A stretch of 64,000 nucleotides of DNA from Eledone cirrhosa (lineage: Eukaryota). Below the pieces are notes generated by a model. That model did no database searches. It was not told the DNA's origin and worked only from the letters and a program-made list of their open reading frames with translations. Below, one piece after another: positions 1 through 64,000 of this stretch. Position numbers and translations under genes: made by a program. Each line of letters starts with the position of its first letter. Position 1 is the stretch's first letter. The stretch is from contig OZ024743.1 of the NCBI GenBank assembly GCA_964016885.1, forward strand, positions 5,146,001 to 5,210,000, given 5' to 3'.

Positions 1-296
1 TCTCAACAGGAATTCCGTCCGACAATGAAGAGAAGACCCTTAGCTAGAAACGCACATGGGACCCAGCAAGGGAGATAACCTCTACATTAGCGAAAAATGT
101 CGGTGATGTGCAAATCACGTAAGGATACAAAATATCACATATCGAATCAGAGTGCTCAACAGACGTGTTAAAATAAACAGGAGCTATTCATCAGTCAATA
201 AAAATGACAAAAAATAATCAATAAAATTAACTGGTATAGATAAATATAGTAGAATAATCGAGAATATAGTAGAATAATCGAGAATCGGAAAAACAG

Positions 297-343
<47 letters not shown>

Positions 344-402
344 AGATCAAAAGATGGTTAAAAGAGTTCGATGTATTTTATTATGCGCATTTCAAAAACA
401 AA

Positions 403-851
403 TATCATCATGCAATAACATTTGCGTTTTTGTCAGATAAAATAGGGAGACATGATATGAAGGTTAAAACACACTTGTGAATAGTGCAGTTTTAAATCAA
501 CATATGAAAAGTAGTTTTAGATTGCTACTTATCCGATATCTGCATTGCTTTATTGTACTACAATAAAACTCACCTCCTACATATATATATATGTAGGAGG
601 TGAGTTTTATTGTAGCAGGAGGTGAGTTTGTACTACAATAAAACTCACCTCCTACATATATATATATATATATGTAGGAGGTGAGTTTTATTGTAGTACA
701 ATAAAGCAATGCAGATATCGGATAAGTAGCAATCTAAAACTACTTTTCATATGTTGATTTAAAACTGCACTATTCACAAGTGTGTTTTAACCTTCATATC
801 ATGTCTCCCTATTTTATCTGACGAAAACGCAAATGTTATTGCATGATGATA
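403..851. repeat. Long inverted repeat (~180-bp arms) with nested smaller palindromes centred on short (TA)n tracts
   Basis: 403-~581 (tatcatcatgcaataaca...cacctcctaca) is the reverse complement of ~673-851. I found one mismatch (tttttgtcaga vs tctgacgaaaa). The spacer holds extra inverted copies of the arm end (tgtaggaggtgagttttattgtag / ctacaataaaactcacctcctaca). Confidence 0.95.
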
Positions 852-1079
852 AAATTTTTGTCTTGACTTTTTTTTAATTGAGTTTGAATTATTTTCCTAT
901 ATCTTACGTTAAATATTTTCCATCTTGACGTTATAGTCACTTATATATTATGAAATACTGTTGGCTTCTTGCTCACATTAATTTCTCTATTTTCATTTAT
1001 ATATAAATATATATATATATTGTTATACTTTGGGAGGGTCATGTTGCCATTTCCTATATATATAGGAAATATTTCTCAC

Positions 1080-1123
<44 letters not shown>

Positions 1124-1130
<7 letters not shown>

Positions 1131-1318
1131 TGAGATTCTACAGGACTAGAACTGTTTCATTCATTAGAAATCATCAGGAATCTCAGATTCCTGATGATTT
1201 CTAATGAATGAAACAGTTCTAGTCCTGTAGAATCTCATCTATATTAAAACTGTTATACTCTGCTATGTATTGAGTACCTTACTTACTGTGGTTACCTCCG
1301 ATTCAACCCGGAATAACG

Positions 1319-1320
<2 letters not shown>
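1124..1320 (+). mobile_element. (TA)n-flanked foldback element: 60-bp perfect inverted arms (1124-1244) plus ~75-bp unique tail; putative Penelope-like pLTR remnant
   Basis: Perfect palindrome centred on 1184, (TA)n on both sides (~1096-1128, 1319-1347), contains a hammerhead-like motif. The palindrome is seen directly; the PLE assignment is inferred from known pLTR features (hammerhead, inverted truncated end, microsatellite insertion). Confidence 0.6.
1185..1235 (+). ncRNA. Type I hammerhead ribozyme-like motif (mirrored on - strand at 1183-1133)
   Basis: Stem I AGATTC(1185-90)/GAATCT(1230-35); core CTGATGA(1191-97); stem II TTC/GAA with TAAT loop and a non-canonical U-U closing pair; GAAA(1210-13); stem III ACAG/CTGT with 8-nt loop; GUA triplet with predicted cut after 1229. 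Confidence 0.6.
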
Positions 1321-1350
<30 letters not shown>

Positions 1351-1837
1351 CGTATTGTCAGACGTGAAAAAAAGTACTCAATACTGAAGCAATACTGAAG
1401 CAGATTTTAAATATTCAGTGGTGAAACTCTGGTAGGACCATGTGAGAAAAAAGTAAAGCTGAGAGCTAAGAGCAAATTCCGTTGCCAGTAGTAAAATAGA
1501 GTAGCTCCTGTATGGTTGATGGGGTTACAGTTGTATCTGCTTTTGTGTGGTGACTTTATTGCATTGAAGGCTCAGGGAGGAAGGTGTGCTATAGTGTGGG
1601 CAAAAAGAAACTGGATTTTCTCTCGACGCATAAATGCTGCTCGGCAGCATTACAGGGAGTGATATTGTGGGAAGTTCCCGAAATTCATGTGAAGTCCAGT
1701 CAAAAACTTGTGAAAGGAATGTCCCACAGCAAAAACTCCAAGTAAAATATACATATTTGCAAACACAACAGCATAATACGCACTAGTGCGAGCAACGAAA
1801 GTAAAAACATATTAGAATTTATATAGACACGATGCGA

Positions 1838-1915
<78 letters not shown>

Positions 1916-1927
1916 GTGGTGATGATG
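1838..1927. repeat. (ATG)n microsatellite
   Basis: About 30 ATG units seen directly; source of the poly-His pseudo-ORF. Confidence 0.98.
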
Positions 1928-2307
1928 TTTCAACGATTAGCATTCATTTATTAGATCAGATGACGTACCTATTTATTAGATTAACTTGCAAGTGGTTGAG
2001 TATTCCGCAGACATCTGTACGCTTAACGTAATTTACGGATTAAAGGAACGTCACACGTTTCTAATACAGAGACAATCGATCCGATGAGATTCTTTCCAAA
2101 CACACTCTGTCTACCCAATTCCCCTTCATTGAGGGCGCTTGTCTAAGAGATTGGAGTTGAACCTCTGACTTCATGGTCGAGAAATGCATTTCTTAACCAC
2201 GTGAAAATGATTTCAAATATACATGTAGACACGCATTTACATATATATTATCTTATTCTTTCACCCATTTATTGTTTCAGTAATTAGACTACTGCCATAC
2301 TGGAGCA

Positions 2308-2515
2308 CAGTGCCAGATTTAGGACAAATGAGGCCCTGTGCTAGTTAATTTATGAGGGCTCTTACTTGGGCCCTGAAGGAGGTATTTCTTCGTAAAAAAT
2401 TTTTTGGCAGAAAGATATCCCCCACCACCACCACCACCACCACCACCACCACCACCCCCGTCCAACGGAGCCCGGTGCTTAAGCACACCTAAGCACAATG
2501 GTAAATCCGGCACTA
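2308..2515. mobile_element. hAT-type MITE family A, inserted into a SINE fragment
   Basis: TIRs CAGTGCCAGATTTA / TAAATCCGGCACTA; 8-bp TSD-like ctggagca / ctggtaca; homologous to 2785-2964 and 17533-17672. Flanks (ttgtttcagtaattagact...tttagtcgagcgatctgactccagg) join into a SINE-like sequence. Confidence 0.8.
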
Positions 2516-2602
2516 CTGGTACACCACTGTCAAGGGTTTAGTCGAGCGATCTGACTCCAGGAACGACATAAAAGGTGACCCCCCCCCCGTTTAACCAATA
2601 TA

Positions 2603-2645
2603 AACACACACTCACACACACTCACAATATAAACATACACACACT

Positions 2646-2676
<31 letters not shown>

Positions 2677-3897
2677 ACACTCACACACACACTCACACAC
2701 AATATAAACATACACACACTCACACACACACAAATAAATAATCATACATGCACGTACACGTACAGAGACATGCATACATATACACAGTGTCGGATTTACA
2801 ATTGTGCTTAGGTGTTGTTAAGCATAGAGCCCCGTTGGCCAGGGATGGGGGGGGGGGTCTTCCTGTCAAAAGTTTATTTTACTGGGCCTGCCTTCTTCAA
2901 GGCCCAAGTAAAGGTCTCATAACTTAACTAGCACAGGGCCTCATTTGTCCTAAAACCACCACTGTACATACATGCACACATACATGCACACATACATGCA
3001 CACATACATGCACACATACATGCACACATACATGCACACATACATGCACACATACATGCACACATACATGCAAGCAGGCACACACAATGATGCAGACCCA
3101 GTTTCCGTCTACCAAATTCCACTTACAAAATATTTGGATCGAGCCGAAACTACGGCGGAGGAGAATTGTCCAAAGATGGAATCCGGAAACATGTGGTTGT
3201 GAATCGAAACTCCCCGTGTTTGAACATGTGTGTACGCGCGTGCACGTGTGTATGTGTGCGCGTGTGTGTGTGCGCGCGCACGTCTGTATGTGTGCGCGCG
3301 CGTGTGTGTGTGTGTGTGTGTGTGTGTACGCACGCGTGTAAAACAGGTATATCCTCAACTCTCGTATACGTTAGTCATGCATAATAGTATAAACAAAACA
3401 CACACAAGCACATATACACGTACACACATACACACACACACACACGCATACATACACACACACACATATACATACACACGCTACACGGAACAAACACGCG
3501 AACACACGACAGCCAACAACTTCCAGCGAACACTTACATACACAAACATATACATACATACATATACACACATACACAGATATACAGACACACATTCACA
3601 TACACACACATGCACACATACCCCCCCCACCCCCCCACCCACATACACACGCTACACGGAACAAACACGCGAACACACGGCAGCAAACAACTTCCAGTGA
3701 ACAACATACACACACATACACATACACATACACACACACTCTCTTGCACACACACACTCATGCACACACACACTCATGCACACATACGCACACTCTTACA
3801 TACATACACACACTCTTACACACACTACACAGAACAAACACACGAACACACGGCAGCTAACAACACGAACACATGTATATATATGTGTGTGTATATG

Positions 3898-3935
<38 letters not shown>

Positions 3936-4622
3936 CACACATACACACACACATATACACACATACATACACACACATACTCACACGCATGCACACATAC
4001 ACACATACACACACACACACACACATACGCACACACCCAAACACACGTATTCCAAAAGGCATGCGAGCGAACACACGAACATAGCAAAAGTCTAAGTTAA
4101 TACAAATAAACACAAAAATGTATGTGTGTGTGTCCGTATGTAAACATGCGTGCGTGTGTTTTCCGTGTGTTTGCGTACGTATGTGTTCTCTGCGCAAGCA
4201 CAGACAAACTCAATTAGAACTAATATAAAGTTTGTTTTGTTTTGTGAACATGAGGAGGGGGAGATGAAGTTTCATGTAATATGTTAACTTATCCACGCAC
4301 CGGGGCCCCAGTGTGTGTGTGTGTGTGTGAGAGTGCGTGTGTATGTACGCGAGTGTGTATGTGCGTGTGTGCGCATGAATGTATGTGTGCATGTGTGAGT
4401 GTATGCATGTGCATGTATTTGTTTTGTATTAGTAAGTGGATGTGTCAGTGTGTGTGTACATGTGTGTATGCGTGTGTGTACGTGCATCTGTATGCGTGTA
4501 TGTGTGTGTGAATGTGTGTACGTGACTGTGACTGTGAGTGTGTGTGTGTGAGTGAATTTGTCAGTGTGTGTGTGTGTGTGCGTGTGCGTGTATGTTTGTC
4601 TATATATATATATATATGTGTG
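2603..4622. repeat. Compound CA/TG-rich low-complexity region, including a 12-bp (TACATGCACACA)n array at ~2965-3070 and a ~55-bp block repeated at ~3475, ~3645 and (degenerate) ~3825
   Basis: Seen directly; explains the HTHT/CVCV ORFs. Confidence 0.9.
2785..2964. mobile_element. hAT-type MITE family A, opposite orientation to the 2308 copy
   Basis: CAGTGTCGGATTTA...TAAAACCACCACTG; interior is the reverse-complement homologue of 2308-2515. Confidence 0.8.
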
Positions 4623-5194
4623 TGAAGAATCACTACCAATAGTACTATCACCATCGCCACCATTCAGCGTTAATTAATCCCAACAAGCAACCAATGAAAA
4701 GACCGGATATCGCCAGAACTTATTATATAGAAAGAGATAAAGTAAGACTTGAGAAGAGAAAGAGAGGGAGGAGAATAAAGTGACGTATGCAAAGGAGGCG
4801 GTCGGTGTGTGAAGGGGGCGGCACACGGCACACGACACACGTCTCTAGCTAGATTTTATTTAGTTGTTTGTATTTACTATCTATATACTATTTATTTAGT
4901 GTATGTATATTGTGTGTGTATGTGTGTATGTGTGTATATGTGAGTGTGTGTGTGTGTGTGTTTCTTGTTTTTTTTAGCTTTTGTTTTTATGTACGTTCTT
5001 TTTGTTTTGTTTTGTTACTTTCTATCTTTACTTTTTTGTGTGTGAAAGGAAAGAAAAGAGAAGATATAGTGAAGGAAGAGGGGGTTCTCTGACATGCTCG
5101 CTCACTCTCTCTTTCTCTCACTCTCTCTTTCTCTCTTTCTTCTTTCTCTCTCTCTCTCTTCCCCTTCCTCCCATTCTTATACACGATCACTTTT

Positions 5195-5545
5195 ACTACT
5201 ACTACTACTACTACTATTACTACTACTATTACTACTGCTGCTGCTGTTGCTGTTTGTTGCTTTTTCCCCTCACTACAGCTCTTTCTTCCTTGCTTCGCTC
5301 TCCCTTTCCTTCTTTCATTTACTGTGCCTGCTTCTTCACCTCCTCCCTCTTTGCTTTGCCCTCCTCTCGCCTATCTTTATTTGTTTTTACTATATTTCTT
5401 ACTCATTTTTTCATTACTTTTTTCTCTCTCTTGTTTTTAGCTACTACTACTACAATCACTATGATTCCTACTACTACTACAACTACTACTACAACTACTA
5501 CAACTACTACTACAACTACTACTACTACTACTACTACTACAACTA
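5195..5545. repeat. (CTA)n/(CTG)n trinucleotide tracts and pyrimidine-rich low-complexity sequence
   Basis: Seen directly at 5195-5250 and 5441-5545. Confidence 0.9.
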
Positions 5546-5574
5546 ACAGCGCTGCTACTGCTACATGAAAAATC

Positions 5575-5760
5575 CCTCATCGTCGTCATCACCATCATCA
5601 CAAATTTCGTCGGCCGACTGTCGGGAAGGTTAAAGTAGGCACACGCGCCTAGGGACCAGCACACGTACTCACGCACGCTTCGACGACGGACGTACGGCAA
5701 CACGCATGCAGTGCGTCTATTACCTGTCCGGTCTTACTTTCAATCATTTGAACACGCGGC
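5575..5760 (+). promoter_or_regulatory. CpG-rich patch upstream of Hey; candidate promoter/5' UTR exon with class C site CACGCG (5642-5647)
   Basis: Dense CpGs in an AT-rich background ~1.2 kb upstream of the Hey ATG. CACGCG is an established Hes/Hey binding hexamer. Function is inferred. Confidence 0.35.
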
Positions 5761-6166
5761 ATTTTTTTTAACTTGTCTTCTTTCCGACTACCTTACATAC
5801 GTAGTATTATAACCTACCTGTCTTGTCTGCCTGTTTTACAAAGATTTAGAAACGAAACTTTAACAAACAATAATACCAACAACGATTTTAAAGAAAATAT
5901 TTCTAAGAACAAGAGTTTGTAAACATCAACAACGATGACGATATCAACAACACTATAATACTTTTTTTTATAAGTAGTGTATTATCGCCATTATTATGAT
6001 TTTTGCTGATATCATCATTATTTATCATTATTAATAATAAATAACGAAAATATTATAATCACTGGAGATAGAGAAAAACAATTTACAAACAAACTAACAA
6101 TATTTATAACAACAACAATATCTTCATATTTCAGCTGTTCGTTCAAGTTGAATTCTGGTATTTAAA

Positions 6167-6223
<57 letters not shown>

Positions 6224-6363
6224 TTGTTTCGATATATACACTTGTTTCGATGAATTATTGTTTTAGTTGTTGTTGAAGCAATCTCAAACCCCAAGCAACA
6301 TCAACACCGATGATAACTGAGAATATATATATATATATATATATTCTATATAACTGAGAATAT

Positions 6364-6428
<65 letters not shown>

Positions 6429-6892
6429 GACATATGTACATGTGGAATCCCCAAAAGTGAAAGTTCTCGAAAGAAAAGAAATACACACTCCAATCACACA
6501 TACATATACACACCTCTTTTTTTCAATAACATTAACAATAACAACTACAATAATAATAATCCAAACATTTATCTTCCTGTCTTCCCGTTTCCTTGTTATA
6601 TTCCATACAACTCTCACAGATAAAGTTGAAGATCATTCACTTAGATATTTCTCCGAGATACCCGTTATTATTAAATATTTCTCTTCTTTGCGATGAACAT
6701 TATCGGATAATTTTATACGAACGTATACCAACATTCAAATACGAACGTATACCAACAAAGAAAAGAATTAAGCATTTACGATAATTTTTATCTGTCTTAT
6801 CCTCACCTGGATCACGAACTTTGGCACAAAGTTGCTAGAATTACCACACCTCTTTCAGGTTTCCCACCCAACCATTCAAGCTGTATTACACA

Positions 6893-6954
6893 ATGAAAAG
6901 AAGTTTGAGTGAATCGGAGCAGGATGACGTCTTTGACGACCGAATCAAATCTGG
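6893..6954 (+). CDS. HEY: Hey (Hairy/E(spl)-related with YRPW motif), first coding exon: MKRSLSESEQDDVFDDRIKS(G)
   Basis: ATG at 6893; MKR plus acidic/Ser N-terminus as in Hey proteins; strong donor G|GTAAGT after 6954 (phase 2); possible upstream acceptor ctttcag at 6858. Confidence 0.75.
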
Positions 6955-7314
6955 GTAAGTAGAAAAACAAGCAACAACACCAACACACATACACATATGC
7001 ATACATACCAACATACATACATACATACGTACGTACGTACGTACATACATACATACATACGTACACACTCGCGTGCCGGCATCTATACACTTATAACTAT
7101 ACATAGAGTACCGGATTCGGTTAGTGCGGGGTCTGTAGCATATTCTATAAAAGGGCCCTAAATTATTTTTAAAATATAAGATAAAAGTTAAAGGTATTCT
7201 TAGCGCAGGGAATCCGGAAATTGCGGGGCCCATAGCAAATACTACTTTTGCTATTGTTAGATTAATCAGGTAGTGTATACATATGTTTATATAGGTATAT
7301 GTCATATAAATGAT

Positions 7315-7376
<62 letters not shown>

Positions 7377-7633
7377 ATGCATGCGTATATAGTGGTATAG
7401 GAAATACTCGAAAACACACAATTAAATATGAACACCATTATATGGAGTTGCGATCTTGTATGTCAACAAGAGAACTTCATCCATCGCTAAGTAAACACTG
7501 GGAGGCGAACATTATCGACTAGAATCCATAAACCCTTCACTGTGAAGTCCCAACATGTCTGTATACCAATGACAAAAACCGGTAGGAAAAATAACAATAT
7601 GTGTAATGTGTATATATGTGTGTGTGCGTGTGT

Positions 7634-9224
<1,591 letters not shown>

Positions 9225-9310
9225 GCATGCTGAACAGTTCTTTGCATATGTTATACAATGTATGATATAAGTAAATATACATGAATATGATCCGAGTGAT
9301 GTAAAAACCA

Positions 9311-9783
9311 GTCTCCATGTATCATAGCCTGTCTCCATGTGTCATAGCCTGTCTCCGTGTATCATAGCCTGTCTCCGTGTATCATAGCCTGTCTCCGTGT
9401 ATCATAGCCTGTCTCCGTGTATCATAGCCTGTCTCCGTGTATCATAGCCTGTCTCCGTGTATCATAGCCTGTCTCCATGTGTCATAGCCTGTCTCCATGT
9501 GTCATAGCCTGTCTCCATGTGTCATAGCCTGTCTCCGTGTATCATAGCCTGTCTCCGTGTATCATAGCCTGTCTCCGTGTATCATAGCCTGTCTCCGTGT
9601 ATCATAGCCTGTCTCCGTGTATCATAGCCTGTCTCCGTGTATCATAGCCTGTCTCCGTGTATCATAGCCTGTCTCCGTGTATCATAGCCTGTCTCCATGT
9701 GTCATAGCCTGTCTCCGTGTATCATAGCCTGTCTCCGTGTATCATAGCCTGTCTCCGTGTATCATAGCCTGTCTCCGTGTATC
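9311..9783. repeat. 20-bp minisatellite (GTCTCCGTGTATCATAGCCT), ~23.6 copies
   Basis: Exact 20-bp period, with a variant unit GTCTCCATGTGTCATAGCCT. Confidence 0.98.
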
Positions 9784-9988
9784 GAATGGCAAGAGTGACA
9801 ACTGGTATGGGATTATTGTTGTAAGTCCTTGCTTCTTATACATACAGATAGAGACGAGAAAAGTCTGCTGGTGAATGGCCGGCCATATAGCATCAAAAAA
9901 ACGGTATCCGGTGGGTCGCGTGCACCCGAAGCCCTGCATAGTGTGGGTATATTACGTATGCACATGTAGGCATTCTAGGCCGCCATAC

Positions 9989-10188
9989 NNNNNNNNNNNN
10001 NNNNNNNNNNNNNNNNNNNNNNNNNNNNNNNNNNNNNNNNNNNNNNNNNNNNNNNNNNNNNNNNNNNNNNNNNNNNNNNNNNNNNNNNNNNNNNNNNNNN
10101 NNNNNNNNNNNNNNNNNNNNNNNNNNNNNNNNNNNNNNNNNNNNNNNNNNNNNNNNNNNNNNNNNNNNNNNNNNNNNNNNNNNNNNNN
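9989..10188. other. Assembly gap (200 N)
   Basis: Run of N of round length, probably a scaffolding placeholder of unknown true size. Confidence 0.99.
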
Positions 10189-11092
10189 GAGTTATTAACT
10201 TTCATGACTTTGCTTACTTCACCTATCACCTCGAATATATGACTCTTTGTGTAGCGGTATCTATATAAATACAAGCACACGTAAGCATGCACAAAGGCCC
10301 ACATACACATATACATACTCACTCAAAGACATGTACACACAAACATACACACACATATATATATACATATATTTATTTATATATATATATATATCATATA
10401 CAGCATCAAATAAATTTTGAGCGTTTATTCAAGAGTATCCGCATTCAATATTGTAACTATTTTATCTACCATGCACAATTGACAGCATTCCATGCCATCG
10501 ATATACGGTCTGCATTTTCGTAGATCTTCCATTTTGTTGTGTTCTAAGTTGTTTTCTTTTTATCGCAATATATGTTGCTGATGACTGCTATTTTTTGTGA
10601 CTAAAAGAAACAGTGTGGCTTTCTTATGTTAGTTTAAAATCTGTCTTTTGTAATTCCGACATAGCTATTTTTCGATTCTTGTTCGTGAAGTTAACTTTGG
10701 CTTCATATATCATTGACTTGGTTTTACAACATTGGTTCACTTGACATTAGGTACTCTTAAATTTTTCCTTCGGCGGGTCTAGATATTGGTTTATCTCTAA
10801 AAATAACTGATTTCTTTTTATAAGCCGCAGGTTTACATTCATTTGTATTGTTTTATTTGTATTCAGAAATTCGTTTCGTTTTGTCTTGTTTTCCTGAATA
10901 TGTGCGCGTGTTTGTGTTTGTGTGTTTGTGTGTGTATGTTTTATTTATACAATATGTATTTTGTGCTAATACATATAATATAAGTAACCGTTGTATTTAC
11001 TGAAATCGTTCTATTTTGTATTTGTATTCACATTATAAACACGTACATATCATTAAATAAAGAAATAACAATTATTATTATTGGTTTTTTAG

Positions 11093-11176
11093 ATTATTGA
11101 AAAACGTCGTCGAGACAGAATCAATAACAGTTTGTCAGAGTTGCGGCGCTTGGTACCAACAGCCTTTGAAAAACAG
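11093..11176 (+). CDS. HEY: Hey bHLH exon (basic/helix 1): [28 protein letters not shown]
   Basis: ttttag|ATT...CAG|gtcagt; 84 bp, phase 0-0; near-identical to the Hey-family bHLH. Confidence 0.97.
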
Positions 11177-11540
11177 GTCAGTATTTAAACTTTGTGGTGT
11201 CTTTATCTACAGTGCACTTCTGAACAGATTGCACGATTAAACAGTGTAGTGGTGGTGGTGATGGCGGTGAGGTTAACATAGTATGGATGATGGTGATTTG
11301 GTTAAATAGTAACAGTGGTAGTGATATTGGTGAAATTGTAATAATGGTGGTGATGATGGCGGCGGAGTTAACATTCATAGTATGGATGGTAATGGTGTTG
11401 GTATTGTTGTTGTTGGTGGTGGTGGGGGGGGGGGGGGGGGGTTGTAGCAACACTAAGTGTAGTTTTCTCACTAATACTAATCGATAATAGATGATGATTA
11501 ACCAACCAATAATTTCATCTTGCTTTCCTTTTCTATCCAG

Positions 11541-11613
11541 GGTTCTGCCAAACTCGAAAAAGCCGAAATTCTGCAGATGACAGTCGACCATTTAAAGGTG
11601 CTTCATCAAAAAG
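11541..11613 (+). CDS. HEY: Hey bHLH exon (loop/helix 2): [24 protein letters not shown](G)
   Basis: ttctatccag|GGT...AAAG|gtgcgt; 73 bp, phase 0-1; canonical [16 protein letters not shown]. Confidence 0.97.
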
Positions 11614-11630
11614 GTGCGTAATATATACAA

Positions 11631-11679
<49 letters not shown>

Positions 11680-12099
11680 CTCTCTGTCTCCGGGTCAACT
11701 GTTGCTGTTGTTTTGCCTCTAGATACTCCTGACTGAGCAAACATATCAAATATGTGGCAGTCGTGATCACTCTGTTTTGATGTAGGTGGCTCTATTTATC
11801 TATGACTACATTATGCTTTGTGTCCTACTATTTTAAGATGGTAAGATGTAATTTGTGGGTGATTTGGTTGCTATTCCTATAATAGGTCAAGTGGTTATAT
11901 AGTGACCCCCTCTATATGACATTTGATGTTGTTATTGGTGATGATCATGTTTGTTTATTAATAGCAAATTTATCGCCATCATACTGGCTGCTGGCCAATA
12001 TGCGATGTGTTTAATAAAATGGAATGAGCTGTTGCACATCAGATGAAATCTGCTCATCTTCTCTCTTTCTACCCTACTGCCATTCCACTCTCTTGAAAG

Positions 12100-12240
12100 G
12101 CCAGAATTTGGAGGTGGCAGATTAATTGATTAAATCAACCCCAGTACTTGACAGGTGCTTTATTTTATCAACCTTCGTAGGATAAATGTCAAGGTTGATT
12201 TCGTCGGAAATTTAACTCAAAACTTAAAGAGCCTGAACAT
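12100..12240 (-). mobile_element. Degenerate tRNA-derived SINE fragment in Hey last intron
   Basis: Reverse-complement similarity to 16691-16908 (cagtacttgacaggtgctttattttatcaacc...aaggttgatttcgtcggaaatttaactc). Confidence 0.65.
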
Positions 12241-12295
12241 AAAATGATGATAACTACAATAATAACAATAATAATAATTTCCTTTTTTATTGCAG

Positions 12296-13020
12296 GACTC
12301 AACAGTTACAATTACCCTGACCAACATGCTTTAGCTCTTGATTACCGAATTGTTGGCTTCCGCGAATGTGCCACGGAGGTAGCACGATATTTAGTGACGG
12401 TCGAAGGAATGGATATACAGGAACCATTGCGACTGCGTTTGTTGAGTCACTTACAGTGTTACTGTGCCCAACGAGAAGCAGCAGCGGCTACAAAAACACC
12501 CCACTGGTCTTCTGTAGGTACACACGCCACCATTAACAACCAATACAACGGATCCAATCACATGACATCAGTACCTAACATGATCGGTACGGCATCCACA
12601 CAACATACTGGTCAAAATGAACACCATTTGTCAACGATCAGCCCTAGCCATTCAGGACTTTCAGTGGCAACAAGTGCTGTACCTCCTTCATACAGCGAAG
12701 CTAGAGTCAGTCAACAAACAGAAGCATCAGTGCCTTCATCTAGTTCACTACACAGTCATATGCGACTACCAACTACAGCCCCTGGTGTTGCATCTGCTTC
12801 TCACCAGATGGCATCATTGAATACGTCCGCTCAAATGCAACAAATATCACCGTCCATGCTTCCAACCATGTCTCAGATCAGCCAGTTTCCAGTGTCCTTA
12901 AACTCTTCCATGATGTCTCCGAACAATCACACGTATGGTGGTGGAAACGGAGTTGGGATCAACCAACACGGGCCTGCTGTAAAACCATATCGGCCATGGG
13001 GAACTGAATTGGCTTATTGA
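12296..13020 (+). CDS. HEY: Hey terminal exon: Orange domain (DYRIVGFRECATEVARYL...PLRLRLLSHL), S/H/T-rich tail, C-terminal YRPWGTELAY*
   Basis: ttttattgcag|GA CTC completes the Gly codon in frame with the previous exon. Orange domain and YRPW-GTE motif are diagnostic of Hey. Stop TGA 13018-13020. Confidence 0.97.
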
Positions 13021-13764
13021 CTATAGAACAGTAATAATAGTTTTGTTTTTGTTGTTGTTTTTTTTTCTAATATAGAAAGCAGAGAGTGGTTTAAAAAGTA
13101 GAGCTTAATCGTATGACTAAAAGTATTCCAGTATTTAACTTTAATTTTGATCCATCGTTCTGGAGCTACATATAAGTACCAGTCAATCAAGTGGAATTGG
13201 TTCAGTTGAATATATTCAATTTACAAAAAAAATTAGCCTTGAGTTTTTTTTTCTTTTCATTTCTTTAAATAATTAAAATAACTACGTCATTTATCTCAGA
13301 ATATATATATATAATGGCCATGATTTAAAACCTATATAATGGCAGTGTCATTGAACCTAGTTTTATTGCTCCTGATATACTACTAAGTTCAACAAAATTG
13401 AAATATAAATAAGACCAAATATAATATATGAAAACAAGAAGCAAACAAGCCTTTTTATGTTTTGCTTAGCTTAAAAGATTTCCAGTTTCAGAAAATATAA
13501 TGTTTGTACTATCTGGCTCTTCCTTAAATTCAGATTATTTCGTTTTAGAGGCGGTTCTTTCGTCCACTCTCATTTTCTTTTTCTTTTTTTTATAATAAAT
13601 ATGTGGACAATATTTTTAATATACGCCTACAACCTTAACTCCTGGTGGATTGTGTTTTGGACATTTCAAACTTGGTGTGTTTGGCATTCCAAACCTGGTG
13701 AAGCCTACCCCTCCTCAGGTAGAATCACAGCCCATTTCTTCCAGAGAGAGAGAAAGAATCTATC

Positions 13765-13910
13765 CCTGTACTAGACTGGTACTTCATTTATCGACTTCGA
13801 AAGGATGAAAACCAAAGTTGACACCGCCGGTAATTGAGTTCAGAACGTAGTTATCTGGAACACTGAGGCATTTTAAATCTGACGTCCATTACAACTCTGC
13901 CAACTCCCTG
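13765..13910 (-). mobile_element. tRNA-derived SINE fragment
   Basis: gactggtacttcatttatcgacttcgaaaggatgaaa...gttgacaccgccgg matches the reverse complement of the 16691 SINE. Confidence 0.7.
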
Positions 13911-14364
13911 CTTTATTTTGAACATATCTGGACAATATTATTGTTTCATATATATTTTTCAAATATTAATCTGAAGTGTGATTTTTTATATTTGTATTTT
14001 TTAAAAAAAAGGGTTTAGCAACAAACTTCCAAATGTTCTTATTCATCAATTTTCATCATCATCATCATTATTATTTTTATTATTAATATTATTATTATTT
14101 TGTACCTCCTATCATGTACTTCCCCTCCTTCCATTTTCTTTTCTTTCCTTCCTCTCTATTTTTTTCTTATATCCAGGGAAACAACTTTTTCAAGTTAAGT
14201 TTCTCTGTTGCTCTTTTTCACAAGACGACTTAGACATTCCAAGTGATGTGTGTATGTGTACGTGTACACGTGTGGCGTCTGTGAAGAGATGAATTTATGT
14301 GTATATATATATATATATGCAGAGGTTATATTTAATTTGTTGGGATTCAACAAGCTTAAAAATG

Positions 14365-14410
<46 letters not shown>

Positions 14411-14900
14411 ATGTATGTATGTATGAATATATATATATGTACATATATATACATATACATATATGCGTGTTTATGTGTGAGTGTTTCCTATAATATTTCC
14501 CCAAGACTGCCCCTATATTTTCAATATAATTATTATTATATTAATATTATCCTAATTTTTGTTTATCATAAATTTACTTTGATGAGAGTTTTACACATCA
14601 TCGAATTGCATTTAATATCATCATTCTTACGAAATATTTTACCATTACAATTATTATTTTTCTACAGTTATGAAGTCTTAGACATGCAAAATCTTACACA
14701 ATACAAGTGCCGAAGCCTCCAAACTTCCCCCTTATTTACACATATACACGCCACGCACACATTATACTCCGTTCAGATATGTTTTTTCTCTTAAATTGTC
14801 CGTTTATACATATTTATATATTTTTATACGTTTTTTTTATACACACACACGCAAACATATATAAATATATATATATATATGTAATACATATATATATATA

Positions 14901-15168
14901 TATAAAAGTAATATATATGAGTAATATATATGATGAAACAGATACCAACACATCTGTATTTATATTGCAAAAGAAAGTTAGCCAGAATGAAGAATATTAA
15001 TTAAATAATTAATATTCTTCATTCTGGCTAACTTTCTTTTGCAATATAAATACAGATGTGTTGGTATCTGTTTCATCATATATATTACTCATATATATTA
15101 CTTTTATACACGGCTCAGGAATATTTCCTTTTGAGCTAATTCCATTGTAAAAGAATTAATTACGCTTA
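14901..15168. repeat. (TA)n-flanked foldback: 103-bp perfect inverted arms (14901-15108, 2-nt spacer) plus ~60-bp unique tail
   Basis: 14901-15003 is the reverse complement of 15006-15108; (TA)n on both sides. Confidence 0.95.
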
Positions 15169-15574
15169 ATATATATATATATATGTGTAATACCTATATA
15201 TATATATATGTGTAATACCTATATATATATATATATATATATGTGTAATACCTATATATATATATATATGTGTAATACCTATATATATATATATATGTGT
15301 AATACCTATATATATATATGTGTAATACCTATATATATATATATATGTGTAATACCTATATATATATATATATGTGTAATACCTATATATATATATATAT
15401 GTGTAATACCTATATATATATATATATGTGTAATACCTATATATATATATATATGTGTAATACCTATATATATATATATATGTGTGTAATACCTATATAT
15501 ATATATATGTGTAATACCTATATATATATATATATATGTGTAATACCTATATATATATATATGTGTGTAATACC

Positions 15575-15605
<31 letters not shown>

Positions 15606-15710
15606 ATGATGATGATGATGATATGTGTGTAATACCTATATATATATATATATATGTGTGTAATACCTATATATATATATATATATGTGTGTAATACCTA
15701 TATATATATA
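15169..15710. repeat. Compound minisatellite: GTGTAATACC core separated by variable-length (TA)n
   Basis: About 20 cores seen directly. Confidence 0.95.
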
Positions 15711-15857
15711 TTATAAGGAGTCGGGACCCAACGGCTGAGTTCTTGTCGTTCCAACAGTCGGCTCCCAACTCTTTATAATATAATCATACTATCCCAAGTA
15801 TCAAGTACTCTGTTGAGTAATGGTCTAACCATTTTCAAACTGAATCCATCCTGATTT

Positions 15858-16465
<608 letters not shown>

Positions 16466-16690
16466 GCTACATGTGGGGGTTTGTGGGGCTTTTTTTCTGC
16501 TGATTATGTTAAAATACATGATTTCACAGACTTCTGATTTACATTCCATTACGATATATAAGTGCTTCTAGTCACATCCATTCAATCTGTGCGTGAGTAT
16601 GTGTGAATTGAATTGACCAATGAATGTGTTAAAATTCATCATTGAACTGACTTTTGCTTCTACAGTCGTTATTATTTATAATTTCTTCCA

Positions 16691-16908
16691 GGGCGGTGGA
16701 TTGGCAGTATCGGTAGAGGGTCGGACGCCATGCTTTGCAGCATAGGGTTACGGCCTTTTATGATCTGAGTTCAAATTCCGCCGAGGTTAACTTTGCCTTT
16801 CATCCTTACGGAGTCGATAAAATAAAGTACCAGTCACGCACTGGAGTCGATTTAATCGACTTTCCCCTCCCCCCAAAAATTGCTGGCCTTGTGCCTATAT
16901 AAGAAATC
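16691..16908 (+). mobile_element. Apparently full-length tRNA-derived SINE with 20-bp TSD
   Basis: A-box-like TGGCAGTATCGG and B-box-like GAGTTCAAATTCC; central GCCTTTCATCCTTACGGAGTCGATAAAATAAAGTACCAGT, which resembles the Deu/Nin-type SINE domain (from memory). TSD attatttataat(t/c)tcttcca at 16671-16690 and 16909-16928. Confidence 0.88.
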
Positions 16909-17207
16909 ATTATTTATAATCTCTTCCACAAATTTTCTACAAAATATACCGTGATCAAAGACCTTCAGAAGTACCCTTCCTTCACTTCAAAAAATGTTTT
17001 TGTTTTGTGTCTGTGGTAGTAGGGGTTAGACGGGGGAGTTCTCATCTCTATTTTCAACGAAAGCTTTTGGCTAAACCTCTACACAATGACCTCCCTCTGC
17101 AGGTTTATTTTTATTATTTCATTTTTTTTTTTTTACACTTAAACATTTCCAACGAATTTATGTTTTAAATAAACGGCTTCCAATAAGACAATTATATATA
17201 TCTATAT

Positions 17208-17392
17208 CAGACCTGTCAACTCTCCCCGTCGGACGGGGAGATCGCCCACCCACTTTGAGGTGAGTGAGAGATGTCTTCTCTTGTGAAAATGAGTATAGTT
17301 TTCATTGTGTAAAATCTTGCCATTTTACCCCGTTTGGGGGCAATTTTTTTCATGGTACTCCACGTTTGAGTTTTTAGAGGTTCGCAGGTCTG
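17208..17392. mobile_element. MITE family B (TIR CAGACCTG...CAGGTCTG)
   Basis: TIRs visible; homologous copies at 20766-20929 (inverted) and 32576-32764. Confidence 0.85.
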
Positions 17393-17532
17393 ATATATAT
17401 ATATATATATATATAATTCACACAGAAGAATGGCTTCCAAATATAGTTTTGGGTTTAAATAAGGACATCTACAAAATAATAAACGTTAATTCATATTTAA
17501 CGAATTTTCGGGTATGATTTGTTGGATGTCCT

Positions 17533-17672
17533 CAGTGCCGGATTTACCATTGTGCTTAGGTGTGCTTAAGCCATCTTCCTGCCAAAAAAATGTTTTACCT
17601 CCTTCAGGGCCCAAATAAGGGGCCTCATAACTTAACTAGCACAGGGCCTCATTCGCCATAAATCCGACCCTG
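17533..17672. mobile_element. hAT-type MITE family A, internally deleted copy
   Basis: CAGTGCCGGATTTA...TAAATCCGACCCTG; 8-bp TSD gatgtcct/gatgttct. Confidence 0.85.
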
Positions 17673-18506
17673 GATGTTCTACACATTAAAAAAGAATAGA
17701 CATGATAATTTTCTTCCCTTCGCTCTTGTATCTTGTAGCTTCCTATACATAATATTCTTTCTCTCCATTCATGCATTCCAATATAGGATACTCAAATACT
17801 CTTGTGATTTCTAATTAGCTTCCTAATTCTTAATGTATTAAATATGGTAATACTAGCTTGGCAATTGTGGTTATAGATTTGTGTGTGTGTATGTATGTGT
17901 GCGTGTGTGTGTATGTATGTATGTGTGCGTGTGTGTGTATGTAGGCTGGGGCCATTGTGCTTTCTAAGCAGCTTCAAAATGTTAATAAATATATTTACAT
18001 TCTATTATTTTTTTTATTTTTTTTATATCAAATCTGGGTTCGATCTCTCATCATTTCTTAGTATTCAATTCTTAATACGTGTTCCATGTTTCCTGTCTAT
18101 AGATTAAGAAGGAAAATGATTATCACCATTTCATTACATTACATTGTCTAATAATTCAATTAATGTATCATGAAAAAAAAAATCAAAGTAGTTCTTTTTC
18201 TTTGATTTTAATTTATTTTATTTACGATTTTATACAAATATTTACAAAACTGTTTCAATTTTTTTTTTTTTTTTTGTCTTTTCAAATATAAGTGCCTTAA
18301 CTGTATTTCCTGCTAAAATTAAAAGATATAGACATATATATATATACACACATATATATATATATATATTCTGAAAACCTGAATTTGCCATGAAAATAAG
18401 AGGTTCTACCTTAGTTTTACGTAAAAACAAATAATTCATCTTTTAAATGTCAATTCAATTTCACAATCTTTGTAAATACAACTGGGAACTCACTGATATC
18501 CCTCCC

Positions 18507-18554
<48 letters not shown>

Positions 18555-18558
18555 TGCT

Positions 18559-18596
<38 letters not shown>

Positions 18597-18994
18597 GTTC
18601 ATAACCTAAAACCTGAAACATTCCATTAAGAAATGCTTAATACCAATAAATAGCGGGATGCATAGTTTTCTAATTGTTCCTCTTTAAAGGACGACACAAA
18701 AATAAGAATTTTGTATAAACTTTTTTAAAAACGTGGTTCATAGATCCACAGACGCACTCTTAGTGTTTATATATATATATATAAACAAATTTACATACAT
18801 ATATACATATAAACAAATGTGCCTGTACAGGAAATTATATTTCAAAAATGTCTTTTAAAATTTACATTTTAAACGTTATATAATTAAAATAAAATTATAT
18901 GAAAAATACTTTTTGTTTCGTTATATTTCATTTCTTTTTACCATCTCGTGTGTGTCTGTGAAATGAAAGCGTATAAACGACATAATTGTTTCTT

Positions 18995-19195
18995 CTTTTG
19001 GCACAAGGCCAGCAATTATACAGTGCATTACTGGTACTTTATCGACCCCGTAAGGATGAAAGGCAAAATTAACCTCGGCGGGATTCGAACTCAGACCGTA
19101 ATTCTATGCTGCGAAGCATGGCGTCCGACCCTCTACCAATACTGCCAATCTACCACCCTAGCATGGCGTCCGACCCTCTACCAATACTGCCAATA
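18995..19195 (-). mobile_element. tRNA-derived SINE with tandemly duplicated head segment
   Basis: Reverse-complement match to the 16691 SINE; gcatggcgtccgaccctctaccaatactgccaat occurs twice (~19116, 19161). Confidence 0.8.
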
Positions 19196-19318
19196 TAAAG
19201 ATGAAGCTATCGGTGACGATTCAATGACATTATGTCGATACTGCCAACATAATATCATTGAATTGTCACCGATAGCTTCATTATATCCAGTCTGACAGAG
19301 TTTAATAATAATCTATGT

Positions 19319-19841
19319 CAGACGCTCTCAAACTTTTGGGGCCACTGTTCCCCTCATGGCCACATAATACTCTCAACAACCCCACCCCTATTTCCAGAAA
19401 GTACTTCCTACATGCAAATTGTAAATAATATATAATAAATAAAATCGTTAATTTATATATAATAGATAAGATAATATATACTATGTATAAATAGATATTA
19501 TATATTTTTTATTTTACTATATTTATATATATCATTTGATATTTAATATACTATTATATCATCTGTACCGCCACCCCCACCCCTCGCACCATGGACCGTG
19601 AGTTAGCGCCCACTTTAACCCTTTAGGCCGTATCCGGCCAGAAATGTCTCACCTCTTTCTGTTCAAACCAATTGAAACTGGCTGCTTATACTGATGTTAA
19701 GGTATTGTTCTCAAAATAAATAATATCAAAATCTCATAGATTCGATATTATGTGAGATAATTATGTAAGATAAAATGTTTACTACAAAAATACAATAGTA
19801 TATATAGAGTAATGTGAATGCTAAAGGGTTAAGAACCTTTG
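19319..19841. mobile_element. hAT (Charlie-like) MITE interrupted near its right end by a piggyBac-type MITE
   Basis: Ends CAGACGCTCTCAAA / TTAAGAACCTTTG; 8-bp TSD atctatgt/ttctatgt. Confidence 0.65.
19619..19828. mobile_element. piggyBac-type MITE
   Basis: TTAA|CCCTTTAG...CTAAAGGG|TTAA; homologous to 21210-21389. Confidence 0.85.
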
Positions 19842-20129
19842 TTCTATGTTATCAGAAGTGGGTTAAATTCCTTCGTCTGTGTGAGAGGGAAATGCCAGAG
19901 TCCTCTTCTTCCATGAAGTATACAAACTTATCCAAATTTACTATTTTCTTTTTACTGCCTATTCAGAAAATGCAGTGGCCAAAACCCGTTTCAGGTGAGA
20001 AGGAAGGAGGTATCCTCGAATCAGGAACCTTGTCCCAATGCTAAAGGCATCTAAGGGCAAGATGGATAAGTTAAATCAAACCATGGATTAAATCTACCGT
20101 CAAAGTAGGCTTCAGAATACAAAGATCCA

Positions 20130-20290
20130 GAGCAAATACCACAAGGCACCTTGTCCTATGTTCTAACAATTCCGCCAGTCCACCGTACTGGTACTTTATT
20201 TTATTAATTCCGAAAGGATCAAAGTTGACCTCGCCGGGATTTGAACTCGGATCACCAAGATTTGAATTCTCCTCTACCATTGCCAATTTC
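20130..20290 (-). mobile_element. Rearranged tRNA-SINE fragments
   Basis: actggtactttattttattaattccgaaaggatcaaagttgacctcgccgggatttgaactc matches the SINE reverse complement. Confidence 0.65.
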
Positions 20291-20765
20291 AACATCTCTG
20301 TTAGCTCCACCACAACCACTACCACTACCATTATCATCACTCCCTTACCTTAGCAATCATCACCGCCACCGCTATCATAACAGATGAATAAATGTCAAGT
20401 CCTTAGAAAAACACGAAACTAAAGAGAAAAAAAAATCGGTCAAATAATTGTAAGTCGACAGTGTGATTTTCCTTTAATTATGCGATGGATTTTAAAAGGA
20501 GCGGGATATGAGGAGACCAGGGAGATAAGGAGCTTATTATTGAAAGCTTTTGAAGGGAATGAAAAATCAATACGAAGAAAAAAATATAGAGAAAAAGAAA
20601 TCAAAAACCTTAATCCCAAAAGGAAGCAATGGATTAATATCTAATTTGATAGGTCATCAGATATAAATAAACATTATAAAATGTACCTGTCATAAATTTT
20701 GAAGGGATTTCAAATTCCAGGTGGGACTCGGCAAAATAAGACCCACCCCACATACTAAAGTAAAT

Positions 20766-20929
20766 CAGACCTGCCAACTTCTAAAAACCCAAAACGGGGA
20801 GAATTAAGGCAAAATGGGGAGATTTTACATAATGAAACCTCTACTCATTTTCACAAGAGAAGACATCTCTCACCCACCCCACAGTGGGTGGGAGATCTCC
20901 CCGTAGGACGGGGAGAGTTGACAGGTCTG
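20766..20929. mobile_element. MITE family B, inverted copy
   Basis: CAGACCTGCCAACT...AGTTGACAGGTCTG; flanked by a direct gtaaat repeat (candidate 6-bp TSD). Confidence 0.85.
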
Positions 20930-21209
20930 GTAAATAATTGGAGAACTGTTCATTGGCATGAAAATCGGAAAGCAGATAAAACAATTTGCAACGTTTTAGT
21001 TGTGGCCTAGCAGCTCGTCAGCTTTCATCAAGCAGACCTATGATAAAATATATTCCAGAAGTAACCAATCAAACATATCATCATCAGCATCATCACCGTT
21101 TTACATCCATTCTTCCACGCTAGCATGGGTTAGACGGGCTGTCCTGTTGTGGGCAATGCCAGGTCAGATGACCTTGTCCTGCTCATACGTAGATTATCTA
21201 GTGATTTAA

Positions 21210-21389
21210 CCCGGCTGTATCTGCCAGAATTCTATCCACCCTTTGTTTAAACCAGCCACTCATACTAATCTTAAGGTATTGTTCTCAAAATAAATAATAT
21301 AAAAATCTCATATATTCGTTATTATGTGGGGTAAAGCCTTTACCATGAAAATATAATAGTAAATATAGAGTAATGTAAATACTAAAGGG
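21210..21389. mobile_element. piggyBac-type MITE (left end partly deleted)
   Basis: TTAA|CCC...CTAAAGGG|TTAA; interior shared with 19619-19828 (aaggtattgttctcaaaataaataatat). Confidence 0.8.
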
Positions 21390-22644
21390 TTAAGAAAGAT
21401 TTGGTTGATGTTTCTAGCAGCAAAATATCAATTTCTACCTTCAGAATTAGTCAGGTATACATTTCCTATTGCCCAATAAATTCACATGGATTTTGAGAAA
21501 GACAATTTTGGTAGTCAAGAGAAAAAAATTAACTACATCTTTATTTATGACTGGTTTAGATATTAGATTGTCTTATGCAAAACCAAAAAAAAAGCAAAAA
21601 AAGTAAAACGAGTGTCCTTCGTTGGTCTTATAGAACTCGCTGTGAACCATTCCAAACTTTAATATGGATCCTGTAGTGCATCACTACTGTAATATTGGTG
21701 ATCATCTTCTGACTTCTTTCTTCTCCTTCAGTCGGTGTCAGCCAATTGATTTGACGCATCAAGTTAAGCGACCATCTTTATATCTTTTTAAACCTTATTT
21801 CCGGTTGCATTTCAACTACTTTTTAAAATAATCAAAAATTTGAAGGGATTTTTTTTTGCGGTATTAAACTGGTGTTTAGAACATAAGTTTTTACATAAAA
21901 TTATGATGAAAGGCTTAAATTTAAAGATGGATGCTTTAAAACCAGTAGTTTCATGTATATTGGTATTGAATGGGTTAATATGAGAATGCGAGGAGGCATA
22001 AACTAGAAATAGTATCAGTTGCTCGACCAGTTATAAATAATTACTAAGACCTTGCAGATCTTAAAATCGTTTAAGATAACTGCCAGTTATTTTTCAGTTA
22101 TTGTAATATCCAAGTCAGATGAAACAAGTGAAATGAATACCCACTTAAGATTCTCTGTTTTATCCATCATTGTTTAAAAATGTTATACGAGTGACATATA
22201 AAACTTGCCCAACAGTTAATCTCTAATATGAAGCCTTTAAAATAGAGAATTTTGTTTCACAGAACCAGATGTGGTTTTGGCCGAGTGGTGTCAAAAGGGC
22301 TGGTAGTATTTAATACATAGAAATCAGAATTGCCTCAGTGCGAGTGTGTGTCCATGAAACACATATACACCAAGTCCAAACACAAGGAACCAAACTCCCA
22401 CTATAACTGCCTCCGTCTCTCCCTATCTTTTAGTATTATGGGCAAATGGGGGCCCACGCACTGGCTACCCCATGGCCTCGGCAGACAGAATTGAAGTAAG
22501 GATCTCACCGTTGCCGAATGGTATTAACACCATTCAAACACCTGAATATGTCAGGTAAGATGGCTTGGAACACTAAAGTTCACTTCTGAGATATTTGTTT
22601 AAAAAAAGTTCTTTCAAACTGAAAAGAAAAATATACTTTTAGTA

Positions 22645-22975
22645 ATCATCATTTCATTTTACGTCTGCTTTTTCCCTGCTTGCAAGGGTAGGATGGGAAC
22701 TGATTCTGGCTTGCTTTCTACAGCTGGATGCCCTTCCTAACACCAACCTTATTTACAGTGAGCGCTGGGTGCTTTTTTGCTGTGGCACCTCCACTTTGCA
22801 GTGGAATGATAGGGACCCCAGTCCCTATCATCTCATTTCTACAGCTGAGTAAACTGGAGCAATGTGAAATAAAGTGTCTTGCTCAAGGAAACAACACATC
22901 ACCCGGTCTGAGAATTGAACTCACAACCTTTCGATTGCAAAGCCAATGCTCTAACCACTAAGCCATGTGCCTCCA
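22645..22975 (-). mobile_element. Composite SINE fragments (second SINE family with GGAAGGGCATCCAGCTGTAG body, plus a tRNA-head fragment)
   Basis: tttctacagctggatgcccttcctaacaccaac is shared with ~63900 and, reversed, with 30925-30958; tRNA-like gaattgaactcacaacc...ctctaaccactaagcca. Confidence 0.7.
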
Positions 22976-23514
22976 TAATAACAAAAGATACTTTTTCAAA
23001 TCCTGCTGGTCAACCTCATCTATTTTTCTGCGAGTCATCAATTAAATTAACAGTATTGTGTTCAATCCTCCTTTCTCTCTCTCAATCAGCTGCACTAGTA
23101 TAAAGGATGTGGGGGACCCTCTCACAGCATTCTTTTCCCCCAAGACAACCACTTCTACTCTATCTCAATGAGAAAATGTGGTCACTAACGACTATAGAGT
23201 ATGGCATATGATGATGAGGAGTTAATATTTTCTCTCTTAAACCACTTTACAAGCTGTAAGAATCAAGTACTTATAAATACCAAGTTTTTCAAAATGATGA
23301 GCCATTTTTAAGGAGATCTTTGTCATAAAATTGACCATTAATATAACTTATCCAACACTGACTTGAATTCTGTCCTCCAGTACCTTAGCAATAAGAACTT
23401 GCTAAAACGCAGAGTTGGTATCATATTTGGAGGGTGTTGTTTTGTCAGTGAAACAAACCTGATTAGGCTTACCACAGTGGAATACCATCTGAGAAAACAA
23501 CTTTTGACCCAATT

Positions 23515-23740
23515 TCTTCTTCTTCACCCACTTAATCCTGGGGGGGGGGGGGGGGGGGGGCTGAGTCCTCAAACACTCCCTCCAGAGGGTCCTGTCAGAA
23601 GCAACTGTCTCCAATAGATCCAGCTGGATCCCCAAGTGAGACCACCCAATCTCATGGATGTTATCCTACTATCTTGCTCAGAGTCTACCCCTGGGTCGCC
23701 TGCCGGTTGGTTTTGCCCATAAAATCTGTCCAGCAATTCT
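23515..23740 (-). mobile_element. RTE-clade LINE 3' fragment
   Basis: The minus strand translates approximately to RIAGQILWAKPTGRRPRGR...DNIHEIGWSHLGIQLDLLETVASDRTLWR. This has the GxRPRGR and DRxxWR motifs typical of RTE ORF C-termini and is followed by a (GAA)n tail. Confidence 0.7.
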
Positions 23741-23899
23741 TTCCTGACTAAGGTTGGTGAAACAATATTAAAAATTTACCATCAAAAACAATTTCAAATA
23801 AAATGAAATAAAATAAAAACCCAAAGCATAAAATTAAGTACCCAAATAAATAATTTATTTACAAAACCTCTAATATTCTATTAAAATAATATTTTTTAT

Positions 23900-24032
23900 T
23901 TAGTTTCGCCGTAAGCCTATCAGAGTAGCATCAGCTTCTAGTAATGTCACATGTTTGTCAGAACCTAGAAAAGCTGCAGACATTTCCAAATCATTTAATA
24001 ACAACTTCACTTGAGTGCCACGCCGGTATTCA
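23900..24032 (-). CDS. MRPS28: MRPS28 exon 2: (H)[43 protein letters not shown]
   Basis: Poly-T acceptor tttttcag|T completes codon CA|T in frame with exon 1; matches the C-terminal half of the bS1m domain; AATAAA overlaps the stop codon. Confidence 0.93.
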
Positions 24033-24289
24033 CTGAAAAAAAAAAAAAAATAACCAAAAATATTATTATACTTATATACATATTAAAAGATTCTGGCAAA
24101 AAATGAAGTCGAAAATACACAAAGATGCAAAATAAATGTGTTTATATAATTGAAAGACGTTAGACTTGATAAACATCAATTTCATCAAGCCAGTTAAGCA
24201 ATAATGCTGCCAATGCTCAATATGTATACATAAGACTGTATAATCCATGCAAACAGTGAGTTAACAAAGAAAAAATACAATGGCAGCTC

Positions 24290-24430
24290 TGATAGACCAA
24301 CAGAATGCCAGGATTTCTTGTGATATTCATTCTGGCTCTCTGCAATCTGTGTTCAAACCTCATCAAGGTCACCTTTCAGCCTTTTGGGATCAATAAATAA
24401 AATACCTGTCTAGTACTGGGATTGATTCTT
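24290..24430 (+). mobile_element. Degenerate tRNA-SINE in MRPS28 intron
   Basis: tctgtgttcaaacctcatcaaggtcacctttcagccttttgggatcaataaa...tacctgtctagtactggg is similar to the 16691 SINE. Confidence 0.6.
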
Positions 24431-24730
24431 CCTCTATGACCCTTTCAAACTCCCTCTCTCTTTCTCTGAAAGAAATCAACAGTGTTCAGACCTGGGGAGG
24501 TATAGGCTCTGCAAGGTTTAAAATGCCTCTACAACTCAATCAGGAGTTAGGAATTCATGTATGCAGTAATACCCATTAAATATAGCAGATAATTTTTGTC
24601 GTCTAATGGAGATGGTGGTAGTGTAAGATACAAGGTGGAAAAAATTCAGGGAACTAACAAATGTTGCCAATGAAGGGTTGCTACTTGAAAAAGGCAGACT
24701 GTATGAAGCATATGCAAGGAGTGAAATAGG

Positions 24731-27700
24731 TGGTCATGTAGGTGTCACGTCAAAAAGCACACAGCCTACACTGTATAGTGGTCGTGTAGGAATCACGACA
24801 AAAAGCACCCAGCCTACACTGTATAGTGGTCGTGTAGCAATCACGACAAAAAGCACCCAGCCTACACTGTATAGTGGTCGTGTAGCAATCACGACAAAAA
24901 GCACACAGCCTACACTGTATAGTGGTCGTGTAGCAATCACGACAAAAAGCACCCAGCCTACACTGTATAGTGGTCGTGTAGCAATCACGACAAAAAGCAC
25001 ACAGCCTACACTGTATAGTGGTCGTGTAGCAATCACGACAAAAAGCACACAGCCTACACTGTATAGTGGTCGTGTAGCAATCACGACAAAAAGCACCCAG
25101 TCTACACTGTATAGTGGTCGTGTAGGAATCACGACAAAAAGCACCCAGCCTACACTGTATAGTGGTCGTGTAGCAATCACGACAAAAAGCACCCAGCCTA
25201 CACTGTATAGTGGTCCTGTAGGAATGACGACAAAAAGCACCCAGCCTACACTGTATAGTGGTCGTGTAGCAATCACGACAAAAAACACCCAGCCTACACT
25301 GTATAGTGGTCGTGTAGGAATCACGACAAAAAGCACACAGCCTACACTGTATAGTGGTCGTGTAGCAATCACGACAAAAAGCACCCAGCCTACACTGTAT
25401 AGTGGTCGTGTAGCAATCACGACAAAAAACACCCAGCCTACACTGTATAGTGGTCGTGTAGCAATCACGACAAAAAGCACCCAGCCTACACTGTAAAGTG
25501 GTCGTGTAGCAATCACGACAAAAAGCACCCAGTCTACACTGTAAAGTGGTCGTGTAGCAATCACGACAAAAAGCACCCAGCCTACACTGTATAGTGGTCG
25601 TTTAGCAATCACGACAAAAAACACCCAGCCTACACTGTATAGTGGTCGTGTAGCAATCACGACAAAAAGCATACAGCCTACACTGTATAGTGGTCGTGTA
25701 GCAATCACGACAAAAAGCACCCAGCCTACACTGTATAGTGGTCGTGTAGGAATCACGACAAAAAGCACCCAGCCTACACTGTATAGTGGTCGTGTAGCAA
25801 TCACGACAAAAAGCACCCAGTCTACACTGTAAAGTGGTCGTGTAGCAATCACGACAAAAAGCACCCAGCCTACACTGTATAGTGGTCGTGTAGCAATCAC
25901 GACAAAAAGCACCCAGTCTACACTGTAAAGTGGTCGTGTAGCAATCACGACAAAAAGCACCCAGTCTACACTGTATAGCGGTCATGTAGCAATCACCACA
26001 AAAAGCACCCAGTCTACACTGTAAAGTGGTCCTGTAGGAATGACGACAAAAAGCACCCAGCCTACACTGTATAGTGGTCGTGTAGCAATCACGACAAAAA
26101 GCACCCAGCCTACACTGTATAGTGGTCGTGTAGCAATCACGACAAAAAGCATACAGCCTACACTGTATAGTGGTCGTGTAGGAATCACGACAAAAAGCAC
26201 CCAGTCTACACTGTATAGTGGTCGTGTAGGAATCACGACAAAAAGCACCCAGCCTACACTGTAAAGTGGTCGTATAGCAATCACGACAAAAAGCACCCAG
26301 TCTACACTGTATAGTGGTCGTGTAGCAATCACGACAAAAAGCACCCAGCCTACACTGTATAGTGGTCGTGTAGGAATCACGACAAAAAGCACCCAGACTA
26401 CACTGTAAAGTGGTCGTATAGCAATCGCGACAAAAAGCACCCAGTCTACACTGTAAAGTGGTCGTGTAGCAATCACGACAAAAAGCACCCAGCCTACACT
26501 GTATAGTGGTCGTGTAGCAATCACGACAAAAAGCACCCAGACTACACTGTATAGTGGTCGTGTAGCAATCACGACAAAAAGCACCCAGCCTACACTGTAT
26601 AGTGGTCGTGTAGGAATCACGACAAAAAGCACCCAGCCTACACTGTAAAGTGGTCGTGTAGCAATCACGACAAAAAGCACCCAGTCTACACTGTAAAGTG
26701 GTCGTGTAGCAATCACGACAAAAAGCATACAGCCTACACTGTATAGTGGTCGTGTAGCAATCACGACAAAAAGCACCCAGTCTACACTGTAAAGTGGTCG
26801 TGTAGCAATCACGACAAAAAGCACCCAGTCTACACTGTATAGTGGTCGTGTAGCAATCACGACAAAAAGCACCCAGCCTACACTGTATAGTGGTCGTGTA
26901 GCAATCACGACAAAAAGCACCCAGCCTACACTGTATAGTGGTCGTGTAGGAATCACGACAAAAAGCACCCAGACTACACTGTAAAGTGGTCGTATAGCAA
27001 TCACGACAAAAAGCACCCAGTCTACACTGTAAAGTGGTCGTGTAGCAATCACGACAAAAAGCACCCAGCCTACACTGTATAGTGGTCGTGTAGCAATCAC
27101 GACAAAAAGCACCCAGCCTACACTGTATAGTGGTCGTGTAGCAATCACGACAAAAAGCACCCAGACTACACTGTATAGTGGTCGTGTAGCAATCACGACA
27201 AAAAGCACCCAGCCTACACTGTATAGTGGTCGTGTAGCAATCACGACAAAAAGCATACAGCCTACACTGTATAGTGGTCGTGTAGGAATCACGACAAAAA
27301 GCACCCAGCCTACACTGTAAAGTGGTCGTGTAGCAATCACGACAAAAAGCACCCAGTCTACACTGTAAAGTGGTCGTGTAGCAATCACGACAAAAAGCAT
27401 ACAGCCTACACTGTATAGTGGTCGTGTAGCAATCACGACAAAACGCACCCAGTCTACACTGTAAAGTGGTCGTGTAGCAATCACGACAAAAAGCACCCAG
27501 TCTACACTGTATAGTGGTCGTGTAGGAATCACGACAAAAAGCACCCAGCCTACACTGTATAGTGGTCGTGTAGCAATCACGACAAAAAACACCCAGTCTA
27601 CACTGTAAAGTGGTCGTGTAGCAATCACGACAAAAAGCACCCAGTCTACACTGTATAGCGGTCATGTAGCAATCACGACAAAAAGCACCCAGTCTACACT

Positions 27701-30700
27701 GTAAAGTGGTCCTGTAGGAATGACGACAAAAAGCACCCAGCCTACACTGTATAGTGGTCGTGTAGCAATCACGACAAAAAGCACCCAGCCTACACTGTAT
27801 AGTGGTCGTGTAGCAATCACGACAAAAAGCATACAGCCTACACTGTATAGTGGTCGTGTAGGAATCACGACAAAAAGCACCCAGTCTACACTGTATAGTG
27901 GTCGTGTAGGAATCACGACAAAAAGCACCCAGCCTACACTGTAAAGTGGTCGTATAGCAATCACGACAAAAAGCACCCAGTCTACACTGTATAGTGGTCG
28001 TGTAGCAATCACGACAAAAAGCACCCAGCCTACACTGTATAGTGGTCGTGTAGGAATCACGACAAAAAGCACCCAGACTACACTGTAAAGTGGTCGTATA
28101 GCAATCACGACAAAAAGCACCCAGTCTACACTGTAAAGTGGTCGTGTAGCAATCACGACAAAAAGCACCCAGCCTACACTGTATAGTGGTCGTGTAGCAA
28201 TCACGACAAAAAGCACCCAGACTACACTGTATAGTGGTCGTGTAGCAATCACGACAAAAAGCACCCAGCCTACACTGTATAGTGGTCGTGTAGGAATCAC
28301 GACAAAAAGCACCCAGCCTACACTGTAAAGTGGTCGTGTAGCAATCACGACAAAAAGCACCCAGTCTACACTGTAAAGTGGTCGTGTAGCAATCACGACA
28401 AAAAGCATACAGCCTACACTGTATAGTGGTCGTGTAGCAATCACGACAAAAAGCACCCAGTCTACACTGTAAAGTGGTCGTGTAGCAATCACGACAAAAA
28501 GCACCCAGTCTACACTGTATAGTGGTCGTGTAGCAATCACGACAAAAAGCACCCAGCCTACACTGTATAGTGGTCGTGTAGCAATCACGACAAAAAGCAC
28601 CCAGCCTACACTGTATAGTGGTCGTGTAGGAATCACGACAAAAAGCACCCAGACTACACTGTAAAGTGGTCGTATAGCAATCACGACAAAAAGCACCCAG
28701 TCTACACTGTAAAGTGGTCGTGTAGCAATCACGACAAAAAGCACCCAGCCTACACTGTATAGTGGTCGTGTAGCAATCACGACAAAAAGCACCCAGACTA
28801 CACTGTATAGTGGTCGTGTAGCAATCACGACAAAAAGCACCCAGCCTACACTGTATAGTGGTCGTGTAGCAATCACGACAAAAAGCACCCAGCCTACACT
28901 GTATAGTGGTCGTGTAGCAATCACGACAAAAAGCATACAGCCTACACTGTATAGTGGTCGTGTAGGAATCACGACAAAAAGCACCCAGTCTACACTGTAT
29001 AGTGGTCGTGTAGGAATCACGACAAAAAGCACCCAGCCTACACTGTAAAGTGGTCGTATAGCAATCACGACAAAAAGCACCCAGTCTACACTGTATAGTG
29101 GTCGTGTAGCAATCACGACAAAAAGCACCCAGCCTACACTGTATAGTGGTCGTGTAGGAATCACGACAAAAAGCACCCAGACTACACTGTAAAGTGGTCG
29201 TATAGCAATCACGACAAAAAGCACCCAGTCTACACTGTAAAGTGGTCGTGTAGCAATCACGACAAAAAGCACCCAGCCTACACTGTATAGTGGTCGTGTA
29301 GCAATCACGACAAAAAGCACCCAGACTACACTGTATAGTGGTCGTGTAGCAATCACGACAAAAAGCACCCAGCCTACACTGTATAGTGGTCGTGTAGGAA
29401 TCACGACAAAAAGCACCCAGCCTACACTGTAAAGTGGTCGTGTAGCAATCACGACAAAAAGCACCCAGTCTACACTATAAAGTGGTCGTGTAGCAATCAC
29501 GACAAAAAGCATACAGCCTACACTGTATAGTGGTCGTGTAGCAATCACGACAAAAAGCACCCAGTCTACACTGTAAAGTGGTCGTGTAGCAATCACGACA
29601 AAAAGCACCCAGTCTACACTGTATAGTGGTCGTGTAGCAATCACGACAAAAAGCACCCAGCCTACACTGTATAGTGGTCGTGTAGCAATCACGACAAAAA
29701 GCACCCAGCCTACACTGTATAGTGGTCGTGTAGGAATCACGACAAAAAGCACCCAGACTACACTGTAAAGTGGTCGTATAGCAATCACGACAAAAAGCAC
29801 CCAGTCTACACTGTAAAGTGGTCGTGTAGCAATCACGACAAAAAGCACCCAGCCTACACTGTATAGTGGTCGTGTAGCAATCACGACAAAAAGCACCCAG
29901 ACTACACTGTATAGTGGTCGTGTAGCAATCACGACAAAAAGCACCCAGCCTACACTGTATAGTGGTCGTGTAGCAATCACGACAAAAAGCATACAGCCTA
30001 CACTGTATAGTGGTCGTGTAGGAATCACGACAAAAAGCACCCAGCTTACACTGTAAAGTGGTCGTGTAGCAATCACGACAAAAAGCACCCAGTCTACACT
30101 GTAAAGTGGTCGTGTAGCAATCACGACAAAAAGCATACAGCCTACACTGTATAGTGGTCGTGTAGCAATCACGACAAAACGCACCCAGTCTACACTGTAA
30201 AGTGGTCGTGTAGCAATCACGACAAAAAGCACCCAGTCTACACTGTATAGTGGTCATGTAGCAATCACGACAAAAAGCACCCAGTCTACACTGTAAAGTG
30301 GTCGTGTAGCAATCACGACAAAAAGTACCCAGTCTACACTGTATAGTGGTCGTGTAGCAATCACGACAAAAAGCACCCAGTCTACACTGTAAAGTGGTCC
30401 TGTAGGAATGACGACAAAAAGCACTCAGCCTACACTGTATAGTGGTCGTGTAGCAATCACGACAAAAAGCACCCAGCCTACACTGTATAGTGGTCCTGTA
30501 GGAATGACGACAAAAAGCACCCAGCCTACACTGTAAAGTGGTCGTGTAGCAATCACGACAAAAAGCACCCAGACTACACTGTATAGTGGTCGTGTAGCAA
30601 TCACGACAAAAAGCACCCAGCCTACACTGTATAGTGGTCGTGTAGCAATCACGACAAAAAGCACCCAGCCTACACTGTATAGTGGTCGTGTAGCAATCAC

Positions 30701-30920
30701 GACAAAAAGCACCCAGCCTACACTGTATAGTGGTCGTGTAGCAATCACGACAAAAAGCACCCAGCCTACACTGTATAGTGGTCGTGTAGCAATCACGACA
30801 AAAAGCACCCAGACTACACTGTATAGTGGTCGTGTAGCAATCACGACAAAAAGCACCCAGCCTACACTGTATAGTGGTCGTGTAGCAATCACGACAAAAA
30901 CCACACAGACTACACTGTAA
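24731..30920. repeat. 48-bp minisatellite, ~129 copies, in MRPS28 intron (GTAGCAATCACGACAAAAAGCACCCAGCCTACACTGTATAGTGGTCGT)
   Basis: Strict 48-bp period with point variants only; higher-order offsets of 1680 and 1104 bp. Confidence 0.99.
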
Positions 30921-31528
30921 ATATGGGTGGCGTTAGGAAGGGCATCCAGCTGTAGAATTTACCAGAAGCAGTCTTATATGAGCAAGACATGGTCACTTAT
31001 TTGTAGAATTTACTTTTGCATCTTACCACATGCAAATGATATGGAAAATGTGTTTAGCCATATGCATTTTATTAAATATGAACGTAATTCTTTTTAATCG
31101 AATTAAATTTAAGTAATGTTTTTAACTATATAATTATATTACTTTTTTATTTGTACTTTTTCATGTACCTTTTTTGTTTTATTGTTATCAAAACAGTGCT
31201 TTTTTTATTCTGTTTACAACCCTCCTTCGGTCTTATGTATGTTTTAAATGCACCTGAAAACAATTTATTGCTATCAATAACCGAAGTTAGGCAACAATAG
31301 ATCTCTGAAGAAAATGAAATTATCTCCTCCGACACACCGGATTGTTACGTATAAACACGTTAGAGTTGGATAGTTTTAAAGTTAGGGGTTCGCTGGTCGG
31401 TTCATGTCATATAATTATATATATGCTGAACGATCGAAATGAATCCGGATGAGATATTTTCATTTTCTTTAATATATGATTAAAAAGTAAATGTTTGAGA
31501 GAGAAACAAAAAGTTGTTTAATACTCAC

Positions 31529-31932
31529 TGAGCTCGAAGATTAGGTTTCTTACACACACAATGAAATTTACCGCCAAAGTCAATATAGAGGTCATTATCT
31601 TGCACTTCGATAATTTTACCAAGCACAACACGTCCCGAAGGATCTCCGAGCTGAAACAGTTTAGAATTTCGAAGTAAAGTAGCAAATGGGGTATCATCAG
31701 TTAGTTCCTTTTGGGGTTCAACTTCGTCCGATTTTTTTTCCCAAAGTTCGACGGCTTTCACAAACTTACTAAGAGTTGATTCCGTCGATACTTTTTTTTC
31801 TGAGACATCCTTTTTATCTGAGGAAGTGTCTGAATACAGCTTAAATGAATTAAAAGATAGGGAACTACGACGAAAATTCCATCGTACACTGTGTAAACGT
31901 GAAGCCAACTTAGTGATAGTGGAGGCTGCCAT
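31529..31932 (-). CDS. MRPS28: MRPS28 (mitochondrial 28S ribosomal protein S28, bS1m) exon 1
   Basis: MAAS start with an R/S/L-rich mitochondrial presequence-like N-terminus; signature FATLLRNS...[23 protein letters not shown]; donor CA|GTGAGT at 31529/31528 (phase 2). Spliced product is 178 aa. Confidence 0.95.
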
Positions 31933-32575
31933 TTTGTGTAACTCTTCAACGTTTCAAGCAGGTGATATTGTATGGATACATAAAAGTGAAATAATATTTT
32001 TAAAAGTAGTGATGTTGACATATACCATCTAGTGGTGTAGATTCTGATAACCTCAACACAACTTTTATTATTTAGTTGGGTTTTTTTTCTTCTGTATATT
32101 ACAAACGTTATATAATTTAATTGAAATGAAATTTAAGAACATCGACTGAATTCATTTTGTTACATTAATGGTAGTTATTTAATCAAACTCAATGTGATGA
32201 AACCTCAAGTAGAATTTATATTCTACTTTTATTTTTGAGAATTACAAAATACATTAATGCACTTTATCTATTCTATAAACATCAATGTTTTCTTTTGGCG
32301 AGAGTTCTCAGTGCCTATGAATAATGGCACATTCGCTGCTACACCTTAATTATCAGGCATGATATAGGCCAGAGGAAACTGTACGCTTGTACATACCTGC
32401 GCTCGGGGGCGACTGCTCGCATCCAGCCCCTCGCTACACCTCTGTTTTGACTAGATCCATCATATTTAGAGCAGTAATTAATATCGGGTGATGGATATCG
32501 TAACATCTATTCTCTTTTCAATTCTATTAAAATCTCAGATGAAATAAGGGGGTGTAAGGTATTAAATTACAAATT

Positions 32576-32764
32576 CAGACCTGTCAACTCTCCCTGTCCG
32601 ATGAGGAGACCCCCTCCCCCCCACACTTTGGGATGGGTGAGAGATGTCATGTCTCGTGAAAATGGGTATAGCTTTCATTATGTAAAATTTCCCCGTTTTG
32701 CCTCATTTCTACCCGTTTTGAGGCACTTTTTTCCTGTTTGGGTTTTTAGAGGATGGGAGGTTTG
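32576..32764. mobile_element. MITE family B, diverged copy
   Basis: Starts CAGACCTGTCAACTCTCCC; colinear with 17208-17392; right TIR degenerate. Confidence 0.8.
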
Positions 32765-33504
32765 CTCATTACCGATCCTAAACACTCCGTCACACAGTGG
32801 TTTATCATATTGGATTCTGAGTGACCAGCCACGTATGCCTGATTGCGACCAAAGGGGTAAATTAGAATCGGTTGGAATGCGACATTATCTGCTATAGAGC
32901 ACAACCCAGCTTCTTGTTTTCCTGACCATTACAATTTGCAAAATTTCAAAAGCGACATCAATCGTTACCTTCTCTTTCCTTGAATTATGTTCTCTCTGTC
33001 TTGTCCTTGTCCCTTCTCAGTAACCCCTTGGGTTTTAGTGGTTTTATTCCCTTGCTTGTGCTGGGCAAAAAACAAAAAAAACAAAGACTTCAGAGAGGAC
33101 TAACAGTTTATATTAGACTAATGCACACTAATGTTGTAATTTAGCTCAAGCTCAGACACGATCAGGCAAACCTATGATTAAAGGTATTCCGTCTATGACT
33201 ATCCGGTTATTTCTTTTTCCGACAGATCATTTTTTTTAAATCGGGAATGTGTGGTTTAAAGGATATTTGGCTGCTTTTCTAACTGGCCGAGTGATTACGT
33301 AAATGTTTCTTTTAGGGTTATTTCTGTGTGCATTATATGAGCAATGCGAGGTATATATGATTCCATCACCAGAATCCCATTGAATAGCAAACTAAGTCTT
33401 TATAAAAGGCTTGCCAGTCTAACAAAGACCAACACATTTCTTAGATAAAACTTATGGTAGAAAAAAAATAAATGACGAATCTCTGTTAACAATACGGTGC
33501 TTCC

Positions 33505-33640
33505 GTCACGTCCAGCAGTTAGAACGTCGGTTAAAACCGTATTCATTCCGACTCCTGCGCTCTGAGTTCAAGTCCCGCCGAGGTCATCTTTCATCAGTTT
33601 GCGGTCAATAAAAAAGTACCACTACTGGAGTCGATTCTGC
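33505..33640 (+). mobile_element. tRNA-SINE fragment
   Basis: tctgagttcaagtcccgccgaggtc...gtcaataaaaaagtaccactactggagtcgatt. Confidence 0.65.
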
Positions 33641-34363
33641 CACTATCTCTCTTTCTCACTATCTCTGTCTTTCTCTGGAAGAAATCGGCTGTTACGAGAT
33701 GGAGAGCGGATATGTAGCAGTAATTTGATGCTCTCCTCAATAGAGTTTCTTTCACAAAGAAGTTGACCTTTCGTGGCCTCCCAGCGAAATTCATCCCATC
33801 AAGAGAAGTTTGGTAAATACATTCTTAATGATACCTTTGCAAGCAAACACGCATACACATCATACTTGATACATAACATCACTGAATTCAACTGTGGTTA
33901 TTTGCCGCACAACGTTGACGAAAGTTATATGTATTAAATTAGTAACATTGTGGTTTATATATTTGATTTCCTATGTCATCAAGGTAAATCACTTACCCAA
34001 GGAATCGTCACATCATAATCATCATCATAATGAAACTAACTCACTTGCACACCCCCTATCTTCTCTGGTCACATTGGTCTTCCTTCGCCTACACTCTACA
34101 CAACAATGACTACACCACTGAGCAATCCACAAGTGAGTACACACACACAACAACCGAATTAACACCACCACACATCCTAGCACCAGACTCGCTATAGATG
34201 GACTCGGCCAGATTTTTTACTACGGCACTCCACCGGGTGTTTTGGGTTAAAAGAACTCGCCACTAATCTATGTGATATTTTGTGTGATTATACTGATGAT
34301 CGCCACAACTACCGGGTTTTGGTGACGGAATCGTCAGGCAAATTACCTTCAATATTTAGTTAC

Positions 34364-34579
34364 GACGTTGAATTGGCAGAATCGGTAGAGCGTCGGACAC
34401 TATGCTTCGTCGCGGCATAGAGTAACGGGCCTTTATGTTCTGAGTTCAAATCCAGCCGAGGTTAGCTTTACCTTTCATCCTCACGTAGTCGATAAAATAA
34501 AGCACCAGTAATGCACTGAGGTCGTTTTAATCAACTTTACCCTCTCCCCAAATTGCTGGCCTTGTGCCCATAGTAGAAA
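34364..34579 (+). mobile_element. Apparently full-length tRNA-SINE with 15-bp TSD, nested in an older related SINE (~34320-34695)
   Basis: TSD tcaatatttagttac at 34349-34363 and 34580-34594; colinear with 16691-16908. Confidence 0.85.
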
Positions 34580-35839
34580 TCAATATTTAGTTACTGCTCT
34601 TTACGTTCTAAATTCAAATCCTGTTGATGTAAACATTACCTTTTAGCCTTCAGGGATCGATCAGATAAAATACCGGTTATATACTGGAGTCGATATAATA
34701 TTCCTGTTAAATGTTCTATATGTTAATGGAGCAATAGTAGAAGAGTTGAGAGAAAAGATGGATGTATATAGTTTAGATTCTTTACTGAATGTGGCTGTTG
34801 CCATAAATTGAGATAAAGAAAAAGGATCGAATCAAAAACATTTTTGAAGCTGGAATTTTAATCGATAAAAATTTTGAAGCTGGAATTTTGATTCAATAAA
34901 AATTTTAATCGAACAAATAAATAAATCATTGCTTTGGTGTTTTATAGATTTATTTAGTTTATGAAAATGAGATTTCAAAAATTAAAAAAAATAATGTAAT
35001 TTATGCGTATGTATCTGATTTGGACGACGAGAAAGTATTTTCAGTGAGTATAGGTTTCCATAGAAAATATTCTGTTCATTTTACTTCCCATGGTGTGTTT
35101 TTTTCGTTTGATCAATGAAGAGTGTAGTTACAAACAAACTGACCAATCAAAACGTTCGTAACTAACAGTTGACATCGTACACCTTTTCAAACACGCTTTG
35201 CTTGTTTTTCAACGAAAATTTATCGTATCATTCTCAAAATGACTGAACTATCGGGATTTTCTAAATTATTCGAATTTATGACTCTAGTTGGGCAATTGAA
35301 GGTAAATTTTTCTCTAAACTTTAATTCACTGCTATCGTTAAATTCCATATCCTTTGATTTCTGTTTCATCGGAGATTAAAAATATCTAATCAGTATCTTT
35401 TATTTGATTATCGTGTTTGTAATTAAATTAAATTTGTCAAATGAGGTATTTATTTTATTATAATTTGACACGTTATTTATAGCAAATATTTTCACAAATA
35501 TTACAGAAATTTGTTAATAAAGGAATGAGTACCTGTGAAAAGCACAGCTACATAATGTTCATATTGATAAATGAGATTTTAGCAATGTGATTTTTTTAAA
35601 TGAAATTTATTTCATAAATAGCTAAAGTCCCTTGCAAAGCAATGTATTTATATACTAAAACTAATTATATTTAAAATAATACGAAATACATTCTATGGTT
35701 TAAAACTTACTGTGATAACTTGTGACCGGCGAGAAGGCTCTGTTAAAGAATCTCATTAATCATCGAACGAAGATATGCCGCCAGCATTCTACGTTTTCCC
35801 TAATTTATTTTAAAGTGAAGTGCTTTATTTATATCATTA

Positions 35840-35990
35840 CTATGAGTTCAAATCCTGCCACGGTCAACTTTCTGTTTGATCCTTCTAGGTTCGATAAAAT
35901 AAAGTACCAGTCAAGTACTGAATCAATTTTATTGATTTATCCCTCCCCCTAAATTCTATCAGTGCTAAAAATTGAAACCTTTATTACTAT
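35840..35990 (+). mobile_element. tRNA-SINE fragment
   Basis: gagttcaaatcctgccacggtcaac...tcgataaaataaagtaccagtcaagtactg. Confidence 0.7.
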
Positions 35991-36203
35991 GTGTAACCAA
36001 GTTTTAGTTCAGCTTCATCAAATGAAATAAACGTCACGATTCGGATGTAATATATTTTCTTATAATTAACAAAATTAAACGAAATGTTATTTCAAGTAAA
36101 AATTATAATAGTAAATAAAATTAAATCCTATAATTTTTCATAAATAATTTTCGATCAGTTTTCTGTGTATTTTTTTTTTTGCTGGTATGAATAATTATGT
36201 TCT

Positions 36204-36240
<37 letters not shown>

Positions 36241-36391
36241 CGTGTTTAAATTAGCATTTTACCCAAATCAATAATGCAAGCAATTACATTCCTGTAGAAA
36301 ATCTATGACATCGTGATTGATATTATTCGTTATCAGTATGATAATACCGCTAGATTTCAGTTTTTTCTTCTCGTGTGTTATCAATTTATTT

Positions 36392-36908
36392 CCTAATACG
36401 GTGCAAAGGACTCTTTCCCCATAAAGGGTAGAGGAGAGATGTAACCCTCGGACTTTTCACTCATCCCCTGGAGCTTTCTAGACCATTTTTTCCCCTCGGT
36501 TCTTTCGTGTTATAACGAATATAATCTCCAAACCCGTCAGAAATGACTCGCTTACTAGAAAAAGTCTAGGGATAGTGGGAAAGACTTGGAGTTTCGAAGA
36601 TCTACACCCCTCTCGCGTTTAGGGGTAATTCTTTTTTTTTCATAGATTTCTTTCGCGTGTTATCGACGAATATGACCGCCAAACACGCTAAAACTAACCA
36701 CTAACAGTAATCCCATCACGTAACACGAACCTTAACCTGACTTAAATCCCTAACTGTAATCCCCCTAACTCTAACCCTTAAACATATCCCTAACTAAAAA
36801 AACAAATACACCAAAATAAGAAAAATTTTAATGAAAATTTTGGGGTGGGTGAGGGTACCCGAGGCCCCTCTGTTTTTCTGGGAAAAACCTCCTTTGCTGC
36901 ATATTAGG
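36392..36908. mobile_element. Putative MITE with degenerate ~40-bp TIRs and internal telomere-like (CCCTAA-related) repeats
   Basis: cctaatacggtgcaaaggactctttcccca versus the reverse complement of tgggaaaaacctcctttgctgcatattagg; degenerate ctaacc/ccctaa units at ~36690-36797. Confidence 0.5.
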
Positions 36909-37065
36909 GTGTAAGTTTAGTTTATAGCACATGAAAAATCTGAGAAAAAATATATTCCCCAATGAAATCGATTGGGAATGTTTTCCCAACCGAAATTGAA
37001 AGGCATTCTGAAAGTATTACAAGTTTATGTTTAGTTAGCTTACTACAATTTAAGATGGAAAATAA

Positions 37066-40000
37066 TAAAACCATTAACAAGGAGTATACAGTAATGAAAC
37101 CATTAACAAAGAGTATATAGTAATGAAACCATTAACTAGGAGTATATAGTAATGAAACCATTAACAAGGAGTATACAGTAATGAAACTATTAACTAGGAG
37201 TATATAGTAATGAAACCATTAACAAGGAGTATACAGTAATGAAACCATTAACAAGGAGTTTATAGTAATGAAACTATTAACTAGGAGTATATAGTAATGA
37301 AACCATTAACTAGGAGTATACAGTAATGAAACCATTAACAAGGAGTATACAGTAATGAAACCATTAACAAGGAGTATACAGTAATGAAACCATTAACAAG
37401 GAGTATATAGTAATGAAACCATTAACTAGGAGTATATAGTAATGAAACCATTAACTAGGAGTATGTAGTAATGATACCATTAACTAGGAGTATGTAGTAA
37501 TGATACCATTAACTAGGAGTATACAGTAATGAAACCATTAACAAGAAGTATACAGTAATGAAACCATTAACTAGGAGTATACAGTAATGAAACTAATAAG
37601 TAGGAGTATACAGTTATGATACCATTAACAAGGAGTATACAGTAATGAAACCAATAACAAGGAGTATACAGTAATGAAACCATTAACTAGGAGTATACAG
37701 TAATGAAACCATTAAGGAGTATATAGTAATGAAACCATTAACAAGGAGTATACAGTAATGAAACTAATAAGTAGGAGTATACAGTAATAAAACCACTAAC
37801 AAGGAGTATATAGTAATGAAACCATTAACTAAGAGTATACAGTAATGATGCCATTAACTAGTAGTATACAGTAATGAAACCATTAACTAGGAGTATACAG
37901 TAATGAAACCGTTAACTAGGAGTATACAGTAATGAAACCATTAACTAGGAGTATGTAGTAATGATACCATTAACTATGAGTATACAGTAATGAAACCATT
38001 AACAAGGAGTATATAGTAATGAAACCATTAACTAGGAGTGTATAGTAATGAAACTATTAACAAGGAGTATATAGTTATGAAACGATTAACTAGGAGTATA
38101 TAGTAATGAAATGATTAACTAGGAGTATATAGTAATGAAACGATTAACTAGGAGTATACTGTAATGAATCCATTAACTAGGAGTATATGGTAATGAAACT
38201 ATTAACAAGGAGTATACAGTAATGAAACGATTAACTAGGAGTATACAGTAATGAAACCATTAACTAGGAGTATATAGTAATGAAACTATTAACAAGGAGT
38301 ATACAGTAATGAAACCATTAACAAGGAGTATATAGTAATGAAACCATTAACTAGGAGTATACTGTAATGAATCCATTAACTAGGAGTATATGGTAATGAA
38401 ACTATTAACAAGGAGTATATAGTAATGAAACGATTAACTAGGAGTATACAGTAATGAAACCATTAACTAGGAGTATATAGTAATGAAACTATTAACAAGG
38501 AGTATACAGTAATGAAACCATTAACAAGGAGTATATAGTAATGAAACCATTAACTAGGAGTATACAGTAATGAAACCATTAACTAGGAGTATATAGTAAT
38601 GAAACCATTAACAAGGAGTATACAGTAATGAAACCATTAACAAGGAGTATATAGTAATGAAACCATTAACAAGGAGTATACAGTAATGAAACCATTAACT
38701 AGGAGTATATAGTAATGAAACCATTAACTAGGAGTATACAGTAATGAAACCATTAAGGAGTATATAGTAATGAAACCATTAACTAGGAGTATACAGTAAT
38801 GAAACCATTAACTAGGAGTATATAGTGATGAAAACATTAACAAGGAGTATATAGTAATGAAACCATTAACTAGGAGTATACAGTAATGATACCATTAACT
38901 AGGAGTATACAGTAATGAAACCATTAACTAGGAGTATACAGTAATGAAACCATTAACAAGGAGTATATGGTAATGAAACCATTAACTAGGAGTATATAGT
39001 AATGAAACCATTAACTAGGAGTATATAGTAATGAAACCATTAACAAGGAGTATACAGTAATGAAACTATTAACTAGGAGTATGTAGTAATGAAACTATTA
39101 ACTGGGAGTATATAGTAATGAAACCATTAACTAGGAGTATACAGTAATGAAACCATTAACAAGGAGTATACAGTAATGATACCATTAACTAGGAGTATAC
39201 AGTAATGAAACGATTAACTAGGAGTATACTGTAATGAATCCATTAACTAGGAGTATATGGTAATGAAACTATTAACAAGGAGTATATAGTGATGAAACGA
39301 TTAACTAGGAGTATATAGTAATGAAACAATTAACTAGGAGTATACAGTAATGAAACCATTAACTAGGAGTATATAGTAATGAAACTATTAACAAGGAGTA
39401 TACAGTAATGAAACCATTAACAAGGAGTATATAGTAATGGAACCATTAACTAGGAGTATACAGTAATGAAACCATTAACTAGGAGTATATAGTAATGAAA
39501 CCATTAACAAGGAGTATACAGTAATGAAACCATTAACAAGGAGTATACAGTAATGAAACCATTAACAAGGAGTATACAGTAATGAAACCATTAACAAGGA
39601 GTATACAGTAATGAAACCATTAACTAGCAGTATACAGTCATGAAACTATTAACTAGGAGTATATAGTAATGAAACTATTAACTGGGAGTATACAGTAATG
39701 AAACCATTAATTATGAGTATACAGTAATGAAACCATTCATTAGGAGTATGTAGTAATGATACCATTAACTAGGAGTATATAGTAATGAAACCATTAACAA
39801 GGAGTATACAGTAATGAAACCAATAACTAGGAGTATACAGTTATGATACCATTAACGAGTATACAGTAATGAAATGATTAACTAGGCGTATACAGAAATG
39901 AAACCATTAACAAGGAGTATACAGTAATGAAACCATTAACAAGGAGTATACAGTAATGAAACTAATAAGTAGGAGTATACAGTTATGATACCATTAACAA

Positions 40001-43000
40001 GGAGTATACAGTAATGAAACTAATAAGTAGGAGTATACAGTAATGAAACCATTAACAAGGAGTATATAGTAATGAAACCATTAACAAGGAGTATACAGTA
40101 ATTAAACCATTAACAAGGAGTATACAGTAATGAAACCATTAACTAGGAGTATATAGTAATGAAACCATTAACTAGGAGTATATAGTAATGAAACCATTAA
40201 CTAGGAGTATGTAGTAATGATACCATTAACTAGGAGTATGTAGTAATGATACCATTAACTAGGAGTATACTGTAATGACACCATTAACTAGGAGTATACA
40301 GTAATGAAACCATTAACAAGAAGTATACAGTAATGAAACCACTAACAAGGAGTATATAGTAATGAAACCATTAACTAGGAGTATACAGTAATGATGCCAT
40401 TAACTAGGAGTATACAGTAATGAAACCGTTAACAAGGAGTATACAGTAATGAAACCATTAACTAGGAGTATACAGTAATGAAACCGTTAACAAGGAGTAT
40501 ACAGTAATGAAACCATTAACTAGGAGTATGTAGTAATGATACCATTAACTAGGAGTATATAGTAATGAAACGATTAACTAGGAGTATAGTGGTGAAACGA
40601 TTAACTAGGAGTATACAGTAATGAAACCATTAACTAGGAGTATATAGTAATGAAACTATTAACAAGGAGTATATAGTAATGAAACGATTAACTAGGAGTA
40701 TATAGTAATGAAACGATTAACTAGGAGTACATAGTAATGAAACGATTAACTAGGAGTATACTGTAATGAATCCATTAACTAGGAGTATATGGTAATGAAA
40801 CTATTAACAAGGAGTATATAGTGATGAAATGACTAACTAGGAGTATATAGTAATGAAACTATTAACAAGGAGTATACAGTAATGAAACCATTAACAAGGA
40901 GTATATAGTAATGAAACCATTAACAAGGAGTATATAGTAATGAAACCATTAACTAGGAGTATATAGTAATGAAACCAATAACAAGGAGTATACAGTAATG
41001 AAACCATTAACAAGGAGTATACAGTAATGAAACCATTAACAAGGAGTATACAGTAATGAAACCATTAACAAGGAGTATATAGTAATGAAACCATTAACTA
41101 GGAGTATATAGTAATGAAACCATTAACAAGGAGTATACAGTAATGAAACCATTAACAAGGAGTATATAGTAATGAAACCATTAACTAGGAGTATATAGTA
41201 ATGAAACCATTAACAAGGAGTATACAGTAATGAAACCATTAACTAGGAGTATACAGTAATGAAACCATTAACAAGGAGTATACAGTAATGAAACCATTAA
41301 CAAGGAGTATACAGTAATGAAACCATTAACTAAGAGTATACAGTAATGAAACCATTAACAAGGAGTATACAGTAATGAAACCATTAACTATCAGTATACA
41401 GTCATGAAACTATTAACTAGGAGTATATAGTAATGAAACTATTAACTAGGAGTATACAGTAATGAAACCATTAATTAGGAGTATACTGTAATGAAACCAT
41501 TCATTAGGAGTATGTAGTAATGATACCATTAACTAGGAGTATATAGTAATGAAACCATTAACAAGGAGTATACAGTAATGAAACCAATAACTAGGAGTAT
41601 ACAGTTATGATACCATTAACGAGTATACAGTAATGAAATGATTAACTAGGAGTATACAGTAATGAAACCATTAACAAGGAGTATACAGTAATGAAACCAT
41701 TAACAAGGAGTATACAGTAATGAAACTAATAAGTAGGAGTATACAGTTATGATACCATTAACAAGGAGTATACAGTAATGAAACCATTAACAAGGAGTAT
41801 ACAGTAATGAAACCAATAACTAGGAGTATACAGTAATGAAACCATTAACTAGGAGTATACAGTAATGAAACCATTAAGGAGTATATAGTAATGAAACCAT
41901 TAACAAGGAGTATACAGTAATGAAACTAAGTAGGAGTATACAGTAATAAAACCACTAACAAGGAGTATATAGTAATGAAACCATTAACTAGGAGTATACA
42001 GTAATGATGCCATTAACTAGGAGTATACAGTAATGAAACCATTAACTAGGAGTATACAGTAATGAAACCGTTAACTAGGAGTATACAGTAATGAAACCAT
42101 TAACTAGGAGTATGTAGTAATGATACCATTAACTATGAGTATACAGTAATGAAACCATTAACAAGGAGTATATAGTAATGAAACCATTAACTAGGAGTAT
42201 ATTGTAATGAAACTACTAACAAGGAGTATATAGTAATGAAACGATTAACTAGGAGTATATAGTAATGAAACGATTAACTAGGAGTATACTGTAATGAATC
42301 CATTAACTAGGAGTATATGGTAATGAAACTATTAACAAGGAGTATATAGTAATGAAACGATTAACTAGGAGTATACAGTAATGAAACCATTAACTAGGAG
42401 TATATAGTAATGAAACTATTAACAAGGAGTATACAGTAATGAAACCATTAACAAGGAGTATATAGTAATGAAACCATTAACTAGGAGTATACAGTAATGA
42501 AACCATTAACTAGGAGTATATAGTAATGAAACCATTAACAAGGAGTATACAGTAATGAAACCATTAACAAGGAGTATATAGTAATGAAACCATTAACAAA
42601 GAGTATACAGTAATGAAACCATTAACTAGGAGTATATAGTAATGAAACCATTAACTAGGAGTATACAGTAATGAAACCATTAAGGAGTATATAGTAATGA
42701 AACCATTAACTAGGAGTATATAGTAATGAAACCATTAACTAAGAGTATACAGTAATGAAACCATTAACTAAGAGTATACAGTAATGAAACCATTAACTAG
42801 GAGTATACAGTAATGAAACAATTAACTAGGAGTATATAGTAATGAAACCATTAACTAGGAGTATACAGTAATGAAACCATTAACTAGGAGTATATAGTAA
42901 TGAAACCATTAACAAGGAGTATACAGTAATGAAACCATTAACAAGGAGTATATAGTAATGAAACCATTAACAAGGAGTATACAGTAATGAAACCATTAAC

Positions 43001-46000
43001 TAGGAGTATATAGTAATGAAACCATTAACTAGGAGTATACAGTAATGAAACCATTAACTAGGAGTATATAGTAATGAAACCATTAACTAAGAGTATACAG
43101 TAATGAAACCATTAACTAAGAGTATACAGTAATGAAACCATTAACTAGGAGTATACAGTAATGAAACCATTAACTAGGAGTATATAGTAATGAAACCATT
43201 AACTAGGAGTATACAGTAATGAAACCATTAACTAGGAGTATACAGTAATGAAACCATTAACTAGGAGTATACAGTAATGAAACCATTAACAAGGAGTATA
43301 CAGTAATGAAACCATTAACAAGGAGTATACAGTAATGAAACCACTAACAAGGATTATATAGTAATGAAACCATTAACAAGGAGTATATAGTAATGAAACC
43401 ATTAACTAGGAGTATACAGTAATGAAACCATTAACAAGTAGTATGTAGTAATGAAACCATTAACAAGGAGTATACAGTAATGAAACCATTAACAAGGAGT
43501 ATATAGTAATGAAACCATTAACAAGGAGTATACAGTAATGAAACCATTAACAAGGAGTATACAGTAATGAAACCATTAACTAGGAGTATATAGTAATGAA
43601 ACCATTAACTAGGAGTATATAGTAATGAAACCATTAACTAGGAGTATGTAGTAATGATACCATTAACTAGGAGTATACTGTAATGACACTATTAACTAGG
43701 AGTATACAGTAATGAAACCATTAACAAGGAGTATACAGTAATGAAACCACTAACTAGGAGTATATAGTAATGAAACCATTAACTAGGAGTATACAGTAAT
43801 GATGCCATTAACTATGAGTATACAGTAATGAAACCATTAACAAGGAGTATATAGTAATGAAACGATTAACTAGGAGTATACAGTAATGAAACGATTAACT
43901 AGGAGTATATAGTCATGAAACGATTAACTAGGAGTATATAGTAATGAAACGATTAACTAGGAGTATACAGTAATGAAACCATTAACTAGGAGTATATAGT
44001 AATGAAACTATTAACGAGGAGTATATAGTAATGAAACGATTAACTAGGAGTATATAGTAATGAAACGATTAACTAGGAGTATACTGTAATGAATCCATTA
44101 ACTAGGAGTATATAGTAATGAAACTATTAACAAGGAGTATATAGTGATGAAACGATTAACTAGGAGTATATAGTAATGAAACTATTAACTGGGAGTATAC
44201 AGTAATGAAACCATTAATTAGGAGTATACAGTAATGAAACCATTCATTAGGAGTATGTAGTAATGATACCATTAACTAGGAGTATATAGTAATGAAACCA
44301 TTAACAAGGAGTATACAGTAATGAAACCAATAACTAGGAGTATACAGTTATGATACCATTAACGAGTATACAGTAATGAAATGATTAACTAGGCGTATAC
44401 AGTAATGAAACCATTAACAAGGAGTATACAGTAATGAAACCATTAACAAGGAGTATACAGTAATGAAACTAATAAGTAGGAGTATACAGTTATGATACCA
44501 TTAACAAGGAGTATACAGTAATGAAACCAATAACAAGGAGTATACAGTAATGAAACCATTAACTAGGAGTATACAGTAATGAAACCATTAAGGAGTATAT
44601 AGTAATGAAACCATTAACAAGGAGTATACAGTAATGAAACTAATAAGTAGGAGTATACAGTAATAAAACCACTAACAAGGAGTATATAGTAATGAAACCA
44701 TTAACTAGGAGTATACAGTAATGATGCCATTAACTAGGAGTATACAGTAATGAAACCATTAACTAGGAGTATACAGTAATGAAACCGTTAACTAGGAGTA
44801 TACAGTAATGAAACCATTAACTAGGAGTATGTAGTAATGATACCATTAACTATGAGTATACAGTAATGAAACCATTAACAAGGAGTATATAGTAATGAAA
44901 CCATTAACTAGGAGTGTATAGTAATGAAACTATTAACAAGGAGTATATAGTTATGAAACGATTAACTAGGAGTATATAGTAATGAAATGATTAACTAGGA
45001 GTATATAGTAATGAAACGATTAACTAGGAGTATACTGTAATGAATCCATTAACTAGGAGTATATGGTAATGAAACTATTAACAAGGAGTATATAGTGATG
45101 AAACGATTAACTAGGAGTATATAGTAATGAAACGATTAACTAGGAGTATACAGTAATGAAACCATTAACTAGGAGTATATAGTAATGAAACTATTAACAA
45201 GGAGTATACAGTAATGAAACCATTAACAAGGAGTATATAGTAATGAAACCATTAACTAGGAGTATACAGTAATGAAACCATTAACTAGGAGTATATAGTA
45301 ATGAAACCATTAACAAGGAGTATACAGTAATGAAACCATTAACAAGGAGTATATAGTAATGAAACCATTAACAAGGAGTATACAGTAATGAAACCATTAA
45401 CTAGGAGTATATAGTAATGAAACCATTAACTAGGAGTATACAGTAATGAAACCATTAAGGAGTATATAGTAATGAAACCATTAACTAGGAGTATACAGTA
45501 ATGAAACCATTAACTAGGAGTATATAGTGATGAAAACATTAACAAGGAGTATATAGTAATGAAACCATTAACTAGGAGTATACAGTAATGATACCATTAA
45601 CTAGGAGTATACAGTAATGAAACCATTAACTAGGAGTATACAGTAATGAAACCATTAACAAGGAGTATATGGTAATGAAACCATTAACTAGGAGTATATA
45701 GTAATGAAACCATTAACTAGGAGTATATAGTAATGAAACCATTAACAAGGAGTATACAGTAATGAAACTATTAACTAGGAGTATGTAGTAATGAAACTAT
45801 TAACTAGGAGTATGTAGTAATGAAACTATTAACTAGGAGTATATAGTAATGAAACCATTAACTAGGAGTATACAGTAATGAAACCATTAACAAGGAGTAT
45901 ACAGTAATGATACCATTAACTAGGAGTATACAGTAATGAAACGATTAACTAGGAGTATACTGTAATGAATCCATTAACTAGGAGTATATGGTAATGAAAC

Positions 46001-49000
46001 TATTAACAAGGAGTATATAGTGATGAAACGATTAACTAGGAGTATATAGTAATGAAACAATTAACTAGGAGTATACAGTAATGAAACCATTAACTAGGAG
46101 TATATAGTAATGAAACTATTAACAAGGAGTATACAGTAATGAAACCATTAACAAGGAGTATATAGTAATGGAACCATTAACTAGGAGTATACAGTAATGA
46201 AACCATTAACTAGGAGTATATAGTAATGAAACCATTAACAAGGAGTATACAGTAATGAAACCATTAACAAGGAGTATACAGTAATGAAACCATTAACTAA
46301 GAGTATACAGTAATGAAACCATTAACAAGGAGTATACAGTAATGAAACCATTAACTAGCAGTATACAGTCATGAAACTATTAACTAGGAGTATATAGTAA
46401 TGAAACTATTAACTGGGAGTATACAGTAATGAAACCATTAATTAGGAGTATACAGTAATGAAACCATTCATTAGGAGTATGTAGTAATGATACCATTAAC
46501 TAGGAGTATATAGTAATGAAACCATTAACAAGGAGTATACAGTAATGAAACCAATAACTAGGAGTATACAGTTATGATACCATTAACGAGTATACAGTAA
46601 TGAAATGATTAACTAGGCGTATACAGAAATGAAACCATTAACAAGGAGTATACAGTAATGAAACCATTAACAAGGAGTATACAGTAATGAAACTAATAAG
46701 TAGGAGTATACAGTTATGATACCATTAACAAGGAGTATACAGTAATGAAACCATTAACAAGGAGTATACAGTAATGAAACCAATAACAAGGAGTATACAG
46801 TAATGAAACCATTAACTAGGAGTATACAGTAATGAAACCATTAAGGAGTATATAGTAATGAAACCATTAACAAGGAGTGTACAGTAATGAAACTAATAAG
46901 TAGGAGTATACAGTAATAAAACCACTAACAAGGAGTATATAGTAATGAAACCATTAACTAGGAGTATACAGTAATGATGCCATTAACTAGGAGTATACAG
47001 TAATGAAACCATTAACTAGGAGTATACAGTAATGAAACCGTTAACTAGGAGTATACAGTAATGAAACCATTAACTAGGAGTATGTAGTAATGATACCATT
47101 AACTATGAGTATACAGTAATGAAACCATTAACAAGGAGTATATAGTAATGAAACCATTAACTAGGAGTGTATAGTAATGAAACTATTAACAAGGAGTATA
47201 TAGTTATGAAACGATTAACTAGGAGTATATAGTAATGAAATGATTAACTAGGAGTATATAGTAATGAAACGATTAACTAGGAGTATACTGTAATGAATCC
47301 ATTAACTAGGAGTATATGGTAATGAAACTATTAACAAGGAGTATATAGTGATGAAACGATTAACTAGGAGTATATAGTAATGAAACGATTAACTAGGAGT
47401 ATACAGTAATGAAACCATTAACTAGGAGTATATAGTAATGAAACTATTAACAAGGAGTATACAGTAATGAAACCATTAACAAGGAGTATATAGTAATGAA
47501 ACCATTAACTAGGAGTATACAGTAATGAAACCATTAACTAGGAGTATATAGTAATGAAACCATTAACAAGGAGTATACAGTAATGAAACCATTAACAAGG
47601 AGTATATAGTAATGAAACCATTAACAAGGAGTATACAGTAATGAAACCATTAACTAGGAGTATATAGTAATGAAACCATTAACTAGGAGTATACAGTAAT
47701 GAAACCATTAAGGAGTATATAGTAATGAAACCATTAACTAGGAGTATACAGTAATGAAACCATTAACTAGGAGTATATAGTGATGAAAACATTAACAAGG
47801 AGTATATAGTAATGAAACCATTAACTAGGAGTATACAGTAATGATACCATTAACTAGGAGTATACAGTAATGAAACCATTAACTAGGAGTATACAGTAAT
47901 GAAACCATTAACAAGGAGTATATGGTAATGAAACCATTAACTAGGAGTATATAGTAATGAAACCATTAACTAGGAGTATATAGTAATGAAACCATTAACA
48001 AGGAGTATACAGTAATGAAACTATTAACTAGGAGTATGTAGTAATGAAACTATTAACTAGGAGTATATAGTAATGAAACCATTAACTAGGAGTATACAGT
48101 AATGAAACCATTAACAAGGAGTATACAGTAATGATACCATTAACTAGGAGTATACAGTAATGAAACCATTAACTAGGAGTATACAGTAATGAAACCATTA
48201 ACAAGGAGTATATAGTAATGAAACCATTAACTAGGAGTATATAGTAATGAAACTATTAACTAGGAGTATATAGTAATGAAACCATTAACTAGGAGTATAC
48301 AGTAATGAAACCATTAACTAGGAGTACATAGTAATGAAACCATTAACTAGGAGTATATAGTAATGAAACCATTAACTAGGAGTATACAGTAATGAAACCA
48401 TTAACTAGGAGTATACAGTAATGAAACCATTAACTAGGAGTATACAGTAATGAAACCATTAACAAGGAGTATATAGTAATGAAACCATTAACAAGGAGTA
48501 TGTAGTAATGATACCATTAACTAGGAGTATACAGTAATGAAACCATTAACAAGGAGTATATAGTAATGAAACCATTAACTAGGAGTATACAGTAATGAAA
48601 CCATTAACAAGGAGTATATAGTAATGAAACCATTAACAAGGAGTATGTAGTAATGATACCATTAACTAGGAGTATACAGTAATGAAACCATTAACTAGGA
48701 GTATACAGTAATGAAACCATTAACTAGGAGTATACAGTAATGAAACCATTAACTAGGAGTATACAGTAATTAAACCATTAACAAGTAGTAATGATACCAT
48801 TAACTAGGAGTATACAGTAATGAAACCATTAACAAGGAGTATATAGTAATGAAACCATTAACTAGGAGTATACAGTAATGAAACCATTAACAAGGAGTAT
48901 ATAGTAATGAAACCATTAACAAGGAGTATGTAGTAATGATACCATTAACTAGGAGTATACAGTAATGAAACCATTAACTAGGAGTATATAGTAATGAAAC

Positions 49001-52000
49001 CATTAACTAGGAGTATATAGTAATGAAACCATTAACTAGGAGTATGTAGTAATGATACCATTAACTAGGAGTATGTAGTAATGATACCATTAACTAGGAG
49101 TATACTGTAATGACACCATTAACTAGGAGTATACAGTAATGAAACCATTAACAAGAAGTATACAGTAATGAAACCACTAACAAGGAGTATATAGTAATGA
49201 AACCATTAACTAGGAGTATACAGTAATGATGCCATTAACTAGGAGTATACAGTAATGAAACCGTTAACAAGGAGTATACAGTAATGAAACCATTAACTAG
49301 GAGTATACAGTAATGAAACCGTTAACAAGGAGTATACAGTAATGAAACCATTAACTAGGAGTATGTAGTAATGATACCATTAACTAGGAGTATATAGTAA
49401 TGAAACGATTAACTAGGAGTATAGTGGTGAAACGATTAACTAGGAGTATACAGTAATGAAACCATTAACTAGGAGTATATAGTAATGAAACTATTAACAA
49501 GGAGTATATAGTAATGAAACGATTAACTAGGAGTATATAGTAATGAAACGATTAACTAGGAGTACATAGTAATGAAACGATTAACTAGGAGTATACTGTA
49601 ATGAATCCATTAACTAGGAGTATATGGTAATGAAACTATTAACAAGGAGTATATAGTGATGAAACGATTAACTAGGAGTATATAGTAATGAAACTATTAA
49701 CAAGGAGTATACAGTAATGAAACCATTAACAAGGAGTATATAGTAATGAAACCATTAACAAGGAGTATATAGTAATGAAACCATTAACTAGGAGTATATA
49801 GTAATGAAACCATTAACAAGGAGTATACAGTAATGAAACCATTAACAAGGAGTATACAGTAATGAAACCATTAACTAGGAGTATATAGTAATGAAACCAT
49901 TAACAAGGAGTATATAGTAATGAAACCATTAACAAGGAGTATACAGTAATGAAACCATTAACAAGGAGTATACAGTAATGAAACCATTAACAAGGAGTAT
50001 ACAGTAATGAAACCATTAACAAGGAGTATATAGTAATGAAACCATTAACTAGGAGTATATAGTAATGAAACCATTAACAAGGAGTATACAGTAATGAAAC
50101 CATTAACAAGGAGTATATAGTAATGAAACCATTAACTAGGAGTATATAGTAATGAAACCATTAACAAGGAGTATACAGTAATGAAACCATTAACTAGGAG
50201 TATACAGTAATGAAAGCATTAACAAGGAGTATACAGTAATGAAACCATTAACAAGGAGTATACAGTAATGAAACCATTAACAAGGAGTATACAGTAATGA
50301 AACCATTAACTATCAGTATACAGTCATGAAACTATTAACTAGGAGTATATAGTAATGAAACTATTAACTAGGAGTATACAGTAATGAAACCATTAATTAG
50401 GAGTATACTGTAATGAAACCATTCATTAGGAGTATGTAGTAATGATACCATTAACTAGGAGTATATAGTAATGAAACCATTAACAAGGAGTATACAGTAA
50501 TGAAACCAATAACTAGGAGTATACAGTTATGATACCATTAACGAGTATACAGTAATGAAATGATTAACTAGGAGTATACAGTAATGAAACCATTAACAAG
50601 GAGTATACAGTAATGAAACCATTAACAAGGAGTATACAGTAATGAAACCAATAACTAGGAGTATACAGTAATGAAACCATTAACTAGGAGTATACAGTAA
50701 TGAAACCATTAAGGAGTATATAGTAATGAAACCATTAACAAGGAGTATACAGTAATGAAACTAATAAGTAGGAGTATACAGTAATAAAACCACTAACAAG
50801 GAGTATATAGTAATGAAACCGTTAACTAGGAGTATACAGTAAAGATGCCATTAACTAGGAGTATACAGTAATGAAACCATTAACTAGGAGTATACAGTAA
50901 TGAAACCGTTAACTAGGAGTATACAGTAATGAAACCATTAACTAGGAGTATGTAGTAATGATACCATTAACTATGAGTATACAGTAATGAAACCATTAAC
51001 AAGGAGTATATAGTAATGAAACCATTAACTAGGAGTATATTGTAATGAAACTACTAACAAGGAGTCTATAGTAATGAAACGATTCACTAGGAGTATATAG
51101 TAATGAAACGATTAACTAGGAGTATACTGTAATGAATCCATTAACTAGGAGTATATGGTAATGAAACTATTAACTAGGAGTATATAGTAATGAAACCATT
51201 AACTAGGAGTATACAGTAATGAAACCATTAACAAGGAGTATACAGTAATGATACCATTAACTAGGAGTATACAGTAATGAAACCATTAACTAGGAGTATA
51301 CAGTAATGAAACCATTAACAAGGAGTATATAGTAATGAAACCATTAACTAGGAGTATATAGTAATGAAACTATTAACTAGGAGTATATAGTAATGAAACC
51401 ATTAACTAGGAGTATACAGTAATGAAACCATTAACTAGGAGTATATAGTAATGAAACCATTAACTAGGAGTATATAGTAATGAAACCATTAACTAGGAGT
51501 ATACAGTAATGAAACCATTAACTAGGAGTATACAGTAATGAAACCATTAACTAGGAGTATACAGTAATGAAACCATTAACAAGGAGTATATAGTAATGAA
51601 ACCATTAACAAGGAGTATACAGTAATTAAACCATTAACAAGGAGTATACAGTAATGAAACCATTAACTAGGAGTATATAGTAATGAAACCATTAACTAGG
51701 AGTATATAGTAATGAAACCATTAACTAGGAGTATGTAGTAATGATACCATTAACTAGGAGTATGTAGTAATGATACCATTAACTAGGAGTATACTGTAAT
51801 GACACCATTAACTAGGAGTATACAGTAATGAAACCATTAACAAGAAGTATACAGTAATGAAACCACTAACAAGGAGTATATAGTAATGAAACCATTAACT
51901 AGGAGTATACAGTAATGATGCCATTAACTAGGAGTATACAGTAATGAAACCGTTAACAAGGAGTATACAGTAATGAAACCATTAACTAGGAGTATACAGT

Positions 52001-55000
52001 AATGAAACCGTTAACAAGGAGTATACAGTAATGAAACCATTAACTAGGAGTATGTAGTAATGATACCATTAACTAGGAGTATATAGTAATGAAACGATTA
52101 ACTAGGAGTATAGTGGTGAAACGATTAACTAGGAGTATACAGTAATGAAACCATTAACTAGGAGTATATAGTAATGAAACTATTAACAAGGAGTATATAG
52201 TAATGAAACGATTAACTAGGAGTATATAGTAATGAAACGATTAACTAGGAGTACATAGTAATGAAACGATTAACTAGGAGTATACTGTAATGAATCCATT
52301 AACTAGGAGTATATGGTAATGAAACTATTAACAAGGAGTATATAGTGATGAAACGATTAACTAGGAGTATATAGTAATGAAACCATTAACAAGGAGTATA
52401 TAGTAATGAAACTATTAACAAGGAGTATACAGTAATGAAACCATTAACAAGGAGTATATAGTAATGAAACCATTAACAAGGAGTATACAGTAATGAAACC
52501 ATTAACAAGGAGTATACAGTAATGAAACCATTAACAAGGAGTATACAGTAATGAAACCATTAACAAGGAGTATATAGTAATGAAACCATTAACTAGGAGT
52601 ATATAGTAATGAAACCATTAACAAGGAGTATACAGTAATGAAACCATTAACAAGGAGTATATAGTAATGAAACCATTAACTAGGAGTATATAGTAATGAA
52701 ACCATTAACAAGGAGTATACAGTAATGAAACCATTAACTAGGAGTATACAGTAATGAAACCATTAACAAGGAGTATACAGTAATGAAACCATTAACAAGG
52801 AGTATACAGTAATGAAACCATTAACTAAGAGTATACAGTAATGAAACCATTAACAAGGAGTATACAGTAATGAAACCATTAACTATCAGTATACAGTCAT
52901 GAAACTATTAACTAGGAGTATATAGTAATGAAACTATTAACTAGGAGTATACAGTAATGAAACCATTAATTAGGAGTATACTGTAATGAAACCATTCATT
53001 AGGAGTATGTAGTAATGATACCATTAACTAGGAGTATATAGTAATGAAACCATTAACAAGGAGTATACAGTAATGAAACCAATAACTAGGAGTATACAGT
53101 TATGATACCATTAACGAGTATACAGTAATGAAATGATTAACTAGGAGTATACAGTAATGAAACCATTAACAAGGAGTATACAGTAATGAAACCATTAACA
53201 AGGAGTATACAGTAATGAAACTAATAAGTAGGAGTATACAGTTATGATACCATTAACAAGGAGTATACAGTAATGAAACCATTAACAAGGAGTATACAGT
53301 AATGAAACCAATAACTAGGAGTATACAGTAATGAAACCATTAACTAGGAGTATACAGTAATGAAACCATTAAGGAGTATATAGTAATGAAACCATTAACA
53401 AGGAGTATACAGTAATGAAACTAATAAGTAGGAGTATACAGTAATAAAACCACTAACAAGGAGTATATAGTAATGAAACCATTAACTAGGAGTATACAGT
53501 AATGATGCCATTAACTAGGAGTATACAGTAATGAAACCATTAACTAGGAGTATACAGTAATGAAACCGTTAACTAGGAGTATACAGTAATGAAACCATTA
53601 ACTAGGAGTATGTAGTAATGATACCATTAACTATGAGTATACAGTAATGAAACCATTAACAAGGAGTATATAGTAATGAAACCATTAACTAGGAGTATAT
53701 TGTAATGAAACTACTAACAAGGAGTATATAGTAATGAAACGATTAACTAGGAGTATATAGTAATGAAACGATTAACTAGGAGTATACTGTAATGAATCCA
53801 TTAACTAGGAGTATATGGTAATGAAACTATTAACAAGGAGTATATAGTAATGAAACGATTAACTAGGAGTATACAGTAATGAAACCATTAACTAGGAGTA
53901 TATAGTAATGAAACTATTAACAAGGAGTATACAGTAATGAAACCATTAACAAGGAGTATATAGTAATGAAACCATTAACTAGGAGTATACAGTAATGAAA
54001 CCATTAACTAGGAGTATATAGTAATGAAACCATTAACAAGGAGTATACAGTAATGAAACCATTAACAAGGAGTATATAGTAATGAAACCATTAACAAAGA
54101 GTATACAGTAATGAAACCATTAACTAGGAGTATATAGTAATGAAACCATTAACTAGGAGTATACAGTAATGAAACCATTAAGGAGTATATAGTAATGAAA
54201 CCATTAACTAGGAGTATATAGTAATGAAACCATTAACTAAGAGTATACAGTAATGAAACCATTAACTAAGAGTATACAGTAATGAAACCATTAACTAGGA
54301 GTATACAGTAATGAAACAATTAACTAGGAGTATATAGTAATGAAACCATTAACTAGGAGTATACAGTAATGAAACCATTAACTAGGAGTATATAGTAATG
54401 AAACCATTAACAAGGAGTATACAGTAATGAAACCATTAACAAGGAGTATATAGTAATGAAACCATTAACAAGGAGTATACAGTAATGAAACCATTAACTA
54501 GGAGTATATAGTAATGAAACCATTAACTAGGAGTATACAGTAATGAAACCATTAACTAGGAGTATATAGTAATGAAACCATTAACTAAGAGTATACAGTA
54601 ATGAAACCATTAACTAAGAGTATACAGTAATGAAACCATTAACTAGGAGTATACAGTAATGAGACCATTAACTAGGAGTATATAGTAATGAAACCATTAA
54701 CTAGGAGTATACAGTAATGAAACCATTAACTAGGAGTATACAGTAATGAAACCATTAACTAGGAGTATACAGTAATGAAACCATTAACAAGGAGTATACA
54801 GTAATGAAACCATTAACAAGGAGTATACAGTAATGAAACCACTAACAAGGATTATATAGTAATGAAACCATTAACAAGGAGTATATAGTAATGAAACCAT
54901 TAACTAGGAGTATACAGTAATGAAACCATTAACAAGTAGTATGTAGTAATGAAACCATTAACAAGGAGTATACAGTAATGAAACCATTAACAAGGAGTAT

Positions 55001-58000
55001 ATAGTAATGAAACCATTAACAAGGAGTATACAGTAATGAAACCATTAACAAGGAGTATACAGTAATGAAACCATTAACTAGGAGTATATAGTAATGAAAC
55101 CATTAACTAGGAGTATATAGTAATGAAACCATTAACTAGGAGTATGTAGTAATGATACCATTAACTAGGAGTATACTGTAATGACACTATTAACTAGGAG
55201 TATACAGTAATGAAACCATTAACAAGGAGTATACAGTAATGAAACCACTAACTAGGAGTATATAGTAATGAAACCATTAACTAGGAGTATACAGTAATGA
55301 TGCCATTAACTATGAGTATACAGTAATGAAACCATTAACAAGGAGTATATAGTAATGAAACGATTAACTAGGAGTATACAGTAATGAAACGATTAACTAG
55401 GAGTATATAGTCATGAAACGATTAACTAGGAGTATATAGTAATGAAACGATTAACTAGGAGTATACAGTAATGAAACCATTAACTAGGAGTATATAGTAA
55501 TGAAACTATTAACGAGGAGTATATAGTAATGAAACGATTAACTAGGAGTATATAGTAATGAATCGATTAACTAGGAGTATACTGTAATGAATCCATTAAC
55601 TAGGAGTATATAGTAATGAAACTATTAACAAGGAGTATATAGTGATGAAACGATTAACTAGGAGTATATAGTAATGAAACGATTAACTAGGAGTATACAG
55701 TAATGAAACCATTAACTAGGAGTATATAGTAATGAAACTATTAACAAGGAGTATACAGTAATGAAACCATTAACAAGGGGTATATAGTAATGAAACCATT
55801 AACTAGGAGTATACAGTAATGAAACCATTAACTAGGAGTATATTGTAATGAAACGATTAACTAGGAGTATACTGTAATGAATCCATTAACTAGGAGTATA
55901 TAGTAATGAAACTATTAACAAGGAGTATATAGTGATGAAACGATTAACTAGGAGTAAATAGTAATGAAACGATTAACTAGGAGTATACAGTAATGAAACC
56001 ATTAACTAGGAGTATATAGTAATGAAACTATTAACAAGGAGTATACAGTAATGAAACCATTAACAAGGAGTATACAGTAATGAAACGATTAACTAGGAGT
56101 ATACAGTAATAAAACCACTAACAAGGAGTATACAGTAATGAAACCATTAACAAGGAGTATACAGTAATGAAACCATTAACAAGGAGTATACAGTAATGAA
56201 ACCATTAACTAAGAGTATACAGTAATGAAACCATTAACAAGGAGTATACAGTAATGAAACCATTAACTAGCAGTATACAGTCATGAAGCGATTAACTAGG
56301 AGTATACAGTAATGAAGCCATTAATTAGGAGTATACAGTAATGAAACCATTAATTAGGAGTATGTGGTAATGATACCATTAACTAGGAGTATATAGTAAT
56401 GAAACCATTAACAAGGAGTATACAGTAATGAAACCAATAACTAGGAGTATACAGTTATGATACCATTAACGAGTATACAGTAATGAAATGATTAACTAGG
56501 AGTATACAGTAATGAAACCATTAACAAGGAGTATACAGTAATGAAACCATTAACAAGGAGTATACAGTAATGAAACTAATAAGTAGGAGTATACAGTTAT
56601 GATACCATTAACAAGGAGTATACAGTAATGAAACCATTAAGAAGGAGTATACAGTAATGAAACCAATAACTAGGAGTATAAAGTAATGAAACCATTAACT
56701 AGGAGTATACAGTAATGAAACCATTGAGGAGTATATAGTAATGAAACCATTAAGGAGTATATAGTAATGAAACCATTAACAAGGAGTATATAGTGATGAA
56801 AACATTAACAAGGAGTATATAGTAATGAAACCATTAACTAGGAGTATATAGTAATGAAACCATTAACAAGGAGTATATAGTAATGAAACCATTAACTAGG
56901 AGTATATAGTAATGAAACCATTAACAAGGAGTATACAGTAATGAAACCATTAACAAGGAGTATATAGTAATGAAACCATTAACTAGGAGTATATAGTAAT
57001 GAAACCATTAACTAGGAGTATACAGTAATGAAACCATTAACAAGGAGTATACAGTAATGAAACCATTAACAAGGAGTATACAGTAATGATACCATTAACT
57101 AGGAGTATACAGTAATGAAACCATTAACTAGGAGTATACAGTAATGAAACCATTAACTAGGAGTATATAGTAATGAAACGATTAACTAGGAGTATATAGT
57201 AATGATACCATTAACAAGGAGTATACAGTAATGATACCATTAACTAGGAGTATACAGTAATGAAACCATTAACTAGGAGTATACAGTAATGAAACCATTA
57301 ACTAGGAGTATATAGTAATGAAACGATTAACTAGGAGTATATAGTAATGATACCATTAACAAGGAGTATACAGTAATGATACCATTAACTAGGAGTATAC
57401 AGTAATGAAACCATTAACTAGGAGTATACAGTAATGATACCATTAACTAGGAGTATATAGTAATGAAACCATTAACTAGGATTATACAGTAATGAAACCA
57501 TTAACTAGGAGTATACAGTAATGATACCATTAACTAGGAGTATACAGTAATGATACCATTAACTAGGAGTATACAGTAATGAAACCATTAACTGGGAGTA
57601 TACAGTAATGAAACCATTAACTGGGAGTATACAGTAATGAAACCATTAACTAGGAGTATACAGTAATGAAACCATTAACTAGGAGTATACAGTAATGAAA
57701 CCATTAACTAGGAGTATACAGTAATGATACCATTAACTAGGAGTATACAGTAATGAAACCATTAACTGGGAGTATACAGTAATGAAACCATTAACTAGGA
57801 GTATACAGTAATGAAACCATTAACTAGGAGTATACAGTAATGAAACCATTAACTAGGAGTATACAGTAATGATACCATTAACTAGGAGTATACAGTAATG
57901 AAACCATTAACTAGGAGTATACAGTAATGAAACCATTAACTAGGAGTATACAGTAATGAAACCATTAACTAGGAGTATATAGTAATGATACCATTAACTA

Positions 58001-61000
58001 GGAGTATATAGTAATGAAACTATTAACAAGGAGTATACAGTAATGAAACCATTAACTAGGAGTATACAGTAATGAAACCATTAACTAGGAGTATACAGTA
58101 ATGATACCATTAACTAGGAGTATACAGTAATGAAACTATTAACTAGGAGTATACAGTAATGAAACGATTAACTAGGAGTATATAGTAATGAAACGATTAA
58201 CTAGGAGTATACAGTAATGAAACCATTAACTAGGAGTATATAGTAATGAAACTATTAACTAGGAGTATACAGTAATGAAACCATTAACTAGGAGTATACA
58301 GTAATGAAACTATTAACTAGGAGTATACAGTAATGAAACCATTAACAAGGAGTATATAGTAATGAAACGATTAACTAGGAGTATACAGTAATGAAACCAT
58401 TAACTAGGAGTATATAGTAATGAAACTATTAACTAGGAGTATACAGTAATGAAACCATTAACTAGGAGTATATAGTAATGAAACGATTAACTAGGAGTAT
58501 ACAGTAATGAAACCATTAACTAGGAGTATACAGTAATGAAACCATTAACAAGGAGTATACAGTAATGAAACCATTAACTAGGAGTATATAGTAATGAAAT
58601 GATTAACTAGGAGTATATAGTAATGAAACCATTAACAAGGAGTATATAGTAATGAAACCATTAACTAGGAGTATATAGTAATGAAACGATTAACTAGGAG
58701 TATACAGTAATGAAACCATTAACTAGGAGTATACAGTAATGAAACCATTAACAAGGAGTATACAGTAATGAAACCATTAACTAGGAGTATACAGTAATGA
58801 AACGATTAACTAGGAGTATACAGTAATGAAACGATTAACTAGGAGTATACAGTAATGATACCACTAACTAGGAGTATACAGTAATGAAACTATTAACAAG
58901 GAGTATATAGTAATGAAACCATTAACTAGGAGTATACAGTAATGAAACCATTAACAAGGAGTATATAGTAATGAAACCATTAACTAGGAGTATATAGTAA
59001 TGAAACCATTAACTAGGAGTATACAGTAATGAAACCATTAACTAGGAGTATATAGTAATGAAACGATTAACTAGGAGTATATAGTAATGAAACCATTAAC
59101 TAGGAGTATATAGTAATGAAACGATTAACTAAGAGTATATAGTAATGAAACCATTAACTAGGAGTATATAGTAATGAAACCATTAACTAGGAGTATATAG
59201 TAATGAAACCATTAACTAGGAGTATATAGTAATGAAACCATTAACTAGGAGTATATAGTAATGAAACGATTAACTAGGAGTATACAGTAATGAAAACATT
59301 AACTAGGAGTATATAGTAATGAAACCATTAACAAGGAGTATATAGTAATGAAACCATTAACAAGGAGTATATAGTAATGATACCATTAACTAGGAGTATA
59401 CAGTAATGATACCATTAACTAAGAGTATACAGTAATGATACCATTAACTAGGAGTATATAGTAATGAAACCATTAACTAGGAGTATACAGTAATGAAACC
59501 ATTAACAAGGAGTATACAGTAATGAAACCATTAACAAGGAGTATACAGTAATGAAACCATTAACAAGGAGTATACAGTAATGAAACCATTAACAAGGAGT
59601 ATGTAGTAATGAAACCATTAACAAGGAGTATATAGTAATGAAACCATTAACTAAGAGTATACAGTAATGAAACCATTAACAAGGAGTATACAGTAATGAA
59701 ACCATTAACTAGGAGTATACAGTAATGATGCCATTAACTAGGAGTATACAGTAATGATACCATTAACTAGGAGTATACAGTAATGAAACCATTAACTAGG
59801 AGTATACAGTAATGAAACCATTAACTAGGAGTATACAGTAATGAAACCATTAACTAGGAGTATACAGTAATGATACCATTAACTAGGAGTATACAGTAAT
59901 GATACCATTAACAAGGAGTATACAGTAATGATACCATTAACTAGGAGTATACAGTAATGATACCATTAACTAGGAGTATACAGTAATGATACCATTAACT
60001 AGGAGTATACAGTAATGATACCATTAACAAGGAGTATACAGTAATGATACCATTAACTAGGAGTATACAGTAATGATACCATTAACAAGGAGTATACAGT
60101 AATGATACCATTAACTAGGAGTATACAGTAATGATACCATTAACTAGGAGTATGTAGTAATGATACCATTAACAAGGAGTATACAGTAATGATACCATTA
60201 ACAAGGTGTATACAGTAATGATACCATTAACTAGGAGTATACAGTAATGATACCATTAACAAGGAGTATACAGTAATGATACCATTAACAAGGAGTATAT
60301 AGTAATGATACCATTAACAAGGAGTATACAGTAATGATACCATTAACAAGGAGTATATAGTAATGATACCATTAACAAGGAGTATACAGTAATGATACCA
60401 TTAACTAGGAGTATACAGTAATGATACCATTAACTAGGAGTATATAGTAATGATACCATTAACAAGGAGTATACAGTAATGATACCATTAACTAGGAGTA
60501 TACAGTAACGATACCATTAACTAGGAGTATACAGTAATGAAACCATTAACAAGGAGTATACAGTAATGATACCATTAACTAGGAGTATATAGTAATGATA
60601 CCATTAACAAGGAGTATACAGTAATGATACCATTAACTAGGAGTATACAGTAATGAAACCATTAACTAGGAGTATACAGTAATGAAACCATTAACTAGGA
60701 GTATACAGTAATGAAACCATTAACTAGGAGTATACAGTAATGATACCACTAACAAGGAGTATACAGTAATGAAACCATTAACTAGGAGTATACAGTAATG
60801 AAACCATTAACTAGGAGTATACAGTAATGAAACCATTAACAAGGAGTATACAGTAATGATACCATTAACTAGGAGTATACAGTAATGATACCATTAACTA
60901 GGAGTATACAGTAATGAAACCATTAACTAGGAGTATACAGTAATGAAACCATTAACTAGGAGTATACAGTAATGAAACCATTAACTAGGAGTATACAGTA

Positions 61001-61962
61001 ATGAAACCATTAACAAGGAGTATACAGTAATGAAACCATTAACTAGGAGTATACAGTAATGATACCATTAACTAAGAGTATACAGTAATGAAACCATTAA
61101 CTAGGAGTATATAGTAATGAAACCATTAACTAGGAGTATATAGTAATGAAACCATTAACAAGGAGTATATAGTAATGAAACTATTAACTAGGAGTATATA
61201 GTAATGATACCATTAACTAGGAGTATACAGTAATGATACCATTAACTAGGAGTATACAGTAATGATACCATTAACTAGGAGTATGTAGTAATGAAACTAT
61301 TAACTAGGAGTATATAGTAATGAAACTATTAACTAGGAGTATATAGTAATGAAACCATTAACTAGGAGTATACAGTAATGATACCATTAACTAGGAGTAT
61401 ACAGTAATGATACCATTAACTAGGAGTATGTAGTAATGAAACTATTAACTAGGAGTATATAGTAATGAAACTATTAACTAGGAGTATATAGTAATGAAAC
61501 CATTAACTAGGAGTATACAGTAATGATACCATTAACTAAGAGTATACAGTAATGAAACCATTAACTAGGAGTATATAGTAATGATACCATTAACTAGGAG
61601 TATACAGTAATGATACCATTAACTAGGAGTATGTAGTAATGAAACTATTAACTAGGAGTATATAGTAATGAAACTATTAACTAGGAGTATATAGTAATGA
61701 AACCACTAACAAGGAGTATACAGTAATGATACCATTAACTAGGAGTATACAGTAATGAAACCATTAACTAGGAGTATACAGTAATGAAACCACTAACAAG
61801 GAGTATACAGTAATGATACCATTAACTAGGAGTATACAGTAATGAAACCATTAACTAGGAGTATACAGTAATGAAACCACTAACAAGGAGTATACAGTAA
61901 TGAAACCATTAACTAGGAGTATACAGTAATGAAACCACTAACAAGGAGTATATAGCAATGAA
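37066..61962. repeat. 29-bp tandem satellite, ~24.9 kb, ~860 copies (GTAATGAAACCATTAAC[T/A]AGGAGTATA[C/T]A)
   Basis: Continuous head-to-tail 29-bp period with rare 26-27-bp deletion variants; no spacers. Confidence 0.99.
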
Positions 61963-62140
61963 GGTATTATTCTAGCTTCTTTTCCTATTGAAATAAACTA
62001 GTTTAGACTCCCCCCCTTTTATTTTTTTTCATCAGCATAATCATAATCTGCACATTCGAAGACGTTTCAATGTAAAAATATTTAAGAAAGTTATGAAAAG
62101 AACAGTCTGGGCAAGGAGCATTAAACTGTAATTATGCCAT

Positions 62141-63470
62141 TGTCGAGCATTACCTCTGAACTTATAAAGGACGCTCTTTTTTTGAAGGTCAACTTTTCAC
62201 AATTTACGCATACCCCAAACTACTTACCTTCATTATGAACAAACTATCAGAACCATACTGTGCACATCAGCAGTGACAGTTATCTGCCACTTATGAACTG
62301 ACATTCAGCACATATCTGGAAAAAGCAACCCAGTGCCCCTATTAACTCAGACATCTACATAGCCTTGATAATGGAAGATCTTGACTATGGCCATAGCTCA
62401 ACAAACATGATGATGTCAGGGTCTATAGCCCTGCTATCACTTCCCTTTCTTTGCAGGATATACATTTTGACTCCACCGAAATAACCCTCCTCTGTGCCAT
62501 ATCCACTAGGAAACCACAACCAATTGTTCTACCAGCCTGGCACCAAAAAGTTTTTGACATCATTCTCAGACTTTCTCACCCTGGTACTAGAGCCACACGT
62601 TGCCTGATGTCTTGCAAATTTTTTGCGCATGGTAGACCAAAACCTGTGTCCCCTATCAACAAGTAAACTAGTAGCAGAACCTCTCAACAGCTATGAACCT
62701 CCACAGACCCATTTGAGCTATATCAACATCGACCTGGTTGGCCCCCTACCACCACTGTGTTACTCATATCTACTAACCATGGTGGTCCACTTCCCTCATT
62801 GGCTTGAAATTGCCCATTTCAATCTCCCAGACAGCATCTCATTGAACTGGAGACATCAATTCACATGAAACACACAATGGTGAATTCATTCCAAACACAA
62901 AATCAAACCCTGATGTTAAAAAGTATCTTGAACAGCTGAGAGACATCATAGACCAGTTACACCCTACTCCATCTCAACACACGGTACAGCAGTCCTCTAT
63001 TCCAAATGGTGTTCAAAAAACGTTTCTGTTCATTTGTCATGATGCATGGCAAAAACTCCTTCAGTCACCTTATGAAGTGATTCATCTAGAGGACATGTAA
63101 TTTCAACTCCTGATTGGAGGACAACAGAACACTGTTTCCATCGATAGATTGAAACCAGCCCATCTCAACATGCACAGCCCTGTCCAAGTTCAACCACCAA
63201 ACAGAGGATGGCCGAGGTAAATCACACCAACTCCTGACGATGAACAGTCACCAAAGAAACAACTCCTCATCCTGTATAGTTGTTTCTTTACAAGATGAGT
63301 AGTGTAAACACCTCTTATCAGTTCCAATAACAACAGTTCTGAGGGAGAGCTATGTAGAGCATTACCTGTGGACTTATAAAGGATGAACTGTGATTAGTTA
63401 GTTAACTGCATCCATTCACTGAGGATGTAATATTTGACTGTACAGCTGCAATAAAATACCATATCTAGTA
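62141..63470 (+). mobile_element. Decayed, internally deleted Ty3/Gypsy LTR retrotransposon (RNase H-integrase remnants)
   Basis: Frameshifted motifs in pol order: EGQLFTIY, TDIQHISGKSNPV, LSHPGTRAT, INIDLVGPLPP, YLLTMV, LQSPYE, TVSIDRLKPAHL. Polypurine tract gagggagag precedes TGTAGAGCATTACC at 63353; a matching LTR start TGTCGAGCATTACC lies at 62141. Right boundary is approximate. Confidence 0.88.
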
Positions 63471-63764
63471 TCCTAGATATGGTGTTTTATAATCAGAGAA
63501 AGTCTATGTTCACACTATATATATGAAATATGCATATAGAAAAATATATTTTCCATTTCTCAATTTCTTTTCTTTCTTCTCAAATTACTGCTTTCTTTGA
63601 TACTATAGGGATACTATACTGTAGTGTTTAATTCAAGCAATTTTAGGAACTACTTCAACCAAATGCATCTTTAGTAAATCGTACTGTTATGTATGATATT
63701 TATTTACCCACAGTGGCTAGAGTACACTCCCAAAATTAACCTGTGTATGATGGGTAACACTCTA

Positions 63765-63945
63765 TTATCATCATCACCATTTAGCATCCATTTTTCCATT
63801 CTTGCATGGGTTAGACGGGTCGTCCATGCCAGGAGGCATGTCTGGCCAGAGTTGGCTATGCTGCACCTTGCTCCAAGGTCTGTAAATCTGGCCTGGTATT
63901 TTACAGCCAGATGCCCTTCCTAACACCAATCACATACAGTGTGGA
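63765..63945 (-). mobile_element. SINE fragment (second family; (ATG)n-type tail)
   Basis: tcatcatcaccatttagcatccatttttccattcttgcatgggttagacgg (also at ~21080-21140) and ttacagccagatgcccttcctaacacc. Confidence 0.7.
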
Positions 63946-64000
63946 ATTATATATAATAATAAATGAATATCTACATGCATTTTTATTTTCAATTTTTTCT

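Follow-up and report, generated by a model that had tools for sequence, protein, structure and literature searches.

A double-hammerhead cassette in Eledone cirrhosa as a probable insertion product of a Hydra-clade Penelope-like element

The palindrome and its hammerhead motifs

The window, i.e. the whole 64,000-nucleotide stretch of Eledone cirrhosa DNA that was analysed, contains a 60-nt inverted repeat whose arms, 1124-1183 and 1185-1244, are 100% complementary (60/60) around a single base, C1184. The right arm is extended by a 76-nt tail (1245-1320), and (TA)n was seen at both flanks of the cassette when we looked for a target-site duplication. An earlier note made from the sequence alone had described both the perfect 60-bp palindrome and the tail with a second (TA)n behind it, and both descriptions held. 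The parts are as follows.

1092..1128, no strand: left (TA)n target tract
1124..1183, minus strand: tail-less arm with the minus-strand hammerhead
1184, no strand: single joint base
1185, plus strand: first base of stem I and predicted transcription start of the parent element, from the TATA spacing in full elements
1185..1235, plus strand: type I hammerhead motif of the Hydra-clade type, predicted to be cut after 1229
1213..1228, plus strand: helix III, whose 8-nt loop is self-complementary; pairing with a second copy is predicted
1245..1320, plus strand: tail, corresponding to parent-element 5' UTR between two putative reverse-transcription start sites
1319..1347, no strand: right (TA)n target tract

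In the right arm the motif consists of stem I (1185-1190/1230-1235), the core at 1191-1197, a 3-bp stem II (1199-1201/1206-1208) flanked by the unpaired U1198 and U1209, GAAA at 1210-1213, stem III (1213-1216/1225-1228) and GUA at 1227-1229. The descriptor search proposed in the earlier note was run, and a type I hammerhead descriptor matched this motif alone, once per strand, in the 64-kb window, confirming the claim of a hammerhead on both arms. Of 200 sequences of 24.6 kb simulated under a first-order Markov model, none contained a match as compact. The Infernal-type search proposed alongside gave a different result, as no hammerhead family was among the 49 Rfam matches at E<=10; there were only hairpin-driven miRNA matches. 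Folding of the 52-nt motif was no more stable than that of shuffles (z 0.63). Because of these two negative results, it is the family that carries the argument for a ribozyme.

Within the family the CUGANGA, GAAA and NUH core and the three helices are present, and the core is invariant save N7 in 16 of 16 aligned variants, which were hand-picked to span the subfamilies. Stem I covaries, with an A-U or C-G pair that is concordant in 97 of the 100 matches listed, and the 16 hand-picked rows show a second covariation from A-U to G-C; since the sequences are related, these are few independent events. Stems II and III are invariant, so that covariation neither supports nor refutes them, and the covariation check spoke for stem I only. 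Variation is concentrated in loop II and at the unconstrained core position. Raw reads from another study likewise showed a highly variable loop II, and two core positions altered in ~4-7% of reads. The U on each side of stem II is unchanged in all 16 aligned variants and, by our own count in File S2 of PMC8557442, such a U-U also occurs in 14 of the 25 Hydra-clade families given there. Judged from these counts the U-U pair is a clade-typical trait and not decay, contrary to the suggestion that it weakens activity.

Helix III with its loop is predicted to be far more stable as a dimer (-12.8 kcal/mol) than as a hairpin (-1.4), and a dimer mode of the hammerhead via helix III is described in PMC4209133. 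The motif is probably a weak ribozyme, dependent on a dimer or on protein. In the predicted fold of the 136-nt RNA the hammerhead does not form, and a read-through RNA is predicted to fold, as had been anticipated, into one long hairpin in which both ribozymes are lost.

A dispersed family and its parent element

Copy numbers were obtained by pattern searches of the 3.0-Gb genome. The exact 26-nt core occurs 4,311 times (control 0), and a looser stem-to-stem pattern 10,749 times, i.e. ~10,700 hammerheads. Pairs arranged head-to-head, their cores no more than 30 nt apart, numbered 900 for the exact subfamily and 4,889 across subfamilies (control 0). Among the 50 pairs listed from the search across subfamilies, none combined arms of two different subfamilies. 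The family is thus multi-copy with its core kept, and what had been interpreted as an inverted truncated end is one of ~4,900 head-to-head cassettes; these sit in (TA)n, in line with the proposed targeting of such tracts.

The ends were scored in 51 cassettes, the first 50 listed of the exact subfamily plus the one in the window. The tail-less arm ended at the equivalent of 1244 in 14 and of 1251 in 30 of the 51 (44/51 at two sites), and the left arm in the window meets (TA)n at the former, the first putative reverse-transcription start site. The tail arm ended at the equivalent of 1320, followed by (TA)n, in 46/51. One cassette had two tails and one had a deletion. Perfect hairpins next to microsatellites are error-prone, and none of this individual's reads was seen to span the whole cassette, which might point to a fold-back artefact of assembly or library. 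The asymmetric, fixed ends and untemplated joints recur, however, at thousands of loci, and 15 raw reads, taken from two runs of a separate study, contain opposite-strand joints at 1186-1191, leaving an artefact next to no probability.

Raw reads on 1185-1319 also showed direct joints that lead from ~1247 to 1185 by way of ~14 nt of upstream sequence, which imply tandem units of ~77 bp with little beyond the hammerhead; such units may explain the strand excess of the pattern matches (6,305 vs 4,444). The 3' end of the element was present in runs labelled as several other organisms (X4-X9), and the hammerhead in run X4 had different letters in loop II and stem I.

In full elements the tail sequence runs on into an ORF. 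At one locus (L040) hammerhead and tail continue into an ORF of 713 aa, followed by a 3.6-kb microsatellite-rich 3' UTR and a second hammerhead with (TA)n; the distance from hammerhead to hammerhead is 5,966 nt, giving an element of ~6 kb. It is from this continuity that the tail is identified as 5' UTR sequence. The product of this single RT/C-terminal GIY-YIG ORF carries YRDD and YIG motifs, and 1,404 of the 8,000 candidates scored against it were homologs at E<=1e-30; in a Pfam search of the ORF the RT was not called, and GIY-YIG was sub-threshold only (E 0.019). Compared with 15 homologs, the protein has the Hydra-defining motifs RWR (RWK in 14/15 homologs), DKT and the CxCX5C linker, and in the C-terminal region both the Hydra-type CxxC and the CxH around conserved E and N. 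The endonuclease has no CCHH, as CxxC is absent between GIY and YIG and two cysteines 8 residues apart are unconserved in the homologs. Assigned by these protein motifs together with the hammerhead and the (TA)n target, the parent is a Hydra-clade EN+ Penelope-like element (PLE). The pLTR, partial tandems, inverted truncated copies and a one-ended tail are all present in the family. The PLE derivation put forward earlier is therefore upheld, by the Hydra motifs and by the linkage to an RT and GIY-YIG ORF found in L040.

The tail continues into the ORF side at 67 places, vs 6,497 tail copies, and of the 30 ORF-linked copies examined, 15 are partial tandems preceded by an upstream 3' UTR. On the minus strand of L040 (1300-4300) the 3' UTR contains ~3 kb of (TA)/(TG) microsatellite, as it does in L031-L036; the element therefore disperses microsatellite and brings along the kind of target that it uses. 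At 83.68-83.69 Mb (L041 and L038) we found twelve head-to-tail units of ~1.08 kb, composed of 3' UTR, TATA, hammerhead and tail with no ORF; by this layout the array is retrozyme-like and derived from the parent element. At another locus (L034, 1926-4832, minus strand) two element arms enclose an ORF that matches RVT_1 weakly (E 3e-4), probably another retroelement nested in the parent.

Joints, fold-back point and a proposed route of insertion

The 51 cassettes have 36 distinct joints, some of which recur 2-4 times, and the joint of the window was found in the same orientation in none of the other sampled cassettes. This bears on the view that the cassette itself moves as a non-autonomous, retrozyme- or SINE-like unit, copied in full from its own transcript. 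Such a unit would account for the high copy number and for the recurring joints, and tandem hammerhead arrays derived from the parent element do exist elsewhere (L041, and the short direct joints in raw reads). The diversity of joints speaks against it, the unmatched joint of the window included, as do the missing TATA box and the long hairpin that a read-through RNA is predicted to form, abolishing both ribozymes. We therefore find a mobile unit highly improbable, and the stand-alone, self-propagating unit of the earlier note was not borne out. As the promoter lies upstream of the part that is copied, the cassette is likely unable to drive its own transcription, and it would probably be an inert product, dead on arrival.

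To locate the fold-back point, we scored the extent of 93 arms 5' of the core, from the first 100 matches (seven were too near a locus edge or of identical context). Forty-two arms reached at most 7 nt, 3 reached 8-18, 9 reached 19-100 and 39 went beyond 100. None of the arms of 55 cassettes (55/55) extended more than 7 nt, though 30 were allowed, and in 9 of the 10 arms that reached 7 nt that base may belong to the partner arm. The fold-back at the stem I edge reported earlier is thus real in position; what had been missed is that, across the arms scored, it is a family-wide hot spot and likely a transcription start.

The distance from a TATA-box promoter to its start is canonically ~30 nt. 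In full elements a TATA motif stands 30 nt (29 nt in subfamily B) ahead of the base that opens stem I and corresponds to 1185, and this box is absent from the cassette. By hand count, with a pattern that allowed 18-34 nt, the spacing was 29-33 nt in 88 of the 89 matches listed, while the spacers differ between subfamilies; in part this spacing reflects shared ancestry.

A second line of evidence comes from bases added at the joints. Untemplated 5' G arises when reverse transcriptase copies the cap. The genomic base before +1 in element copies is C or T; at joints with untemplated inserts, a G precedes the +1 base in 18 of the 20 arms that reach +1, compared with a G share of 16% in other inserted bases (p ~1e-12; 2e-4 against 50%). 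The extra G was seen on tail arms (10/11) as well as on tail-less arms (7/8). An untemplated 5' G is known from L1 insertions (PMC4729875). The joint base 1184 is a G on the minus strand, directly 5' of the first base of the left arm, and may be such a cap-derived G; alternatively, it could belong to the right arm as its templated -1 base. Among 26 arms that stop one base short, the next base was T in 15, G in 9 and C in 2. Possibly, the T reflects a stop before a modified first base and a subsequently added A, and for these arms the cap reading needs this added assumption. Taken together, the TATA spacing and the extra G suggest that the fold-back point likely marks the RNA start of the parent element, at the first base of stem I.

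The hot spot could also be structural, if the reverse transcriptase stops where the cDNA 3' end pairs back through the stem I complement, or at a hammerhead-bound protein, and the G is an ordinary untemplated addition. The stop does follow the stem I edge in all subfamilies, and the third of arms that end one base short with T next would fit. This remains improbable in our judgement, as the G excess is limited to arms reaching +1, the TATA motif and its spacing are kept while the spacer diverges, and 39/93 arms pass the site by >100 nt. The 48/93 arms that go more than 18 nt upstream of the core, past the predicted start, imply that other templates are also used, be it an RNA 3' end, read-through, a multimer or a circle. 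ORF-linked copies starting exactly at +1 numbered 0 of 30.

The two arms of a cassette resemble each other, with 0.27 mismatches per 53 nt within a cassette vs 0.77 between cassettes, and at a polymorphic site the same allele was found on both arms in 55/55 cassettes (44 A/A, 11 T/T). Many joints of the 51 cassettes have overlaps of 1-3 nt. Near-identical arms and short overlaps are what is expected if one cDNA folds back or an antisense RNA primes itself, with the second arm copied from the first, the model proposed for PLE head-to-head palindromes (PMC3846280). In several cassettes both arms bear the extra G, though, joints with 0-1 nt between the arms leave no loop, and in three loci (L032, L042 and L044) the tail-less arm exceeds the tail arm in length and so cannot be a copy of it; self-priming also gives no reason for a joint placed 30 nt from a TATA box. 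The G on both arm types and the longer tail-less arms favour two starts on a sense, capped template, and we hold self-priming to be rather unlikely. Alternatively, the arms could agree because each time a single locus was the source, or because they were homogenised later.

The reading we prefer, and consider probable, is that a Hydra-clade PLE left the cassette as its shortest insertion product, formed by priming at two sites on uncleaved RNA and run-off at the predicted cap. A TATA promoter in the 3' end of an upstream copy would start the RNA at the base equivalent to 1185, and the ORF protein would nick both (TA)n strands. One strand would prime ~15-22 nt beyond the scissile bond (1244/1251) and the other at 1320, the gap between them being the tail. 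Both cDNAs would then run to the cap, after 60-67 and 136 nt, often with a C added opposite the cap, and the two cDNA 3' ends would be joined head-to-head through microhomology or a few untemplated bases. In vitro, the protein of another PLE cuts and extends both strands of AT-rich DNA, using two internal RNA starts whose distance equals the tail and uncleaved RNA as template (PMC11167929).

The RNAs that were copied had probably not been cut by the hammerhead, judging from the scissile bond, which is spanned in 99 of the 100 copies listed. Arms starting at the scissile bond, sought as a sign of cleavage in vivo, were found in 0 of 30 tail-selected arms and in at most 1 of 188 arms in the examined loci, a set mostly core-selected and hence biased. 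The tail was also searched for a conserved structure, and its predicted folding was not better than that of shuffles.

Somewhat speculatively, the hammerhead might be a cap-proximal switch. Uncut, capped RNA would serve a dimeric complex as two-start template, and cutting via helix III would remove a 45-nt capped leader and free a unit-length RNA that circularises and leads to promoter-restoring partial tandems. We offer this only tentatively; were it true, the ~4,900 cassettes would be a natural library of 5' ends, and PLE head-to-head ends would come from a sense, capped template.

Comparison with known elements and neighbouring features

The Hydra clade (Craig et al. 2021, PMC8557442) shares with the Eledone element the RW(K/R), DKT and CxCX5C motifs and CxxC/CxH around E and N, no conserved CCHH, the (TA)n target, inverted 5'-truncated copies, a tail at one end and a canonical hammerhead with U...U flanking stem II. 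The ACAG/CUGU-A helix III is that of Penelope-1_NV and Hydra-1_aMil. On the other hand, the Eledone hammerhead is unlike all 25 of File S2, Hydra-1_oBim included, and has an 8-nt self-complementary loop III; the tail is 69-76 nt vs 30-40, and the thousands of minimal double-hammerhead products set the Eledone element apart from the clade as described there. The element is also ~6 kb vs <3 kb owing to its 3.6-kb microsatellite-rich 3' UTR, so it lies outside the published length for the clade, which as given in that source is descriptive rather than diagnostic.

PAc, a Poseidon element of Anolis (Frangieh et al. 2024, PMC11167929), similarly has two internal RT starts bounding the tail, extends both strands of an AT-rich target and uses uncleaved RNA as template; its starts lie inside the ORF, whereas those of the Eledone element lie in the 5' UTR. 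Transcription start, cap signature and head-to-head joint are not among the sites mapped in the available part of that study. The Penelope elements of Adineta vaga with inverted pLTRs (Arkhipova et al. 2013, PMC3846280) also have head-to-head palindromes at the inverted joint, a one-ended tail and a putative TATA and initiator in the pLTR. Those palindromes were explained by antisense self-priming, while the Eledone data favour a sense capped template and two starts.

Type I hammerheads in the pLTR, with palindromic helix III and low expected monomer activity, are shared with metazoan PLE hammerheads (Cervera and de la Pena 2014, PMC4209133) and non-LTR retrozymes (bioRxiv 10.64898/2026.07.22.740005), and opposite-strand hammerhead pairs 100-700 bp apart are described for Schistosoma in these sources. 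Retrozymes, as described, are head-to-tail tandem units, a layout found in the L041 array, whereas the cassette stands singly and is arranged head-to-head.

Published work thus already covers truncated inverted ends and tails, hammerheads in the pLTR, (TA)n targeting and a putative pLTR TATA (PMC8557442, PMC4209133, PMC3846280). In the literature searched, which included few subscription papers, we found no report of a cap signature or of a start at the first hammerhead base in any PLE. The class of cassette is therefore known, and the family-level evidence on its mechanism, at genome scale, is new. How PLEs form head-to-head ends, and the role of the hammerhead, have been approached through a genomic model that, as published, is antisense, and through one full in vitro system, which shows two internal starts. 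A fold-back point that is an RNA start would help to explain the inverted ends; the family supplies minimal products by the thousand, resolved to the base at the joint and at both ends, and predicts an exact transcription start and the state of the template. The genome also carries thousands of perfect ~60-bp hairpins, which would give double-stranded RNA if read through.

In 0.69 Mb of loci we observed type I hammerheads of at least 7 other, unrelated families, with a palindromic helix III and several as inverted pairs (at L009, L043, L056, L065, L081, L082, L123 and others). A TATA at the same distance was not seen by eye in these families at the loci examined, and the arrangement is therefore not claimed for them.

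The window holds a second head-to-head palindrome at 350-851, with 193-bp arms (99%) and nested inverted pieces around a short (TA)n. This is a different dispersed repeat, with relatives of 85-97% in L052, L139, L156, L157 and L173 that are often inverted too; the descriptor found no hammerhead in it, and it is possibly the end of another Penelope-like family.

When read-through of the cassette from a host gene was sought, we found a Hey-like (hairy/enhancer-of-split related, YRPW) gene on the plus strand at 6893-13020, which starts near 6893 and thus downstream of the cassette. Its exons lie near 11093, 11540 and at 12199-13020, and a second exon was not located. The cassette is probably an inert insertion ~5.6 kb upstream of this gene. 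Satellite arrays are also present in the window, with a 20-bp unit repeated 24 times at 9311-9783, a 48-bp unit repeated 129 times at 24730-30919 and a 29-bp unit repeated 861 times at 37063-61962.
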